DNA of 64,000 bases from Candidatus Aceula meridiana (GCA_030765185.1 JAVCDE010000003.1:38-64037); one strand, 5' to 3'. Positions 1 through 64,000 are shown, numbered from the stretch's first letter. Program-made: numbers and translations. The notes: generated by a model not told the origin, from the sequence alone.

Positions 1-2
1 AA

Positions 3-191
3 GACGGTGGTGATCCTGATTTGAAGAAATACCGTAAGAATTTTGGGCGTACGGATATAGAAATTAAGGATATGCGTTTACGCATTGAGGCTGAATTGTT
101 CGATGTTCTCGTACCCAACGAACGTAAAAATTTTGATTTAGATACAGCCCTTAAGCGGATTAACAAGGTTATGGAAGGCGTGAGCGGATAG
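3..191 (+). CDS. 3' end of an upstream CDS (last 62 aa ...KRINKVMEGVSG*), function unknown
   Basis: Frame 3 is open from the window edge to TAG at 189-191; no recognisable motif. Confidence 0.3.
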   Translation, partial: DGGDPDLKKYRKNFGRTDIEIKDMRLRIEAELFDVLVPNERKNFDLDTALKRINKVMEGVSG

Positions 192-328
192 CTCGTCGCA
201 TGTAGTATGTAGGATATAGTTTTTGGAGGGACCCTTCAGGATAAGTTTTAGCAAATAACCGCAAGTCTTTAAATCACCCCTTTAGGATTTCGGCTGATGG
301 CAAGAAAAGGGGTTAACAAAATTGTGCG

Positions 329-360
329 TACTCGGAAAAAGTATTGACTTTTTCCGAGTA
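329..360. promoter_or_regulatory. Perfect 14-bp inverted repeat (TACTCGGAAAAAGT-ATTG-ACTTTTTCCGAGTA) 18 nt upstream of the ATPase start; candidate operator or RNA hairpin
   Basis: Read directly in sequence; contains TTGACT; no U-tract follows. Confidence 0.5.
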
Positions 361-377
361 TAGATTAGACTTTAAGT

Positions 378-1607
378 ATGAAGAAAAGAACCCTTTATAA
401 AGAGATTTGGAGTGAATTGTCCAAGGACAAGCCCATGGTTATGTTGGCCGGGCCACGTCAGTCAGGTAAAACCACATTTGCTCGAGATATCGTCGCAAAG
501 GATTTTACCGACACTATTTATTTTAATTGGGATCTTTCTGCCGATAAAAGTCGGCTTATTGAAGATCCGACTTTCTTTTCCAAAGCGCCTCAAAGCAGCA
601 CTTCTTCCCGTCCCCTGGTTATTCTTGACGAGATTCATAAATATCGCGATTGGAAGAATTATCTTAAGGGGGTTTATGATCAGTTTGCGGGAGAGTATCT
701 GTTCTTTGTCACTGGGAGCGGGCGCTTGGAGTTTTCTCGCAAGGCGGGTGATTCGCTTGCCGGCCGCTTCCTTAAGTTCCATATTTTTCCTTTGACGCTT
801 GGCGAACTTTTTTCCCACCGTAGAACACTGCGAGATTTTATCGATGACCCCCTGGAAGGTTTTGACGATATTTCCGCTAAAGCAACAGGGGAGGCATTTC
901 GTTCGCTCTGGGAGTTCAGTGGATTCCCAGAGCCTTTCATAAAGGGAAAAAAAGCATTTTGGTCCAAGTGGTCTGCTTCTTATGGTCAGCAAATCGTTAG
1001 GGATGATTTAAGGACGGTCGCAGACATACGTAACCTTGACTTGATCGAAACTCTTTTCGCGCTCGTTCCTTCGCGGGTCGGAAGCCCTCTATCGATGAAT
1101 AATTTAGCCGGGGATCTTGGAGTTGCTTTTGATACCGTCAAAAACTGGTTATTGCTTTTTGATTCATTTTATCTTACTTTTCGCATCTCTCCATGGACAG
1201 CGAAAATATCAAGAAGCATCCTTAAGGAAAAAAAGATATATCTTTTTAATTTTCCAGTTATTGATAATGAAGGCAGCCGCTTTGAGAATTTAGTTGCTCT
1301 TGAGCTTCTAAGGGCGGTTGAGACTTGGAATGACCGCGGGCTTGGCCAGTTTACGTTACGCTATCTCAGAAATAAGGATAAGCAGGAAGTAGATTTTCTT
1401 TTAGTAGAAAATAATCGTCCATTCCTTCTTGTGGAGACAAAGGTCTCTGACGGAACGCCCACTTCGAGCTTATTGACCTTTCAGGATTTATTAAACATTC
1501 CCGCTGTTCAGCTTATCAAGAAAGATGGAGTGAAGAAATTTTTCAAAAATGGCAAGAATAATGTTTTAGTTGTGACAGCTCATCAGTGGCTCTCATCGTT
1601 ACCTTAA
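378..1607 (+). CDS. AAA+ superfamily ATPase (COG1373/DUF4143-type)
   Basis: N-terminal P-loop LAGPRQSGKTTF; overall architecture of ATPase plus C-terminal DUF4143-like region. Confidence 0.6.
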   Translation: MKKRTLYKEIWSELSKDKPMVMLAGPRQSGKTTFARDIVAKDFTDTIYFNWDLSADKSRLIEDPTFFSKAPQSSTSSRPLVILDEIHKYRDWKNYLKGVYDQFAGEYLFFVTGSGRLEFSRKAGDSLAGRFLKFHIFPLTLGELFSHRRTLRDFIDDPLEGFDDISAKATGEAFRSLWEFSGFPEPFIKGKKAFWSKWSASYGQQIVRDDLRTVADIRNLDLIETLFALVPSRVGSPLSMNNLAGDLGVAFDTVKNWLLLFDSFYLTFRISPWTAKISRSILKEKKIYLFNFPVIDNEGSRFENLVALELLRAVETWNDRGLGQFTLRYLRNKDKQEVDFLLVENNRPFLLVETKVSDGTPTSSLLTFQDLLNIPAVQLIKKDGVKKFFKNGKNNVLVVTAHQWLSSLP

Positions 1608-1734
1608 ACAATTTAGCCGTTCGCAGAAACGCCCAACCCTATGGCCCTGTTGAGCCGCGAGGCTGGGGGCTAGAAATAAGATTTATCATGACAAAAAATT
1701 TTTCCAATAGTTTTATCAAAATGAAAGTTAAGAG

Positions 1735-2298
1735 ATGGTAAAACGAATTTTTGATTTTATTTTAGCTCTGTTTTTAATTGTTTTTTTGAGCATTCCGCTT
1801 TTGGTTATTGCTTTATGGATCAAGCTAAGCTCTAAGGGTCCTGCAATATTCTGGACGGATCGCATTGGCATCGATAATACTATTTTTAAGATGACAAAAT
1901 TTAGGACCATGCAAATCAATACGCCACAAGTGGCGACCCATTTGATGAAAAATCCAAAAGATTATTTGATTCCTGGAGGGGATTTCTTGCGTAAATACAG
2001 CTTGGATGAGTTGCCGCAATTATTTAATGTCTTAAAGGGGGAGATGAGCTTTGTTGGGCCGCGGCCTGCATTGTTTAATCAGGATGATCTAAAGGCGCTG
2101 CGCACAGAAAAAGATATTCATGTTCTTGTCCCGGGCATTACGGGTTGGGCTCAGGTTAACGGGAGGGACGATCTTCCTATTCCGGTAAAGGTTTCTTTTG
2201 ACGAGTATTATTTAAAACATCGTTGTTTTTTATTTGACCTTCGTATTCTTTTTTTAACTGTTTTTGGAGTTCTAAAGAAAAAAGGCGTCCAGCACTGA
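1735..2298 (+). CDS. Small monotopic phosphoglycosyl transferase (bacterial sugar transferase, PglC/WbaP C-terminal family)
   Basis: N-terminal membrane helix then conserved KFRTM...DELPQL...GEMSFVGPRP sugar-transferase motifs. Confidence 0.8.
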   Translation: MVKRIFDFILALFLIVFLSIPLLVIALWIKLSSKGPAIFWTDRIGIDNTIFKMTKFRTMQINTPQVATHLMKNPKDYLIPGGDFLRKYSLDELPQLFNVLKGEMSFVGPRPALFNQDDLKALRTEKDIHVLVPGITGWAQVNGRDDLPIPVKVSFDEYYLKHRCFLFDLRILFLTVFGVLKKKGVQH

Positions 2299-2350
2299 GG
2301 GCAACGACAATGAGTTGCTTAAATTATTTCTTAACGTATAATATAATCTT

Positions 2351-4192
2351 ATGAATATTTATATTAAAGGTCTAGTTCTAAAGTTTCGTCGTTTCCTTAT
2401 CTTGGTTGTCCACTTAATTCTCGCAACCGCTGCGTATATTTTGGCTTATCATCTGCGCTTAGATTTTACGATTAATCACGCGTATTGGGAGATAATCTTT
2501 AAGACCTTGCCGTTTCTTCTTGGCATTAAAATGGTCCTATTCTTTTATCATGGCCTTTTTTCCGGCTTGTGGCGATACGCGAGCGTTGATGATGTTTGGA
2601 GGATCGCCAAGGCAAATATTTTATCAACGCTAGGCTTTCTTGCCGGATCTGCCTTGTTATTTCCTGCCATCAGAATTCCGCGGTCTGTGATTATTTTAGA
2701 TTGTATTTTGTGCTTTGGTTTGATGACAGGAATCCGTCTTGCTGTCCGATTGTTTCGAGAAAAATTTCGTCCTTTTTTTATGAAAAATAAGAAAAGAGTT
2801 CTTATCGTTGGGGCAGGAGAGGCCGGTGTTTTAGTTTTAAGAGAAGCCCGCAATAATCCTAAAGCTAATATTGAGATTGTTGGCTTTATCGATGATGATC
2901 ATCATAAAAGAAATCTTCGCGTCCAAGGAATTAGGATTTTAGGAACACGCCATGATATTGAGGCGTTAGTACAGAAGCATGGAATTGATGAAATTATTAT
3001 TGCGATACCTTCGGCGGTTGGAGGGGTTATCAGGGATATCGTTTCCTATTGTCAAATTTCTTCTGTCAAAATAAGAATTGTGCCTGGCTTGCAAAAGATT
3101 TTGAGCGGCGAAACAGAAGTGAAACCTCGAGACATAAGACCTGATGACCTTTTGGGCCGAGAGACTGTTCAGGTTAACGAAGAAGAGATCAGCGCGTATC
3201 TGACGGACAAAGTTGTTTTAGTGACTGGCGCAGGGGGGTCTATTGGGTCAGTTTTATGTAAGCAAATTGCAAGGTTTCATCCGAAAGAAATATTGTTATT
3301 TGATCATAATGAAAATGATGTTTATTTTTTAACCATTGATTTTCTAAAGAAATATCCGCATGTTAAGCTAACAACGATTATCGGAGACATTAAGGATGTC
3401 GGAGTTTTAAAGCATACGCTTTCTCGTTATAAGCCTCAGGTTGTTTTTCATGCCGCTGCGCATAAACATGTTCCCTTGCTTGAAGAAAATCCAGCATCTG
3501 CTGTTAAAAATAATGTTTTAGGAACCGGAAATTTAATTTATGCTTCGCATCATTATAAGGTGGAGAGGTTTATCTTAATTTCAACGGATAAGGCCGTTAA
3601 TCCATCGAGCGTGATGGGGCTTACAAAGCGTGTTGCCGAGATGCTTTTGCAGGCTAAAGCCAAAAAAAGCCAAACAAAGTTTATGGCTGTGCGTTTTGGT
3701 AATGTATTAGGATCAGCAGGGAGCATCGTGCCATTGTTTATGAAGCAGATTGAGGAAGGCGGGCCTGTTACGGTAACGCATCCAGAAGCACAGCGGTATT
3801 TCATGAGTGTTAACGAAGCGGTTTTGCTGGTTTTGCAGGCAAGCGTTATGGGCCAAGGTGGGGAGGTTTTTGTTTTAGACATGGGAGAGCAAATTAAAAT
3901 TGTTGATTTGGCGAGGGATCTTATTATTCTTTCTGGTTTTGTTCCGGAAAAAGATATCGAGATTTCTTTTGTTGGGCTTCGCCCAGGAGAAAAATTGAAA
4001 GAAGTATTATTTTTAAACAGGGAGCGAGATTCTGCAACGCAATACGATAAAATTTTTGTGGCGCCTCCGGATGAGTTTGATATTCGAAAATTAAAGCAAG
4101 AAATCCGTAAGCTTTTATTGTGCGCGCAGAATTATGATTATGCGAAGATTCGTGATTTGCTTAATGAGATTGTTTTGGACGTAAAAAAATAG
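2351..4192 (+). CDS. Membrane-anchored UDP-sugar 4,6-dehydratase (PglF/CapD/WbpM family polysaccharide biosynthesis protein)
   Basis: Four N-terminal TM helices; two Rossmann motifs (VLIVGAGEAG, VLVTGAGGSIGS); CapD-like C-terminus. Confidence 0.85.
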   Translation: MNIYIKGLVLKFRRFLILVVHLILATAAYILAYHLRLDFTINHAYWEIIFKTLPFLLGIKMVLFFYHGLFSGLWRYASVDDVWRIAKANILSTLGFLAGSALLFPAIRIPRSVIILDCILCFGLMTGIRLAVRLFREKFRPFFMKNKKRVLIVGAGEAGVLVLREARNNPKANIEIVGFIDDDHHKRNLRVQGIRILGTRHDIEALVQKHGIDEIIIAIPSAVGGVIRDIVSYCQISSVKIRIVPGLQKILSGETEVKPRDIRPDDLLGRETVQVNEEEISAYLTDKVVLVTGAGGSIGSVLCKQIARFHPKEILLFDHNENDVYFLTIDFLKKYPHVKLTTIIGDIKDVGVLKHTLSRYKPQVVFHAAAHKHVPLLEENPASAVKNNVLGTGNLIYASHHYKVERFILISTDKAVNPSSVMGLTKRVAEMLLQAKAKKSQTKFMAVRFGNVLGSAGSIVPLFMKQIEEGGPVTVTHPEAQRYFMSVNEAVLLVLQASVMGQGGEVFVLDMGEQIKIVDLARDLIILSGFVPEKDIEISFVGLRPGEKLKEVLFLNRERDSATQYDKIFVAPPDEFDIRKLKQEIRKLLLCAQNYDYAKIRDLLNEIVLDVKK

Positions 4193-4230
4193 TAGGGATA
4201 ACGAATGGTTTTTAAAAAAAAGGTTTTAAT

Positions 4231-5436
4231 TTGAATCGTCAAAAAATTATTACTGTATCAGAAAAAGTTATTGAATACGGATTCTATGGATTAATATTTT
4301 TTCTTCCTATATCCAAGGCTTTGATTGAATCCTGTGCAGGGTTTGTTTTTCTTGGGTTTGTTGTTAACAAGGCAATGACTAGGGATTTTACAAGGTTTAA
4401 GACAGATGCCAAGATTTTCTGGCTTTTGTTTGCGTTATTTGTTTTTAGCGCACTGTCATTAATTAATAGCGGTCCTTTTTTAGCAAAAGGGTTTAAGGCG
4501 TTATTTTTTAAATGGGGAGAGTATTTTTTTCTTTTTATGATTGCCGTCGATCATTTTAAAGATCGAAAATTGATAAAAAGATTTTTTTATGTTTTTGCTT
4601 TTATTGTTACGCTCGTTGGCCTTTCGGCTTTGTCTCAGAGGTTTTTAGGCATTGAGTTTTTTAGAGGCCGGCCCCTGATAGGGCTTGCCGTGACGGGACC
4701 TTTTAAAAACCCTAATGATTTAGGCGCCTATCTTATTTGTTGTTTTCCGGTCTTAATTTCTTTAGCATATTGGAATTGGAAGTGGAAAAGAAAGGTGACC
4801 GCTCCTGTTGTATTTTTTGCGTGCGTTATTTTGTTGGCATCGATTCTTCTGACTATTTCAAGGGGCGCATGGCTTGGGGTTACGATTGGATTTTTGATGA
4901 TGATTGCCTTTTGTTCGAAAAAAAGACTTCTTTCGTTAGTTTTTGGAATTTTTCTTTGTTTTGTATTTTCGATTCCCTTTTTTAGGAAAGAAATTATTTA
5001 TTCTTTTGGCCCTGCAGGGGATGGGAATAGGTATGTTATTTGGAACGGTGCCATTGACATGATCAGAGAAAATCCATTCTTGGGCAAGGGCCTTGGGACG
5101 TTTATGGATTATTTTGAGAAGTATGTTCCTAATATAGGTATTTTTTATGCACATAATTGTTATTTGCAGATGTGGGCAGAGAGTGGGATTTTTACTTTGC
5201 TTGCGTTTTTGTTTTTAGCAGGTTTTGTTGTTTTTCGTGGAGCTCGAATTGCTTTTAAGAATCGAGAGGATGACTTTGGAATTCTTTTAAGCGGCTTGAT
5301 TGCAGGGATTTCTGGATTTCTGATAGCTAGTTTTTTTGATACACACTTGTATTCGCTGAAGCTGAGTGTTTTATTTTGGGTTATGTTAGGGGTGACCGTT
5401 TCTATCGAGAGGGTTCTTTTAGAAAAGAAAGTTTAG
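4231..5436 (+). CDS. O-antigen ligase-like (Wzy_C domain) polytopic membrane protein
   Basis: Multi-TM protein; large loop region shared with the downstream paralog (FRGRPLIGLAVTGPFKNPNDLGAYL, ISRGAWLG, YAHNCYLQMWAESG); TTG start supported by N-terminus conserved with paralog. Confidence 0.65.
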   Translation: MNRQKIITVSEKVIEYGFYGLIFFLPISKALIESCAGFVFLGFVVNKAMTRDFTRFKTDAKIFWLLFALFVFSALSLINSGPFLAKGFKALFFKWGEYFFLFMIAVDHFKDRKLIKRFFYVFAFIVTLVGLSALSQRFLGIEFFRGRPLIGLAVTGPFKNPNDLGAYLICCFPVLISLAYWNWKWKRKVTAPVVFFACVILLASILLTISRGAWLGVTIGFLMMIAFCSKKRLLSLVFGIFLCFVFSIPFFRKEIIYSFGPAGDGNRYVIWNGAIDMIRENPFLGKGLGTFMDYFEKYVPNIGIFYAHNCYLQMWAESGIFTLLAFLFLAGFVVFRGARIAFKNREDDFGILLSGLIAGISGFLIASFFDTHLYSLKLSVLFWVMLGVTVSIERVLLEKKV

Positions 5437-5438
5437 AG

Positions 5439-6728
5439 ATGAGCAGAGAAAAGATTATAAAAATAGCAGATAAAATAATTGAATATTCTATATATAGTCT
5501 CGTTTTTTTTATTCCTATTTCAATAGCTGGTGTTGGAATTTCTTGTGTTTTTGCTACGATTGCCTTTTTTGTAAAAAAGTCTTTGCATCCTGATTTTTCT
5601 TTTATTAAGGATAATAAGTTTGCTTATGTTTTTCTTTCTTTATTTATTATGTTCATGGCTTTATCACTTATTAACAGCGGCCCTTATCTTAGCAAAAGTT
5701 TAAGAGCTTTAGGTGGGAAATGGATACAGTATCTTTTTATTTTTATCATTGTTGCAGATACTTTTAGAACGCCAAAGCGGATTAAAAATGTAATTATCTT
5801 GGCACTAGGCATGCTAGGATGGGTTACTTTATCCGCATGGTGTCAGAAGTTTTTAGGGTTTGAATTTTTTAGGGGCAGGTCTTTAGTTGGGTTTGCTGTA
5901 ACAGGGCCTTTTAAGAATCCCAATGATTTTGGGGCGTATCTTGTTTTTTATTTGCTTTTAATTTTAAACGTAAATACTATTAATTTTAGAAATAAAATTT
6001 ATCGTTTTTTTGCTCTTTTAATTTTATTTTTATCTGGAGGCGCACTTTTACTGGCACTTTCTCGGGGAGCATGGCTTGGATTCTTGCTAGGAGGGTTTTT
6101 GTTAGTTGCGATAACGAAGAAATATAAATATATTTTGTCATTCTTAAGTCTTTTTTTTATTAGCGTAGCTTTTTTATCAACAGCAAGGGTGAGGCTAGAG
6201 AAGACTTTTTCTCTTGTTTGGAATGCAGTAAGTGCCCAGGCTGGAGGTAGCGCTACAGGTATTTCAGCTGGAGGTGGCGCTGAAGGTAGTGTCATAGGAG
6301 ATCCCATAAGATTTACTATATGGCAAGGGGCAATAGACATGATTAGAGAGAATCCCTTTTTGGGTAAGGGGCTTGGCACGTTTATGAGTTATTTTGAACA
6401 ATATTCTCATATCCCTAAAGGCGGTGTTTATTATGCACATAATTGTTATCTTCAGATGGCGGCAGAGAGCGGGATTTTTTCATTTATTTTCTTTCTTTGT
6501 TTTGTTGGGTTTATTTTATATCGTGCTGCACGTCTTTCATTTGTCAATCGACAAAAAAGCTTTGGACTTATTTTAGGTGGTTTAACAGCTGGCCTTTTTG
6601 GATTCTTGGTGCACAGTACTTTTGATACGCAGCTTTATTCAGTACAGCCTAAGGCGCTTTTTTGGGTGATGCTTGGGCTGACACAAGCAACGTACAGTGT
6701 TTTGCTTTGTGATCAAAAGAAGCTCTAA
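5439..6728 (+). CDS. O-antigen ligase-like (Wzy_C domain) membrane protein, tandem paralog with Gly/Ala/Ser-rich loop insert
   Basis: Same motifs as upstream paralog; ATG start at 5439 gives the conserved N-terminus (MSREKIIKIADKIIEY...); the ORF-track start 5376 overlaps the upstream gene. Confidence 0.65.
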   Translation: MSREKIIKIADKIIEYSIYSLVFFIPISIAGVGISCVFATIAFFVKKSLHPDFSFIKDNKFAYVFLSLFIMFMALSLINSGPYLSKSLRALGGKWIQYLFIFIIVADTFRTPKRIKNVIILALGMLGWVTLSAWCQKFLGFEFFRGRSLVGFAVTGPFKNPNDFGAYLVFYLLLILNVNTINFRNKIYRFFALLILFLSGGALLLALSRGAWLGFLLGGFLLVAITKKYKYILSFLSLFFISVAFLSTARVRLEKTFSLVWNAVSAQAGGSATGISAGGGAEGSVIGDPIRFTIWQGAIDMIRENPFLGKGLGTFMSYFEQYSHIPKGGVYYAHNCYLQMAAESGIFSFIFFLCFVGFILYRAARLSFVNRQKSFGLILGGLTAGLFGFLVHSTFDTQLYSVQPKALFWVMLGLTQATYSVLLCDQKKL

Positions 6729-6836
6729 GGGACTCCAAAGAGAAAAGATAGACCAACCTTCGCGCTTAAGGAGAATTTATTTTATTGTTTAGAAAGACTT
6801 GGTTTTAGTTGTGAGATTTTATTAATAGGAGAAAAA

Positions 6837-7178
6837 ATGAAAATATTAGACACAGCGATTACAGTTAACGAACTTAAACAGCTGGCACAAAATACTTTTG
6901 GCAATTTAATTAAAGCTGTTGTTGATATTGACCGCGGATTAGTTGCTGTTGATGCAGAGCTGCATTCTGATTTAGAGGCCTTGCTTCTAGAGCAGGGATC
7001 AGAGCAAAACAGCCTTTGGGGTATTAATTTTTATCCTGAGGTTGAAGGCGATGACTTCTTGGAATTTGATTCTATGATAAATATGCGGCCATCTCAAGGA
7101 AATAAAAGCCGAGGTGTTGATTCTGCAGAAATTCGTGGAAAAATTATTGAAATTGTTAATAAATGGATAAAACGATAA
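6837..7178 (+). CDS. Hypothetical protein (113 aa)
   Basis: ORF with RBS-like AGGAG upstream; overlaps next ORF by 16 nt. Confidence 0.4.
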   Translation: MKILDTAITVNELKQLAQNTFGNLIKAVVDIDRGLVAVDAELHSDLEALLLEQGSEQNSLWGINFYPEVEGDDFLEFDSMINMRPSQGNKSRGVDSAEIRGKIIEIVNKWIKR

Positions 7179-7507
7179 AAATGCAACACAAAGAACTTGC
7201 CAGGGGGCGCTGGGTTAAGATGTCTTTTTGTGAGCAAATGGCCAATGTTGGCAGCGAAGTTAGCCGCGCGCTCAATTGGCGAAAAAAGGAAAAAGACAGT
7301 CTTTCTAAAGAAGCAGTTAATCGGGCGTTGGAATTGCTTGATCTTACTATTGCGTCAGTGCAGAAATATTCTCGCCTGAAAGAGCTTTTTAGGGCAAGAG
7401 AAGCCCTTGTTGATTTTTTCTACGGGGTAAATGAATTTTCATCATCGGAAACTTTGTGGCGCAAGTATTTTGATTGTTTTAATTATGCGGCAAGAAAACA
7501 TTGTTAG
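7163..7507 (+). CDS. Hypothetical protein (114 aa), weak resemblance to a degenerate MazG-like all-alpha fold
   Basis: Translationally coupled to the upstream ORF; no confident motif. Confidence 0.35.
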   Translation: MDKTIKMQHKELARGRWVKMSFCEQMANVGSEVSRALNWRKKEKDSLSKEAVNRALELLDLTIASVQKYSRLKELFRAREALVDFFYGVNEFSSSETLWRKYFDCFNYAARKHC

Positions 7508-7590
7508 GGCTCTACCTTTAAGCGAAGATTTACACGATTAGCAAGAAAGAAGTATTGCTGTTTTGTATTGCTGTTTTGCTGGCGACTTCA

Positions 7591-7618
7591 TTGACAAATC
7601 GTTCAGAATATATATAAT
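7591..7618 (+). promoter_or_regulatory. Sigma70-type promoter for the pgk-tpiA-secG operon (TTGACA-N16-TATAAT)
   Basis: Consensus hexamers read in sequence about 75 nt upstream of the pgk ATG; preceded by a 2x13-bp tandem repeat. Confidence 0.55.
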
Positions 7619-7694
7619 AAGGCTGATTTTCCGCTTTTATTAAGGCACTATCCGTTTGGAAATTAAAGAGTTAGACGAAAAGGAGTTTTTTAAA

Positions 7695-8882
7695 ATGAAC
7701 AAAATGACGGTTAAAGATCTAGATGTTAAAGACAAGAAAGTTATTATTCGCGCTGATTTTAATGTTCCTCTAGATAAGGAGCTTAATATCACAGACGACA
7801 GGAGAATTCAGGCATCATTGCCTACCATAAAATATGTTTTAGAAAATGGCGCTTCTAAGGTTATTTTAATGAGTCATTTAGGCCGTCCTAAGGGCGAAGG
7901 CCCTGAAGATGCCTTTCGGCTTAATCCTGTGGCCAAGCGTCTCGAGGAGCTGTTAGGCCAAAAGGTTTTAAAGCTTGATGATTGCGTTGGCGATGAAGTT
8001 AAAGCAGCAGTTGATGGCGCCACAGAAAAGATTATTCTTTTAGAAAATTTAAGATTCCATAAACAAGAAAAGAAAAATGATCCTGAATTTGCTAAACAAT
8101 TAGCCTCTTTGGCGGATGTTTATGTCAACGATGCTTTTGGAACAGCGCACAGGGCACACGCCTCAGTAGCCGGCATTACAGAATATTTACCGTCGGCGGC
8201 AGGATTTCTTTTAGAGAAAGAGATTAAATATTTTGGTCAAGTTATTGAGAATCCACAAAAGCCTTTCGTTGTTATTCTCGGCGGAGCCAAGGTTTCGGAT
8301 AAAATTCCTTTAGTTGAAAGTCTTATTAAAAAAGCTGATAGTATTTTGATCGGCGGAGGGATGGCATATACATTTTTAAAGGCATTGGGCAAGAATATTG
8401 GAAATTCAAAGCTTGAAGCGGATAAAATTGATACGGCGAAAGACCTTTTAGAAAAAGCAAAAGAGGCTGGCGTTCAAATACTACTTTCAGAAGATTACGT
8501 TATCGTTGAAGATTTTGATAAGCCGGAAACAAAGAGGATTGTCGACGATATTCCTGACGGATGGGATAGCCTAGATATCGGTCCTAAGACGCGCGAAAGT
8601 TTTAAAAAAGTGCTAGCTACCGCTAAAACTGTTGTGTGGAATGGGCCTGTAGGAGTTTTTGAAATTGATGCTTATGCCGACGGAACAAAAGATATTGCTG
8701 AGTATCTCGCTACGTTAAAAGATGTCACGATTATCGTTGGCGGCGGAGATTCTGCGGCGGCTGTGGCTAAATTTGGCGTTGAAGATAAAATGACACACAT
8801 CTCGACCGGGGGAGGAGCTTCGCTAGAGTTTTTAGAAGGCAAAGAGCTTCCTGGGATTGCGGCGTTACAGGATAAAAAATAA
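7695..8882 (+). CDS. pgk: Phosphoglycerate kinase
   Basis: Full-length PGK homology (ADFNVPLD..., hinge and C-terminal nucleotide-binding motifs); ATG at 7695 with AAGGAG RBS 9 nt upstream; the ORF-track TTG at 7656 is probably an over-extension. Confidence 0.95.
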
Positions 8883-8997
8883 ATCAAGGAAGTCCCTATT
8901 CGGCTGCTGGGACGCAGCCTCACGGGATAAATTCGCGCGGCTGACTTGACGTTGCTTACGCTCCGTAAGTCAGGCGCTCATTTAAGAGGAGATATTC

Positions 8998-9759
8998 ATG
9001 GCACGGAAACCAATAATCGCAGGAAACTGGAAATTAAATAAAACAATCAAAGAAGCTCTTGAGCTAGTCGGCGGGATTAAGGAAAAAGTTGCAGACGTTA
9101 AGGACGTTGACATTGTCGTTGGTCCTGTTTTTACAGCTCTTTCTGAAGTTGGCAAACTTACTTCTGGGTCAAACATCGGCTTAAGCGCTCAAAATCTTTA
9201 TTGGGAAGAAGCAGGTGCTTTTACCGGAGAAGTTTCCGCGACATTATTAAAAGATGCTGGATGCCAGTATGTCATTATCGGTCATTCAGAAAGACGTCAG
9301 TATTTTAATGAGACCAATGAAACAGTAAATAAAAAGATTAAGGCAGCTTTAGCTCAGGGACTAACACCGATTGTTTGTGTTGGTGAAAATCTTGAAGAGC
9401 GAGAAGGCGAAAAGACATTTGATGTTGTTCGTGATCATGTTACAAATTCTCTCAAAGGATTTAGCGCTGATGAAATGAAAAAGATGGTAATCGCTTACGA
9501 GCCGGTTTGGGCTATTGGAACAGGTAAGACAGCAACACCGGATCAAGCTCAAGAAGTCCACGCGTTTATTAGAAAACTTTTAAATGAAATGCACGACGAG
9601 AGCGTTGCTGAGAGTATTCGTCTTCAATACGGTGGAAGCGTTAAACCTGACAATATTAAAGACCTTATTTCTCAAAAAGATATTGATGGTGCCTTAGTTG
9701 GCGGGGCGGGTCTTAAAGTTGATTCATTTGTTGGAATTATCCAGGGATGTTTATCGTAA
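8998..9759 (+). CDS. tpiA: Triosephosphate isomerase
   Basis: IAGNWKLN..., AYEPVWAIGTGKTAT, and conserved pgk-tpiA-secG order. Confidence 0.95.
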   Translation: MARKPIIAGNWKLNKTIKEALELVGGIKEKVADVKDVDIVVGPVFTALSEVGKLTSGSNIGLSAQNLYWEEAGAFTGEVSATLLKDAGCQYVIIGHSERRQYFNETNETVNKKIKAALAQGLTPIVCVGENLEEREGEKTFDVVRDHVTNSLKGFSADEMKKMVIAYEPVWAIGTGKTATPDQAQEVHAFIRKLLNEMHDESVAESIRLQYGGSVKPDNIKDLISQKDIDGALVGGAGLKVDSFVGIIQGCLS

Positions 9760-9781
9760 AAATTAAAGAAGGGGAAAGACA

Positions 9782-10168
9782 ATGTTTACATTCGTTTTAG
9801 TTATTCACGTTATTGTTTGTATAGTTCTTGTTTTTATTGTCCTGATGCAATCAGGGCGTGGAGGAGGCTTAACCGATAATTTTTCTGCTGCGGAGTCAAT
9901 GTTTGGCGCAAAGACCAATACTGTTTTAGTTCGTGCAACAACGACTTTGGCGTTTATTTTTCTTGTGACATCACTTAGCTTGGCCTATTTGTCGTCACAA
10001 AAAGAGAAGTCATTGCTGATGAATACGTCTCAGAAAGCTGAGGAAAAAACTTTTGACCCAGATAAGCTTTTTGACGAGGCCGAAAATGTAGAGAAAATAG
10101 AGATTAACACACAAGGGGCAAACACGCAAGAGGCAGCGCAACCAGTTGAAGCACCGACACAAAACTAA
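9782..10168 (+). CDS. secG: Preprotein translocase subunit SecG
   Basis: Two TM helices and the LMQSGRGGGL motif; position after tpiA. Confidence 0.85.
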   Translation: MFTFVLVIHVIVCIVLVFIVLMQSGRGGGLTDNFSAAESMFGAKTNTVLVRATTTLAFIFLVTSLSLAYLSSQKEKSLLMNTSQKAEEKTFDPDKLFDEAENVEKIEINTQGANTQEAAQPVEAPTQN

Positions 10169-11903
10169 TTCATATTTTTTCTTACCTATTTTCGCAAAAA
10201 AGCTACTAATTTTTTTAGTAGCTTTTTTGTGGGTGAGTCTCCGTGCGGTTGCTGCTGAGGATACAAATAAATACGGGGGCCAGCTTGTTTATGCCACGTC
10301 CTCTGATCCGCGCTCGTTTAATCCTGTTGTGGCCAAAGAAACTTCAACGACAGCGATTACCGGATACCTTTTTGAGGGCCTGACACGCACCAATGGTGAG
10401 ACTCTTAAAGTTGAACCTAATCTTGCCTACAAGTGGGATGTCAGCGTTGACGGGCTTTCGTGGACATTTTATATCCGCAAAGATATTGTTTGGTCTGATG
10501 GAGCACCTTTTACCGCTGATGATGTTCTTTTTACTTTCAACGATTTAATTTACAACAAAGATATTCCGAGTTCATCGCGTGATATTTTTACGATTGATGG
10601 AAAAGAATTTATTGTTAAGAAGATTGATGATTACACGGTTCGTTTTGATCTTCCGATGAAGTTTGCGCCTTTTTTACGCTCTATGGGAACGGGAATTATG
10701 CCTAAGCACAAACTTCACGAGTCCGTTAAGAACAATACTTTTAATTTTACCTGGGGCATCGATACGCCCGTCAGCGAGATTGTGGGAACAGGACCTTATC
10801 TAATTGATCTTTATCAGCCCGGACAGCGAATTGTGATGAAGGCAAATCCTTTGTATTGGCGTAAGTCTGAACAAGGCGAGAAGCTTCCTTTTATTGAAAA
10901 GATTATTTATCTGGTTGTCCAGAGTCCTGATATTGCTCTTTTAAAGTTTTTAGAGGGTGAGGTTGATTCAGTGGGCGTACGTGGGACAGATTACGCTATC
11001 CTAAAACCAATGGAGGAGAAAAGAAATTTTAAAATTTATGATATGGGCCCGGGTTTAAGCAGCAATTTTATTGTTTTTAATTTGAATACACGCAAGAATC
11101 CTAAAACAGGAAAACCTTTTGTTGACCCTATTAAACTTTCGTGGTTTCAGAACAAAGAGTTCAGGCGGGCTGTCGCGCACGCGATTGATAAAAAACGTAT
11201 TATTGAGATTACTATGAATGGCCTTGGATATCCGCAGAATGCCGCGGTTAATCCGACGGTAGAGGTTTTTCATAACCCGGACGTTATTAAGTATGAATAT
11301 GACCTTGATAAAGCAAGGCGAATTTTAGCCAAAGCAGGATTTTTAGATAGAAACGCTGACGGAGTTATTGAAGATAAAAACGGCAACAAGGTGGAATTTA
11401 ATCTTTTTACAAATGCTAATTCTCAAGAGCGAATTCAAATGGCAGCGATTATTCGTCATGATTTAGAGCAGTTGGGGATGAAGGTGAATTTCTTACCATT
11501 AGAGTTTAATAATCTTGTTTCTAAGCTCGTTGGTGCTTATGACTGGGATGCTATGATTATTGGCTTAACCGGAGGCATTGAGCCACATTTTGGAAAGAAT
11601 GTTTGGGTTTCAGATGGCCAACTCCATTTTTGGAATCCAGGCCAAGAAAGCCCGCAAACAGAATGGGAAAAAAGTATTGATGAGATTTTTACGGAAGCCG
11701 TACAGATCCTTGATGACCGTGACCGTGCGCCTTATTATCGCCGCTGGCAGGCAATTGTCGCTGAGGAGCTTCCTTTAATTTATACTGTTTTTAATGCCAA
11801 CCTTGTCGCTGTGCGAAATAAATTTGAGAATCTAAACCCCACGATTCACGGGGGAGTATTTAACGAACTTGAACAAATCTATATCAAACAACAATATCGC
11901 TGA
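10146..11903 (+). CDS. ABC transporter substrate-binding protein, family 5 (peptide/nickel, OppA/DppA-like)
   Basis: Signal peptide then SBP_bac_5 architecture; followed by cognate permeases and ATPases; TTG start uncertain. Confidence 0.85.
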   Translation: MKHRHKTNSYFFLPIFAKKLLIFLVAFLWVSLRAVAAEDTNKYGGQLVYATSSDPRSFNPVVAKETSTTAITGYLFEGLTRTNGETLKVEPNLAYKWDVSVDGLSWTFYIRKDIVWSDGAPFTADDVLFTFNDLIYNKDIPSSSRDIFTIDGKEFIVKKIDDYTVRFDLPMKFAPFLRSMGTGIMPKHKLHESVKNNTFNFTWGIDTPVSEIVGTGPYLIDLYQPGQRIVMKANPLYWRKSEQGEKLPFIEKIIYLVVQSPDIALLKFLEGEVDSVGVRGTDYAILKPMEEKRNFKIYDMGPGLSSNFIVFNLNTRKNPKTGKPFVDPIKLSWFQNKEFRRAVAHAIDKKRIIEITMNGLGYPQNAAVNPTVEVFHNPDVIKYEYDLDKARRILAKAGFLDRNADGVIEDKNGNKVEFNLFTNANSQERIQMAAIIRHDLEQLGMKVNFLPLEFNNLVSKLVGAYDWDAMIIGLTGGIEPHFGKNVWVSDGQLHFWNPGQESPQTEWEKSIDEIFTEAVQILDDRDRAPYYRRWQAIVAEELPLIYTVFNANLVAVRNKFENLNPTIHGGVFNELEQIYIKQQYR

Positions 11904-11905
11904 TT

Positions 11906-12871
11906 ATGTTTCGCTATATTATTAAAAGAATTCTAATTTCTATTCCGCTTCTTTTAGGGATTTCTCTTTTTACGTTTGTTCTTATTCAGCTAACGCCGGG
12001 AAACTTCTTTGACACTTTAAAACTTGATCCTCAAGTTTCCTCTGAAACCATTGCCCATTACGAGAAACTTTACAACTTAGATAAACCGTTATTGCAGCAG
12101 TATGGCTATTGGCTTAAAAATGTTCTTCAGCTTAATTTTGGATATTCTTTCTACTACAACTGCCCTGTCGTCAAAATTATTAAAAGTCGTCTTCTTAATA
12201 CGTTTATCCTTTCGTTTTCGGGCATGTTGCTCACATGGCTTGTAGCCATCCCCTTAGGAATCGTTATGGCTATTAACCGTAATCGATTTTGGGATAGATT
12301 TTTATCTTTTGGTGCTTTTATCTTTCTTTCGATTCCGGGTTTCTTTTTAGCGATTTTACTTTTGTATTTTGCTTCGCATTATGGAGGGCTTCCCTTGGGA
12401 GGGATGCAGAGCGTTAATTTTGATAATTTTAATATTTTTGAAAAGATTATTGATGTTTTGCGACATCTCGTTATTCCGACCATTGTTATTTCTGTCGGCG
12501 CGATTGCTGGTTTGCAGAGAATTATGCGTGGCAATCTTTTAGAGGTTTTGCGTCAGCAATATATTTTGGCGGCACGTGCTAAGGGCCTGCCAGAAAACAA
12601 AGTGCTTTATAAGCACGCCCTTCGAAACGCAATCAATCCCATGATTACTCTTTTGGGATATCATCTTTCCGGGCTTTTAAGCGGGGCAGCTATCGTCGAG
12701 ATTATCTGTAATTGGCCGGGCATTGGTACGGTTATGTTAACTGCCGTCCGCGCTAAGGACCTTTACCTTGTCATGGCGAGTATGCTCATGGGAGGGGTGT
12801 TACTATTTTTAGGAAATCTTTTAGCCGACATCATGTTGGCTTGGGTAGACCCACGGATTCGCTATGACTAA
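11906..12871 (+). CDS. ABC transporter permease (OppB/DppB-like)
   Basis: BPD_transp_1 permease fold; operon context. Confidence 0.85.
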   Translation: MFRYIIKRILISIPLLLGISLFTFVLIQLTPGNFFDTLKLDPQVSSETIAHYEKLYNLDKPLLQQYGYWLKNVLQLNFGYSFYYNCPVVKIIKSRLLNTFILSFSGMLLTWLVAIPLGIVMAINRNRFWDRFLSFGAFIFLSIPGFFLAILLLYFASHYGGLPLGGMQSVNFDNFNIFEKIIDVLRHLVIPTIVISVGAIAGLQRIMRGNLLEVLRQQYILAARAKGLPENKVLYKHALRNAINPMITLLGYHLSGLLSGAAIVEIICNWPGIGTVMLTAVRAKDLYLVMASMLMGGVLLFLGNLLADIMLAWVDPRIRYD

Positions 12872-13964
12872 GAATGGAGAAAGTTTAAGTCAACTTCAAA
12901 TGGCTATGGCCACATTCAGAAAGAATGGTTTGGCTATGGGCTGTGTTACGATTCTTGCGATTTTATATTTTAGTGCTATTTTTGCAGATTTTTTGTCTCC
13001 GTATCTTTACGACAACGAGGACCGCAACTATTCCTATTGTCCGCCTATGAAAATTCATTTTATTGGCGAGAATGGAAAAATAGAGCGTCCTTTTGTATAT
13101 CGAATGTATTTTTCTTTTGATGAATTCCATAAAAGAATATACAAAGAAGATAAAACGCAGAAATATCCTTTAGGGTTATTTGTTAAGGGCAAGCCGTATC
13201 GATTCTTAGGCTTTATTCCTTTTGACCGCCATTTGTTTGGCGCTCAGAACGGAGGACGCATTCATCTTTGGGGAGCGGATTCCCGAGGGAGAGATCTTTT
13301 CTCTAGACTTTTGTGGGGAGGACGTGTTTCACTCTCGATAGGGCTTATTGGCGTTACGATTTCTTTTTTCTTTGGTCTTTTGATAGGAGGCATTTCCGGT
13401 TATTACGGTGGAAAGACTGACAATATTATTATGCGTATTTGTGAGATGATTATGATGATCCCATCTTTTTATCTCATGTTAGCTTTGATGGCAACCTTGC
13501 CACCGGGATTAAATTCCATCAAGCGGTATATGCTGATGGTAGCTATCTTTTCTTTTATCGGTTGGGCTTCTTTGGCACGCGTTATCCGCGGCATGGCTAT
13601 GTCATTAAAGTCAAGAGAGTATGTTTTAGCAGCCAAGGCTATGGGCGTTTCGGATATACGCATTATTTTTACACATATTCTGCCGCATACGATGTCGTAT
13701 TCAATTATTGCGGTTATGCAGTCTGTTCCAGGATACATTATCGCTGAGAGTGGTCTAAGTCTTTTTGGTCTGGGAATTCAAGATCCGTATGCCAGTTGGG
13801 GTAATTTACTTTCTGAGGCGATGGGCATTATTCAGATTACATTTGCTCCGTGGATTCTTTTGCCAGGTTTTTTTATTTTCTTAACAATTATTTGTTTTAA
13901 TATTATTGGGGATGCCTTGCGCGATGCCTTAGATCCTACGCTCAAAGCAGAGGGACGAACATAG
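12864..13964 (+). CDS. ABC transporter permease (OppC/DppC-like)
   Basis: Permease fold with N-terminal extension typical of OppC; operon context. Confidence 0.85.
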   Translation: MTKNGESLSQLQMAMATFRKNGLAMGCVTILAILYFSAIFADFLSPYLYDNEDRNYSYCPPMKIHFIGENGKIERPFVYRMYFSFDEFHKRIYKEDKTQKYPLGLFVKGKPYRFLGFIPFDRHLFGAQNGGRIHLWGADSRGRDLFSRLLWGGRVSLSIGLIGVTISFFFGLLIGGISGYYGGKTDNIIMRICEMIMMIPSFYLMLALMATLPPGLNSIKRYMLMVAIFSFIGWASLARVIRGMAMSLKSREYVLAAKAMGVSDIRIIFTHILPHTMSYSIIAVMQSVPGYIIAESGLSLFGLGIQDPYASWGNLLSEAMGIIQITFAPWILLPGFFIFLTIICFNIIGDALRDALDPTLKAEGRT

Positions 13965-14747
13965 ATGAAAAATATTCTTTCTGTTAATAATTTAACAATT
14001 CAGATCCTTGGGAGTCAAGGCTTTCAGCCGCTTGTTTCTAATATTAATCTTACGCTGCGAGAGCTTGAGGTCGTTGCTTTGGTGGGAGGCTCTGGCGGTG
14101 GAAAGACAAGCATCGGGTTTTCCCTTTTGCAGCTTTTGCCCATGGCCATGAAAATTACGCAAGGAGAAATTCTTTTTGAAGGCAGAAACCTTTTGGACCT
14201 AACGAATAAACAAATGCAAAGTGTTCGTGGCGGAAAGATTGGGATGGTTTTTCAAGAACCATTAAGTGCGTTTAATCCGGTTTTTAAAGTTGGCAATCAG
14301 ATTGCAGAAGTTTTAAAATATCATACAAATTTAAGCGCGGGCAAAATCAAGAATAAAGTTCATGAGCTCTTGGATGTTGTTGAGGTTCCTGATCCAAAGC
14401 GCGTGGCTCAATATTATCCACACCAGCTAAGCGGAGGTTTGCGTCAACGGGCGATGATTGCTCAAGCGATTGCTGCTTCGCCAAAAGTAATCATTGCTGA
14501 TGAACCAACTAGCAATCTAGATGTCACCATTCAGGCAAAAATTTTAGAGCTTTTTAAGAAGCTAAAGAAGGAGCTTAATGTTTCGCTTCTTCTCATTACG
14601 CATGATTTAGGCGTTGTCCGTTTCTTAGCAGACCGTGTTTTTGTACTACATGGTGGACGTATTGTCGAGGAAGGAAAGGCAGAAGAAATTTTTAATAATC
14701 CTAAGGATGAATTTACAAAAACTCTCATAAAGGTAATCGAAGACTAA
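13965..14747 (+). CDS. ABC transporter ATP-binding protein (OppD/DppD-like)
   Basis: Walker A GGSGGGKTS, LSGGLRQR signature, Walker B IIADEPTSNLD. Confidence 0.9.
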   Translation: MKNILSVNNLTIQILGSQGFQPLVSNINLTLRELEVVALVGGSGGGKTSIGFSLLQLLPMAMKITQGEILFEGRNLLDLTNKQMQSVRGGKIGMVFQEPLSAFNPVFKVGNQIAEVLKYHTNLSAGKIKNKVHELLDVVEVPDPKRVAQYYPHQLSGGLRQRAMIAQAIAASPKVIIADEPTSNLDVTIQAKILELFKKLKKELNVSLLLITHDLGVVRFLADRVFVLHGGRIVEEGKAEEIFNNPKDEFTKTLIKVIED

Positions 14748-15611
14748 ATGCTTTTAGAATTAAAAAACATCAAGAAATATTTTCCAAGCCATATTGGTTT
14801 TTTTGGTAAGGTTTCAAGTTTTGTTAAGGCAGCTGACGGCGTTGATTTGACTATTGTCGAAGGAGAAAATTTTGGCCTTGTTGGAGAATCTGGTTGCGGT
14901 AAAACGACTTTAGGTCGCCTAGCAATAAAGCTTTTATTGTGCGATTCCGGGGAGATTATTTTTAAAGGAAGAAATATTGCGAATCTTTCGGCGAAAAAAA
15001 TGCGTGTTTTTCGCCAAGACATCCAGATGGTTTTTCAGGATCCCTTTACCAGCTTAGACCCACGCTTTACTGTGCGTAATATTCTTTCTGAGGCAATGCA
15101 ATTTCAAAAAGAAAGCTTGGTTAAGAAAGAAGAAAGAATGAAAGAGCTTCTTCTTGCGGTTAGGCTCCCGGCTGATATTTTAGGCCGGTTTCCGCATGAG
15201 TTTAGCGGAGGAGAGCGTCAACGGATTGCCATCGCGCGTGCGCTTTCCATGAATCCAAAACTTCTTATTTTAGATGAAGCGGTTTCGTCTTTAGATGTGC
15301 TGGTTCAGGAAGAAATTTTAAATTTACTTTTAGATTTACAACAAAAATTTAATGTGACATACTTTTTTATATCGCACAATTTACGCGTTGTTAAGAAAAT
15401 TTGTCATAAGGTTGCGGTTATGCTTAATGGAAGAATTGTTGAGAGAGGTCCTTGCGGAGAGATTTTCAGTAATCCTTTGCATCCTTATACTAAACAGCTT
15501 TTAAGTGCTGCGATAGAATATAAGGTAGCGTCAAATCAAAAAAATATTGTTCTAAAGGAAAATGCAAAACTTATAGATCAGGGAGGAGGGCATTTTGTCC
15601 TTGAAAATTGA
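14748..15611 (+). CDS. ABC transporter ATP-binding protein (OppF/DppF-like)
   Basis: Walker A GESGCGKTT, FSGGERQR signature, LILDEAVSSLD. Confidence 0.9.
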   Translation: MLLELKNIKKYFPSHIGFFGKVSSFVKAADGVDLTIVEGENFGLVGESGCGKTTLGRLAIKLLLCDSGEIIFKGRNIANLSAKKMRVFRQDIQMVFQDPFTSLDPRFTVRNILSEAMQFQKESLVKKEERMKELLLAVRLPADILGRFPHEFSGGERQRIAIARALSMNPKLLILDEAVSSLDVLVQEEILNLLLDLQQKFNVTYFFISHNLRVVKKICHKVAVMLNGRIVERGPCGEIFSNPLHPYTKQLLSAAIEYKVASNQKNIVLKENAKLIDQGGGHFVLEN

Positions 15612-17916
15612 ACTGAAGCCTAAGATTTTAAAAAAAATAGATTATTTTGTTGGGATGCTCGCCATTGGAATTCTGGCGGGGCTTATTATTTTTTTGTGCA
15701 ATAGCGAAGTCGGTGCTTTTGATATTTGGTTGCATCTTAAAACCGGTGAGTTTATTGCTCAGCATAATTATATTCCAACGGTCGACATTTTTTCGTGTGC
15801 TGTTGGTGGCAATGTGTGGAACAATCACGAGTGGCTTTTTCAGCTGCTTGCACATTTTGTCTTTTCGGCCTTTAGCTATGATGGCCTCATTACAATGCAA
15901 GCAAGTGTCATTGCATTAACCATGCTTCTTCTTCTTTTCCTAGGGGATATCCGCGACAAGCAGCTTGGAACGGCGGTATTGTTACTTTGCGTTATGATGG
16001 TTTACCGAACCCGCTTTAATATTCGCCCTGATATTTTTAGCCTCCTTTTCTTTACTAGTTATATTTATATTTTATCGCTTTATATCGACCGGCGCTGGTC
16101 TCTTTTTGCCTTAGGATTTATTCAAGTCCTCTGGGTCAATACGCACGGATTTTTTATTTTTGGCCCCTTATTCATTTCTATAGGTTTGTTATCAGAGTTT
16201 TTAAAAAGACGAGTTAGATTGCCTTGGGAATGGAACAAGGTGGGGCGCCTAGAGGATAAAGAGTATTTTCATCTTAAAATTGCCTTGGGTGTGACTCTTT
16301 TGGCTTGTTTGTGCAATCCCCAATTTTTGCGAGGAGCTTTTTATCCTTTTCAAGTTTTGTTTCAGCTGGCAGGAGAATCAAGAGTATTTTTTAGCTACAT
16401 TATTGAGCTTAGAAAACCGATCTTGTGGAGCAACCTTTTTTCTACAAATCAGGGTTATTTTAAGGCGCTTATTATAATTTCTTTTTACAGTTTTATTGTT
16501 AATCGACGGAAGGTTGATATTTCTGCGCTTTTTCTTTGGGTCTTTTTCTTGATCCTTTCGCTACAGGCGTTGCGCAATATGGTCTTTTTTGCTTTTGTGG
16601 CATATTTTGTTTGTTTTGCTAATTTTTCACAAGTCAAACTGAAAGATGTTTTACCCATTTCTTTTAAGAGCGAAAAATTTCGTCTTTTGACAATGATACT
16701 ATTAAAGGTTTTATTAATCGCGTGGATTTTTCGTTTTGGAGATTCTATCTCTAGATCAGCGTATTATGATTTTGATAAATATGAGATGAAAAGTAGCTGG
16801 GGAGGGGTAAGCCTTCGCCGCTATCCTGAAAAGGCTGCTGATTTTATTCTTAAGAGCGGTATTAGCGGAAATCTGTTTAATGACTTTAACTCTGGAGCTT
16901 ATTTGATTGGTCGGTGTTTTCCTCAGGTTAAGGTGTTTATTGATGGTCGGACGGAGCTCTACGGGCCGGAATTTTTCAAGATTTATAAAAAAGTCTGGGA
17001 ATCAGGAAGTGATGAGTTGAGGGAAGAGGCTCTTGAAAAATATAAAATTACTGCAGCTTTTTTAAATTCGACAGATAAAAAGATTTCGAAAAGTCTTCTA
17101 ACATTTTTTTATGAAAATGAGCAATGGATTCCGGTCTATTTAAATTATGATGGGATGATTTTCCTAAAGGACATTTCTAAGAATCAAGAAATTATTAAAG
17201 AGCATCGATTAGATAGAAAAGGGTATCGATTTAAGAATATTGATTTAAACCGCATTGGCCCCAGAAAAGTTCCGCCATTTAAGCAAATTAAACGTGCGTA
17301 TACTCTGCAGTCTCTTGACTTAAAAGAAGAAGCGTTAGGTCAAGTTGAGGAAGGTTTGCTGATTTCTCCTGGACATTCAGATTTTTATTACTTGCTAGGT
17401 CGATTTTATTTCGAGGACAAGAGCTATGAAGAAGCTTTTGAGAATTTTCGTATTGCGACAATGATTACGCCGAGCGATTCGGAATTTAGATTTTATTTAG
17501 CTCTTTCTTATGCCGAGATTAATGATTATGAGAACGCTATTAAGCAATTTGAGTCTTTGATTAAGAATGGTGTCAAGAAGGCAAAGGTATTTGCTGCTTT
17601 GGCTAATACGTATGTTCTTGATAACCAGTATGACAAGGCGCTTGAATTTGCACAAAAGGCTTTGGACGTTAATCCGATGTATACTAAAATTTTAAAAGTT
17701 GCGGATACATTTTTTGATAAAGAAGAATTTATTTTAGCTCAAAAAATATGCCTAATGACTTTGAAGGTAAATCCTCGGTTAAGTGATGCGTATTATAAGA
17801 TAGGGCTTTGCCATCAAAAACTTAAGAATAAAGCTGCAGCTAATGAGGTTTTTAGAAGAGGGTTAAAGATTGATCCGACTAATGAGGAAATTAAAAAGCA
17901 ATTAAAGATCAAATAA
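15595..17916 (+). CDS. Polytopic membrane protein with C-terminal TPR repeats (possible GT-C-fold glycosyltransferase)
   Basis: About 12 TM helices in the N-terminal 520 aa, with an acidic/aromatic first loop (AFDIWLHLKTGEF); C-terminal 250 aa has TPR-like repeats; TTG start with GGAGG RBS. Confidence 0.5.
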   Translation: MSLKIELKPKILKKIDYFVGMLAIGILAGLIIFLCNSEVGAFDIWLHLKTGEFIAQHNYIPTVDIFSCAVGGNVWNNHEWLFQLLAHFVFSAFSYDGLITMQASVIALTMLLLLFLGDIRDKQLGTAVLLLCVMMVYRTRFNIRPDIFSLLFFTSYIYILSLYIDRRWSLFALGFIQVLWVNTHGFFIFGPLFISIGLLSEFLKRRVRLPWEWNKVGRLEDKEYFHLKIALGVTLLACLCNPQFLRGAFYPFQVLFQLAGESRVFFSYIIELRKPILWSNLFSTNQGYFKALIIISFYSFIVNRRKVDISALFLWVFFLILSLQALRNMVFFAFVAYFVCFANFSQVKLKDVLPISFKSEKFRLLTMILLKVLLIAWIFRFGDSISRSAYYDFDKYEMKSSWGGVSLRRYPEKAADFILKSGISGNLFNDFNSGAYLIGRCFPQVKVFIDGRTELYGPEFFKIYKKVWESGSDELREEALEKYKITAAFLNSTDKKISKSLLTFFYENEQWIPVYLNYDGMIFLKDISKNQEIIKEHRLDRKGYRFKNIDLNRIGPRKVPPFKQIKRAYTLQSLDLKEEALGQVEEGLLISPGHSDFYYLLGRFYFEDKSYEEAFENFRIATMITPSDSEFRFYLALSYAEINDYENAIKQFESLIKNGVKKAKVFAALANTYVLDNQYDKALEFAQKALDVNPMYTKILKVADTFFDKEEFILAQKICLMTLKVNPRLSDAYYKIGLCHQKLKNKAAANEVFRRGLKIDPTNEEIKKQLKIK

Positions 17917-18003
17917 AAAGCATTAATCTCTCGCAGGAATTCTCGGGTCTTAGTTAGGTGTTGGTTTCTTTCGGAGGGAGCCTTGTTTTTTGGAGGCTCC
18001 ACT

Positions 18004-18032
18004 TGCAAAAAAAGGTACCGTTAAGTATAATA
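18004..18032 (+). promoter_or_regulatory. Sigma70-type promoter for glgC (TTGCAA-N17-TATAAT)
   Basis: Hexamers and spacing read in sequence, 38 nt upstream of the glgC ATG. Confidence 0.5.
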
Positions 18033-18069
18033 AATTATTATTTAAAACGAATTTGAAAGAGGAAAAAAT

Positions 18070-19290
18070 ATGCGTGATATCTTAACATTTATTTTAGCCG
18101 GTGGAAAAGGAGAAAGACTGGATCCTTTAACTCGCGATCGCGCCAAGCCTGCTGTGCCTTTTGGTGGGATTTATCGGATTATTGATTTTACTTTGAGTAA
18201 TTGTATCAACTCAGGCCTACGTCGTATTTTTGTCCTCATCCAATATAAATCATTTTCTTTGCAAAAACATCTTTTAGCAGGGTGGGATGTTTTTTCAAGC
18301 CAGCTAGGAGAATTTATTGATGTTATTCCGCCTCAGCAGAGAGTAGGGTCCGACTGGTACCAGGGAACGGCGGATGCAATTTATCAAAATATTTATGCTA
18401 TTAAAGATTATAATCCGAAGAAAGTTTTGATTCTTTCCGGTGATCATGTTTATCGCATGGATTATGGCCGTGTTTTAAAATTTCATAATGATAAGAAAGC
18501 AGATGCTGTTGTCTGTTGCGTTAAAATGCCCAAAAGTTCTTCGATTCACTTTGGTGTCATAGAGGTAGACGCAAAAGGGCGCATTTGTGGATTTCAAGAA
18601 AAACCAGAAACGCCTAAGACTATCCCAGGAGACCCTAAGAGTATTTTTGCATCCATGGGTGTTTATCTTTTTGATAGAGAACCGCTTTTGAACGTTCTGA
18701 ATGAAGATTCCAAAGACGGAGCTTCGGCGCATGATTTTGGGAAAGATATTATTCCTAAAATGATTAAAGAAAAGCAGAAAGTTTATGCATATAATTTTTC
18801 TGATGAGAACGGCAAATCCCGCTATTGGCGCGATATTGGAACGCGAGACTCTTATTATGAGGCGAACATGGATTTGCTTAAGCATAGGTCGAATTTTGAT
18901 ATCTTTCGGAAAGCTTGGCCTGTGCGAACCTACCACGAGCAGTATCCTCCAATTAAAGTCTTAGATGACGGCATCGGCAAAGCTGCAAAGTCGCCTCTCA
19001 TTGTCGATTCTTTTATTTCCGGCGGGTGCGTGATCAAAGGAGCTAAAATTAAAAAGTCTGTTTTGTCTCCCAATGTGCACATCGAAAGCAACGCTGATGT
19101 GAGTGGCTCGATTTTCTTAGGAAGTTGTGTAGTGGGGAAAGGAGCAAGGATTAAGAATGCTATCATTGACAAGGAAGTTAATATCCCCCCTAAAACTGAG
19201 ATTGGCTATAATCTAGAATCTGACCGTGAGCGTTTTGCTGTAACCACATCTGGAATTGTCATTGTTCCTAAAAAAGCTTCATTTAAATAA
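18070..19290 (+). CDS. glgC: Glucose-1-phosphate adenylyltransferase
   Basis: LAGGKGERL...AKPAVPFGG N-terminal motif and C-terminal left-handed beta-helix region. Confidence 0.9.
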   Translation: MRDILTFILAGGKGERLDPLTRDRAKPAVPFGGIYRIIDFTLSNCINSGLRRIFVLIQYKSFSLQKHLLAGWDVFSSQLGEFIDVIPPQQRVGSDWYQGTADAIYQNIYAIKDYNPKKVLILSGDHVYRMDYGRVLKFHNDKKADAVVCCVKMPKSSSIHFGVIEVDAKGRICGFQEKPETPKTIPGDPKSIFASMGVYLFDREPLLNVLNEDSKDGASAHDFGKDIIPKMIKEKQKVYAYNFSDENGKSRYWRDIGTRDSYYEANMDLLKHRSNFDIFRKAWPVRTYHEQYPPIKVLDDGIGKAAKSPLIVDSFISGGCVIKGAKIKKSVLSPNVHIESNADVSGSIFLGSCVVGKGARIKNAIIDKEVNIPPKTEIGYNLESDRERFAVTTSGIVIVPKKASFK

Positions 19291-19311
19291 AGTTTAATAG
19301 AAAAAGGAAAA

Positions 19312-19343
19312 GGGCCGCAAAAATATTTTTGCGGCCCTTTTGT
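19312..19343 (+). terminator. Rho-independent terminator hairpin GGGCCGCAAAAATATTTTTGCGGCCC plus TTTTGT (copy 1 of an identical 36-bp element)
   Basis: Perfect GC-rich palindrome followed by a T-run immediately after glgC. Confidence 0.7.
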
Positions 19344-19733
19344 ATTATTACAATTAATTATTTTTTGTCTTTTAGTCTGTCCCACCTTGAGGGTGTGAAC
19401 ATTGGGTTTATAGTCGATTCAGCCCGCAGGGTTATTGTCTTTTTTTTGCACAAAAGACCAGAATACATGATTTTTTAAGAAAAAAAATAAAATCAGAACT
19501 GCCTTCCACTAAAATTCTTTAGGAAAGGTGCGTACTCTGACTTCCTTAAAGTTCTTAATTAAGAAAAAGTCAATAAACGCGGTTTTTCTTGTCACTTGCC
19601 TCGTGCGGACTTGTATCTTTTTTGAGAAAGCGTTTCCCCAGAACCCTCCAAAACCCCTTATATTTGAATATATATAGTTTATACTTTTATAGTCAGGATA
19701 GAGGCTATAGATACATATACGAAGAAGGGGAAC

Positions 19734-22700
19734 ATGTTTCACTATTACCATAAAAGTCATTTTTCCTTAAAAGTTATTATTTTAGCTGTAATATTTATAT
19801 TTACAGTTAATACGATTATTCCTTCTCAAGCCATGGCCCAAGGAGTGTTAGGGCTTCCTGTACCTGGGACTATGGTGTCTTTAAGCCCGGCCTTCACACC
19901 TACCATTCTTCGTGGAATAAGAGTCTATCCTGACAATTCTCTTAAATTCGACTTTATCGTCGATTCTGGTGATACTGGGCTTAAAGGCACTGCATTAAAG
20001 AATGAATCTGAACGTCTTATAAAATATTTCCTTGCTGCTCTAACTATTCCTGAAGATAACCTATGGGTTAACTTATCTCCCCATGAAAAAGATAGAATCA
20101 TCCCTGATTCTTTAGCCCAAACAGATATGGGCACTGATATGCTCGCTCAAGACTATCTTTTAAAACAAATCACAGCATCTCTAATCTATCCAGAAGATGA
20201 ACTTGGTAAACAGTTCTGGCAAAAGATCTATAAAAAAGCCTATGAAGAGTATGGCACTACTAAAATCCCGGTAGATACCTTTAACAAAGTCTGGATCATG
20301 CCTGAGCATGCTGAAGTCTATGTAAAGGATGATCGAGCCTTCGTAGTTGAATCAAAATTGAAGGTTATGCTGGAAGAGGACTACCTCGCGCTCGAGAAGA
20401 GCGCAGAATCCCGAGCAACCAGGAATGCCGCACAATCAAGCCATGCTAACAAGAAAGCTGATAATAAATTAGCCTCTAACATCGTCCGTGAAATTGTTAT
20501 CCCAGCTCTTGAAAAAGAAGTTAATCAAGGTAAAAATTTCGCTCAATTAAGACAAATCTATAATTCTTTAATCCTAGCCTATTGGTTTAAAAATAACCTT
20601 AAAAGTTCTATTGTCAATCAAGTCTATTCTGATCAACAGAAAGTTAAAGGTGTTGATGTTGAAAATGTTTCTCAAGATATTTATAAGCAATATCTAAAAT
20701 CTTTTGAAAAAGGTGTCTGTGACTTTATTAAGGTGGAATACGATCAATATGCACAAAAGAATATTCCTCGAAAGTATTTCTCGGGAGGGGTAGCTTTTGG
20801 CGATGGAGCTAGCAGCGCCATCACCTTTAAGAAAGCCAAAACCCCAGAAGGGCAAAAAGCCGCAAGCGTGATTGGAAAAGTTTTAGGAAATGCAGCATTC
20901 GTTATTTTAGTTACAGTAGTGCTAACCATATCTGCTTTCTCAGGCCCACCTCTGAAGGCTAACCAAGAAGTTAGCAACAAAAGTCAAATCCACAATGTAG
21001 ACTTAGGAAATTTCTCAAGCTTAGAGATTCAAAATAATTCTTTTCCTCTAGATCGATTTTCGAAAGAAGATGATTCCTTGAAAAGCTCAAAAAATAAAAA
21101 TTCTGAAGTTGTTAATCAGCAAAACATGACCGTTTTTTCTGACTATGAAGAAATCAACAAAAGGTATGGTTTCTCACCTAACAGCAATAGCCTGAAAGCC
21201 TTAAAAAAGCTTTCAAGAATGGGGCTTAATGTTTTAAGAGGGGAAAATGAATACAGCAATGGTGTTGCGGCCTGGCAGATTATAGCTCTTTCAAAGGAGC
21301 CAGAAGTCGCCGACGCTATTGCACAAGAAGATTTTGAACAATTTTATTACCGTGTTAATGATACAATTTTTGGTGGTAAAGGTTTTCGAAAAATTGAGGA
21401 TTTGCTCGGCGTTTGTGATCTTTACAATCATTTCTTAAAGCATCAAGACGATAAAGAAATGTTTTATTCTTCTAGATTTAAAGATGCTCTTAATTATGTA
21501 CGCACAAAGTTTCCTAAATTACAAATTTCCACAGAATCTGCTGTTCATGTTTTAAATTTAGCAAGAAATTTTGACGAAAAAGAAACCAAAAAAATTGTTA
21601 CTCAATTCGAATCTTCACAAGAGGGCCAAGAGATATTTATAAACGATTTGTTTGTTTTAGATTATTGTAGAATAAATCCTCGCTTTTATCATTTTCTTTT
21701 TAACCGAAAAGATCTCGAAAAAGAAGTTTTATCAACTATTTATCGCGAACCTGAAAAAGACCGCGAATCTGGAGTTTGGTATAAAAAGGAGCGGCTTTCT
21801 TCAGAAGAAATTAATCAATATCCAACATTATTTCTTTTGCGATCGTTGCTTGTTTATGAGTCCTTAAGAAAAGACAGTGATTTTAAAGACCAGATTATTC
21901 GCCAAATTGCAAGAATTTATTATCAAGACCACCAAGATCAGACAACTGAATATGGTGGCTATCTTTCTCTTAAGGACGGAAAAATTCTTTTTAACCTTCA
22001 GGCGGGGTATTCGCATTATAACGATACCTTTTCAACAAGAGATATTATGATGCCTATTTTTGCAGATTTTCATCTTCATCCTTTTGATGTCGTTGATGGA
22101 GAAATTATTCAAAATTGGTCTGGGCCAAGCGAGGCTGATTTTAAAGTGAGCATCAACGAAAACACCGGACTATCACAAGGGTTTGTTTTCTCAGCTTTTT
22201 CTGATCAAGACGATCAGGTCAAAGTTAATATTGATACGTATATTGGAGATTATTTTTTTAAACCGTTCTTTTTTAAGTTTCCTAAAAATCTCAACTTAGA
22301 CCTTGGAATCATTACCCTTCCCGACAATCAGGATTCTTTTAAGCCTGTAGAGGAATATTCTGGAAAAGATCTTAAAAGGATATGGAAAATTTTAAGAAAA
22401 TTTATTAAAGAAGAAAATAAACGAGCTCAAAAACCTGAAACTTCTAAAAAATTTGCTGATTTGGAAAAAAAAGCACAAAAGAATCCTGAAGATCTTTTTA
22501 TTCCAGAAAATCCTTATTATAAAAACTTAGCTGATAGCGTAAAGAGAGCTCCTGAAAAGTACTCAAAAGAAATAATAATGAACTTTTCTGACATCGCACC
22601 ATTTTTTAAGAATAAAAATAATTTTAGAGAAATCCTGAAAGATGCCATGAATAAATATCCCGAGCTTGCGATAAAATTCTGGGCTTACTCTTATTTTGAA

Positions 22701-25175
22701 AGCGCGGAACAACCTCAGATCTTACTTGATCTTATTAAAAAAGTTCCCGCATTTGGCCTTCAAAATTTTAATGCACGATTTAGATCAAAAGATCTTCGAG
22801 AAGATTTTGCAAGTGGACTCATTGAGATTCTTGAGAATAATCCTGATATTGTTTTTGAATATGCAGACAATATTATTCAACGAAATTCAGACTTTTTTCT
22901 AAACAAAGAGACTGGATTTTCTAAAAAACTTAAAGGAAAAACAGAAAATGAAAAAATTTCACTTCTCATTTCTTCACTAAGAATTCTTGCGGGAGCAAAA
23001 ATGCCTTACGATAAAGAGCATATCAACAATGCTGTTTCTTTGGCTATTGATTTTCAAGAAATTAGTGGCAACGAAATATATTACGATAAAAATACAACAG
23101 TTATTAATATCCTAAACGTTGAAGAGCAGTTCCTTAAGGCAGACGCAGAGGAGCTTGCGGAATTAGGCGGAGTTCCTAAAAATAAAATATTTTCCTTTAA
23201 AGGGGGAGAAGAGAGCAAAGAAGATGTTATTGAAGCCTTAAAGGCAAGTCAGGGTACACGAGTTATTCTTTTTAATGGACACAATACGCCAATCTTTGAA
23301 CGAGACGAAGTAGAAGACTATGGAATTGATTGGGAAATTTTATATGATGATTTAGTAGTCAAAAATAACTTTGCAACTGAAGAATATGAACAAATGATAC
23401 TTATTGAAAATTTAGATAAAATTAAAGAATATTTAAAAACAGTTCATGACCAAGATACATTTAAAAAGATTTCACATTTCTTAGACATAACAGCAAATCG
23501 CCTTGCCTTTGATTATGGAGTATATCTAAATTACGAAGAAATAGTAAATGCGCTCGGAGTTTCTGGAGATTTTAGCCAGACACGTCTCATTAACCTTAGT
23601 TGTGATTCATATAATCACAACTGGTCTTTTGTTAATTTTTTAAATCAAAATTTTTCTCAAAATCCACAAGTCACAGTTTCTGAGGCCGATAGAGGAGAGC
23701 CTGGATCAGGAAAAGAGGCCGATTACTTAAGGTCCATAATAAAAACAGTTAAAGAAGAACGAGGCAACGATCAAGAAAAGAAACCAATTCTTGGGCGACA
23801 CTTCTTGGCAGCAAAAACAGATGCCGTCCTCTCTAAACAGCATCCTGTTATCTTCTTTTTTCCAGGAAAACAAGTTGTCCGAGACCTATTTGTTAAATAT
23901 TTTGGTGAAAAAGGCACCGAGTATTACGATGAATTTTACAATAAAAATGATGATATTGACAATCTTCCAGAGGGTGGAATGGAGACAGGGTGGATTTTAA
24001 ACACCAAACTCAAAAGCCAAAATCCATTATTAGCATTTCAGGTCTCGTTATCTCCGAATAACAGTGTAAACGAAAACAATATTTTATTCGGAAAATTAAA
24101 TACAGATGTTTTGGATCAAGGAGAGGTTCTTGGAGCAAGCAAGGGAGATACTTTTTATCCTTCTGAATTTTACGACATGACAGCTGCAATGTTTACGGCT
24201 GTTTTAAGAAATGAAGATTTAGAAGTCCTTACTGAGAATGGAGGAAAACAACTTTTAGTTGAGCGTGTTGAAGCTCCCCAAAAAGCATCGAGTAGCCAAG
24301 CTGCATCTTCTGTTATTCGGAGCGAAGATGGAAAGCTCGAGATTCAAAAGCTTCCAAATTTAAAGCAAGTAAAAGATGCATCAAAAAAATCTATCATTAT
24401 AAAAGAAAACCAAGGACAACCAAGCCAAGGCCTTGCCCCTATGAAAAGTGAAAAAGAATTCTTGTTTTGTCATGCCATCATTCTTCGCAATAAAACAACC
24501 GATAAATATGTATTCTTGCATTTAGCTGATGGATTAAAAGAAACTGGAAGCGAATTCTTAGCCCGAATCAATAATACTCAAACACAAAAAACAACTGAAA
24601 ATAAAAAATTTGGAGAATTAACTTTTGGAGAACTCTTAGAATCTCTAGGAAAGGGCGAAAAAGAAGCTATTTATCTAGCTCGCAATAAAGCAGAGGCAAA
24701 AAAATCAGAAGAATATCTATCAAATAAATTTAATATTAAAACATCACAATTTGTCGAAATCACTGGGAAAAATCTTGTTTCTTGGAATATGATTTTTGAG
24801 CCAGAAATAAATGAAATTATTGTCTATGGGGGCAGAGAAGCTTATAGCTTTCAAGCTTTTGCTGAATCTTCAGAAGAAAATGTTAAAAATAGAAGCGCTA
24901 AAAAAACTGCATCATCCAAGATTACATCTACAGGTGGTATCGACTTTAATGCTGAAAACATGAACGTTACAACTAAAGGCGATCAAATTAATTTTAATGT
25001 TCCAATCGATATGCAAAATATTAGCTCAAGTAGCATTGAAGGTTTTGTGCCGATTATTATTAATATTACTCCTGTGACAAATTTTATAGGTCTTCTAGGC
25101 CTTGATGATACGGACAAAAAGGATGCCGAACAGATTAGTTATATATCTGAACTCATAGGAGATAAGCAATCTTGA
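19734..25175 (+). CDS. Giant hypothetical protein (1813 aa): signal peptide plus one internal TM helix, otherwise unrecognisable
   Basis: Uninterrupted 5.4-kb ORF; N-terminal signal-like segment ending AMAQG; hydrophobic helix near residue 375-395; Lys/Glu/Asn-rich remainder. Confidence 0.6.
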   Translation: MFHYYHKSHFSLKVIILAVIFIFTVNTIIPSQAMAQGVLGLPVPGTMVSLSPAFTPTILRGIRVYPDNSLKFDFIVDSGDTGLKGTALKNESERLIKYFLAALTIPEDNLWVNLSPHEKDRIIPDSLAQTDMGTDMLAQDYLLKQITASLIYPEDELGKQFWQKIYKKAYEEYGTTKIPVDTFNKVWIMPEHAEVYVKDDRAFVVESKLKVMLEEDYLALEKSAESRATRNAAQSSHANKKADNKLASNIVREIVIPALEKEVNQGKNFAQLRQIYNSLILAYWFKNNLKSSIVNQVYSDQQKVKGVDVENVSQDIYKQYLKSFEKGVCDFIKVEYDQYAQKNIPRKYFSGGVAFGDGASSAITFKKAKTPEGQKAASVIGKVLGNAAFVILVTVVLTISAFSGPPLKANQEVSNKSQIHNVDLGNFSSLEIQNNSFPLDRFSKEDDSLKSSKNKNSEVVNQQNMTVFSDYEEINKRYGFSPNSNSLKALKKLSRMGLNVLRGENEYSNGVAAWQIIALSKEPEVADAIAQEDFEQFYYRVNDTIFGGKGFRKIEDLLGVCDLYNHFLKHQDDKEMFYSSRFKDALNYVRTKFPKLQISTESAVHVLNLARNFDEKETKKIVTQFESSQEGQEIFINDLFVLDYCRINPRFYHFLFNRKDLEKEVLSTIYREPEKDRESGVWYKKERLSSEEINQYPTLFLLRSLLVYESLRKDSDFKDQIIRQIARIYYQDHQDQTTEYGGYLSLKDGKILFNLQAGYSHYNDTFSTRDIMMPIFADFHLHPFDVVDGEIIQNWSGPSEADFKVSINENTGLSQGFVFSAFSDQDDQVKVNIDTYIGDYFFKPFFFKFPKNLNLDLGIITLPDNQDSFKPVEEYSGKDLKRIWKILRKFIKEENKRAQKPETSKKFADLEKKAQKNPEDLFIPENPYYKNLADSVKRAPEKYSKEIIMNFSDIAPFFKNKNNFREILKDAMNKYPELAIKFWAYSYFESAEQPQILLDLIKKVPAFGLQNFNARFRSKDLREDFASGLIEILENNPDIVFEYADNIIQRNSDFFLNKETGFSKKLKGKTENEKISLLISSLRILAGAKMPYDKEHINNAVSLAIDFQEISGNEIYYDKNTTVINILNVEEQFLKADAEELAELGGVPKNKIFSFKGGEESKEDVIEALKASQGTRVILFNGHNTPIFERDEVEDYGIDWEILYDDLVVKNNFATEEYEQMILIENLDKIKEYLKTVHDQDTFKKISHFLDITANRLAFDYGVYLNYEEIVNALGVSGDFSQTRLINLSCDSYNHNWSFVNFLNQNFSQNPQVTVSEADRGEPGSGKEADYLRSIIKTVKEERGNDQEKKPILGRHFLAAKTDAVLSKQHPVIFFFPGKQVVRDLFVKYFGEKGTEYYDEFYNKNDDIDNLPEGGMETGWILNTKLKSQNPLLAFQVSLSPNNSVNENNILFGKLNTDVLDQGEVLGASKGDTFYPSEFYDMTAAMFTAVLRNEDLEVLTENGGKQLLVERVEAPQKASSSQAASSVIRSEDGKLEIQKLPNLKQVKDASKKSIIIKENQGQPSQGLAPMKSEKEFLFCHAIILRNKTTDKYVFLHLADGLKETGSEFLARINNTQTQKTTENKKFGELTFGELLESLGKGEKEAIYLARNKAEAKKSEEYLSNKFNIKTSQFVEITGKNLVSWNMIFEPEINEIIVYGGREAYSFQAFAESSEENVKNRSAKKTASSKITSTGGIDFNAENMNVTTKGDQINFNVPIDMQNISSSSIEGFVPIIINITPVTNFIGLLGLDDTDKKDAEQISYISELIGDKQS

Positions 25176-25207
25176 TTAAGAAAAAAGAAACGGTTAAGAC
25201 ATAAAAA

Positions 25208-25239
25208 GGGCCGCAAAAATATTTTTGCGGCCCTTTTGT
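25208..25239. terminator. Bidirectional rho-independent terminator, identical copy 2 of the 36-bp hairpin element
   Basis: Same palindrome and flanks as at 19312; lies between convergent genes (giant ORF on + and etfA on -). Confidence 0.7.
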
Positions 25240-25255
25240 CTATAAACTAAAATTT

Positions 25256-26452
25256 TTATTTGTTTAATGCTTTTTTAAATTTTGCGGTTAAAAGAGGAAC
25301 AACCTTAAATAAGTCTCCGACAATACCATAGTTGGCAACGGTAAAAATTGGAGCGCTAGAATCTTGGTTGATCGCAATGATGATGTCAGCGGATTGCATT
25401 CCAACAAGATGCTGAATTTGCCCGGAGATACCGCAGGCGATATAAATTTTTGGACAAACTGTTTTTCCTGTTTGGCCTACTTGGTGGGAGTAAGGCATCC
25501 ATCCGGCATCAACGGCTGCACGCGAAGATCCAACAGCCCCTCCTAAAACTTTAGCTAATTCTTCAATAATTTCAAAATTTTCTGGGCTCTTCATGCCACG
25601 TCCACCGGAAACAATAATGTTGGCCTCGGCAATATTAATTGTTGAGGTCACTTCTTCGACAATATCTAAAATTTTAGTACGTGATGCCAAAAGCGTTTTT
25701 GGGACTTCTTCAACAATAACTTCGCCTTTACGGCTCGTATCAATTTCAGCTTCTTTAAAAACTTTATGACGAACCGTAGCCATTTGAGGACGATGGTTTT
25801 TGCTTAAAATTGTAGCCATGATGTTTCCACCAAAAGCTGGTCGTGTTTGAAGCAAGAATTTTTCTTTTTCATCAATATCAAGACCGGTGCAATCTGCGGT
25901 TAAGCCTGTATGAAGCTTAACGGCAACACGAGAAATAAGAGAGCGTCCCATAAAAGTGGCACCGCATAAAAATATTTCTGGTCTATGTTTGCGAAGAAGA
26001 TTGACTAAAACATTTGTGTAAGGCTCATCTAAAAAGTTTTCTAGCTCAGGACTATCAACAACATAGACTTTATTCGCACCACGATGAATAAGCTCTTGAA
26101 GATTGTTTTTGATATTATGACCAAGGACAACGCAGCAAACTTCTGTTTTTAATTTTTTAGCAAGCTCTTGAGCTTTTCCTAAAAGTTCGTAAGAAATAGA
26201 TTGGATAACGCCTTTTTTTTGTTCACCAAAAACCCAGATACCTTTATATTCTTCTAAGTTAGGTGTTTTTCCGCTGTCGCGTTTTAATTCAATGGCATCA
26301 AATTTACAAGAATCCACACAAGCGCCGCAAAGCGTACATTTATCAAGATCAATGACAGCTTTTTTGCTGCTCATCTCAATGGCGGCAAAAGGGCATACCT
26401 TAACGCATAAGGTGCATCCGGTACATTTATCATTAATTACTTTGATGCTCAT
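25256..26452 (-). CDS. etfA: Electron transfer flavoprotein alpha subunit with N-terminal 2x[4Fe-4S] ferredoxin domain
   Basis: Two CxxCxxCxxxCP motifs in the first 60 aa, then the EtfA FAD-binding domain (CGISGQIQHLVGM...). Confidence 0.85.
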   Translation of the reverse strand: MSIKVINDKCTGCTLCVKVCPFAAIEMSSKKAVIDLDKCTLCGACVDSCKFDAIELKRDSGKTPNLEEYKGIWVFGEQKKGVIQSISYELLGKAQELAKKLKTEVCCVVLGHNIKNNLQELIHRGANKVYVVDSPELENFLDEPYTNVLVNLLRKHRPEIFLCGATFMGRSLISRVAVKLHTGLTADCTGLDIDEKEKFLLQTRPAFGGNIMATILSKNHRPQMATVRHKVFKEAEIDTSRKGEVIVEEVPKTLLASRTKILDIVEEVTSTINIAEANIIVSGGRGMKSPENFEIIEELAKVLGGAVGSSRAAVDAGWMPYSHQVGQTGKTVCPKIYIACGISGQIQHLVGMQSADIIIAINQDSSAPIFTVANYGIVGDLFKVVPLLTAKFKKALNK

Positions 26453-27234
26453 GAATTTAACCTATCTTTCAAAGCCTCAACGAGCTTGGTGGCTACATCT
26501 TCGGGCTCGCCTTCAAAAACTTCACCCCTGGGCCTTGGAGGAGGTGTAAAGATTTTCGAAACCCACGTCGGCGATCCAGTCAATCCCAAACGAGCTTCGT
26601 CAATATCAAGGTCAATCGCCTTCCAGGAAACAATTTCTGCTTTTTTAGCTTTCATGCGGCCTTTAAGAGAAGGGATGCGTGGTTCATTGATTTCTTTAAC
26701 AACTGTAAAAAGGCAAGGAAGAGAAGTCTTAACGATCTCAAATCCTTCTTCAGTCATGCGTTCGACTTGAGCAGATTTTTCATCGGCTTCTTCAATTTTT
26801 TTAACATAAGTAACTTGAGGGATGTCTAATTGTGTGGCAATGCCAGGACCGACTTGAGCCGTATCGCCATCGGATGCCTGCTTTCCGCAAAGGATGATAT
26901 CAAAGTTTTTAATTTTTTGGATAGCCTTAGCGAGCGTATAGCCTGTAGCGAGTGTATCACTTCCGGCAAAAGCACGGTCACTAACAAGGTAAGCCTCATC
27001 ACAGCCCATTGAAATAGCTTCACGTAAAGCAGCTTCTGCCTGAGGTGGGCCCATCGTTAAAACAACAGTTTTTCCGCCGAATTTCTCCTTAAGGCGCACA
27101 CCTTCCTCGATGGCGTATGTGTCAAAAGGATTAATAATTGACTCAACACCTTCGCGGATCAAAGTATTTGTTTCGGGATCAATTCTAACTTGGGTTGTAT
27201 CAGGAACTTGCTTTATGCAAACAATGATATTCAT
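26449..27234 (-). CDS. etfB: Electron transfer flavoprotein beta subunit
   Basis: MNIIVCIKQVPD N-terminus, typical EtfB/FixA. Confidence 0.9.
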   Translation of the reverse strand: MNIIVCIKQVPDTTQVRIDPETNTLIREGVESIINPFDTYAIEEGVRLKEKFGGKTVVLTMGPPQAEAALREAISMGCDEAYLVSDRAFAGSDTLATGYTLAKAIQKIKNFDIILCGKQASDGDTAQVGPGIATQLDIPQVTYVKKIEEADEKSAQVERMTEEGFEIVKTSLPCLFTVVKEINEPRIPSLKGRMKAKKAEIVSWKAIDLDIDEARLGLTGSPTWVSKIFTPPPRPRGEVFEGEPEDVATKLVEALKDRLNS

Positions 27235-27236
27235 AA

Positions 27237-28388
27237 TTATATTTTTGATTGTTTGATGAGTTCAAGCGCAATAATATTTCTTTGAATTTGGTTTGTGCCT
27301 TCGTAAATTTGAGTTATTTTAGCATCGCGCATATATTTTTCAACAGGATATTCTTTGCAATATCCGTAGCCGCCAAAAATTTGGACAGCATCTACGGTAA
27401 CTTTCATAGCAACATCCGAGGCATACATTTTGGCCATGGATGATTCTTTAGTGATGCTTTTGACGCCAGCATCAATCTGACGAGCAGAAGCGTATATCAG
27501 TGCGCGGGCAGCTTCAATCTCTGTGGCCATATCCGCAAGCATAAACTGAATACCCTGGAAGCTTGAGATGGATTTTCCAAATTGTTTTCTTTCTTGAGAA
27601 TATTTGAGGGCTGCTTCAAATGCGCCTTGGGCGATTCCAAGAGCTTGAGCCCCGATACCTGGACGAGACTGATCAAAAGTTCTCATAGCTAATAAAAAGC
27701 CTTGGCCCTCGCGGCCAATTAAGTTTTCTTTAGGGACCTTACAGTCGGTAAAAATAAGTTCGCGTGTCGAGGACGCGCGAATACCAAGTTTTTCTTCTTT
27801 TTTCCCAAAAGTGAACCCTGGAGTGTCTTTATCAACAATAAAGATGCTAGCTCCGCGAGCACCCTTTGCTTTATTGGTCATGGCAACAATGGTATAAATT
27901 TCTGCGTCACCACCGTTGGTAATAAAATGCTTTGTTCCGTTTAAGATATAATGATCGCCGTCTTTTTTGGCTGTGGTTTGCATACCAGCGACATCCGATC
28001 CTGCGGCTGGTTCGGTAATGCCATAGGCGGCTAGTTTTTTGCCAGAGGCAATATCCGGAAGGTATCTTTCTTTTTGGTCGTCATTTCCAGCGATTAAAAT
28101 TGGCTCAGCGCCTAGGGCTGTTCCGGCAAAAGCTAGGGCAATCCCAGCACATCCCCGTGAAAGCTCTTCAGCTACGATACAAAGCTCCATCATCCCGCCG
28201 CCCATACCGCCGTATTTTTCATCAATATAAACACCGCAGATATCAGAATCAGCTAGGACTTTTACGATATCCCAGGGGAATATTTCTTTTTCATCATATT
28301 CAGCAGCAACAGGCTTGATTTTTTCTTCGGTAATTTCACGACAAAGGTCGCGTATCATTACTTGTTCTTCGGTCAAAAGATAATCCAT
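27237..28388 (-). CDS. Acyl-CoA dehydrogenase (short/butyryl-CoA dehydrogenase-like)
   Basis: ACAD N-terminal, middle and C-terminal domains (catalytic YEGTNQIQ region); ATG at 28388 with GGAGG RBS, the longer ORF-track start is unlikely. Confidence 0.9.
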   Translation of the reverse strand: MDYLLTEEQVMIRDLCREITEEKIKPVAAEYDEKEIFPWDIVKVLADSDICGVYIDEKYGGMGGGMMELCIVAEELSRGCAGIALAFAGTALGAEPILIAGNDDQKERYLPDIASGKKLAAYGITEPAAGSDVAGMQTTAKKDGDHYILNGTKHFITNGGDAEIYTIVAMTNKAKGARGASIFIVDKDTPGFTFGKKEEKLGIRASSTRELIFTDCKVPKENLIGREGQGFLLAMRTFDQSRPGIGAQALGIAQGAFEAALKYSQERKQFGKSISSFQGIQFMLADMATEIEAARALIYASARQIDAGVKSITKESSMAKMYASDVAMKVTVDAVQIFGGYGYCKEYPVEKYMRDAKITQIYEGTNQIQRNIIALELIKQSKI

Positions 28389-28705
28389 TTTGAGAGCCTC
28401 CTGTATATAAATATCTAATATAAAGACGTTTGTGAAACTGAAACATAGTACCACATGCAGACTAAGGAAGGCAATATTTTTTTTAAATTTTCATTCGTTA
28501 TTTTTAAAATTTAAAAAATATTTTTAGAGTTTCGATGTCTAACTAAAGAATATTTTTTTGTGAATCGGCGGTTGTTGTTACAGTAATTACTTCTGAAATT
28601 TATGAAAATTTTTAAAAGATGTTTTTAGGAAAGTGAGACGGTGTGGGTGGCATCTTTAGAGCAAAAACAGGGGCTATTTTTATTGATTTTTCGTCAATAT
28701 TGGCA

Positions 28706-28801
28706 ATGTAAGAATATGTAAGAATATGTAAAATATGTAATCCTAAAGACTATTATAGAAAAATTATGTAAAAATACTTGACTTAATGCTAATTATGTAA
28801 T
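28706..28801. repeat. Array of six ATGTAA-containing direct repeats (three at 9-10 bp phasing) in the divergent intergenic region
   Basis: AATGTAAGAATATGTAAGAATATGTAAAATATGTAAT ... TTATGTAAAAATAC ... TTATGTAATAAATT, read directly. Confidence 0.6.
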
Positions 28802-28806
28802 AAATT
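28778..28806 (+). promoter_or_regulatory. Candidate promoter (TTGACT-N17-TAAATT) for the HTH/ACP/smc transcript, overlapping the last two ATGTAA repeats
   Basis: Hexamer and spacing match only. Confidence 0.35.
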
Positions 28807-28880
28807 AGTTTTCGAAGCAAGTTTTTGTTAATAATCTGTTTTATCCGTTTGAAATAATATATATAAAAAAGAAAGAACAT

Positions 28881-29069
28881 ATGCCTTTTCAGTCGCTAAT
28901 GACTATAGAGGAAGTCGCTGGATACCTTAGGGTTAAGAAGCGTACGGTTTATGATTGGGTCAAGAAGGGAAAAATCCCGGCCATCAAAACCGTCGGACAG
29001 TGGCGTTTTAAAAAAGAAAGAATTGATCAATGGCTTGAGACACAAAACCAAGGAGGAGGGGCATGGTGA
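28881..29069 (+). CDS. Small helix-turn-helix DNA-binding protein (HTH_17/excisionase-AlpA-like, MerR-type fold)
   Basis: MTIEEVAGYLRVKKRTVYDWVKKGKIPAIKTVGQWRFKKERIDQWL is the canonical HTH_17 pattern. Confidence 0.75.
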   Translation: MPFQSLMTIEEVAGYLRVKKRTVYDWVKKGKIPAIKTVGQWRFKKERIDQWLETQNQGGGAW

Positions 29070-29329
29070 AACTAAACAACCTCGATCTTGAACAAGATCT
29101 TCGCGGCCTTATTGCCGAAATTTTAGAATCCGAACCAGATTCTATCGACGGCGATGCAGGCTTTGTTAAGGATCTTGGAATGGACTCAATGATGGCTTTA
29201 GAAATTTTAGCTGGCATTGAGAAAAAATACAAAATTGTTATTCCTGAAGATCTACTGCCAAAGTTTACATCTCTTAACGAGACTATCAGGATCGTTGAAG
29301 GAATTTTGGCAGGTAAAAAAAATATTTAA
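29063..29329 (+). CDS. Acyl-carrier-protein-like phosphopantetheine-binding protein
   Basis: DLGMDSMMALE matches the ACP DSL(M) phosphopantetheine attachment motif within a four-helix-sized 88-aa protein; strong AGGAGGAGG RBS; overlaps the HTH gene by 7 nt. Confidence 0.6.
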   Translation: MVKLNNLDLEQDLRGLIAEILESEPDSIDGDAGFVKDLGMDSMMALEILAGIEKKYKIVIPEDLLPKFTSLNETIRIVEGILAGKKNI

Positions 29330-29362
29330 ACTTAAAGATAATCTTAAGGAAAGGGATTTTGT

Positions 29363-32300
29363 ATGTACTTAAAACGAATTGAAATATTTGGATTTAAATC
29401 CTTCGCAGATAAAACTGTACTTAATTTTGAACCCGGAATTACGGCAGTCGTAGGCCCCAACGGTTGCGGCAAGAGTAATGTTTTCGATGCTATTCGCTGG
29501 GTTTTAGGCGAACAGAGTATGAAGGAGTTGCGTGGATCGACGAAGGAAGACGTCATTTTTAACGGAACGAGCAAACGACCAGCCCTTAATTTTGCTGAAG
29601 TGAGCTTAACTTTTTCTAATGAAAATAAAGTTTTTCCTATTGAGTATGACGAAGTCACTGTTTCTCGCAGGGTTTACCGCTCTGGCGAGAGTGAATACCT
29701 CCTTAATAAAACTCAAGTTCGTCTTAAAGATATTTTAGAGCTTTTTATGGGAACCGGTATCGGTGCTGAGGCTTATTCTTTGGTTCAGCAGGGCAGGGTT
29801 GACTTGATTGTTAGTGCCCGGCCGGATGACAGGCGCCTTATTTTTGATGAGGCCGCTGGCATCACGAAGTATAAAGCCAAAAAACGCGAAGCTCTTAATA
29901 AATTAAAGGATACTGATAATAATCTTCTGCGTAGCAACGACATCATTTTAGAAGTTAAAAAGCAAATTGCCTCTATTGAGCGTCAAGCCAAAAAAGCACA
30001 ACGCTATAAAGAGGAATATGAACGCTTAAAAATCATGGAGTTTATTTTTGCTGAAGATCAGATAGCCAATCTTGATAAGAACCGGACGGATCTTGAGAGC
30101 GCGCTTAGTGAATTTGGTCAGCAAGAGCAAGCCTTACATGACGACCTTACTAGGCTGAATCAAGTCTTAAGTGATGAAAATAAATTGATTGCCGAACTTG
30201 ATCAAAAAGAAAACGAACTTCATCAAGAAGACATCAAGCTTGAGAATCAAATTGAGATGGAAAATCGCCAGATCAATTTTAATGAAGAGCGCATCACAAC
30301 AATTGACAGCAACGAAGAGAGAATCAAAGAGCAAAAAAATAAACTGACAGAACAATGCCATAGCCAAGAGGGGAAAATTACTAATCTCCGTGAGGCGTTT
30401 GACTTATTGCGCCAAGAAGTTGTTAAGAATACAGAACAACTCGCTTCTCAGCGTTTATGTCTGCAAGAGCTTGAGAGTCAGATTCAATTAACGAAGAATG
30501 CTATCAGGCAAGAGGAAGAAGAAATTTTTCAGCTTAGCACTAGCCAGGTTAACTTTAAGAACGAAGTAACCGAGATTATGAAAGATTTTCAGGGAGCCTT
30601 AGCGCGTAAACGCCGCTTAGATTTAGAGAATGATAAGGTTATAAACGAAAAGCAGGAAATCGACATTAAGCTTGAGGTTGTTAATCAAGATATCAGCCGA
30701 TGTCTCGAGGAAATTAATCGTCTGAGAAGTGAAAAAAATACAAAAGACGGCTCTTTAAACGAAACCAAACATCAACTTGCTGATCTTGCGCAGACGATCA
30801 CAACATTAGAAAATACAATACTGGGCTTGAAATCAAAGCGTGAATTTATTGAAGAAATGCGCGTGCAGTATGAAAACACAACGGATCCAATTTCTTCCGG
30901 AAGGTTCATTACTCGCATGCCGCCGCCAGATGGTATTCAAGGAATGATTGGAAGAATTAAAGAGGTTACCAAGCTCGAGGGTGAAAGACGCCGAGCACTT
31001 GATGGGCGTTTTACGGACAACCCCAACGAAGAACTTTATGAGATTGTTTGTGAAACTAAGTTTATTGAGCTTGATCCAGAACAAATTACCGCTAAGATTG
31101 ATGCTCTTGCAGAACAGGTTACTTATAAGAATGAAGAGAAGAGAAATATTCTTATAAAAATTGCAGAACAGGAAAGTGACATCAACCGATTAGGAATTTT
31201 AGTTCACGATAAAGAAAAAGAAATGTCCGGGTTTGTTGCCGACAAAAATAATGTTTTGGAAGTCGTGAGCAAGCTTGCCGACGAGCTTACTTTAATCACT
31301 CAGGAGATTGTTGAGACAAAGGAAGTTTTAGCCGACTTAAAAGCTAATGAAGATGAACTTAATGAGCGCTTAGCGTCCGTTAACGAAAAGATTGAAAGTT
31401 TTAAAGGCACAATTAATCAGCAGCAATCTGATATTGTGGCCAAAACACAAAATCGCGAAGGCATCCTAATCGAGGTTACCCAGCTTGAGACAGAACTTGA
31501 ATCTTCAAAAGAACAAGAAGAAGGACAGCAAGAAAATTTAAGACTTTTTGAAGGAAGTCTTATTACGACTCGTCAAGAATTGGATCGCATTGAGAGGGAG
31601 TCGCAGGAGAGCCATGTTAAACGGCAAGAATATTTGAAATCCAACGAACAAATTCATCTTAAAATTGAGGATTTAAAAATTAAAAGAGATGAGCTTAAAA
31701 TATGCTTGAATAATTATGAGCAGCAAAAACAGGAAGTTTACACGCGCATTCAAGAGCTTCGCCCAAGAATTGGTGAGGTCGAAAAAGGGCTTGAGGCGGT
31801 TAAAGAGCAGTCTCATAATCAAGCACTCAAAAGACAAGAGCTTTCTTTCGGCGAACAGAGTGTTAAGGACAAGCTTTTACAAACTTATAAAATTGATTTT
31901 GATGAATTTGCCCGCCCTGAAGAAGAAGGTAGCATTGAATCGCTTGAGGTTTTTGATTTTTCAACACTTAACCCAGATCAAGACCAAGAATTAATTCAGC
32001 AGGAAAAAGAAAAGATCGCTTTTAAAGAATTAAAAGAGCGACTTGTTACCATCCGTCCTGAAATTCAGACTGAAGGGCTTGAAGATGAGGTCGAGAGATT
32101 AAAGAAGCGATGCGATTCTTATGGCTCGGTCAATTTAGTTGCTATTGATGAACATGAAGAATTAAAGCAGCGTTTCGAATTTTTAACAAAACAACAAACA
32201 GACCTTTTAGAAGCCAAACAAAGTTTGATGAATGCGATTACCAAAATTAATCGTACGACCCGTCAACTTTTTGTAGATACCTTTACAAAAGTTAGCGAGG

Positions 32301-32761
32301 AATTTCGTATTTACTTCCGTATGTTGTTTGGTGGAGGTGAAGCTGATTTAATTTTGGTTGATCCTGAAAATGTTTTAGAGTCCGGCATTGATATTGTGGC
32401 TAAGCCACCGGGGAAAAAGCTTCAAAATATTACGCTTTTATCAGGTGGAGAAAAAACCATGGCGGCTATTGCACTTATCTTTGCCGTTTTTAAAGTAAGG
32501 CCGTCTCCGTTCTGCGTTCTTGACGAAATTGATGCAGCGCTAGACGAGTCTAATGTCGGCCGCTATAGCTATCTTTTGCAAGAATTCTCAAAGATCGCGC
32601 AGTTTATTGTTATCACGCACAACAAAAAGACTATTTCTGCTGCTGATGTTATGTACGGCATCACTATGCAAGAGCGCGGTGTTTCGAAAATTGTGTCCGT
32701 TAAGTTATCTGAAGACCAAGAAGAGGTCGGAAGTCGGGAAAAGATTCCTGCCGCCGTCTAA
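29363..32761 (+). CDS. smc: Chromosome segregation protein SMC
   Basis: N-terminal Walker A GPNGCGKSN, long coiled coils, hinge, C-terminal LSGGEKT signature and DE Walker B. Confidence 0.95.
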   Translation: MYLKRIEIFGFKSFADKTVLNFEPGITAVVGPNGCGKSNVFDAIRWVLGEQSMKELRGSTKEDVIFNGTSKRPALNFAEVSLTFSNENKVFPIEYDEVTVSRRVYRSGESEYLLNKTQVRLKDILELFMGTGIGAEAYSLVQQGRVDLIVSARPDDRRLIFDEAAGITKYKAKKREALNKLKDTDNNLLRSNDIILEVKKQIASIERQAKKAQRYKEEYERLKIMEFIFAEDQIANLDKNRTDLESALSEFGQQEQALHDDLTRLNQVLSDENKLIAELDQKENELHQEDIKLENQIEMENRQINFNEERITTIDSNEERIKEQKNKLTEQCHSQEGKITNLREAFDLLRQEVVKNTEQLASQRLCLQELESQIQLTKNAIRQEEEEIFQLSTSQVNFKNEVTEIMKDFQGALARKRRLDLENDKVINEKQEIDIKLEVVNQDISRCLEEINRLRSEKNTKDGSLNETKHQLADLAQTITTLENTILGLKSKREFIEEMRVQYENTTDPISSGRFITRMPPPDGIQGMIGRIKEVTKLEGERRRALDGRFTDNPNEELYEIVCETKFIELDPEQITAKIDALAEQVTYKNEEKRNILIKIAEQESDINRLGILVHDKEKEMSGFVADKNNVLEVVSKLADELTLITQEIVETKEVLADLKANEDELNERLASVNEKIESFKGTINQQQSDIVAKTQNREGILIEVTQLETELESSKEQEEGQQENLRLFEGSLITTRQELDRIERESQESHVKRQEYLKSNEQIHLKIEDLKIKRDELKICLNNYEQQKQEVYTRIQELRPRIGEVEKGLEAVKEQSHNQALKRQELSFGEQSVKDKLLQTYKIDFDEFARPEEEGSIESLEVFDFSTLNPDQDQELIQQEKEKIAFKELKERLVTIRPEIQTEGLEDEVERLKKRCDSYGSVNLVAIDEHEELKQRFEFLTKQQTDLLEAKQSLMNAITKINRTTRQLFVDTFTKVSEEFRIYFRMLFGGGEADLILVDPENVLESGIDIVAKPPGKKLQNITLLSGGEKTMAAIALIFAVFKVRPSPFCVLDEIDAALDESNVGRYSYLLQEFSKIAQFIVITHNKKTISAADVMYGITMQERGVSKIVSVKLSEDQEEVGSREKIPAAV

Positions 32762-32771
32762 GGGAGGGACT

Positions 32772-33116
32772 ATGGATTCGAGTGAAAAAAGAAGATATCT
32801 AAGGTTTAGAATTTTTATGGATGTAGACGTAATAGGCTTTGAAGCAAAGAATTCTTTAAAAGGAACATTAGAAAATATTTCTAGGCAGGGCATTGGTATT
32901 ATTTTAAAAAAGGGTAAAAAGCCCAAGGGTACTGAAGTTGATTTGAACTTGCATCTTGATTCTCAAAAAAAACCTGTTTCAGCTAGAGGGAGAATTACCT
33001 GGATAGAGGAAGAAAGTAATAAAAACCGTCTAGGAGTTGAGATTAAAAGGATTGACAAAGAGGTTCAGGATGATATTCTTGATATAGCTTATCAAGACTG
33101 GAAAGCCCAAATTTAA
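32772..33116 (+). CDS. PilZ domain protein (c-di-GMP receptor)
   Basis: RRYLRFR (RxxxR) and ENISRQG (D/NxSxxG) PilZ motifs; GGGAGGG RBS before the ATG at 32772. Confidence 0.7.
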   Translation: MDSSEKRRYLRFRIFMDVDVIGFEAKNSLKGTLENISRQGIGIILKKGKKPKGTEVDLNLHLDSQKKPVSARGRITWIEEESNKNRLGVEIKRIDKEVQDDILDIAYQDWKAQI

Positions 33117-33138
33117 AATTTGTAGGATTTAAGAAATA

Positions 33139-34842
33139 ATGACAGAAAAAAGAGAAAAAATTGGTGATTACCTTTTAAAAAATGGAACTCTTTCGCAGGA
33201 GCAGCTTATCCTTGCCTTAGAACATCAAAAAGAAAATGAAAAATTCCTTGGTGAAATTCTTGTTGAAAAAGGATACGTTGCCGAAGAAGAAGTCGCTGCC
33301 GTCTTAGCTGAACAATTTAACCTCCCGTTTATTCTTTTAAGTGCTTGCCCCATTGACGATACCCTCAAGAAACTTTTTCCTGTTAACAAAATGAAACAGT
33401 GGAAGATTTTTCCCATTAAGCTTGAGGGAGACATCTTAACTGTTGCCGTAACCAATCCTTTAGATATTAAAATGATGCAGGAGCTCAAGTATTTAAGCGG
33501 CTATAAACTTGATTTAGCTGTTACAACCTCCAAAGAAATTTTCGATTGCATTCATAAGAATTTTGGGTCTAATGCTAACCTTGAAGAAGCCATTGCAGAT
33601 GTAAGTTTCCGAAGTCAGTCTCAGGCATTTAATTTAAAGGGAGATATGAAAACCCTTGAAGAGGCTGTTCAAGATGCTCCCATCGTCAAGTTGGTTAACT
33701 CTGTTGTTGATGAAGCGATTAAGCAAAATGCTTCGGATATTCATTTTGAGCCACAGAAAGCAGCGCTTCGCATCCGTTATCGTGTCGACGGAGTTTTATA
33801 TGAGTCTTTCAATGTCCCTAAGGAGCTTCAGCTTCCTGTGATTTCACGTATCAAGATTATCAGCGGTATGGATATTTCAGAAACGCGCCGTCCCCAGGAT
33901 GGACGCATGAGCTTTGAGATTAACCACAGGTCTTATGATATCCGTACATCGACTTTGCCAGATTCTTTTGGTGAAAAAATTGTTATGCGTATTTTAGATA
34001 AAGAAAATATTTTTCTTGAGATTAGAAATTTAGGCCTTAGCGACAAAGAATCTCAGTTTGTAAAGAATCTTATCCAGATTCCTTATGGAATTATTTTGAT
34101 TACAGGCCCAACCGGAAGCGGAAAAACGACTACGCTTTATTCAATGCTTAACCAGCTTAATGACGAAACGCGTAATATCGTAACAGTGGAAAATCCGACT
34201 GAGTATCAGCTAGAAGGGATTAATCAAACAGAAGTTAACGAGAAAGCAGGGTATACGTTTGCGACAGGCATGCGCCATATTTTGCGACAGGACCCTGATG
34301 TCATTATGATTGGAGAAATCCGCGACTTGGAAACGGCGGAGATTGCCGTGCAGGCTGCGCTAACAGGGCATTTAGTTCTCTCGACGCTGCATACGAATAA
34401 TGCCGCCGGTAGTGTCGTGAGGCTTTTAGATATGAACGTAGAACCTTTTTTAATTGGCTCTTCCGTGGTTGGAGTTGTCGCTCAAAGGTTAGTACGCAAG
34501 CTATGTCCACACTGCTCAAAGGAAGAGGATATCTCTGTCGAAGTTGAAAAGAGTATTTTAAAATATGTTCCGGATTTCAAAAGTCGTAAATTTGCAAAAC
34601 CCGTAGGATGCAAGAAGTGCCGGAATATTGGCTATCAAGGGCGGACAGGAATTTTTGAAATGATGAACGTCACCCCTGAGATTAAAGAGATGATTATTAA
34701 AAGAGCAACGGAGGCTGAGATTGAAAAGAAAGCTATTGAGCAGGGAATGAGCACGTTGCAGATGAGTGCTATTGAAAAAGCTTCACAAGGCGCAACTTCT
34801 CTTGAAGAAGCCATGCGCGTAACCTTTGTTAGGATGGTGTAA
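33139..34842 (+). CDS. pilB: Type IV pilus assembly ATPase PilB/GspE family with N-terminal MshEN-type (T2SSE_N) domain
   Basis: N-terminal KIGDYLLKNGTLSQEQLILALEHQ (MshEN-like); Walker A GPTGSGKTTT; Asp and His boxes; tetracysteine CPHC...CKKC. Confidence 0.9.
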   Translation: MTEKREKIGDYLLKNGTLSQEQLILALEHQKENEKFLGEILVEKGYVAEEEVAAVLAEQFNLPFILLSACPIDDTLKKLFPVNKMKQWKIFPIKLEGDILTVAVTNPLDIKMMQELKYLSGYKLDLAVTTSKEIFDCIHKNFGSNANLEEAIADVSFRSQSQAFNLKGDMKTLEEAVQDAPIVKLVNSVVDEAIKQNASDIHFEPQKAALRIRYRVDGVLYESFNVPKELQLPVISRIKIISGMDISETRRPQDGRMSFEINHRSYDIRTSTLPDSFGEKIVMRILDKENIFLEIRNLGLSDKESQFVKNLIQIPYGIILITGPTGSGKTTTLYSMLNQLNDETRNIVTVENPTEYQLEGINQTEVNEKAGYTFATGMRHILRQDPDVIMIGEIRDLETAEIAVQAALTGHLVLSTLHTNNAAGSVVRLLDMNVEPFLIGSSVVGVVAQRLVRKLCPHCSKEEDISVEVEKSILKYVPDFKSRKFAKPVGCKKCRNIGYQGRTGIFEMMNVTPEIKEMIIKRATEAEIEKKAIEQGMSTLQMSAIEKASQGATSLEEAMRVTFVRMV

Positions 34843-34843
34843 G

Positions 34844-36043
34844 ATGCCAAAATTTTTATACAAAGTCAAAGATATAGACGGCAAACTGCTTGTCGGTGCG
34901 CTAGAGGCAGAAAATGAAAGATCTGTCAGACATATTATTACTGAGAAGGGTTATTTTGTTATCAACGTTCAGAAAATGAAGAAAACAAAATTAGCTGGAT
35001 TTGGAAAGCCGGTGAGCATCGATAGCCTCATTCGTTTTACGCATAAACTCAGCGCGATGTTTAAAGCCGGGGTTCCTATTTTGACAGCTTTAAGAATGTT
35101 GTGGGAGCAAGGCGAAAACAAGTATCTTCAGATTATTACCAGTGAGATTATTACAGATATTAGTCAGGGTGAATTATTTTCGGATTCGTTGAGAAAGTTT
35201 CCTGAGGTCTTTTCTGAGATTTATATTAGTCTTGTTCAGGTTAGTGAAAGCAGCGGGGATTTTCCGCAGGCCTTAGAGCAAATCATTGCACACTTAAACC
35301 GTCAGAAAGAGATCAGGCGAAAAGTGCAGAACGCTCTTATGTATCCTATTATTGTTGTTGTTATGATTATTGCTGTTATCATCGCAATGCTAGTGATTGT
35401 TATCCCAGTCTTTAAAAAGATATTCTCGGACATCAACGTTGATCTCCCGTTCATCACAAGAATGTTTATTTTCTTGTCTGATAATTTTATTCGTTATTGG
35501 TGGGTGGGGTTTGTTATTACAGGAGTATTGGTTTTTGTTTATCGAAAATATAAAAAGACCCCGCGCGGGGCATATAAAATCGATGAATGCAAACTGCGTA
35601 TTCCAACTATAGGTCAATTAATTTATTACGTTGCACTTTCGAAATTTATTCACTCGTTTTATGCTTTATCCGTTAGCGGTGTTGAAATCTCAAAGACTTT
35701 AGCCAGTTCTGCGCGTAGTTGTGCCAACAGGGTATTAGAAGGGAAAATTAGTTCTGCCACAGAATCTATTGTTAAGGGAAAGAGCATTAGTCGGGCACTT
35801 CAGGAGGCAGGGTGTCTGCCTGCTTTTTTTGTGCAAATGCTTTCGATTGGGGAGACAAGCGGATCGATACTCAATATGATGAAAATTTTAATGACATTTT
35901 TAGATGATGAAATTGATTTTCAGATTAATAAAATTTTTACGATTTTAGGGCCGGCTACGATTATTATTGTCGGGTTTATTGTCTTGTTTGTTTTACTAGC
36001 TATTTATTTCCCGATATTTACATTGTGGGGTAATATTGGATAA
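34844..36043 (+). CDS. pilC: Type IV pilus inner-membrane platform protein PilC/GspF family
   Basis: Two T2SF repeats and three TM helices; ATG at 34844 after the pilB stop. Confidence 0.85.
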   Translation: MPKFLYKVKDIDGKLLVGALEAENERSVRHIITEKGYFVINVQKMKKTKLAGFGKPVSIDSLIRFTHKLSAMFKAGVPILTALRMLWEQGENKYLQIITSEIITDISQGELFSDSLRKFPEVFSEIYISLVQVSESSGDFPQALEQIIAHLNRQKEIRRKVQNALMYPIIVVVMIIAVIIAMLVIVIPVFKKIFSDINVDLPFITRMFIFLSDNFIRYWWVGFVITGVLVFVYRKYKKTPRGAYKIDECKLRIPTIGQLIYYVALSKFIHSFYALSVSGVEISKTLASSARSCANRVLEGKISSATESIVKGKSISRALQEAGCLPAFFVQMLSIGETSGSILNMMKILMTFLDDEIDFQINKIFTILGPATIIIVGFIVLFVLLAIYFPIFTLWGNIG

Positions 36044-36076
36044 GATGTAATTTTTTTGAAAATTTTTATGATTTTC

Positions 36077-36107
36077 TTGAGCAAACAAGGCAAAAAAATG
36101 CTATACT
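36077..36107 (+). promoter_or_regulatory. Candidate promoter for the pilin operon (TTGAGC ... TGcTATACT extended -10)
   Basis: Read in sequence; GGAGG RBS follows before the pilin ATG. Confidence 0.45.
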
Positions 36108-36159
36108 AAAATGTTAAACTAAATTAAAAATTATTAACCATTTAAATGAAGGAGGAAAT

Positions 36160-36525
36160 ATGATGAAAAGGAAAGGTTTTACATTGGTAGAAATACTCTT
36201 TGTTGTAGTCATCGTTGGCATCTTAGTCGCTATTTTGGTGCCAAATGCTTTAAAAGCCGTTGCTGCTGCTAATACAAAAGCATGCGCTGGCAACATTCGT
36301 TCGATTGATGCTGCATTTGTGGCTTGCTATGCGGATACGCGCGATTGGGCTAGCTGCGATGACATAGCTGCCTTGGTAACCGGAGGCTACTTAGAAGATA
36401 CCCCTGTTTGTCCAATTGGTGTAGATTATGCAGCAGACTCAACAAATGGGAGGCGATGTGCCAGGACAGGCCACTTTAGCGCCGGCAACTTCCCGCATAC
36501 GCACGATGCAGTAGTAGTAGAGTAA
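36160..36525 (+). CDS. pilA: Type IV major pilin (PilA-like), class III signal peptide
   Basis: MMKRKG|FTLVEILFVVVIVGILVAILVP prepilin cleavage/N-methylation motif with Glu5; 121 aa, Cys-rich C-terminal head. Confidence 0.85.
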   Translation: MMKRKGFTLVEILFVVVIVGILVAILVPNALKAVAAANTKACAGNIRSIDAAFVACYADTRDWASCDDIAALVTGGYLEDTPVCPIGVDYAADSTNGRRCARTGHFSAGNFPHTHDAVVVE

Positions 36526-36554
36526 CATTATTGTAATTCTTTTTAAGGATAACT

Positions 36555-38051
36555 ATGACAATTCTTGAATTAGGATATAAAAAGATACGTTGTCTTGTTT
36601 ATCAAAAACAAGGAAAAGGTATTGCTATTCAAAAAGCTGAGAGTTTTAATTTTGATAGCGATATCTTTCCAATTCAGGATATAGGGAAAGCGGCGAAGCC
36701 GATAAAAGATTTCTGTAAAGAAAAAAGAATATCTACTTCGCCGCTTTCTTTGATTATTTCTCACCCGGGCGTTATTTTTAGGGACCTCACCTTGCCGCCT
36801 ATGTCGCACAAAGAAATCGAAGCCGTTATTATTAACGACATCGAAAGAGGCCCTCGTTTTTCTTCCAAAAAATACCTTTATACATATTCCGCACACTATA
36901 TGACGGGTGGCCGTAAAATTCGCGTAGTTTATTTTGTGCTTGAAAAAGAAATTCTTAATAAAGCTATACGGCTTGTGAAGGCAGCAGGATTTTCTTTAAA
37001 ATCCGTAAGCCTTTGTCCGGCTACACTTTTAGGTTTGCCAGCTGTAAATCCTTTAGATGGCAAAGATTTGATGCTTGTTTATCCTCAAGAAAAAACAACA
37101 TATGCCGTTATTACTAACGGAAAAGTTTGTCAGGGCATTTATACTATCGACATAGGACTTAAAGATATTTATGACAAAGAAGGCAATCAGATTAAAGAGA
37201 AACAGTTTGGCCTCTTCGGCGAAGAAATTCGTCGTACTTTAAAATCGTATGAAACTGCACAACATGCTATTATTTCCGAAGTTATTTTATTTTCTGACAA
37301 CCAACTAACCGGTGATTTAAGCGAGAAGATAGCTTCTTCCTTGGGTCGCACGGTTAAGGCTCCGCAGCTTCCGGCTCAGGCAAAGATTTCAAGCAAAGTA
37401 ATTGATGCACCACTCGATGGAACCTATTTTAGCTGTCTAGGAAAAGCCTTAGAGCCCTTAAGGGGAAACCCTTGCTTTAATTTTTTAAAAATTTGGGATT
37501 ACCGCAAAACTTCAGAATATAAAAATAAAGTTTTATTGTTTGTGGGGATTTATTTAGCGGTGGTAGGGATACTTTTCTTTAAGCCTGTTTCTCAGGTTTA
37601 TAACAAAGTAAGCGATGAGAACAGGCAAGGAATTGCTCTTATGGCGAAGACTGAAGGGCTAGAGGCTCGAACAAATATTTTAGAACAGCAACGAAAGCAA
37701 TATCTAGCGACAAAAAATAATTTACTTCGGCAGGCGACAGTGGTTCATAAACTGAAAAAGATATCTTGGTCAGAAGCATTTTTTAAAATTGGTGAAGTTT
37801 TACCCGAGGATATCTGGCTGACAAGTTTTGTCTTGGGAAAATCAGGAAGTTTTTACCTTAAGGGAAAAGGCATGACCTTAGATTCTGTTGCTGCTTTTAT
37901 TCGCGCGTTAAAAAAAGTTGATTTATTCGGTGAGGCAAAATTAAAATCGACGCGGGAAGCCAAAATCGAAGAAGAAATAGTACGTGAATTCGACATAGAA
38001 TCTTTTGTCATTGTTTCGCCAGACGAAACAGTGGACAAGAAAGAAAAATAA
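36555..38051 (+). CDS. PilM-PilN fusion protein (actin-like PilM domain, TM helix, PilN-like periplasmic domain)
   Basis: About 320-aa PilM/FtsA-like N-terminal region, a TM segment (VLLFVGIYLAVVGILFF), then a roughly 170-aa coiled-coil/periplasmic region; locus context. Confidence 0.65.
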   Translation: MTILELGYKKIRCLVYQKQGKGIAIQKAESFNFDSDIFPIQDIGKAAKPIKDFCKEKRISTSPLSLIISHPGVIFRDLTLPPMSHKEIEAVIINDIERGPRFSSKKYLYTYSAHYMTGGRKIRVVYFVLEKEILNKAIRLVKAAGFSLKSVSLCPATLLGLPAVNPLDGKDLMLVYPQEKTTYAVITNGKVCQGIYTIDIGLKDIYDKEGNQIKEKQFGLFGEEIRRTLKSYETAQHAIISEVILFSDNQLTGDLSEKIASSLGRTVKAPQLPAQAKISSKVIDAPLDGTYFSCLGKALEPLRGNPCFNFLKIWDYRKTSEYKNKVLLFVGIYLAVVGILFFKPVSQVYNKVSDENRQGIALMAKTEGLEARTNILEQQRKQYLATKNNLLRQATVVHKLKKISWSEAFFKIGEVLPEDIWLTSFVLGKSGSFYLKGKGMTLDSVAAFIRALKKVDLFGEAKLKSTREAKIEEEIVREFDIESFVIVSPDETVDKKEK

Positions 38052-38683
38052 TGAAACAAAAAACTTCTCTTAGCGTGACAAAGATGATTGCTGTTGGGAT
38101 TTGTCTCTTGATTACGGCAGTCGCGATTTTTTCTTTGAAATATTTTAAGGCAAAAAGGCTAAGCCTTCAGGCTGAAAATAAATTTTATCAGCAAAGAAGT
38201 GAGACAGCCGAAGAGAGAATAACCCAGCTTGATGTTCTTCTTGGAGAGTATTACGAAGATATTGAAAATTTTGAGAAATTTTTATTTAAGGAAAAGGATA
38301 TTCCTCTTTTTCTAGAGGACATGTCAGACTCTTCGGAAGAATTTGAAATTGCGGTTAAAAATATTCAAGCCCTTGAAATTAAGGAAGTCGAAGTCGAAAA
38401 GGCGCCTCGCACCGCAGAAAAAATTGCTCAAAATCAAAGTAGGAACTCTAATAAAAAAGAACTTGATACGAATATTCTTGTGATGGTTTCAACACCTTTT
38501 AAAATTAATATTGAAGGAAAATTTCGTGATGTATTGCAGTTTATTCTTTCAGTTGAAGAAAGCCGACAATTGTTAACGGTTAGTGAGGTAAAGATTAGCT
38601 CTCGGAAATATCCTGTTATTCTAGGGGAATTTCGACTAGATCTTTATAGTTTAAGCGGGTTAGAGGAGAAGAAAGCAGAATGA
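38051..38683 (+). CDS. PilO-like type IV pilus assembly protein
   Basis: N-terminal TM helix, coiled coil, C-terminal ferredoxin-like region; position after pilMN. Confidence 0.55.
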   Translation: MKQKTSLSVTKMIAVGICLLITAVAIFSLKYFKAKRLSLQAENKFYQQRSETAEERITQLDVLLGEYYEDIENFEKFLFKEKDIPLFLEDMSDSSEEFEIAVKNIQALEIKEVEVEKAPRTAEKIAQNQSRNSNKKELDTNILVMVSTPFKINIEGKFRDVLQFILSVEESRQLLTVSEVKISSRKYPVILGEFRLDLYSLSGLEEKKAE

Positions 38684-39162
38684 AAAAAAACTTCGCCATC
38701 ATTTTAGCCTTTATTACAATTAGTTTAGTTTCGACTAGCTGTGATATGAATCCTTTTTCTGCGAAGCAAGAATCTCTTAGGCTTGAAGATGAATCTTTTT
38801 ATATTCAGGATATTGAATTGGCCAAGGCCCTGGTATGGCCGAAACCAAGAGAGATTTCGTTTGAACGTGATGTTTTTCGTCCGCTTGTTGGAGAAGGTGC
38901 TGGATCAGCATCGATAACAGGCAGAACTGGTGAAGAAGGAAACACGCAAGTGGCAGACCTTGATCGATTTGTACTGACTGCAACATTTTTATCAGATAAT
39001 TCTATTGCCTATATTAAGCCGAAGGATGAAGGTAAGGCGTTTTTTGTTCATGTCGGAGAAAAAATAGGCAGTGCTGTTGTTAAAGAAATCAAGCGCAACG
39101 AAGTAATCGTTGAGCTTGAAGGCCAAGAAATATTTTTAAAAATTTTAGGGGGTCAAAAATGA
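38680..39162 (+). CDS. PilP-like lipoprotein
   Basis: Lipoprotein signal (LVSTSC), C-terminal beta-rich domain; ATGA coupling with both neighbours. Confidence 0.5.
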   Translation: MKKNFAIILAFITISLVSTSCDMNPFSAKQESLRLEDESFYIQDIELAKALVWPKPREISFERDVFRPLVGEGAGSASITGRTGEEGNTQVADLDRFVLTATFLSDNSIAYIKPKDEGKAFFVHVGEKIGSAVVKEIKRNEVIVELEGQEIFLKILGGQK

Positions 39163-40964
39163 TAAAATTAAAATATTTATTCTTTATTTTTCTTGTTATT
39201 TTGTTTGCCTTTGCATCCTATCTGCCTGCGGCTTCAGCAGAAGGAAATCGAGGGTTTCTTTATAGTGCTGACGTGAGCACTGACGTGGCTAGTGATGCCG
39301 AGATGGCTAGCGATGTCGAGATGGCTAGTGATGCCGACGTGGCTAGCGATGTCGAGATGGCTAGTGATGTCGAGATGGCTAGTGATGCTGATGCGGTTGG
39401 CGATGCTGACACGGTTAGCAATACTGACGCGGTCGGCGATGTTGAGGCGTTGACTGCTTCTATCTTAGCGGAACGCGATACTGTTCAAGAAATTCAGGCT
39501 GCTTCTTTAAGCGAAGAATATTTAAGGCGAGGAGAAGAAGAAGCTAACAAGCTTGCCATGGAGAGGGTTTCCAAAGAGCCTCAATCAAGGGGGGAAGAGC
39601 TTCCCGTTAAGCAAGCTTTTTGGCAAGAGGCAAAAGTAGAAGTTCCTTTAGAAGAAGAGCTTCAGGAAGATGTCCTTGAGGTGGAAGATTTAGACGAGTG
39701 GGCAGAAGAAGAAGGTGTTCAAGCGCAGGAGCCTGCTGAAGAAGTTGCTGAAGCCGTTGTTGAAGCTGCTCCTCTTAAAAAGGAAGCTCTTTTTGATTTT
39801 ATCGCAGAAAATTCTGAAGAGAGAATTTCATTAGATTTTGATAATATAACTTTAGAGGAGGCGCTTCGGGTAGTAGGCGAAGGAAGCAATATTAATATCG
39901 TTGTTGACCCCTTGGTAAGAGATAAGAAAATTACTCTTCATTTAAAGGATGTTACAGTTCCTGAAGCTTTAAAATTGGTTTTTCAGTCCTATGATTTATC
40001 TTTTTCAAAGACAGGAAATTCGATGTTTGTTTCCACTAAAGATAAAATTATTTCTATGGCATCAATCAATAAGGTTATTCGATTAAAGAATATTAATGCT
40101 GATGATGCTCAAAAACTTGTTAAGGATTTAGCTCAATCTGTTACTGCTGACAAAGGAATTAATGCTTTAGTGATTACTGGAACTGAAGCCCAGGTTGCAG
40201 AGATCGAGCGTATTTTAGCAGAAATTGATGTGTCTCGCAGACAGGTTTTATTGGTTACACAAATTTTAGAGATTGATAAAGATTCTTTGGAGGAACTCGG
40301 TGTGGATTGGTCGGATGAACTTGCATTTTCATTCCAAGAATCTAGATTTGACCCTGATATTGTTGGAACAACGGTCACAGACCCCTTGGATGCTTTTAAC
40401 ATCTATCGCTTCGGCAGAACGCCTATGCAGCTTTCGGCAACAATTAAGATGTTGATTCAAAACAATAAGGCAAAAATTCTTTCAAATCCGAAGATTGCAA
40501 CTATTAGCGGCGAAGAGGCTAGTATTTTTATAGGGGATAGAGTTCCCTACGAGGTGACAAGAATTTCTGGTGGGGTTTCCAATACTGAAGTCGAGTTTGT
40601 TGAAGCTGGCATTCGCTTAAATATTCTTCCTTCAATTATTGAAGAGGACTATGTGGTCGTTAGTGTAAGACCTGAAGTGAGCTTTATCCATTCTTGGCGC
40701 GGAGAAAATGATCAGTATCCATGGGTAAGAACCCGTGAAGCCTCTGCAAGTGTTAAGGTTAAAAATGGAGAGCCTTTTGTTGTGGGTGGCTTAATAAGTG
40801 AAGAAGAAAAAGAAAATATTTACAAAATTCCTGTGTTGGGAGATATTCCATTCTTGGGGGCGCTTTTTCGATACAAGAACACAACGGTAGATAATAAAGA
40901 AATTATTATCACGGTTATTCCACAAATCATGATGGAAGAGCCTCTAACTGCATCAAATATATAG
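39159..40964 (+). CDS. pilQ: Type IV pilus secretin PilQ with N-terminal acidic hexapeptide repeat region
   Basis: Signal peptide; (ASDVEM)-like repeats; C-terminal secretin domain (ILSNPKIATISGEEASIFIGDRVPY ... PVLGDIPFLGALFRYKNT). Confidence 0.85.
   Translation: MIKLKYLFFIFLVILFAFASYLPAASAEGNRGFLYSADVSTDVASDAEMASDVEMASDADVASDVEMASDVEMASDADAVGDADTVSNTDAVGDVEALTASILAERDTVQEIQAASLSEEYLRRGEEEANKLAMERVSKEPQSRGEELPVKQAFWQEAKVEVPLEEELQEDVLEVEDLDEWAEEEGVQAQEPAEEVAEAVVEAAPLKKEALFDFIAENSEERISLDFDNITLEEALRVVGEGSNINIVVDPLVRDKKITLHLKDVTVPEALKLVFQSYDLSFSKTGNSMFVSTKDKIISMASINKVIRLKNINADDAQKLVKDLAQSVTADKGINALVITGTEAQVAEIERILAEIDVSRRQVLLVTQILEIDKDSLEELGVDWSDELAFSFQESRFDPDIVGTTVTDPLDAFNIYRFGRTPMQLSATIKMLIQNNKAKILSNPKIATISGEEASIFIGDRVPYEVTRISGGVSNTEVEFVEAGIRLNILPSIIEEDYVVVSVRPEVSFIHSWRGENDQYPWVRTREASASVKVKNGEPFVVGGLISEEEKENIYKIPVLGDIPFLGALFRYKNTTVDNKEIIITVIPQIMMEEPLTASNI
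39288..39449 (+). repeat. Nine tandem 18-bp repeats (consensus GCTAGTGATGTCGAGATG) inside pilQ, encoding (A/V)(S/G)D(A/V)(E/D)(M/V/A)
   Basis: Read directly; additional degenerate copies lie upstream at 39265-39287. Confidence 0.8.
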
Positions 40965-41058
40965 ACTTAAGCGAGTTTCCTTGAGCTTCCCACCGCCTTG
41001 CTATCGGTATATATATAGTGTATACTTTTAATAACATTTTTATATTTTGGGGGTTTTT

Positions 41059-43284
41059 ATGTCAAGGCAGATATCTTCCGTATATAACAAAAAAGCTTTT
41101 ACCCTTGTCGAAGTTCTCATCAGCATTGTAATTTTATCAGTCACCTTAACGGCTACTTATTTTTCTTTTTCTGCGCTATCGAAGCAAGAAGTACTTTCCC
41201 GTGATCTTCTTACCGCAAAAAATATTTTAACTTCTGAATTTGAAAAAGTTAAGCAAAGAACTTTAAACGAAGAAAACTATTTTGATCAAATCGATGACGA
41301 GACTATGGACGGATCGCTAAGTCCTGTTGATGCTGCAGGGTATCCTGCAGGTTTTTTTCAGGAGAAAAAAGTTTTTTTAGGAGTTAATGGCGATCTTAAG
41401 AAATTTTTTATTGAAGTCCAGTGGACAGAAAGAGGAAAAAATCATTTGATTAATAATGCGTTTTATTTGGCGCTGCCACCATATGCTCTTCCCGGAAACA
41501 TTGCGGGAACTATTACAGCAGGGACAGTAGAGCAGTGTGCCGCAGACCAAGGCTCTTCTCTTTCTGATTCTGATGTCCAGATTCTCCAAGGAGGCGGCTT
41601 TGAAAATAGTTTTGTTAACACTGATGCAAGCGGATATTATGATTTTAGTTCCTTAGCAGAAGGGTCTTTTATTTTACCTCGTGGAAATGACTATCGTCTA
41701 CAAGTCTCTAAAACAGGGTACACAATTTATCGAACGCCGCAAGATAGTCTTATTACAGTTAATGCTGGCGAAGAAACAATCCAGAATGCTTGCCTTACAC
41801 CGGCAGGAAGTGCAACAATTAAAGGATCCGTTGAGGATACTTTGGGGAACCAAATTCTTAATCAAGCTGTTTCCTTGTATCAGGATGGGGAATTTGTTCA
41901 AACAGTTTTTAATGGGGTCAATGGATTTTCTTTTAACGTTCCGATTGAAGAACCAAGTGGAGAGAGTTTTTCCTTGATTACAAGTGGCGAAATAGATAAT
42001 ATTACTAATTCGGGCTTTCCTTTTCAACGAGTTAACGGGGATGAATTTTGTGGGCTTATGTGCCCGGCGATGCCAGGGTGGGATTTTAACTATAGTTATC
42101 GGGGATGGTCATCTGCCGTGTCTTTAAATGAAACCTACACTCTTGGTTCGGGATATATTACTACGGAGTGTTCGAATCCTTGGGTCGGCAGTGAGGACGC
42201 AGACCGCATTTTTGTGCAGCCAGGAGATACAGAAGATCTTGAGAGCATTATCCTTGATCACGTCCCAACAACAACAGTAGCAGGTTTTGTAAGAGAGGGT
42301 AGCTCAAGTGGTCCTGGGGTTGCAGGGGCAGCAATTAGCGGTCGGTGGTGGTGGAATGTTAATCTTTATGATAGCGATACGACAGAGGCAGATGGTTCTT
42401 ATGAACTTGATACTCCAGCGATTCAAGAGCTTTTTCCAGACACTTATTCGTATCATTACAAGATGTCTGTCGAGGCTCCTGTGCCAGAGCCGAATTGTTG
42501 TGATGAAGTAACTCAAACGCAAACTGCGGCTTCAAATTTTAGGCCTCTTTATAAAAATCAAACGGCCAATAAAGATTTTGTTTTTTCAATCGGTGTGCCA
42601 CCTGAATGCGGCGACCTTGGAGGATATGTCCGAGACTCGCAAACAGGTATTAACCTTCAAGGGGCCTCGGTATACGTGTCAGGAGAGGGGCAGGAAAGTA
42701 CTGGAGGAGGAAATGATTTAGGAAAATATCGGTTTGCTTGCGAAAGCTCCCCTAATCCTCCACCGTATTGCCTTGAAGCGAGCGCCAATAGCCGAGGTTA
42801 TCAGGTTTCAAAGAGCGGCTATTATTCTTTGAGAACCTGGTCTGGGTCTTGGCCGTATGTGGGCCTTAATGAATTGATTATCCCGGCCAATCAGGTGACA
42901 ACGGCAGATTTTAGCATTTTAAGGCTCGGCAAGGGTTCTGCCGATGGAACAGTTGTTGATTCTGCGACAAAAGATCCCATCGAGGGGGCGATTGTTCACG
43001 TCTACAGATATTCTGATGATTCTATTACAAAAGTTAGCCAGACTCCAAGCAGCGGATTTTTTAATATTAATAATATTTATGAAAGCTGGCCTAAGCAGGA
43101 GTGGTTTAATGCGGGATGGAATGTACCGCCACAATTTGATCCAGCGCTAGAGCGACATAGAGTTGTTGTTTCAAAAGAAGACTATGAGAGCAAAGAAATT
43201 CTTGATGTCATTATCATTGATGGGCAAACAACGCATTTAGGGACTATCGAACTAGACCCTGTAAGCGTTGGAGGTGGTGTGTAA
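41059..43284 (+). CDS. Large (742 aa) pilin-like protein: N-terminal prepilin-type hydrophobic domain with Ala at the -1 position, followed by beta-rich carboxypeptidase-regulatory-like/adhesin-like domains
   Basis: MSRQISSVYNKKA|FTLVEVLISIVIL (Glu5 present; Ala rather than Gly before Phe1); repeated GYY...G motifs in a Gly/Ser/Thr-rich body. Confidence 0.6.
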   Translation: MSRQISSVYNKKAFTLVEVLISIVILSVTLTATYFSFSALSKQEVLSRDLLTAKNILTSEFEKVKQRTLNEENYFDQIDDETMDGSLSPVDAAGYPAGFFQEKKVFLGVNGDLKKFFIEVQWTERGKNHLINNAFYLALPPYALPGNIAGTITAGTVEQCAADQGSSLSDSDVQILQGGGFENSFVNTDASGYYDFSSLAEGSFILPRGNDYRLQVSKTGYTIYRTPQDSLITVNAGEETIQNACLTPAGSATIKGSVEDTLGNQILNQAVSLYQDGEFVQTVFNGVNGFSFNVPIEEPSGESFSLITSGEIDNITNSGFPFQRVNGDEFCGLMCPAMPGWDFNYSYRGWSSAVSLNETYTLGSGYITTECSNPWVGSEDADRIFVQPGDTEDLESIILDHVPTTTVAGFVREGSSSGPGVAGAAISGRWWWNVNLYDSDTTEADGSYELDTPAIQELFPDTYSYHYKMSVEAPVPEPNCCDEVTQTQTAASNFRPLYKNQTANKDFVFSIGVPPECGDLGGYVRDSQTGINLQGASVYVSGEGQESTGGGNDLGKYRFACESSPNPPPYCLEASANSRGYQVSKSGYYSLRTWSGSWPYVGLNELIIPANQVTTADFSILRLGKGSADGTVVDSATKDPIEGAIVHVYRYSDDSITKVSQTPSSGFFNINNIYESWPKQEWFNAGWNVPPQFDPALERHRVVVSKEDYESKEILDVIIIDGQTTHLGTIELDPVSVGGGV

Positions 43285-43288
43285 AAGA

Positions 43289-43774
43289 ATGAAAAAACAA
43301 AAGGGACATACTTTAATCGAAATGCTTTTTGTGGTCACGTTAGTTGGTATTGGTATGGTTTTGTTTTCAGCAGTCTTTTTTTCAGGCTGGATAAATTATG
43401 AGGTTAATCTAACGCGGCTTAATCTTCAGGCTCAACTCGACAGCGCTTTAACAATGCTAGAAGAAGATGTCTTAGAAGCAGAGGATTTTCCAACGATTAG
43501 CGGAACAACCAGTATTTTACTTAAGTATCCTAATAGTCCAAATTTTTTAGTTCAACAAAGAACATATCAAATTGATGTTGATGGGAGTCTTATTCGGATT
43601 TCCGGTGCTTCTAGCGAAGTTTTAATTAATCAGCTTTTAGACACAGGAAAATCTCAGTTTTATCAAGATAGTCAAGTAAATAATGTGTTGGTTTGTGATT
43701 TGACATTACAAGAGAGAACCTTTGGCCATCTCGTTGTTGCCAACGGGCAAAAAAAGATTGCAGTAAGAAATTAA
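43289..43774 (+). CDS. Minor pseudopilin (prepilin-type N-terminal cleavage/methylation domain; GspH/FimT-like)
   Basis: MKKQKG|HTLIEMLFVVTLVGIGMVLF. Confidence 0.7.
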   Translation: MKKQKGHTLIEMLFVVTLVGIGMVLFSAVFFSGWINYEVNLTRLNLQAQLDSALTMLEEDVLEAEDFPTISGTTSILLKYPNSPNFLVQQRTYQIDVDGSLIRISGASSEVLINQLLDTGKSQFYQDSQVNNVLVCDLTLQERTFGHLVVANGQKKIAVRN

Positions 43775-43788
43775 TAGGAGCTTTTTTG

Positions 43789-45084
43789 ATGAAAATTCAT
43801 CGTATATGTAAAGAAAAAAAAGGTTTCACCCTTGTTGCAAGCATCATGGTATCTTTGGTTTTAGGAATTATCATGATGGTTTCTTTTATCCGTGCTGCAT
43901 CTCACATGGGTTTTCTTCGTTCGAGCCAAGATGGCAAAGATGCTCTTTGTGCGGCATTTGTTGGTCTTGAAAACGCCTTGAACCAGTTAAGAACTGACAT
44001 TGACTGGGTTGGAAACCCAGTCGGGACTTTTATTCCGATTGATGAAACCGTTGACGAGAATGTTAAGAATTTTGGAGATTATAATGTTTGGATTGATGTT
44101 GCCGGTACGACATATTCCCCAAATGGCGTATGGAGGCTTATTCCTGCAATTATTACAGGACGCAATTCAATTCAGAATTCAACCCACACAGCAATCAGGC
44201 AGTTAAGTGTTTTGATTAAAGCACAATCCCCTGCAGCTTTTTTTATATCAAGCTTGTCACCTTTAACGATTCAAGCAGGGGCGGATATCGGGTCCAATGT
44301 TTTGGGGCTTGATATTGCCTTTGGCGCAGCGACGGAAGAACACCCGATTAATATTAACAATGGTGGAAATGCCATTTATTTAAGAAATCTTTCCGGAGAA
44401 GATAATCCTAATATTCATTTTAACGGTGATCCTGCAGGAGAAATTAGGCAAAGCGAGCCAATTACCTTTGTCGGGATTGATAAAGACCGGTATATTGATA
44501 ATGCCCAGAATGGTGGTGGATATTATCATCAGGGGGGAGGCACTTTAGTTATTGACAATGCTGTTTTAGATAGAAATAATTATCTTTTTTCAGGTATAGA
44601 TAACGCTGAAAATGGTTTTGTGTATGCTGATGGAGATGTTGAGATTTCTGTCCAGGAAGTCTTAGATCCTATGGTTATTGTCGCTGGCGGGAATATTTAT
44701 ATCACAGGAGATATTAAATATGATAATATTTCTGATCCCTTTCTTGGGGACCAATTGATGCAGTTAGGGTTGTTTGCTAAAGGTGATATTATTATTGAAA
44801 ACCCAGGAGGAGGAGATAGGACTATTGAAGCTTTTCTTTCCTCAGAGGGAAATCTGAAAGCACTGGGGGACAGAAACGAAAACGGGGTGCTTGATTTTTA
44901 TGGGGCTATGGCGATACGCGGAAGGGACGATAATACGGGATCGGCTATTAATCTTTCAACCTTTCAAGACAGGAATTACCGCTACCACAGTGCGCTTCTT
45001 ACAAACAGTCAAATCGAAATGAACTATATGGCAGATGTTGTTGAATGGTCAATTATTGGCGATCCGGTAGACCTTGCCAACTAG
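43789..45084 (+). CDS. Large minor pilin, GspK/PilX-like (prepilin-type N-terminus lacking Glu5)
   Basis: MKIHRICKEKKG|FTLVASIMVSLVLGIIMM with Ala at +5; 431 aa. Confidence 0.5.
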   Translation: MKIHRICKEKKGFTLVASIMVSLVLGIIMMVSFIRAASHMGFLRSSQDGKDALCAAFVGLENALNQLRTDIDWVGNPVGTFIPIDETVDENVKNFGDYNVWIDVAGTTYSPNGVWRLIPAIITGRNSIQNSTHTAIRQLSVLIKAQSPAAFFISSLSPLTIQAGADIGSNVLGLDIAFGAATEEHPININNGGNAIYLRNLSGEDNPNIHFNGDPAGEIRQSEPITFVGIDKDRYIDNAQNGGGYYHQGGGTLVIDNAVLDRNNYLFSGIDNAENGFVYADGDVEISVQEVLDPMVIVAGGNIYITGDIKYDNISDPFLGDQLMQLGLFAKGDIIIENPGGGDRTIEAFLSSEGNLKALGDRNENGVLDFYGAMAIRGRDDNTGSAINLSTFQDRNYRYHSALLTNSQIEMNYMADVVEWSIIGDPVDLAN

Positions 45085-45216
45085 TTTTTTTAACTTAAAA
45101 TGTGAATTCTAGGAATTAGTGAATTAAAAAATTTTTTTATAATTCCATCCTCTTGACAAGTTGCAAGTTCATTTATATCAATTAGTTACATTCCAGCTTG
45201 TTAGAAAGCGCTTTCT

Positions 45217-45245
45217 TGACATCCCGATAGTCGTGTGCTATACTT
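45217..45245 (+). promoter_or_regulatory. Sigma70-type promoter (TTGACA-N17-TATACT) for cvpA
   Basis: Read in sequence; implies the ORF-track GTG start at 45235 is within the promoter and the true start is ATG 45286. Confidence 0.5.
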
Positions 45246-45285
45246 TGCCCAATCGCAAGCAATTTTACTTATATCATTTTATTTC

Positions 45286-45864
45286 ATGGCTTTAGAAATC
45301 ATTCATAAACTCAATTGGGTGGACCTTGTTATCGGCATTGTTTTAGTTCGGGCGATTTATATCGGATTAAAGCGTGGTTTTGTTGATGAAGTATTTCATC
45401 TAATCGCCGTTGTTGCAACAATTTTTATCACGTTTCATTATTATCCTGAGCTTTCACGCTTCTTAGAGGGCAGAGCATTTTTCAAGTCTGCAATGGCCAA
45501 CACCATTGCCTATCTTTTTTTATGGGGGATTGTTTCTCTCATTGCAAAACTTGTCCGGGATGGAATCCGCATCCTTTTTAAAATCGAAACTAAATCTTTA
45601 ATTAACAAGACTGGTGGGTTAATTGTCGCGCTTTGTCGAGCAGCATTAACCTGTAGCTTGGTAGTTTGGTTTTTATTTATAACAACCAACGAATATGCAG
45701 GGCGCACTGCGAATGCTTCATTCAGTGGGAAAAGATTTGCTCAGGTCGGCTCAGTGACCTATAAAAAGATTTTTACCGGTCTTGTCGAGAAGTATTTTCC
45801 AAGCGAGATAATCAATCAAGACGTTATTTTAAGTCGACGCGATTCTTTACGGCAAAAAAATTAA
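45286..45864 (+). CDS. cvpA: CvpA family membrane protein
   Basis: NWVDLVIGIVLVRAIYIGLKRGFVDEV N-terminal pattern and four TM helices. Confidence 0.7.
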   Translation: MALEIIHKLNWVDLVIGIVLVRAIYIGLKRGFVDEVFHLIAVVATIFITFHYYPELSRFLEGRAFFKSAMANTIAYLFLWGIVSLIAKLVRDGIRILFKIETKSLINKTGGLIVALCRAALTCSLVVWFLFITTNEYAGRTANASFSGKRFAQVGSVTYKKIFTGLVEKYFPSEIINQDVILSRRDSLRQKN

Positions 45865-45898
45865 TCTAAAAGAACGAATTTTTATCAAAGGATACATA

Positions 45899-46855
45899 TT
45901 GCAACTAAGCGACATCTATCAGTTTTGTGTTAAAGAGGGAATGGCTCAAGATTCTCGAACAAAAAAAGAAGTCGCAAAGAAAATTGTTTTAACCAAGGGG
46001 GCTTATCGAAAACTACCCTCGACTGAAAAAAAGTTTTTTGACAAAGAAAGCTTAAGAAATCCTTATGCGGATACGCGTATTTTATTCGGGGCTTCTAATA
46101 CGCCGGTCAAAAGAATTTTAGTCGGCATTGATATTGGTGTTGGCGAAGTTCTTTTAGCAGATCGCCTTTCGTCTAAGGGTAAGAAGATTGATCTGATTAT
46201 TTCGCACCATCCTTTAGGGGATGCATTGGCGGGTCTTTATGATGTCATGGATCTGCAGGCAGATTTGCTTACGAGATTAGGCATCGAAGAGAGCATTGCT
46301 AGCTCTCTTATGAAAAAACGTATTGGTGAGGTTGAGCGCAGCCTTCATTCATCTAATCACCAAAGGGTTGTAGACGCGGCGAAAAGTTTAGGAATTCCTT
46401 TGATGTGTTGTCATACCGCTGCCGACAATCATGTGGCAACGTATTTGCAGAAACGCATGGATAAGCAAAAACCGAAAACGCTTCAAAGGGTTGTTGATTT
46501 GCTTTTGAAAGAGCCAGAATACAAGCTAGCTGCGGCCAAGAAGGCCGGACCAAAAATTTTAGTTGGAAAGCCGACATGCAGCCCTAAGAAAATTGTTCTG
46601 GATATGACAGGCGGGACTGAGGGCTCTAAAGAAGTTTTTGCGCGTCTTTCGCAAGCAGGCGTTAAGACATTAATTGGCATGCATATGTCGGAGAATCACC
46701 TTAAGAAGGTGAAAGACGAGCACTTGCACGTCGTGATCGCCGGGCATATTGCTAGTGATAATTTAGGGCTGAATTTGCTTTTTGATAAGCTTATCAAAAA
46801 AGATAAAGGTTTAGAAATTTTAGAGTGTTCTGGTTTTAGAAGGGTCAAGCGCTAA
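45899..46855 (+). CDS. Nif3-like dinuclear metal centre protein (GTP cyclohydrolase I type 2 homolog/YqfO family)
   Basis: KRILVGIDIG...IDLIISHHPLG, ...CCHTAADNH..., ...AGHIASD motifs; position upstream of dnaG-rpoD as in Bacillus. Confidence 0.55.
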   Translation: MQLSDIYQFCVKEGMAQDSRTKKEVAKKIVLTKGAYRKLPSTEKKFFDKESLRNPYADTRILFGASNTPVKRILVGIDIGVGEVLLADRLSSKGKKIDLIISHHPLGDALAGLYDVMDLQADLLTRLGIEESIASSLMKKRIGEVERSLHSSNHQRVVDAAKSLGIPLMCCHTAADNHVATYLQKRMDKQKPKTLQRVVDLLLKEPEYKLAAAKKAGPKILVGKPTCSPKKIVLDMTGGTEGSKEVFARLSQAGVKTLIGMHMSENHLKKVKDEHLHVVIAGHIASDNLGLNLLFDKLIKKDKGLEILECSGFRRVKR

Positions 46856-48618
46856 TGGGGCTCATTCCTGAAGATGTCATTGCACAAGTTTTAGATAGGT
46901 CGGATATCACTGAGGTTGTATCAGAGTATCTACCGCTTAAAAAGGCTGGACGGAATTTTAAGGCGTGTTGTCCTTTTCATCATGAAAAAACGCCATCGTT
47001 CGTTGTCAATCGGGATAAACAGATTTTTCATTGTTTTGGCTGTGGGGCTGGTGGAAATGTTGTGAGTTTTGTCATGCAGCATGAGCATATGGATTTTCCA
47101 ACGGCTTTAAAAGTTTTGGCTCAAAAAGCGGGAATTGAGGTTCCAGATGCCTCGGATGAAAGAACACAAAAGACCAAGAGCCTCAAAGAGGCGTTGTTTC
47201 AAGCCAATGATTTAGCTGTCAACTTTTTTCATGACGCGCTTGTTTCGGGAGAAAAAGGAGCCAAAGCTGCTCAAGATTATTTAAAACAGCGTCGGGTAAA
47301 GCTTGAGACTGTCAAGGCATTGAAACTTGGATTTGCCCAGGATCAGTGGGAAGGGCTTATCACACATTTGCGAAATAAAAAGGTTAGTCTTTCTTTGATG
47401 GAAAAATCTGGCCTTGTTGTTGCGAAAGAAAAAGGCGAAGGATTTTACGACCGGTTTCGCGATAGAATTATTTTTCCAATCTTTGATGTACGCAACCGTT
47501 GCATTGGTTTTGGCGCACGCACGATGAGCAAGGATGTTTCTGCAAAGTATATTAATTCACCGGAGACTCTGGTTTATACCAAAGGACATCATCTTTATGG
47601 TTTGCATTTGGTGAAAAACGCTATTGTTCAAAAAGATGTTGCGGTCATTGTTGAAGGTTACATGGATTTTTTAATGCCTTACCAAGAAGGGTTTGAGCCG
47701 ATTGTTGCTTCTTTAGGGACTGCGTTAACAACAGAGCAGATTCGGCTTTTAAGACGCTATACAAAAAATGTTGTGATGCTCTTTGATTCAGATGCTGCCG
47801 GAGAATCGGCCATGATGCGTAGTCTGGACACGTTGATTGAGGAAGACATGAACGTTAAAGTCGCTGTTTTAGGTGATGGTCAAGATCCGGATTCTTTTGT
47901 GAGCAAGCACGGAGTTGTTGATTTTCAAAAGCGTATAGACGAGGCTCAAACATTATTTGATTATAAACTGCGCATTCTTACAAAGAAATATGACCGAACA
48001 AGTATCGAAGGTAGAGCTAGGATATCCGCTGAGATGCTTGAGACGATTGCTAAAGTGCGTAACCATATTTTAAAAGAGGGATACGTTCGAAAATTGGCGC
48101 AAGAGCTTTCAGTTTCAGAGCAGGCGTTAGTGCTCGAGATGGAAAAAACGTTTAAAGCTCCTGTTGCCGCAGAAGTGCCGATAAAGAAAAAGACCAGTGG
48201 TCCTGTGCGCATAGTCGAACGCAATCTATTAAGATTGTTACTTGAAGAGGGGGTAACGATTTCTTCAATTCAAGAAGAAGTTAAGATTTCTGATTTTCAG
48301 GATGATCAAGTGCGGCCGATCGTCGAGCAGATTTTTGATTTATCTAACGAGAAAGAGATTGTTAACGCGTCAAAACTTATTCAGTATTTTCATGACCAAG
48401 AGACAGTGAGTTTTCTTTCTGAGCTCATGGCTTCACCGCAGCCGGTGGCGGAGGATAAAGATGTTTTACGAAAAGATTATATTCATAGAATTAAGAGTGA
48501 TAGGCAAAAGCTCGAAAGAAGAACTTTGCGTGACGCAATTGAGGCCGCTGAGGCTAAAGGTGATGAAACGAAATTAAACGAGCTTAAAGAAAAATTTAAT
48601 CAATTAATCAAGAGTTAA
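46855..48618 (+). CDS. dnaG: DNA primase
   Basis: Zinc ribbon CPFHHEKTPSFVV...CFGCG; TOPRIM EGYMD...DSD. Confidence 0.95.
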   Translation: MGLIPEDVIAQVLDRSDITEVVSEYLPLKKAGRNFKACCPFHHEKTPSFVVNRDKQIFHCFGCGAGGNVVSFVMQHEHMDFPTALKVLAQKAGIEVPDASDERTQKTKSLKEALFQANDLAVNFFHDALVSGEKGAKAAQDYLKQRRVKLETVKALKLGFAQDQWEGLITHLRNKKVSLSLMEKSGLVVAKEKGEGFYDRFRDRIIFPIFDVRNRCIGFGARTMSKDVSAKYINSPETLVYTKGHHLYGLHLVKNAIVQKDVAVIVEGYMDFLMPYQEGFEPIVASLGTALTTEQIRLLRRYTKNVVMLFDSDAAGESAMMRSLDTLIEEDMNVKVAVLGDGQDPDSFVSKHGVVDFQKRIDEAQTLFDYKLRILTKKYDRTSIEGRARISAEMLETIAKVRNHILKEGYVRKLAQELSVSEQALVLEMEKTFKAPVAAEVPIKKKTSGPVRIVERNLLRLLLEEGVTISSIQEEVKISDFQDDQVRPIVEQIFDLSNEKEIVNASKLIQYFHDQETVSFLSELMASPQPVAEDKDVLRKDYIHRIKSDRQKLERRTLRDAIEAAEAKGDETKLNELKEKFNQLIKS

Positions 48619-48633
48619 GTAAACGGGGAGAGA

Positions 48634-50226
48634 ATGAAAAAAAAGACGATAAAACAAAAAGGATTGCAGGAGTGCCTTGAAAAGCTTTTAACGCTTGGTA
48701 AGAGCAAAGGCTTTTTGACTTACGACGAGGTCAATGATACACTCGCAAAAGATGTCGAGTCTTCCGATGAAATCGATCAAGTTTTTGATTCGCTTGAGAC
48801 GAAGGGAATCAAGATTGTTGATTCTGCGCCCGACAAAGAAGAAGAGCTTGAATCTGGTCCTCGCGCTAAGGATCTTAAGCGTATCACAGACGAGCAGACG
48901 AGCGAACCTGTTTCTTATGGGGATAAGTTTATTCCGCTTGATGATCCTGTAAAAATGTATCTTAAACAGATGGGATCGATTTCACTTTTGACTCGCGAAA
49001 AAGAAATTCTTTTAGCTAAAAAAATCGAGGCTGCAGAAATAAAATTTGCTGAGGCTCTTTTTAAAATGGCATTTGCGCGTACGGAAGCTATGGGGATGAT
49101 TAATAAAATCTTGAATGAAGAAATTAATTTTGAAGACATTATCAAAGACGTTCTCGAGCGCCGCAACAAGTTGATTCGCGATTTAAAAAGACTTTTGCAC
49201 AAGGCCCGTCATTCACGTAAAGGCTCTGATCAGTCCGCAACAATTATTGCTCAATTTAAGCTAACCTCCACGGTTAATGAAGGCCTTGTGATTCGCGCTA
49301 AAGACATTATTAAGAAAATTGACCGGATTGACCGAACGCTTAAAAGCCGTAAAAAGATTCCGAAAGTGACTGAGCTGCGTAAAGAGAGAACCCAGCTTTT
49401 AAAGGAATTAGGCGAGCCTCTTAAGCGCGCTAAGGACTTGATGCGTATTACGCGTATGCGTCAGGCAAAGTTTAATCGTGCGAAAAAGGCATTGGTCGAA
49501 GCAAACTTAAGGCTTGTTGTCAGTATTGCCAAGAAATATATTAACCGTGGTCTATCTTTTCTTGATCTTATTCAGGAAGGCAACATGGGCTTGATTCGCG
49601 CTGTTGAAAAGTTTGAATATCAACGCGGGTATAAATTTTCAACCTATGCGACATGGTGGATTCGTCAGGCGATTACGCGCTCTATTGCAGATCAGGCAAG
49701 AACAATTCGCATTCCTGTTCACATGACAGAAACGATTAACAAAATTATTCGTGTTTCGAGATTGTTCGTTCAGGACAGCGGCCGTGAGCCAACTCCAAAA
49801 GAGATTGCTAAACAAGTGAAGCTTCCTGTGGTTAAGGTTAAGGAGATTTTAAAAATTTCTCAGGTGCCGATTTCCTTGCAAACGCCTATTGGCGATGAAG
49901 GGGATACGCATTTTGGCGATTTTATTGAAGATAAAAAAGCGGTTTCACCGGCTAATGCTACTGTGCATTCAATGTTAAAAGAAGAAATCATCGAAGTTCT
50001 GCAGACTTTAGACAGCCGCGAGCGCCAGATTTTAGAATTGCGCTTCGGCATCCAAGATGGCTCGACAAGGACGCTAGAAGAGGTTGGAAGTGTTTTTCGA
50101 GTAACTCGTGAACGCGTCCGTCAGATAGAATCTAAGGCTCTTCGAAAGTTACGCCATCCTACACGCTCAAGAAGACTTAAAACTTTCTTAGATATGACTG
50201 TAAAAGAGAGCGAGGGACTTCTTTAA
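48634..50226 (+). CDS. rpoD: RNA polymerase sigma factor RpoD (sigma-70)
   Basis: Regions 1.2-4.2 including [27 protein letters not shown]. Confidence 0.95.
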
Positions 50227-50254
50227 GAGTCAAAAGGATTATGTTTTAGTTAAA

Positions 50255-50290
50255 GGGCCTATTCCTGCATGCAGAATAGGCCCTTTTTTT
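50255..50290 (+). terminator. Rho-independent terminator after rpoD (GGGCCTATT...AATAGGCCC plus T7)
   Basis: 9-bp GC-rich stem, palindromic loop, followed by TTTTTTT. Confidence 0.8.
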
Positions 50291-50522
50291 GTCTTAAAGT
50301 ACTTAGTTTCTCTGTGTAAAAAGGTGCTAGTCAATGCTCCAAAAATTTGGTATACTTTACTTTCTGATTTTATATTTGACCCTAAATTTTACATTGGCAT
50401 TTTTTACTATTTCAAGTTAAAATGCCAATGCAAAACGCCTTTGGTGGGGGTTTACTCCGCAAGTCGCAACAAAGGTGCGATGCTGCGGCCCTTCGGACGG
50501 ATTTTTTAATATAAAATCCGGG

Positions 50523-50549
50523 TTGATTAACTATATATACTAGTATAAT
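50523..50549 (+). promoter_or_regulatory. Candidate promoter for the tRNA pair (TTGATT-N15-TATAAT)
   Basis: Hexamers read in sequence about 23 nt upstream of the tRNA 5' end; spacer is short. Confidence 0.4.
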
Positions 50550-50572
50550 ATGTTATAAGTTTAAGTTCATGC

Positions 50573-50647
50573 GGGCCCATAGCTCAGTCTGGTTAGAGCA
50601 GTTGACTCATAATCAATTGGTCCCAGGTTCAAGTCCTGGTGGGCCCA
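50573..50647 (+). tRNA. tRNA with CAT anticodon (elongator tRNA-Met, or tRNA-Ile2 if lysidinylated); CCA not encoded
   Basis: Cloverleaf folded by hand: acceptor GGGCCCA/TGGGCCC, D-stem GCTC/GAGC, anticodon loop CTCATAA, T-arm CCAGG-TTCAAGT-CCTGG. Confidence 0.8.
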
Positions 50648-50656
50648 GTTAAATAG

Positions 50657-50733
50657 GGGCGCATAGCTCAGCTGGTTAGAGTGCTGCCCTCACATGGCAG
50701 AGGTCGAAGGTTCGAGTCCTTCTGTGCCCACCA
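50657..50733 (+). tRNA. tRNA-Val (CAC anticodon), CCA encoded
   Basis: Acceptor GGGCGCA/TGTGCCC, anticodon stem-loop CTGCC-CTCACAT-GGCAG, T-arm GAAGG-TTCGAGT-CCTTC, 3' ACCA. Confidence 0.8.
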
Positions 50734-50759
50734 TTATTTGAAATATTTGAAAGGAAAAA

Positions 50760-51485
50760 ATGACATCAAAATCCGCAAAAGACCAGATTATTAAGCTTGT
50801 TGAACTTCAAAAATTTGATACAGAGATTTATCAGTACAATAAGGAACTTAAAGAGGGCCCTGAGCGCCTCCAAGAGATTAAGATCCAATTTGAAGCAAAA
50901 AAGCAAATCTTAAAAGAATTTGATGAGAGGACTAAATCGAAACAGCTTGAGCGCAAGGAAAAAGAAGTTGACCTCCAGGCCAAGGAAGATGAAATTGTTA
51001 AATCTAATAATCATCTATCACAGCTAAAAACTAATAAAGAATATAAAGCTAAGCTGACAGAGATTGAGAATATTAAAGCTGATAAGTCAATTATTGAAGA
51101 AAAAATTCTTATTCTTTTTGACGAAGTTGATAAGATAAAAGATCAGTTTGAGAAGGAAAAGGTTCTTTTGGCAGAGGAAGAAAAGAATTACATTGCAGAG
51201 AAAAAACAGATTGAAGATTTCATGAAAGAGCTTGAGGAGAAGGTTAAGCTTCTTGAGAATAAACGAAAACAAACAGCTGTGGACATTGACGCAAATGCTT
51301 TAAGCCGTTATGAACGTATTTTAAAGGGAAAAGATGGTTTGGCGATTGTGAAAGTTGAAAATGGTTCTTGCACCGGATGCTATATGAATGTTCCTGCACA
51401 GCAAGTTAATCAAATTAAGAAGCATGAAAATCTTATTTATTGTGAAATGTGTGCCCGTATTCTTTATATCGAGGAAGACCTTTGA
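50760..51485 (+). CDS. Zinc-ribbon domain protein, COG1579 family (coiled coil plus C-terminal C4 zinc ribbon)
   Basis: Long coiled coil then NGSCTGCYMNVPAQQVNQIKKHENLIYCEMCARILY. Confidence 0.7.
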   Translation: MTSKSAKDQIIKLVELQKFDTEIYQYNKELKEGPERLQEIKIQFEAKKQILKEFDERTKSKQLERKEKEVDLQAKEDEIVKSNNHLSQLKTNKEYKAKLTEIENIKADKSIIEEKILILFDEVDKIKDQFEKEKVLLAEEEKNYIAEKKQIEDFMKELEEKVKLLENKRKQTAVDIDANALSRYERILKGKDGLAIVKVENGSCTGCYMNVPAQQVNQIKKHENLIYCEMCARILYIEEDL

Positions 51486-51961
51486 GTAAGACATTAAAAA
51501 TATTTATTGATGGTGCATGCCGTGGAAATCCTGGTCCTGCAGGGATTGGTGTTGTTATCCTAGAGGGGAAAAAAGTTTTAAAAGAGATTTCTAAACCTAT
51601 TGGTGAAGCGACTAACAATATTGCTGAATATTCAGCGCTTATTTTTAGCCTTATTGAATCGATAGCTTTAAAGGCCGAAAAAATTCAGATTTGTTCTGAT
51701 AGTGAACTTGTTTGTCGACAGCTTGGCGGAAAATATAAAATTAAGAATTCAAAATTAAAGTTTCTTTACGATGAAGCCATCGCGCTGTTTAAGTGTTTTA
51801 AGTCTGTTGAGATTAAACATATTCCACGCGAGGAAAACAAGCAAGCCGATAGGCTTGCGACAGGTTCTTTAAAAGATATAAAGAGCAGCCTAGATGATCG
51901 CCCCGAAGTCTATCTCTTTGGGGAGGAAAGTCCGAGCTCCAAAGGATATGCATCCCGATAA
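51482..51961 (+). CDS. rnhA: Ribonuclease HI
   Basis: IFIDGACRGNPGPAGIGVVI ... IPREENKQADRLA RNase H motifs; TTG start overlapping the upstream stop; last 27 codons run into the rnpB gene. Confidence 0.7.
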   Translation: MSKTLKIFIDGACRGNPGPAGIGVVILEGKKVLKEISKPIGEATNNIAEYSALIFSLIESIALKAEKIQICSDSELVCRQLGGKYKIKNSKLKFLYDEAIALFKCFKSVEIKHIPREENKQADRLATGSLKDIKSSLDDRPEVYLFGEESPSSKGYASR

Positions 51962-52242
51962 TGCGGGACACCTTGGCATCTGTCGAGGGAGGATTAGAGC
52001 CACAGTGACGATGCCTTTGCCTTTGGCAAAGGAGTGAAACGCGCAATCTCTGCATGGAGCAAGGCCAAATAGGGGGAGACGCTGCCTTTAACAGCAGCGA
52101 CGAAGTGGTCCGCTTCGTCATCATTTCCGGGTAGGCCGCAAGAGTCAAGGGAGTAATTCCTTGAGTTAGTCAAATGATCATTGACCTCGCCCATAAAAAA
52201 TCGAGGGAAACAGAACTCGGCTTATGGGCTGCTCTTTTGATT
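51880..52242 (+). ncRNA. rnpB: RNase P RNA (bacterial type A)
   Basis: Universally conserved P4 and flanking blocks read directly: GGAGGAAAGTCCGAGCTCC (about 51922-51940), GGAGCAAGGCCAAATAGGGGG, GGGAAACAGAACTCGGCTTATGGG; P1 pairing AAAGAGCAGCC (51882-51893) with GGCTGCTCTTT (about 52228-52238); compensatory CCGAG/CTCGG in P4. Confidence 0.8.
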
Positions 52243-52368
52243 CATCGAGATATTTTAAGGGTTTCTTACTCGATGAATCATCCTTAAAGTCCAAAGGACT
52301 TAAGGGCTCAGAAGTTTTTAAAACAGATAAACAAGCATTCAAGCAAAAAAATAAGGGAGGATTCAAAC

Positions 52369-53118
52369 ATGTCAGGACATTCAAAATGGGCAAGTATTAA
52401 GCACAAGAAGGCAGCAACCGACGCCAAAAGAGGCGCGGCTTTTACAAAGATAATTAAAGAAATTACAACCGCAGCCAGAGAAGGTGGTGGGAATCCAGAT
52501 ACAAATCCACGCCTGCGCACAGCCATGCAGCGTGCAAAGCTCAACAATATGCCTTCTAATAATGTTGATAATGCGATTAAAAAGGGGACCGGCGAACTTC
52601 CTGGCGTTACTTATGAATCAGGTCTTTTAGAAGGATATGGTTCTGGCGGTGTTGCTGTTTTGGTTGAAACGTTAACAGACAATAAGAATCGTACTGTCGC
52701 CGAGGTTCGCAGTATTTTAAATAAGAAAAATGGGAGCTTGGCTGGTGCGGGAAGCACAGCATGGATGTTTACCAAAAAAGGTTTTATTGTTATCTCTGCG
52801 GACAAAGCCAAGGAAGATGAGCTAATGGATATTGTTATCGAGGCTGGAGCTGAAGATTTAAAAGTTGAAGGTGATAATTTTGAAGTTACCACAGATCCTT
52901 CGAGTTTTGAAGCTGTTAAAACAGCTCTCGAAGGAAAAAATATTGAGACGACAACAGCGGAAGTAACAATGATTCCAAACTCAACAGTTAAGGTTGAGGG
53001 TAATGAAGCTAGCCAAATTTTGGCTTTGATGGAAGCGCTTGAAGAGCAAGAAGACGTCCAAGCGGTGTATGCAAATTTTGATATTTCAGATGAGGAAATG
53101 GAAAAGATTTCCCAGTAA
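52369..53118 (+). CDS. yebC: YebC/PmpR family DNA-binding transcriptional regulator
   Basis: MSGHSKWASIKHKKAATDAKRG N-terminus. Confidence 0.9.
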   Translation: MSGHSKWASIKHKKAATDAKRGAAFTKIIKEITTAAREGGGNPDTNPRLRTAMQRAKLNNMPSNNVDNAIKKGTGELPGVTYESGLLEGYGSGGVAVLVETLTDNKNRTVAEVRSILNKKNGSLAGAGSTAWMFTKKGFIVISADKAKEDELMDIVIEAGAEDLKVEGDNFEVTTDPSSFEAVKTALEGKNIETTTAEVTMIPNSTVKVEGNEASQILALMEALEEQEDVQAVYANFDISDEEMEKISQ

Positions 53119-53600
53119 TGAAAATTTTAGGGATTGATCCTGGTTCAGTAATTACAGGCTACGGCTTAATTAATGCTAAGGATGGGGTTGTTAAACTTAT
53201 CGAAGCCGGCATCATTAAGATGAGAGCAGCTGATCCTTTAAAAGATCGCATACATACCGTTTATCGCAATTTAAACGATGTGGTTGTAGCGCACAAGCCG
53301 GATGTCCTTGTCCTTGAGAAATTATATACGCACCACAGCTATCGGACAACTGCTTCAATTTTAGGGCATGTGCGTGGCGTCATTTGCCTTCTTTGCGCTC
53401 AGAAGAATATTATACTAGCAGAGAGCAGTGTTAAGCGTATTCGTAAAGCTGTCACGGGGAATGGCGGAGCAAGCAAGAAACAAACACAGGTTATGGTCGC
53501 GCATCTTCTTAGTATTTCTGAAGATAAGCTTACGGCTGATGCTGGCGATGCCCTAGCTTTAGCTATCGGCTATATTAGCTTAAATCGGAAAAAAATATGA
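53118..53600 (+). CDS. ruvC: Crossover junction endodeoxyribonuclease RuvC
   Basis: MKILGIDPGSVITGYGLI and catalytic acidic residues. Confidence 0.9.
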   Translation: MKILGIDPGSVITGYGLINAKDGVVKLIEAGIIKMRAADPLKDRIHTVYRNLNDVVVAHKPDVLVLEKLYTHHSYRTTASILGHVRGVICLLCAQKNIILAESSVKRIRKAVTGNGGASKKQTQVMVAHLLSISEDKLTADAGDALALAIGYISLNRKKI

Positions 53601-54238
53601 TCGCTCGTATTTGCGGAAAAGTTTTTAAGAAAGAACAAAACGCTATTGTTATTGATGTCAATGGCATTTATTACGAGGTGATTGTCCCGAATTCTGTTTT
53701 GCAGCGCATGGATGAAACCAAAGACAGCGAAGGGCGAGTTAATCTAATTACGTATCACTATATTCAAACAGACCCCTCGAGGGGCATGCCGGTCTTGATA
53801 GGATTTATGAGTGAAGTTGAAAAAGATTTTTTTCAGCAATTTATTAAAGTTTCAGGTATTGGACCGCGCGCGGCTGTTAAGGCATTGGATAAGCCTATTT
53901 CGGAAATTGTCCGTGCGATTGATGAAGGGGACCTCGTTTTTTTAAAAACATTGCCGGGCATTGGTATGCAACGCGCTAAAGAAGTCGTGGCTAAACTTCA
54001 AGGGAAAGTCGGTAAATTTGGTCTTATTCAAGACGGTGGGTCTTCTTCGACCGACGTTCAGGGTGTAGGTGCTTCTGATTTTCAGGATGAGGTTCTTTCA
54101 GTGCTCTTGCAGCTGCAATATAAAAAGCAAGAAGCATTGGATATGATCAAGAAAGCTTTGGGGCGGACAGAAAACGTTAGCAACGCAGAAGATCTTTTGA
54201 ACGAAATTTATAAACAAAGGGTAAAAGACAATGGATAA
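53597..54238 (+). CDS. ruvA: Holliday junction branch migration protein RuvA
   Basis: OB domain plus two HhH motifs (LPGIGMQRAKEVV); ruvC-ruvA order. Confidence 0.9.
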   Translation: MIARICGKVFKKEQNAIVIDVNGIYYEVIVPNSVLQRMDETKDSEGRVNLITYHYIQTDPSRGMPVLIGFMSEVEKDFFQQFIKVSGIGPRAAVKALDKPISEIVRAIDEGDLVFLKTLPGIGMQRAKEVVAKLQGKVGKFGLIQDGGSSSTDVQGVGASDFQDEVLSVLLQLQYKKQEALDMIKKALGRTENVSNAEDLLNEIYKQRVKDNG

Positions 54239-55100
54239 TGATTTACAGTACATCAAAGGCGTTGCTGAGGCTTTGCTTTTTGTCAGCGAAAAGCCGGTTA
54301 CTATGGATGAGTTTAAGAATGCGCTTGAAGGTGTAGATACTAAGGCACTTCGCCAAGCGATTGAAGAGATGAAAGAGAATTATCAAGAGCGTCAAAGCGG
54401 CATGGTTATCACGGAAATTGCCGGAGGCTATCAGATGCTAAGTAATCCGCAATATGCGGCATCTGTTCGCGTGTTTTATCGAACACAGAAAAAAGAAAGA
54501 TTATCCAAGCCGTCTTTAGAAACATTAGCCATTATTGCTTATAAGCAGCCGGTCACACGTATTGAGGTCGAGATGATCCGTGGGGTTAATTCTGACGGTG
54601 TTGTTAATCATCTTTTAGAAAAAGGGTTATTAAAGATTAATGGGCGTAAAGATGTTCCGGGAAAGCCTTATATTTACGGAACGACAAAGCAATTTTTAGA
54701 ATATTTTGGGTTGCGGTCTTTAGCCGATCTTCCGAGGCTAGAAGAGTTTGAGACGCTGGAAGATGGGCCACAGAAAATTCAGGCTTTTCAGCAGGTAACG
54801 GAAAAGTTTATAGAGCAGGCCGAAGAAAACGCGCCTGAGGATGCTTTCGTAGGTGCAGAAGAGACTCCAAGCGTTGAGCAAGTTCTTACGAGCGAGTTGC
54901 CTGACGAGGCAGAGCCGACAGAGCAGGATGCTGAAAAGGCAGAAGAACCACAAGACATTGAAAAGACAGAAGAACCAATTGAGAAAAAACAAGAAAATCA
55001 GACTATTTCACAAAAAGCCAAACCCCAAGAGGCGGCTTCTTTATTAGAACAAGAGACTGTTACTGAGGGAGGTAGCAATGAGCATCCCCAAGCTTCGTAA
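54231..55100 (+). CDS. scpB: SMC-Scp complex subunit ScpB with acidic C-terminal tail
   Basis: Two winged-helix domains (ALLFVSEKPVTMDEF ... AIIAYKQPVTRIEVEMIRGV). Confidence 0.8.
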   Translation: MDNDLQYIKGVAEALLFVSEKPVTMDEFKNALEGVDTKALRQAIEEMKENYQERQSGMVITEIAGGYQMLSNPQYAASVRVFYRTQKKERLSKPSLETLAIIAYKQPVTRIEVEMIRGVNSDGVVNHLLEKGLLKINGRKDVPGKPYIYGTTKQFLEYFGLRSLADLPRLEEFETLEDGPQKIQAFQQVTEKFIEQAEENAPEDAFVGAEETPSVEQVLTSELPDEAEPTEQDAEKAEEPQDIEKTEEPIEKKQENQTISQKAKPQEAASLLEQETVTEGGSNEHPQAS

Positions 55101-56133
55101 AAAAATAGATATCCTTGATGCAAGGATTATTGCGTTGCTCAACGACCGGGCCAATGTTAGCTTGGCTATTGGGAAAGAAAAGAATAAAAGTCAAAAAAGT
55201 ATTTATGCTCCGGACAGAGAAAAGAAGGTTCTCGACCGCATTAAGAAGCTAAGCAAGGGTCCGATGAAACCAGATGCCTTGGATGCGATTTATCGAGAGG
55301 TAATGTCGTCTTCACTTTCTTTAGAAAAGCCGCTTCAAATTGCTTATTTGGGGCCTCAGGCGTCGTTTACACATTTAGCTGCCAGAAAGAAATTCGGTTC
55401 GCAGATAACCTATGTTCCGTGCATGAATATTCCTGATGTTTTTGATAGAGTTGAAAAAGGTGATTGTGATTATGGCGTTGTTCCTATCGAAAATTCAATT
55501 GATGGCGCCATCACGCACACGCTTGATCCTTTAGCGGATTCTGAATTAAAGATTTGTGCGCAGGTTTTATTGGAAATTTCGCACAACCTTTTGTCTGGCG
55601 GAAATTTAAATTCTATAAAGACTATTTATTCAAAATCACAGGTTTTCGGGCAGTGTCGTAATTGGATTCGAAATAATCTCCCGAGGGCAGAGTTGATTGA
55701 GGCATCTTCAACAACAAAGGCGGCTCAGATTGTGGCTAAGAAAAAAACAGCCGCTTGCATTGCTTCAGCTCTAGCGGCGCAAGTGTATGATCTAAAAATT
55801 CTTGAAAAAGGAATCGAAGATTTTTCGCATAACATTACGCGCTTTCTTGTCATCGCAAATGATGATGCATCTCCGACGGGAAAAGATCGCACATCGATTT
55901 TATTTTCAATTAAAGATAGGGTCGGCGCTCTTCATGAGATGCTGGTGCCTTTTAGCCGTAACAAAATTAATTTAACAAAAATTGAATCAAGGCCGTCCAA
56001 GAAAAAGGCTTGGGATTATTACTTCTTCGTAGATTGCCAGGGTCATCATCAGGACAAAAATGTTCAAAAGGCCTTAAAAGAATTAGAAAAGAAATGTAAA
56101 TATTTAAAAGTGCTGGGATCTTATCCAGTTTAA
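55078..56133 (+). CDS. pheA: Bifunctional chorismate mutase/prephenate dehydratase (P-protein)
   Basis: N-terminal CM_2 region (LRKKIDILDARIIALLNDRA), PDT domain, C-terminal ACT domain. Confidence 0.85.
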   Translation: MSIPKLRKKIDILDARIIALLNDRANVSLAIGKEKNKSQKSIYAPDREKKVLDRIKKLSKGPMKPDALDAIYREVMSSSLSLEKPLQIAYLGPQASFTHLAARKKFGSQITYVPCMNIPDVFDRVEKGDCDYGVVPIENSIDGAITHTLDPLADSELKICAQVLLEISHNLLSGGNLNSIKTIYSKSQVFGQCRNWIRNNLPRAELIEASSTTKAAQIVAKKKTAACIASALAAQVYDLKILEKGIEDFSHNITRFLVIANDDASPTGKDRTSILFSIKDRVGALHEMLVPFSRNKINLTKIESRPSKKKAWDYYFFVDCQGHHQDKNVQKALKELEKKCKYLKVLGSYPV

Positions 56134-56137
56134 GAAA

Positions 56138-57223
56138 ATGAAAAATGCTGCTCGAAAGAATATTTTAAAGATAAAGCCGTATGTTCCGGGAAAACCCATT
56201 GAAGAGGTTAAGCGTGATTTGGGATTAAAAGAGGTATGTAAATTAGCCTCCAACGAAAATCCGTTTAGTCCATCGCCCAAGGTCTTAAAGGCTATGCAAA
56301 AGGCACTCAAGGGGCTTAACCGTTATCCTGATGGAAGCTGCTATTATCTTCGTAAAGAAATTGCCAAGAATTTGAAGGTGAAAGAGACACAGTTGATTTT
56401 TGGCAATGGTTCCGATGAAGTTATTTTTCAGGTGGTGAGGGCTTTTGTAAACGAAGGTGAAGAGATTGTCATTGCCCATCCGACATTTCTTATGTACGGA
56501 ATTGTTGGGCAAATTGCTGGCGCAAAAATCAAAACAATTCCGCTAAAGAATTTCCGCTATGATCTTGTTGCTATGAAAAAAGCAGTTAGCAAGAAAACAA
56601 AAGTTATTTTCATCGCAAATCCGGATAACCCTATGGGAACTTACGTCACCAAAAAAGAACTTGATGTATTTTTAAAAGGGTTACGCAAAGATATTCTTGT
56701 TTTTTTAGATGAGGCTTATTATGAGTTTGCCCCAAAAAAAGATTATCCCAATAGTTTTAGCTTGCTAAAGAAGTACAAGAATATTATTGTGACGCGGACA
56801 TTTTCTAAGATGTATGGATTGGCAGGTTTGCGTATTGGCTATGGTGTTTCAAGCGAAGAGGTGATTGATATTCTAAATCGTGTACGCGAGCCATTTAACA
56901 TTAATAGCGTCGCACAAGCCGCAGCAGTTGCAGCGTTAAAAGACCAAGCTTATTATCAAAAGGCAATACGATTGTGTGAAAAAGAGAAGCAATACCTTTA
57001 TGAGGAATTTAAAAAATTTGGACTTTCCTTTGTAAAAAGTGCAACAAATTTTGTTGTCATTGACGTTAAAAAAGATAGCCAAAAGGTTTTTCAAAAGCTT
57101 TTACGCAAAGGAATCATTGTCCGCAACATGAATGCCTGGGGTCTTAAGAACTATATCCGCGTGACCGTCGGGAAACCTCAGGAAAATAGAAAATTTATAA
57201 GAAGCTTAAAGGAGATTTTATGA
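56138..57223 (+). CDS. hisC: Histidinol-phosphate/aromatic aminotransferase (class I/II)
   Basis: LASNENPFSPSP N-terminal motif; PLP-lysine region FSKMYGLAGLRIGY. Confidence 0.85.
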   Translation: MKNAARKNILKIKPYVPGKPIEEVKRDLGLKEVCKLASNENPFSPSPKVLKAMQKALKGLNRYPDGSCYYLRKEIAKNLKVKETQLIFGNGSDEVIFQVVRAFVNEGEEIVIAHPTFLMYGIVGQIAGAKIKTIPLKNFRYDLVAMKKAVSKKTKVIFIANPDNPMGTYVTKKELDVFLKGLRKDILVFLDEAYYEFAPKKDYPNSFSLLKKYKNIIVTRTFSKMYGLAGLRIGYGVSSEEVIDILNRVREPFNINSVAQAAAVAALKDQAYYQKAIRLCEKEKQYLYEEFKKFGLSFVKSATNFVVIDVKKDSQKVFQKLLRKGIIVRNMNAWGLKNYIRVTVGKPQENRKFIRSLKEIL

Positions 57224-58236
57224 TAGTCGTTTTAAAACCAAATGCAACAGAGAAGCAAATTCAGTACATTCTTGCTAAGACAAAGAATCTAGGATTAAAG
57301 TCCCACGTGTCCCGTGGAGTCGAGCGAACAGTCATTGGCTTTATCGGCCCTGAAGATGTTTTGCGCGTAACACCTCTTGAAGTTTTTCCAGGTGTTGCCG
57401 AAGTTATGCCGGTTTTATCACCCTACCGGCTTGTTTCGCGTGAGTTTAAAAAAGAAAATTCTCAAGTTGCGATAACAAAGAATATCAAAATCGGTGGTAA
57501 GAAAATTATTTTAATGGCAGGGCCGTGCTCAGTTGAAAGCAGAAAAGGTCTTCTTTCCATTGCCCGCAAAGTTAAGGCTTCCGGAGCGAGCGTTTTACGC
57601 GGTGGAGCTTTTAAGCCGAGAACGTCACCGTATGATTTTCAAGGCTTAGGGGAAGAGGGACTAAAGTATTTAAAAGAGGCCTCAGAAAGATTTGGCCTTG
57701 CAACCGTTACTGAAGTTATTGACCCTCGTCATGTCGAATTGATGTCAAAATATATTGATGTTTTTCAAATCGGTGCTCGTAATATGCAAAATTTTGTTTT
57801 GCTTAAAGAGGTCGGGAGAACGAAAAAGCCTGTGCTACTTAAAAGAGGCATGAGTGCCACCATCAAAGACTGGCTGATGAGCGCCGAGTATATTCTTTCA
57901 GAAGGGAATTTTAATGTTATCCTTTGCGAAAGAGGAATCCGTACATTTGAAACAGCGACTCGTAATACTTTGGATATCAATGCTGTAGCTGTCGCTAAAA
58001 ATTTATCACATCTTCCGGTGGTTGTTGACCCGAGCCATGGGACTGGGAAATGGGGCTTAGTCGGCGCTGCCGCTAAAGCGGGCGTTGCTGCCGGATGTGA
58101 TGGTCTTATGATCGAAGTTCATGATAATCCAGAGGCTGCATTATCAGATGGCGCGCAGTCGCTTCTTCCTAAAAACTTTAATAACCTTGTCAAAGAATTG
58201 AGGAAAATTTCTTTGGCGGTTCAGAGAGATTTATAA
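57220..58236 (+). CDS. 3-deoxy-7-phosphoheptulonate (DAHP) synthase, type I-beta with N-terminal ferredoxin-like regulatory domain
   Basis: About 70-aa N-terminal regulatory domain then KDO8PS/DAHPS TIM barrel (LMAGPCSVES, KPRTSPY, VDPSHG). Confidence 0.8.
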   Translation: MIVVLKPNATEKQIQYILAKTKNLGLKSHVSRGVERTVIGFIGPEDVLRVTPLEVFPGVAEVMPVLSPYRLVSREFKKENSQVAITKNIKIGGKKIILMAGPCSVESRKGLLSIARKVKASGASVLRGGAFKPRTSPYDFQGLGEEGLKYLKEASERFGLATVTEVIDPRHVELMSKYIDVFQIGARNMQNFVLLKEVGRTKKPVLLKRGMSATIKDWLMSAEYILSEGNFNVILCERGIRTFETATRNTLDINAVAVAKNLSHLPVVVDPSHGTGKWGLVGAAAKAGVAAGCDGLMIEVHDNPEAALSDGAQSLLPKNFNNLVKELRKISLAVQRDL

Positions 58237-58237
58237 A

Positions 58238-59095
58238 ATGAGAGTTCAGGGAAATCCTTTATTATTTCGCAAAGTAACAATTATTGGAATTGGACTTCTG
58301 GGTGGATCCATTGGGATGGCGATTAAAAAGCAACGCCTTGCCCGAGAGGTTGTGGGTGTTTCGCGGCGCCAGGCAACACTTAGCTACGCACTGCGAAACA
58401 AAATTGTAGACAAGGTTACAAGTGATATTACCAAATCGCTAGAAAATGCAGATTTAGTAATTCTTGCAACGCCGGTTAAAACAATTGTGACACTTTTAGC
58501 TAACATCGGCAAACACCTAAAACGTGGATGCATTGTTATGGATGTCGGAAGCACAAAATCAACCATTGTTGAGGTTGCGCATAAACATCTACCGGCACAT
58601 GTTTCTTTCGTGGGGGCACATCCTTTGGCTGGTTCTGAGAAAAAAGGTGTTGAGTTTAGCAGTGCGCAATTATTCGATGGGAGTTTTTGCGTTTTAACGT
58701 CTACGGAAAAAACAAATAAGCAGGCCGAAGAAAAAATAAAATCGCTTTGGACTCATGTCGGGTCTAAGATCAAAGTAGTTTCTCCAAGTGAGCACGATAA
58801 AATTTTAGCCTACACTTCTCATGTGCCGCATCTTTTAGCCTATGGCATGATTGAGGCAATTCCCGAAAAATATCTTGAGTATGGGTCGACAGGTCTTAAG
58901 GACACAACGCGCATTGCCGGATCAAATCCGCAACTCTGGAGTGATATCTCAATGGAGAATTCAAAGAATATCTTAAATGTTCTTGATGAGGTTGTTAAAA
59001 CTCTTTCAGTGTATAGGCAAGCTGTTGCCTCAAGAAATGAGTCTGTTTTAACTGAAAAGTTTAAAAGTTCTAAAAGTAAACGCGATGCCATCTAA
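58238..59095 (+). CDS. tyrA: Prephenate dehydrogenase
   Basis: Rossmann motif VTIIGIGLLGGSIG plus PDH C-terminal domain; aromatic amino acid gene cluster context. Confidence 0.85.
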   Translation: MRVQGNPLLFRKVTIIGIGLLGGSIGMAIKKQRLAREVVGVSRRQATLSYALRNKIVDKVTSDITKSLENADLVILATPVKTIVTLLANIGKHLKRGCIVMDVGSTKSTIVEVAHKHLPAHVSFVGAHPLAGSEKKGVEFSSAQLFDGSFCVLTSTEKTNKQAEEKIKSLWTHVGSKIKVVSPSEHDKILAYTSHVPHLLAYGMIEAIPEKYLEYGSTGLKDTTRIAGSNPQLWSDISMENSKNILNVLDEVVKTLSVYRQAVASRNESVLTEKFKSSKSKRDAI

Positions 59096-59771
59096 TCCAC
59101 AAAATACTGTTGTCGTAGCCATTGACGGGCCAGCTGGTGCCGGAAAAAGTACTATTGCTAAAGCCGTTGCGAAGCACTTAGGCTTTACCTATCTAGACAC
59201 GGGTGCGATGTATCGATCTTTAACGCTTAAGGCATTAAAACAGAATGTTAATCTTGAGAGCGAAGAGGATTTAGTTAAGCTTGCAGAGAACACTCTGATT
59301 GACCTTATTGTCAGCGAAGATCATCAGCTTAAAGTTCTTTTAGATAATGAAGATGTTACTGAAGAAATTCGCACGGTAGAGGTTACGAATAACACTTTCT
59401 TTATAGCACGCACGCCTGGTGTCCGAACCATTATGGTTGATCGCCAGAGAGAGATTGGTGGTTCAAATAATATTGTAGCTGAAGGAAGGGATATCGGAAC
59501 AGTTGTTTTTCCAGCTGCAAAAAAGAAATTTTATCTTGATGCCAACCTTGAAGAGCGCTCTCAGAGACGCTTTAAAGAGCTAGCAGAAAAAGGAAAGCAA
59601 GTCGAACCTAAGGATATTCAGACTGATCTTCAAGACAGGGATCATAAAGATTTTACACGGAAAGTCGGTGCTTTAAAGATTGCTGATGACGCCATTGTCA
59701 TCGACTCCACACACATGTCCATCGAAGACGTTGTAAGCCACATTATTGAAATTGTTGTACAAAATGGATAA
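59085..59771 (+). CDS. cmk: Cytidylate kinase
   Basis: VVAIDGPAGAGKSTIAKAVAKHLGFTYLDTGAMYR. Confidence 0.9.
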   Translation: MPSNPQNTVVVAIDGPAGAGKSTIAKAVAKHLGFTYLDTGAMYRSLTLKALKQNVNLESEEDLVKLAENTLIDLIVSEDHQLKVLLDNEDVTEEIRTVEVTNNTFFIARTPGVRTIMVDRQREIGGSNNIVAEGRDIGTVVFPAAKKKFYLDANLEERSQRRFKELAEKGKQVEPKDIQTDLQDRDHKDFTRKVGALKIADDAIVIDSTHMSIEDVVSHIIEIVVQNG

Positions 59772-61554
59772 ATCCCTCATTCGTAATTTTTCTATTATTG
59801 CTCATATCGATCACGGTAAGTCTACCTTAGCGGATAGGATGATGCTTTATACCGGCGCGATCGATGAGCGAAAATTTCATAATCAACTTTTAGATGACAT
59901 GGATCTTGAGCGTGAGCGAGGAATCACGATTAAGGCTTCGGCCGTTCGCCTTAAATATAAAGCTACCGATGGCAAGACTTATATGCTTAATCTTATTGAT
60001 ACCCCTGGGCATGTTGATTTCACATATGAGGTTGAGAAATCTTTACGTGCTTGCGAAGGTGCATTGCTTGTTGTTGATGCTTCTCAAGGGGTAGAGTCGC
60101 AAACAATTGGTAATTTTTATCTTGGTATTGAGAGCAACCTTGAGATGCTTCCTGTTGTTAACAAAATTGATATTGCTAATATTGATTTAAGTATCGCAAA
60201 AAATGAACTTCAGGAAATTTTTGGTTTTAAGGAAAAAGATACGGTTTTTGTCTCGGCAAAAGAAGGGACAGGAATCAAAGAACTCTTAGAAAAGATTGTT
60301 GAGTTTATTCCTCCTCCTGAGGGTGATGACAGCGCTCCTGTCCAGGCCCTTATTTTTGATTCAAAGTATGATGTCTATAAAGGGGTCGTCGTCTATATCC
60401 GTCTAATCAATGGTGTTTTAAAGCCAAACATGAAAATTAAGATGATGCATCTTGATAAGGAATTTACTGTTGAGGAAATAGGTATTTTAAAACCTGAAGC
60501 GGAAAAAGTAAAACAGCTGACAGCTGGTGAAGTTGGATACATTACTTGCAACATTCGCGACCCAAGCGAGGTTCATGTTGGAGACACAGTTACGGATGCT
60601 AGCAATCCTACGGAAAAGCCATTAGAAGGCTACCGTCAGTTAAAGCCTCTTGTTTTTGCCGGCATGTATCCGGAGAATTCTAAAGATTTTATGAACTTGC
60701 GTGAAGCCATTGAGAAGCTGCGCCTTAACGATCCTAGTTTTGTTTATGAGCCGGAATCATCGCAATCGTTTGGACATGGATTTAGGTGTGGTTTTTTAGG
60801 ACTTTTGCATATGGAAATTGTGCAAGAGAGACTTCAGCGGGAATTTAACTTAAATTTAATTCTAACAACTCCTAATGTTAGTTATCGTATTGTTAAGAAA
60901 AATAAAGAGGTCGTTGAAATTGAAAGTCCGTCGCAGCTTCCGGATTTAACAGAAATCGATCAAATTGAAGAGCCGATTTTAAGTGTTTCTGTTTTTACGC
61001 CTGTTGGCACAATGGATGCGGTTATGGAGTTTTCCAAACGTAAGCGAGCTGTTTATCAAGAAAGCAGTTACGTCTCTGATCGTATGAAAATTGTTTTTGA
61101 TGTCCCACTTTCTGAAGTTATTGTTGATTTTAATGATTTGGTTAAGTCAGCGACTCGCGGCTATGGTTCGATTGATTATGAATTTAAAGGATACCAAGTA
61201 ACACAAATTGTTAAGATGGATATTTTAATCAACGGTAAGATATGTGATGCTTTTTCGTGTTTGGTACATAAAGAACGTTCCTATGAAAAAGGGCAGTCAT
61301 TGGTCTCTAAATTAAAAGAACTTATTCCTCAGCAGCTTTTTGAAGTGCGTATTCAGGCCTCATGTAATGGGCGAATTCTCTCAAGCGCAAAGGTGCGTGC
61401 TGTTGGAAAGAATGTAACGGCGAAGTGTTATGGGGGAGACATTTCGCGCAAACGTAAACTTTGGGAAAAACAAAAGGAAGGGAAAAAGCGTCTTAAGCAA
61501 ATTGGTCAAGTTGAAATTCCTCAAGAGGCTTTTTTAGCGGTATTAAAATTATGA
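59764..61554 (+). CDS. lepA: Translation elongation factor 4 (LepA)
   Basis: G domain IRNFSIIAHIDHGKST...DTPGHVDF and LepA-specific C-terminal domain; ATG at 59764. Confidence 0.95.
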   Translation: MDKSLIRNFSIIAHIDHGKSTLADRMMLYTGAIDERKFHNQLLDDMDLERERGITIKASAVRLKYKATDGKTYMLNLIDTPGHVDFTYEVEKSLRACEGALLVVDASQGVESQTIGNFYLGIESNLEMLPVVNKIDIANIDLSIAKNELQEIFGFKEKDTVFVSAKEGTGIKELLEKIVEFIPPPEGDDSAPVQALIFDSKYDVYKGVVVYIRLINGVLKPNMKIKMMHLDKEFTVEEIGILKPEAEKVKQLTAGEVGYITCNIRDPSEVHVGDTVTDASNPTEKPLEGYRQLKPLVFAGMYPENSKDFMNLREAIEKLRLNDPSFVYEPESSQSFGHGFRCGFLGLLHMEIVQERLQREFNLNLILTTPNVSYRIVKKNKEVVEIESPSQLPDLTEIDQIEEPILSVSVFTPVGTMDAVMEFSKRKRAVYQESSYVSDRMKIVFDVPLSEVIVDFNDLVKSATRGYGSIDYEFKGYQVTQIVKMDILINGKICDAFSCLVHKERSYEKGQSLVSKLKELIPQQLFEVRIQASCNGRILSSAKVRAVGKNVTAKCYGGDISRKRKLWEKQKEGKKRLKQIGQVEIPQEAFLAVLKL

Positions 61555-62138
61555 ATTTTAAAAAATATTTACACAAAAGTCATCCTGTCCGAGAGTGGGG
61601 TGAGTCCATTATTATTGCGTTTTTTTTGGCGATGGTGATTCGTACTTTTTTCATTCAAGCGTTTAAAATTCCAACTGGATCGATGCGCATGACACTTATA
61701 GAAGGAGACCGTATCCTTGTTGACAAACTGCGCTATGGTCCTATGATTCCTTTTAGCGATATCCGTCTTCCTGGATTTGGGTCTTTAGAGAGAGGGGATG
61801 TCGTTGTTTTTAAATATCCGGTAAATCCTAAGCGGGATTTTATTAAACGTTTTATCGCGTTTCCCGGGGAGACTGTTGAGATTATCGATGGGGATATCTA
61901 TATTGATGGAACGCTTATTGAGGATTCACGGATAAAAAATACTTTTTATTATAACCGTGGAAAGTATGGTATGCGGCATCAAAAGGTAACGGTACCTGAA
62001 GATCATTATTTTGTTTTAGGCGACAATAGTTCTTCTAGTATGGATAGCCGTTTTTGGGGATTTGTCCCTGAGTCGTATTTAATTGGAAGAGCTGAATTTA
62101 TTTATTGGCCAGTAACCAGAATTAGGAAGATAAAATAA
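61551..62138 (+). CDS. lepB: Signal peptidase I
   Basis: IPTGSM catalytic Ser box, KRxxxxPGE, GDNSSSSMDSR. Confidence 0.9.
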   Translation: MNFKKYLHKSHPVREWGESIIIAFFLAMVIRTFFIQAFKIPTGSMRMTLIEGDRILVDKLRYGPMIPFSDIRLPGFGSLERGDVVVFKYPVNPKRDFIKRFIAFPGETVEIIDGDIYIDGTLIEDSRIKNTFYYNRGKYGMRHQKVTVPEDHYFVLGDNSSSSMDSRFWGFVPESYLIGRAEFIYWPVTRIRKIK

Positions 62139-62407
62139 TGAAAATTTTATTTTTACTTATTTGCTTTTTGTCTTTTATCGGATGCCAGACATGCTTTACG
62201 TGCCGAGGTAGCTCGCCTAAAGCAATAGTAAACCCTAAAGGCGAAAGCGATCAGGAAGTTCAATCTGCCATTGAGTCTGTTGCCGGCGCTGTAACCCAGA
62301 CAAAAGTTTATATCAGATATTGCCCTGTCTGTGGTAGACGTTTTAGTCCAGATCAAGAAAAGTGTCCGTATGATGGCAGTGAATTGAAAGATTTAAAAGA
62401 GGAATAG
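62138..62407 (+). CDS. Small putative lipoprotein with C-terminal zinc-ribbon (CPVCGRRF...CPYDG)
   Basis: Lipobox-like SFIGC; two CxxC pairs. Confidence 0.4.
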   Translation: MKILFLLICFLSFIGCQTCFTCRGSSPKAIVNPKGESDQEVQSAIESVAGAVTQTKVYIRYCPVCGRRFSPDQEKCPYDGSELKDLKEE

Positions 62408-62968
62408 ATGAGTTTAACCTTGGCCAATAAATTAACCATCGGAAGAATTCTAGCTGTTCCTTTCTTTATTGCCTCGTTAATTTATTATGTTCCTGAGCGT
62501 GATTATTTGCGTTATTTTGCTTTGGGGATTTTTTTGCTGGCCATTATTACCGATGTGATTGATGGATATGTCGCTCGGCGCCACCATCAGAAGACTGAAG
62601 CAGGGGCGATTTTGGATCCTTTGGCAGATAAGTTTCTTTTAATCAGTGCTTTTGTATGTCTTTATAAAGTTAAAGAAATAAGCGGTAGCTTGGGGGTTCC
62701 AATGTCTATTTTGCTTATTGTGATTAGCCGCGATGCAATTTTATTAACTGGGTCAGCTGTAATATATATGGTTAACAGTAAAATCGATATCGTGCCAACA
62801 AAATGGGGTAAGGCTACAACATTTCTTCAAGTTGTTGCTATCGTTGGAGTTTTTTTGAGATTACCTATTTTTCCTATTGCATGGTATGCTGTCGCCGGTA
62901 TAACAATTATTTCAGGGCTTGATTATGTTCGAAATGGAATGAAGGCGCTTAATGTTAATGTTAATTAA
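62408..62968 (+). CDS. pgsA: CDP-diacylglycerol--glycerol-3-phosphate 3-phosphatidyltransferase (CDP-alcohol phosphatidyltransferase family)
   Basis: DVIDGYVARRHHQKTEAGAILDPLADK CDP-OH transferase motif. Confidence 0.85.
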   Translation: MSLTLANKLTIGRILAVPFFIASLIYYVPERDYLRYFALGIFLLAIITDVIDGYVARRHHQKTEAGAILDPLADKFLLISAFVCLYKVKEISGSLGVPMSILLIVISRDAILLTGSAVIYMVNSKIDIVPTKWGKATTFLQVVAIVGVFLRLPIFPIAWYAVAGITIISGLDYVRNGMKALNVNVN

Positions 62969-63587
62969 ATTGATTTTTGGACTTGGACTTTCTTATTTCT
63001 TAGGGTCTATTCCGACAGCTTATATTTTCGGAAAGCTTTATAAGGGAATTGATATTCGTGAGCATGGGTCTAAGAATGTTGGAGCGACAAATGTCTTTCG
63101 AACTCTCGGGAAAGTTCCGGGATCGATTGTCCTTACCCTTGATATTTTAAAAGGTGTTGTCGCTGTTGTTGCTGTTTCATACTTTATACAGGTGGACCAG
63201 GTAGTTTTTTATATTCTCTTTGGAGTTGCTGCTGTTTGTGGACACAATTGGACTGTTTTTTTGAATTTTAAAGGAGGCAAGGGGGTCGCTACAAGCCTTG
63301 GTGTTTTGATAGGGCTGACCATTAAAATTGCTTCTTTGCGTCTTGTTCTTGCTTTTGTGGTTTTGATCTGGACAACTGTTTTTCTTTCTACTGGATATGT
63401 ATCTCTTGCCTCTATGATTGCGGTTGTTTTTTTGCCGCTTTTAATGCTTATTTTTACCCAGTCTTTGGCCCTTATTATTCTTGGCATTGTTTTTTGTATT
63501 TTTGTTGTTTTGCGCCATCGTCCGAATATCCAGAGGCTTCTTAACCGTAAGGAATCCCGCGTTAAACTACCATTTTGTCGTCGATAA
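62952..63587 (+). CDS. plsY: Glycerol-3-phosphate acyltransferase PlsY
   Basis: GSKNVGATNVFR and HNWTVFLNFKGGKGVAT motifs. Confidence 0.85.
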   Translation: MLMLIKLIFGLGLSYFLGSIPTAYIFGKLYKGIDIREHGSKNVGATNVFRTLGKVPGSIVLTLDILKGVVAVVAVSYFIQVDQVVFYILFGVAAVCGHNWTVFLNFKGGKGVATSLGVLIGLTIKIASLRLVLAFVVLIWTTVFLSTGYVSLASMIAVVFLPLLMLIFTQSLALIILGIVFCIFVVLRHRPNIQRLLNRKESRVKLPFCRR

Positions 63588-63779
63588 AAAGAAAGCGGTT
63601 TCTTTTTATCCTTCTACAAAAAGACAAGAAAATCTTTTTTGGCCTAAAGTATTTCATCTTTTTTTCTTCTGTTTTTTTAATCTATTCTTTTTCTTACCGT
63701 CGGGGAATAGAAAAAATCTTTATTTTGAAGAAAACGTTTCCTTTTTTGGTCTTAGTTGACCTTGTTTTTGTAACCTCCG

Positions 63780-63917
63780 ATGTTATACTCGAGGCAGATA
63801 TTAAAGCCACGGGAAACCGAGATTGCAAGGTCCCCACCAGTCATGGAGGACGATAAGCCGAGTTGCCCGGGAACGGATGACTCGGCTTTGACTAAAAAGG
63901 GAAGGACGATAAGATGA
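63780..63917 (+). promoter_or_regulatory. Structured 5' leader of the last gene: extended -10 (TGtTATACT, about 63776-63788), hairpin GCCGAGT-N16-ACTCGGC, duplicated GGAGGACGATAAG / GGAAGGACGATAAG boxes and a possible 24-codon uORF (63843-63917) whose TGA overlaps the main ATG
   Basis: All elements read directly; function not assignable to a known riboswitch class. Confidence 0.3.
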
Positions 63918-64000
63918 AAGAAATAGCTTTCAAAAACATAACGTCCGTGCGAAAACGTAGAAAAATTATCTCTCTTGTAGAAAAGACCGAGAAAGATGGT
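63914..64000 (+). CDS. 5' end of a CDS (MKEIAFKNITSVRKRRKIISLVEKTEKDG...), function unknown, runs off the window
   Basis: ATG with GGAAGGA RBS; open to window end. Confidence 0.3.
   Translation, partial: MKEIAFKNITSVRKRRKIISLVEKTEKDG

Follow-up and report, generated by a model that had tools for sequence, protein, structure and literature searches.

A bacterial type A RNase P RNA gene entered by the RNase HI reading frame in Omnitrophota

The window, a 64,000-nucleotide stretch of DNA from Candidatus Aceula meridiana (GCA_030765185.1 JAVCDE010000003.1:38-64037), carries an rnpB gene on the plus strand at 51880-52239. On sequence evidence both its identity and its boundaries are established: it encodes an RNase P RNA of bacterial type A that lacks P13/P14. 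The reading frame of the RNase HI-type gene upstream (rnhA) continues into this RNA and ends inside it. Comparison of related loci similarly established that the overlap is inherited over a large clade of Omnitrophota in a single fixed frame. We consider it likely that the whole account given below holds, in which a type A RNA follows an rnhA gene with a missing stop, the overlap is inherited, the extra protein tail is a passenger and the RNA is processed from a single transcript.

When the whole window was scanned with Rfam (cmscan), the model for bacterial type A RNase P RNA (RF00010) matched 51882-52239 (+) with 147.9 bits (E 1.3e-45), compared to a gathering score of 100, and this was the sole ribozyme match. 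The match spans model positions 1-367 of 367 and is not truncated, and the core motifs and helices of the model are all kept in the window RNA. An earlier note made from the sequence alone had claimed a type A RNase P RNA gene at this place and had proposed RF00010 as the check; the score is above threshold over the full model and bears the claim out. The three signature blocks on which that note was built lie where it placed them, GGAGGAAAGTCCGAGCTCC at 51922-51940, GGAGCAAGGCCAAATAGGGGG at 52057-52077 and ACAGAACTCGGCTTATGGG at 52210-52228. The label P10-12 given to the middle block was wrong: GGAGCAAGGCCAAATAGG (GGAGCAAGGCCAAAUAGG) comprises the 3' side of P5/P7 together with P15. The proposed P1 helix pairs AAAGAGCAGCCU at 51880-51891 with GGGCUGCUCUUU at 52226-52237 through 12 base pairs (duplex energy -22 kcal/mol). 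If P1 sets the ends, the gene runs from 51880 to 52237; with the end of the full-length RF00010 alignment it extends to 52239, giving an RNA of about 358-360 nt. Two antisense ORFs at 51813-52148 (-; 111 aa) and 51994-52194 (-; 66 aa), the latter wholly inside rnpB, are almost certainly spurious, as had been supposed.

Alignment to the model assigned helices P1-P12 and P15-P18 to the window RNA. Downstream of P1, the 5' strand of P2 (GAUGAUC, 51893-51899) pairs with 52176-52182 (GAUCAUU), and P3 forms a hairpin at 51902-51922 (51902-51908 with 51916-51922), both strands of which lie within the RNase H ORF. The 5' strand of P4, GAGGAAAGUCCG (51923-51934, conserved region I), is translated by the ORF as E-E-S-P. 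Its 3' strand, ACAGAACUCGGCUUA (52210-52224, conserved region V), was placed by the model alignment and by aligned relatives. All 8 pairs of the P4 pseudoknot strands (GAGGAAAGUCC with ACAGAAC.CGGCUUA, 51923-51934/52210-52224) were found in 48 of 48 relatives. The P4 5' strand is followed in order by P5, P7, P8, P9, P10/P11 and a short P12. From there J12/13 (GUGAAA) is joined directly to the P11 3' strand, and the 43 positions of the model that lie between the two and make up P13/P14 are skipped with 0 nt inserted. Because the P13/P14 stack that is a mark of type A is missing, the window RNA is classed as a P13/P14-less type A variant rather than as a canonical member. The P15-P17 arm contains an extra hairpin (GCUGCC...GCAGC). 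By sequence match, the CGGGUAGG stretch in CCGGGUAGGCC (52127-52137) aligns to CGGGUa of the model at the P16/P15 junction, and by this sequence criterion the P15-P16 internal loop with the GGU for the 3'-CCA of tRNA is present. A GUAA loop of the GNRA type caps P18 near 52153-52156, and a P19-like hairpin stands just before the 3' strand of P4.

The gene that runs into this RNA lies at 51482-51961 (+) and consists of 159 codons and a stop. Its product matched Pfam RVT_3 over residues 9-127 (E 2.1e-23; 83 bits, cut-off 21.6) and Pfam RNase_H (E 3.3e-14; 53.7 bits, cut-off 25.8), with overall Pfam coverage of residues 4-127. Residues D10, E49, D73 and D123 were invariant in 29 homologues, giving the DEDD set; we take these to be the active-site acids of RNase HI. 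Scores against the NCBIfam RNase H families did not reach the equivalog cut-offs (best 126.8 bits against 326 for PRK07238). We infer that TTG at 51482 is the start codon. Homologues begin with MSK or LSK at the same point, and the TTG overlaps the TGA stop of the preceding gene (TTGA, 51482-51485) at a place where close relatives have ATGA.

No in-frame stop precedes the RNA gene in the RNase HI ORF, and the first stop is the TAA at 51959-51961, which falls in loop L8 of the aligned RNA. The overlap is therefore 80 nt when counted from the Rfam start at 51882 and 82 nt (26 codons) when counted from P1 at 51880, in agreement with the earlier placement of the RNA 5' end about 80 nt inside the reading frame. 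The doubly used stretch (51880-51961; RNase H codons 133/134-159 and the stop) takes in the 5' strands of P1 and P2, all of P3, the 5' strand of P4, P5, J5/7, P7 and the 5' half of P8. All codons for residues 134-159 (KSSLDDRPEVYLFGEESPSSKGYASR) lie within rnpB. In an AlphaFold2 model the folded RNase H domain ends near residue 128-134, with the last helix at 116-128. The pLDDT was 87-98 up to residue 130 and then fell to 55, 50 and 41 in the tail, which is thus predicted to be disordered and to lie outside the RNase H fold. Pfam coverage does not extend past residue 127, and the C-terminal 26 residues are absent from the proteins of Candidatus Aceula lacicola (L201) and of other phyla.

The tail is widespread among close homologues. 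In a sample of the 120 closest RNase H homologues (54-92% identical, mostly 150-160 aa; the named ones are from Omnitrophota), 108 end in ...[GA]EESPSSxG, which is the translation of GAGGAAAGUCCGAGCUCC, the P4 strand. The earlier note had held that a C-terminal extension shared by RNase H orthologues would imply different RNA boundaries. The extension is indeed shared, and the deduction is invalid, because homologues have it in common as the translation of a conserved RNA and not because the RNA begins elsewhere; covariation in P1, P2 and P3, described below, puts the RNA boundary inside the ORF.

To survey the loci without regard to frame, a DNA pattern consisting of NNIAEY codons, a spacer of 276-306 nt and GAGGAAAGTCCG was used, and 120 metagenome loci were recovered. 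Removal of duplicates and addition of the window and L001 gave 116 unique loci. At 58 of these the ORF reads through P4 in the GEESPSS frame, the arrangement seen in the window; 57 of them stop 24 nt after the start of P4 (P4+24) and the window stops at P4+36. The ORF passes P4 in a different frame at 2 loci, stops inside P1-P3 at 31, stops at or just before P1 at 24 and has an anomalous end at 1 (L116). Since 58 loci share the layout, the overlap in the window is no accident of assembly; on this survey a large Omnitrophota clade commonly has this arrangement. In a neighbor-joining tree of the RNase H domain, a tree that is short and noisy, 47 of the 48 read-through loci included formed one block, within which about five secondary early stops were scattered. 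In a separate scan of genome contigs that used the RNase H alignment, most of the matches listed came from other phyla and at least four were Omnitrophota loci.

The position of the stop codon varies among relatives. A. lacicola resembles the window in gene order (tRNA, zinc-ribbon gene, RNase H, rnpB, yebC, ruvC, ruvA, scpB), in its RNase H, which is 69% identical, and in an rnpB that is also without P13/P14. Unlike the window, it has no read-through: its RNase H ends ..AAA GAT TAA, and by the Rfam alignment base 1 of rnpB is the last A of that TAA. Where A. lacicola has its stop, the window reads ..AAA GAT ATA AAG AGC.., which is 2 nt longer and contains no stop. In L203, the relative closest to the window (92% protein identity), the ORF ends at GGA TAA, 24 nt past the start of P4. 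Compared to L203, the window has a private 1-nt deletion (one A lost, GGAT-ATGC), and its stop has moved 12 nt to the TAA in L8. In the P0061 group an insertion of about 57 nt in P3 brings its own stop, and the protein tail reads ..GPAERGSQSQP; in the P0116 group a 38-nt insertion in P3 shifts the frame and the tail becomes ..RKVRAPKDNAPC. On these comparisons the stop falls wherever the RNA sequence first supplies one. These P3 insertions of about 57 and 38 nt lie at L205:1315-1385 and L206:1700-1750, respectively, and the RNase H ORF reads into them. That the tail ..GPAERGSQSQP represents a divergent P4 was considered and ruled out, as it is the translation of the insertion of about 57 nt. 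The codon at P4+24 varied among the 57 loci that stop there (TAA 45, TAG 7, TGA 5) and was never TGG; this is no evidence of selection for a stop at that position, since only about 0.6 TGG would be expected.

The two genes belong to a compact cluster. At its head are tRNA-Met(CAT) at 50573-50647 (+; RF00005, 73.4 bits) and tRNA-Val(CAC) at 50657-50733 (+; RF00005, 68.9 bits), both also called by ARAGORN, and tRNAs occupy the same position in L001-L003, L007, L013, L201 and L203. A 241-aa zinc-ribbon coiled-coil protein (Zn_ribbon_9, CdsZ/CT398-like) is encoded next at 50760-51485 (+). It matched Pfam PF02591 with E 6.8e-11 and NCBIfam NF047363 (CdsZ) with E 6.2e-22 and 78.3 bits, below the curated cut-off of 275. 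As neither this protein nor the RNase H reached the NCBIfam cut-offs, only general family names are justified for them. A zinc-ribbon gene is also found upstream in L201, L203, L205 and L206. Spacing is tight throughout, with 26 nt between tRNA-Val and the zinc-ribbon gene, a 4-nt overlap of that gene with rnhA, and rnhA running into rnpB. L007, L013 and L006 (Syntrophales, Smithellaceae and an unclassified MAG) have genes in the order tRNA, zinc-ribbon gene, RNase H, rnpB as well, with RNase H-rnpB gaps of 192, 155 and 20 nt, respectively. Occurrence of the same order without the overlap in Syntrophales and Smithellaceae indicates that the cluster is older than the overlap, and its presence in all three loci indicates that the linkage of RNase H to rnpB is older than Omnitrophota.

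Promoter-like sites were found at 50328-50423, upstream of the tRNAs. The 345-nt gap in which they lie (50227-50572), between a 530-aa ORF (48634-50226) and tRNA-Met, has several such sites and a doubtful 61-aa ORF. The gene syntenic to the 530-aa ORF in L201 encodes sigma-70 domains, and Aceula has an acetolactate decarboxylase gene in the gap before the tRNA that has no counterpart in the window. Directly 3' of P1, at 52238-52280 (+), is a hairpin with a 12-bp stem (-25 kcal/mol; z = -4.26 relative to shuffles). No T run follows this hairpin, and L203 and L201 lack it at this place, their P1 3' strands continuing into a U-rich stretch instead; it may mark a transcription or processing end.

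The cluster from the tRNAs through the zinc-ribbon gene and rnhA to rnpB is probably one transcript out of which the RNA is cut. Transcription would begin upstream of the tRNAs and proceed through tRNA-Met, tRNA-Val, the zinc-ribbon gene, rnhA and rnpB, and endonucleolytic cuts would release the RNase P RNA (and the tRNAs) from the polycistronic transcript. Ribosomes on rnhA, which is without a stop of its own, would run on into rnpB, continue through the 5' strands of P1, P2, P3 and P4 and end at the TAA in L8, making a protein longer by 26 residues. Because a cut at P1 would take the stop codon off the rnhA message, any one transcript would have to become either message or ribozyme; it could yield a complete rnhA message or a mature RNase P RNA, not both.

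If rnpB instead had its own promoter within the 3' end of rnhA, the two genes would be transcribed separately and the overlap would be irrelevant to maturation of the RNA. We consider this unlikely. One site in the window is plausible, TTGCGA-16 nt-TATAAA at 51855-51882, and the hairpin at 52238-52280 could terminate either type of transcript; however, the site would place the start of transcription near 51889, inside P1. A sigma-70-like promoter (at least 9 of 12 positions) placed for a start at P1 was found in 0 of 60 read-through loci, a count that is weak evidence because Omnitrophota promoters may differ from the consensus. In class A relatives there is no -10-like element upstream of P1. 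In favor of the single processed transcript are the promoter count, the tight gene spacing, the promoter-like sites upstream of the tRNAs and the gene order shared with Syntrophales and Smithellaceae.

The bases shared by the two genes were analyzed for RNA and protein constraints. In 48 read-through sequences, 7 of 7 pairs in P2 and 7 of 8 pairs in P3 had changed on both sides, with 99.7% and 90.6% of cells paired, respectively. For P2 and P3 together, double-sided changes were seen at 14 of 15 pairs. The share of paired cells was 96.6%, compared to 86.3% when shuffled and 20-49% when slid. The 5' strand of P4 was invariant in 48 of 48 aligned relatives; 100% of cells were paired, and one pair was compensated (A-U to G-C). 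P1 was omitted from the formal pair count, because MAFFT placed no gap at the junction after CGGCUUA, whose length varies by 1-3 nt, and cognate strands were compared to non-cognate strands instead. Cognate 5'/3' duplexes averaged -17.7 kcal/mol and non-cognate duplexes -10.3 kcal/mol (50 related loci, 37 distinct strand sequences). Because the duplex predictions often over-extend into the A/U-rich flanks, exact 5' ends were not taken from them. Within the limits of sequence comparison, it is established that RNA structure strongly constrains the shared bases.

Constraint on the protein was much harder to see. The P1-P3 codons, compared along class-specific minimum spanning trees, had a pN/pS of 0.70 in the real frame and 0.81 and 1.03 in the control frames; for 60 nt taken from the RNase H domain the values were 0.17 in the real frame and 1.20 and 3.19 in the control frames. 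Analysis of all read-through loci together, in which length classes are mixed and P3 is misaligned, left this conclusion unchanged. Entropy by codon position showed no periodicity in classes A and A'. Class B showed a weak trend (0.61, 0.82 and 0.90) and a pN/pS of 0.60, compared to about 0.9. There is thus no clear protein-level selection on the residues encoded by P1-P3, where such selection appears weak or absent. Taken with the covariation and the predicted disorder, the pN/pS values lead us to read the tail as a passenger of RNA-constrained sequence, probably a tolerated one, and the overlap as passive.

One property of the overlap counts against this reading: conservation of frame in the clade is greater than would be expected of a purely neutral tail. 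Distances of 39, 42, 45, 48, 51 and 57 nt from the AD codons to P2 go with 30 nt from P2 to P4, and distances of 41, 44, 50 and 53 nt go with 28 or 31 nt, so that P4 is always read in the same frame, with P1 and P2 in either of two phases. In the read-through clade the spacer and P3 mostly change in length by multiples of 3, and in-frame changes outnumber the frameshifted relatives that were seen (L164, L148, L099, P0116, L153, L184). The pattern is a hint of purifying selection that keeps the frame, though common descent with mild selection against aberrant tails would explain it equally well.

A stronger form of the argument is that translation of rnhA through P4 in a fixed frame has itself been selected, either because passage of ribosomes across P1-P4 is coupled to, and exclusive of, folding and 5' maturation of the RNase P RNA, or because the GEESPSS peptide is functional. 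Coupling of this kind would tie the output of RNase HI to that of RNase P RNA, and a regulatory overlap would be a new mode of control for a housekeeping ribozyme. The frame counts speak for it (58 unique read-through loci in one frame, 2 in other frames), as do at least 10 variants in spacer or P3 length that differ by multiples of 3 and the convergence of both P1/P2 phase classes on one P4 frame, the classes being interleaved in the noisy tree. However, the read-through loci are essentially one clade, so the sharing of frame is largely common descent. The weak constraint on the P1-P3 residues and the disorder predicted for the tail also argue against selection, as do the lineages that stop at P1 (Aceula), stop inside P1-P3 (31 loci) or are frameshifted by P3 insertions, and the window itself is without the usual stop. 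We therefore judge a selected overlap improbable, more so than a separate promoter. Least credible by far is that the overlap is not genuine, whether because a frameshift in assembly or sequencing took away the true RNase H stop or because the RNA gene is a decayed copy: the private 1-nt deletion does lie at the usual stop site, but it shifts the stop by only 12 nt, read-through recurs at 58 independent loci from metagenomes and across over 100 protein clusters, and the RNA matches the whole model with every core motif and helix in place.

The gene is thus of a known kind, and the coding overlap across a clade appears to be the undescribed part: a literature search of partial coverage turned up no account of rnhA overlapping rnpB, none of Omnitrophota RNase P RNA, and nothing relevant on CT398/Rv2228c beside rnpB or on co-transcription of rnpB. 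In dual-function RNAs, for example RNAIII/hld and SgrS/SgrT, the small ORF is complete and functions in its own right. They resemble the present case in that one sequence is both a structured RNA and a translated frame; here, in contrast, it is the tail of an upstream enzyme gene that enters a housekeeping ribozyme, without clear selection on the protein. In Thermus, rpmH and rnpA reportedly overlap in two reading frames, an arrangement that Feltens et al. are said to have described in PNAS in 2003. That overlap is likewise conserved, involves the gene of an RNase P subunit and belongs to a compact genome, but it is protein-protein whereas the one in the window is protein-RNA.

In many related bacteria, then, a universally conserved ribozyme core would also be read as protein, and the same P1/P2 bases are read in two frames in sister groups. 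The latter is a natural test of RNA and protein constraints on one sequence, and the RNA appears to dominate. The cluster is also a likely case of an RNase P RNA cut from an mRNA-tRNA polycistron. For annotation, gene callers that ignore RNA genes add a tail of 20-26 residues to RNase H, which spreads through protein databases as apparent conservation (GEESPSS), and leave antisense ORFs over rnpB.

As an RNA, the window gene shares P1-P5, P7-P12, P15-P18 and the P4 pseudoknot with bacterial type A (RF00010; E. coli M1 RNA, Thermotoga maritima P RNA) and differs in the missing P13/P14, the extra P15-P17 hairpin, the P19-like hairpin and the coding use of its first 80 nt or so. The P13/P14 stack in the specificity domain separates type A from type B (PMC1874661), and archaeal type A RNase P RNAs are without both P13/P14 and P18 (PMC4919922). 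The window RNA has the absence of P13/P14 in common with the archaeal RNAs; it alone keeps P18, and it scores with the bacterial family and lies in a bacterial genome, so the resemblance is one of form only. The gap at P13/P14 was present in 5 of 5 Omnitrophota RNAs examined (the window at 52040-52046, L203, L001, L002 and L003), with 0-1 nt inserted and P18 kept. The clade as a whole looks to have type A RNAs whose specificity domain is reduced, and it supplies bacterial RNase P RNAs without P13/P14. Insertions of 88-93 nt against 15 model positions were noted in the P9 region of other Omnitrophota rnpB genes (L002:3022-3114 and L003:2994-3081), and the P15-P17 arm of rnpB at L205:1625-1780 contains about 150 nt of inserted AT-rich sequence in which TTCGGATTT / AAATCCGAA motifs are repeated.
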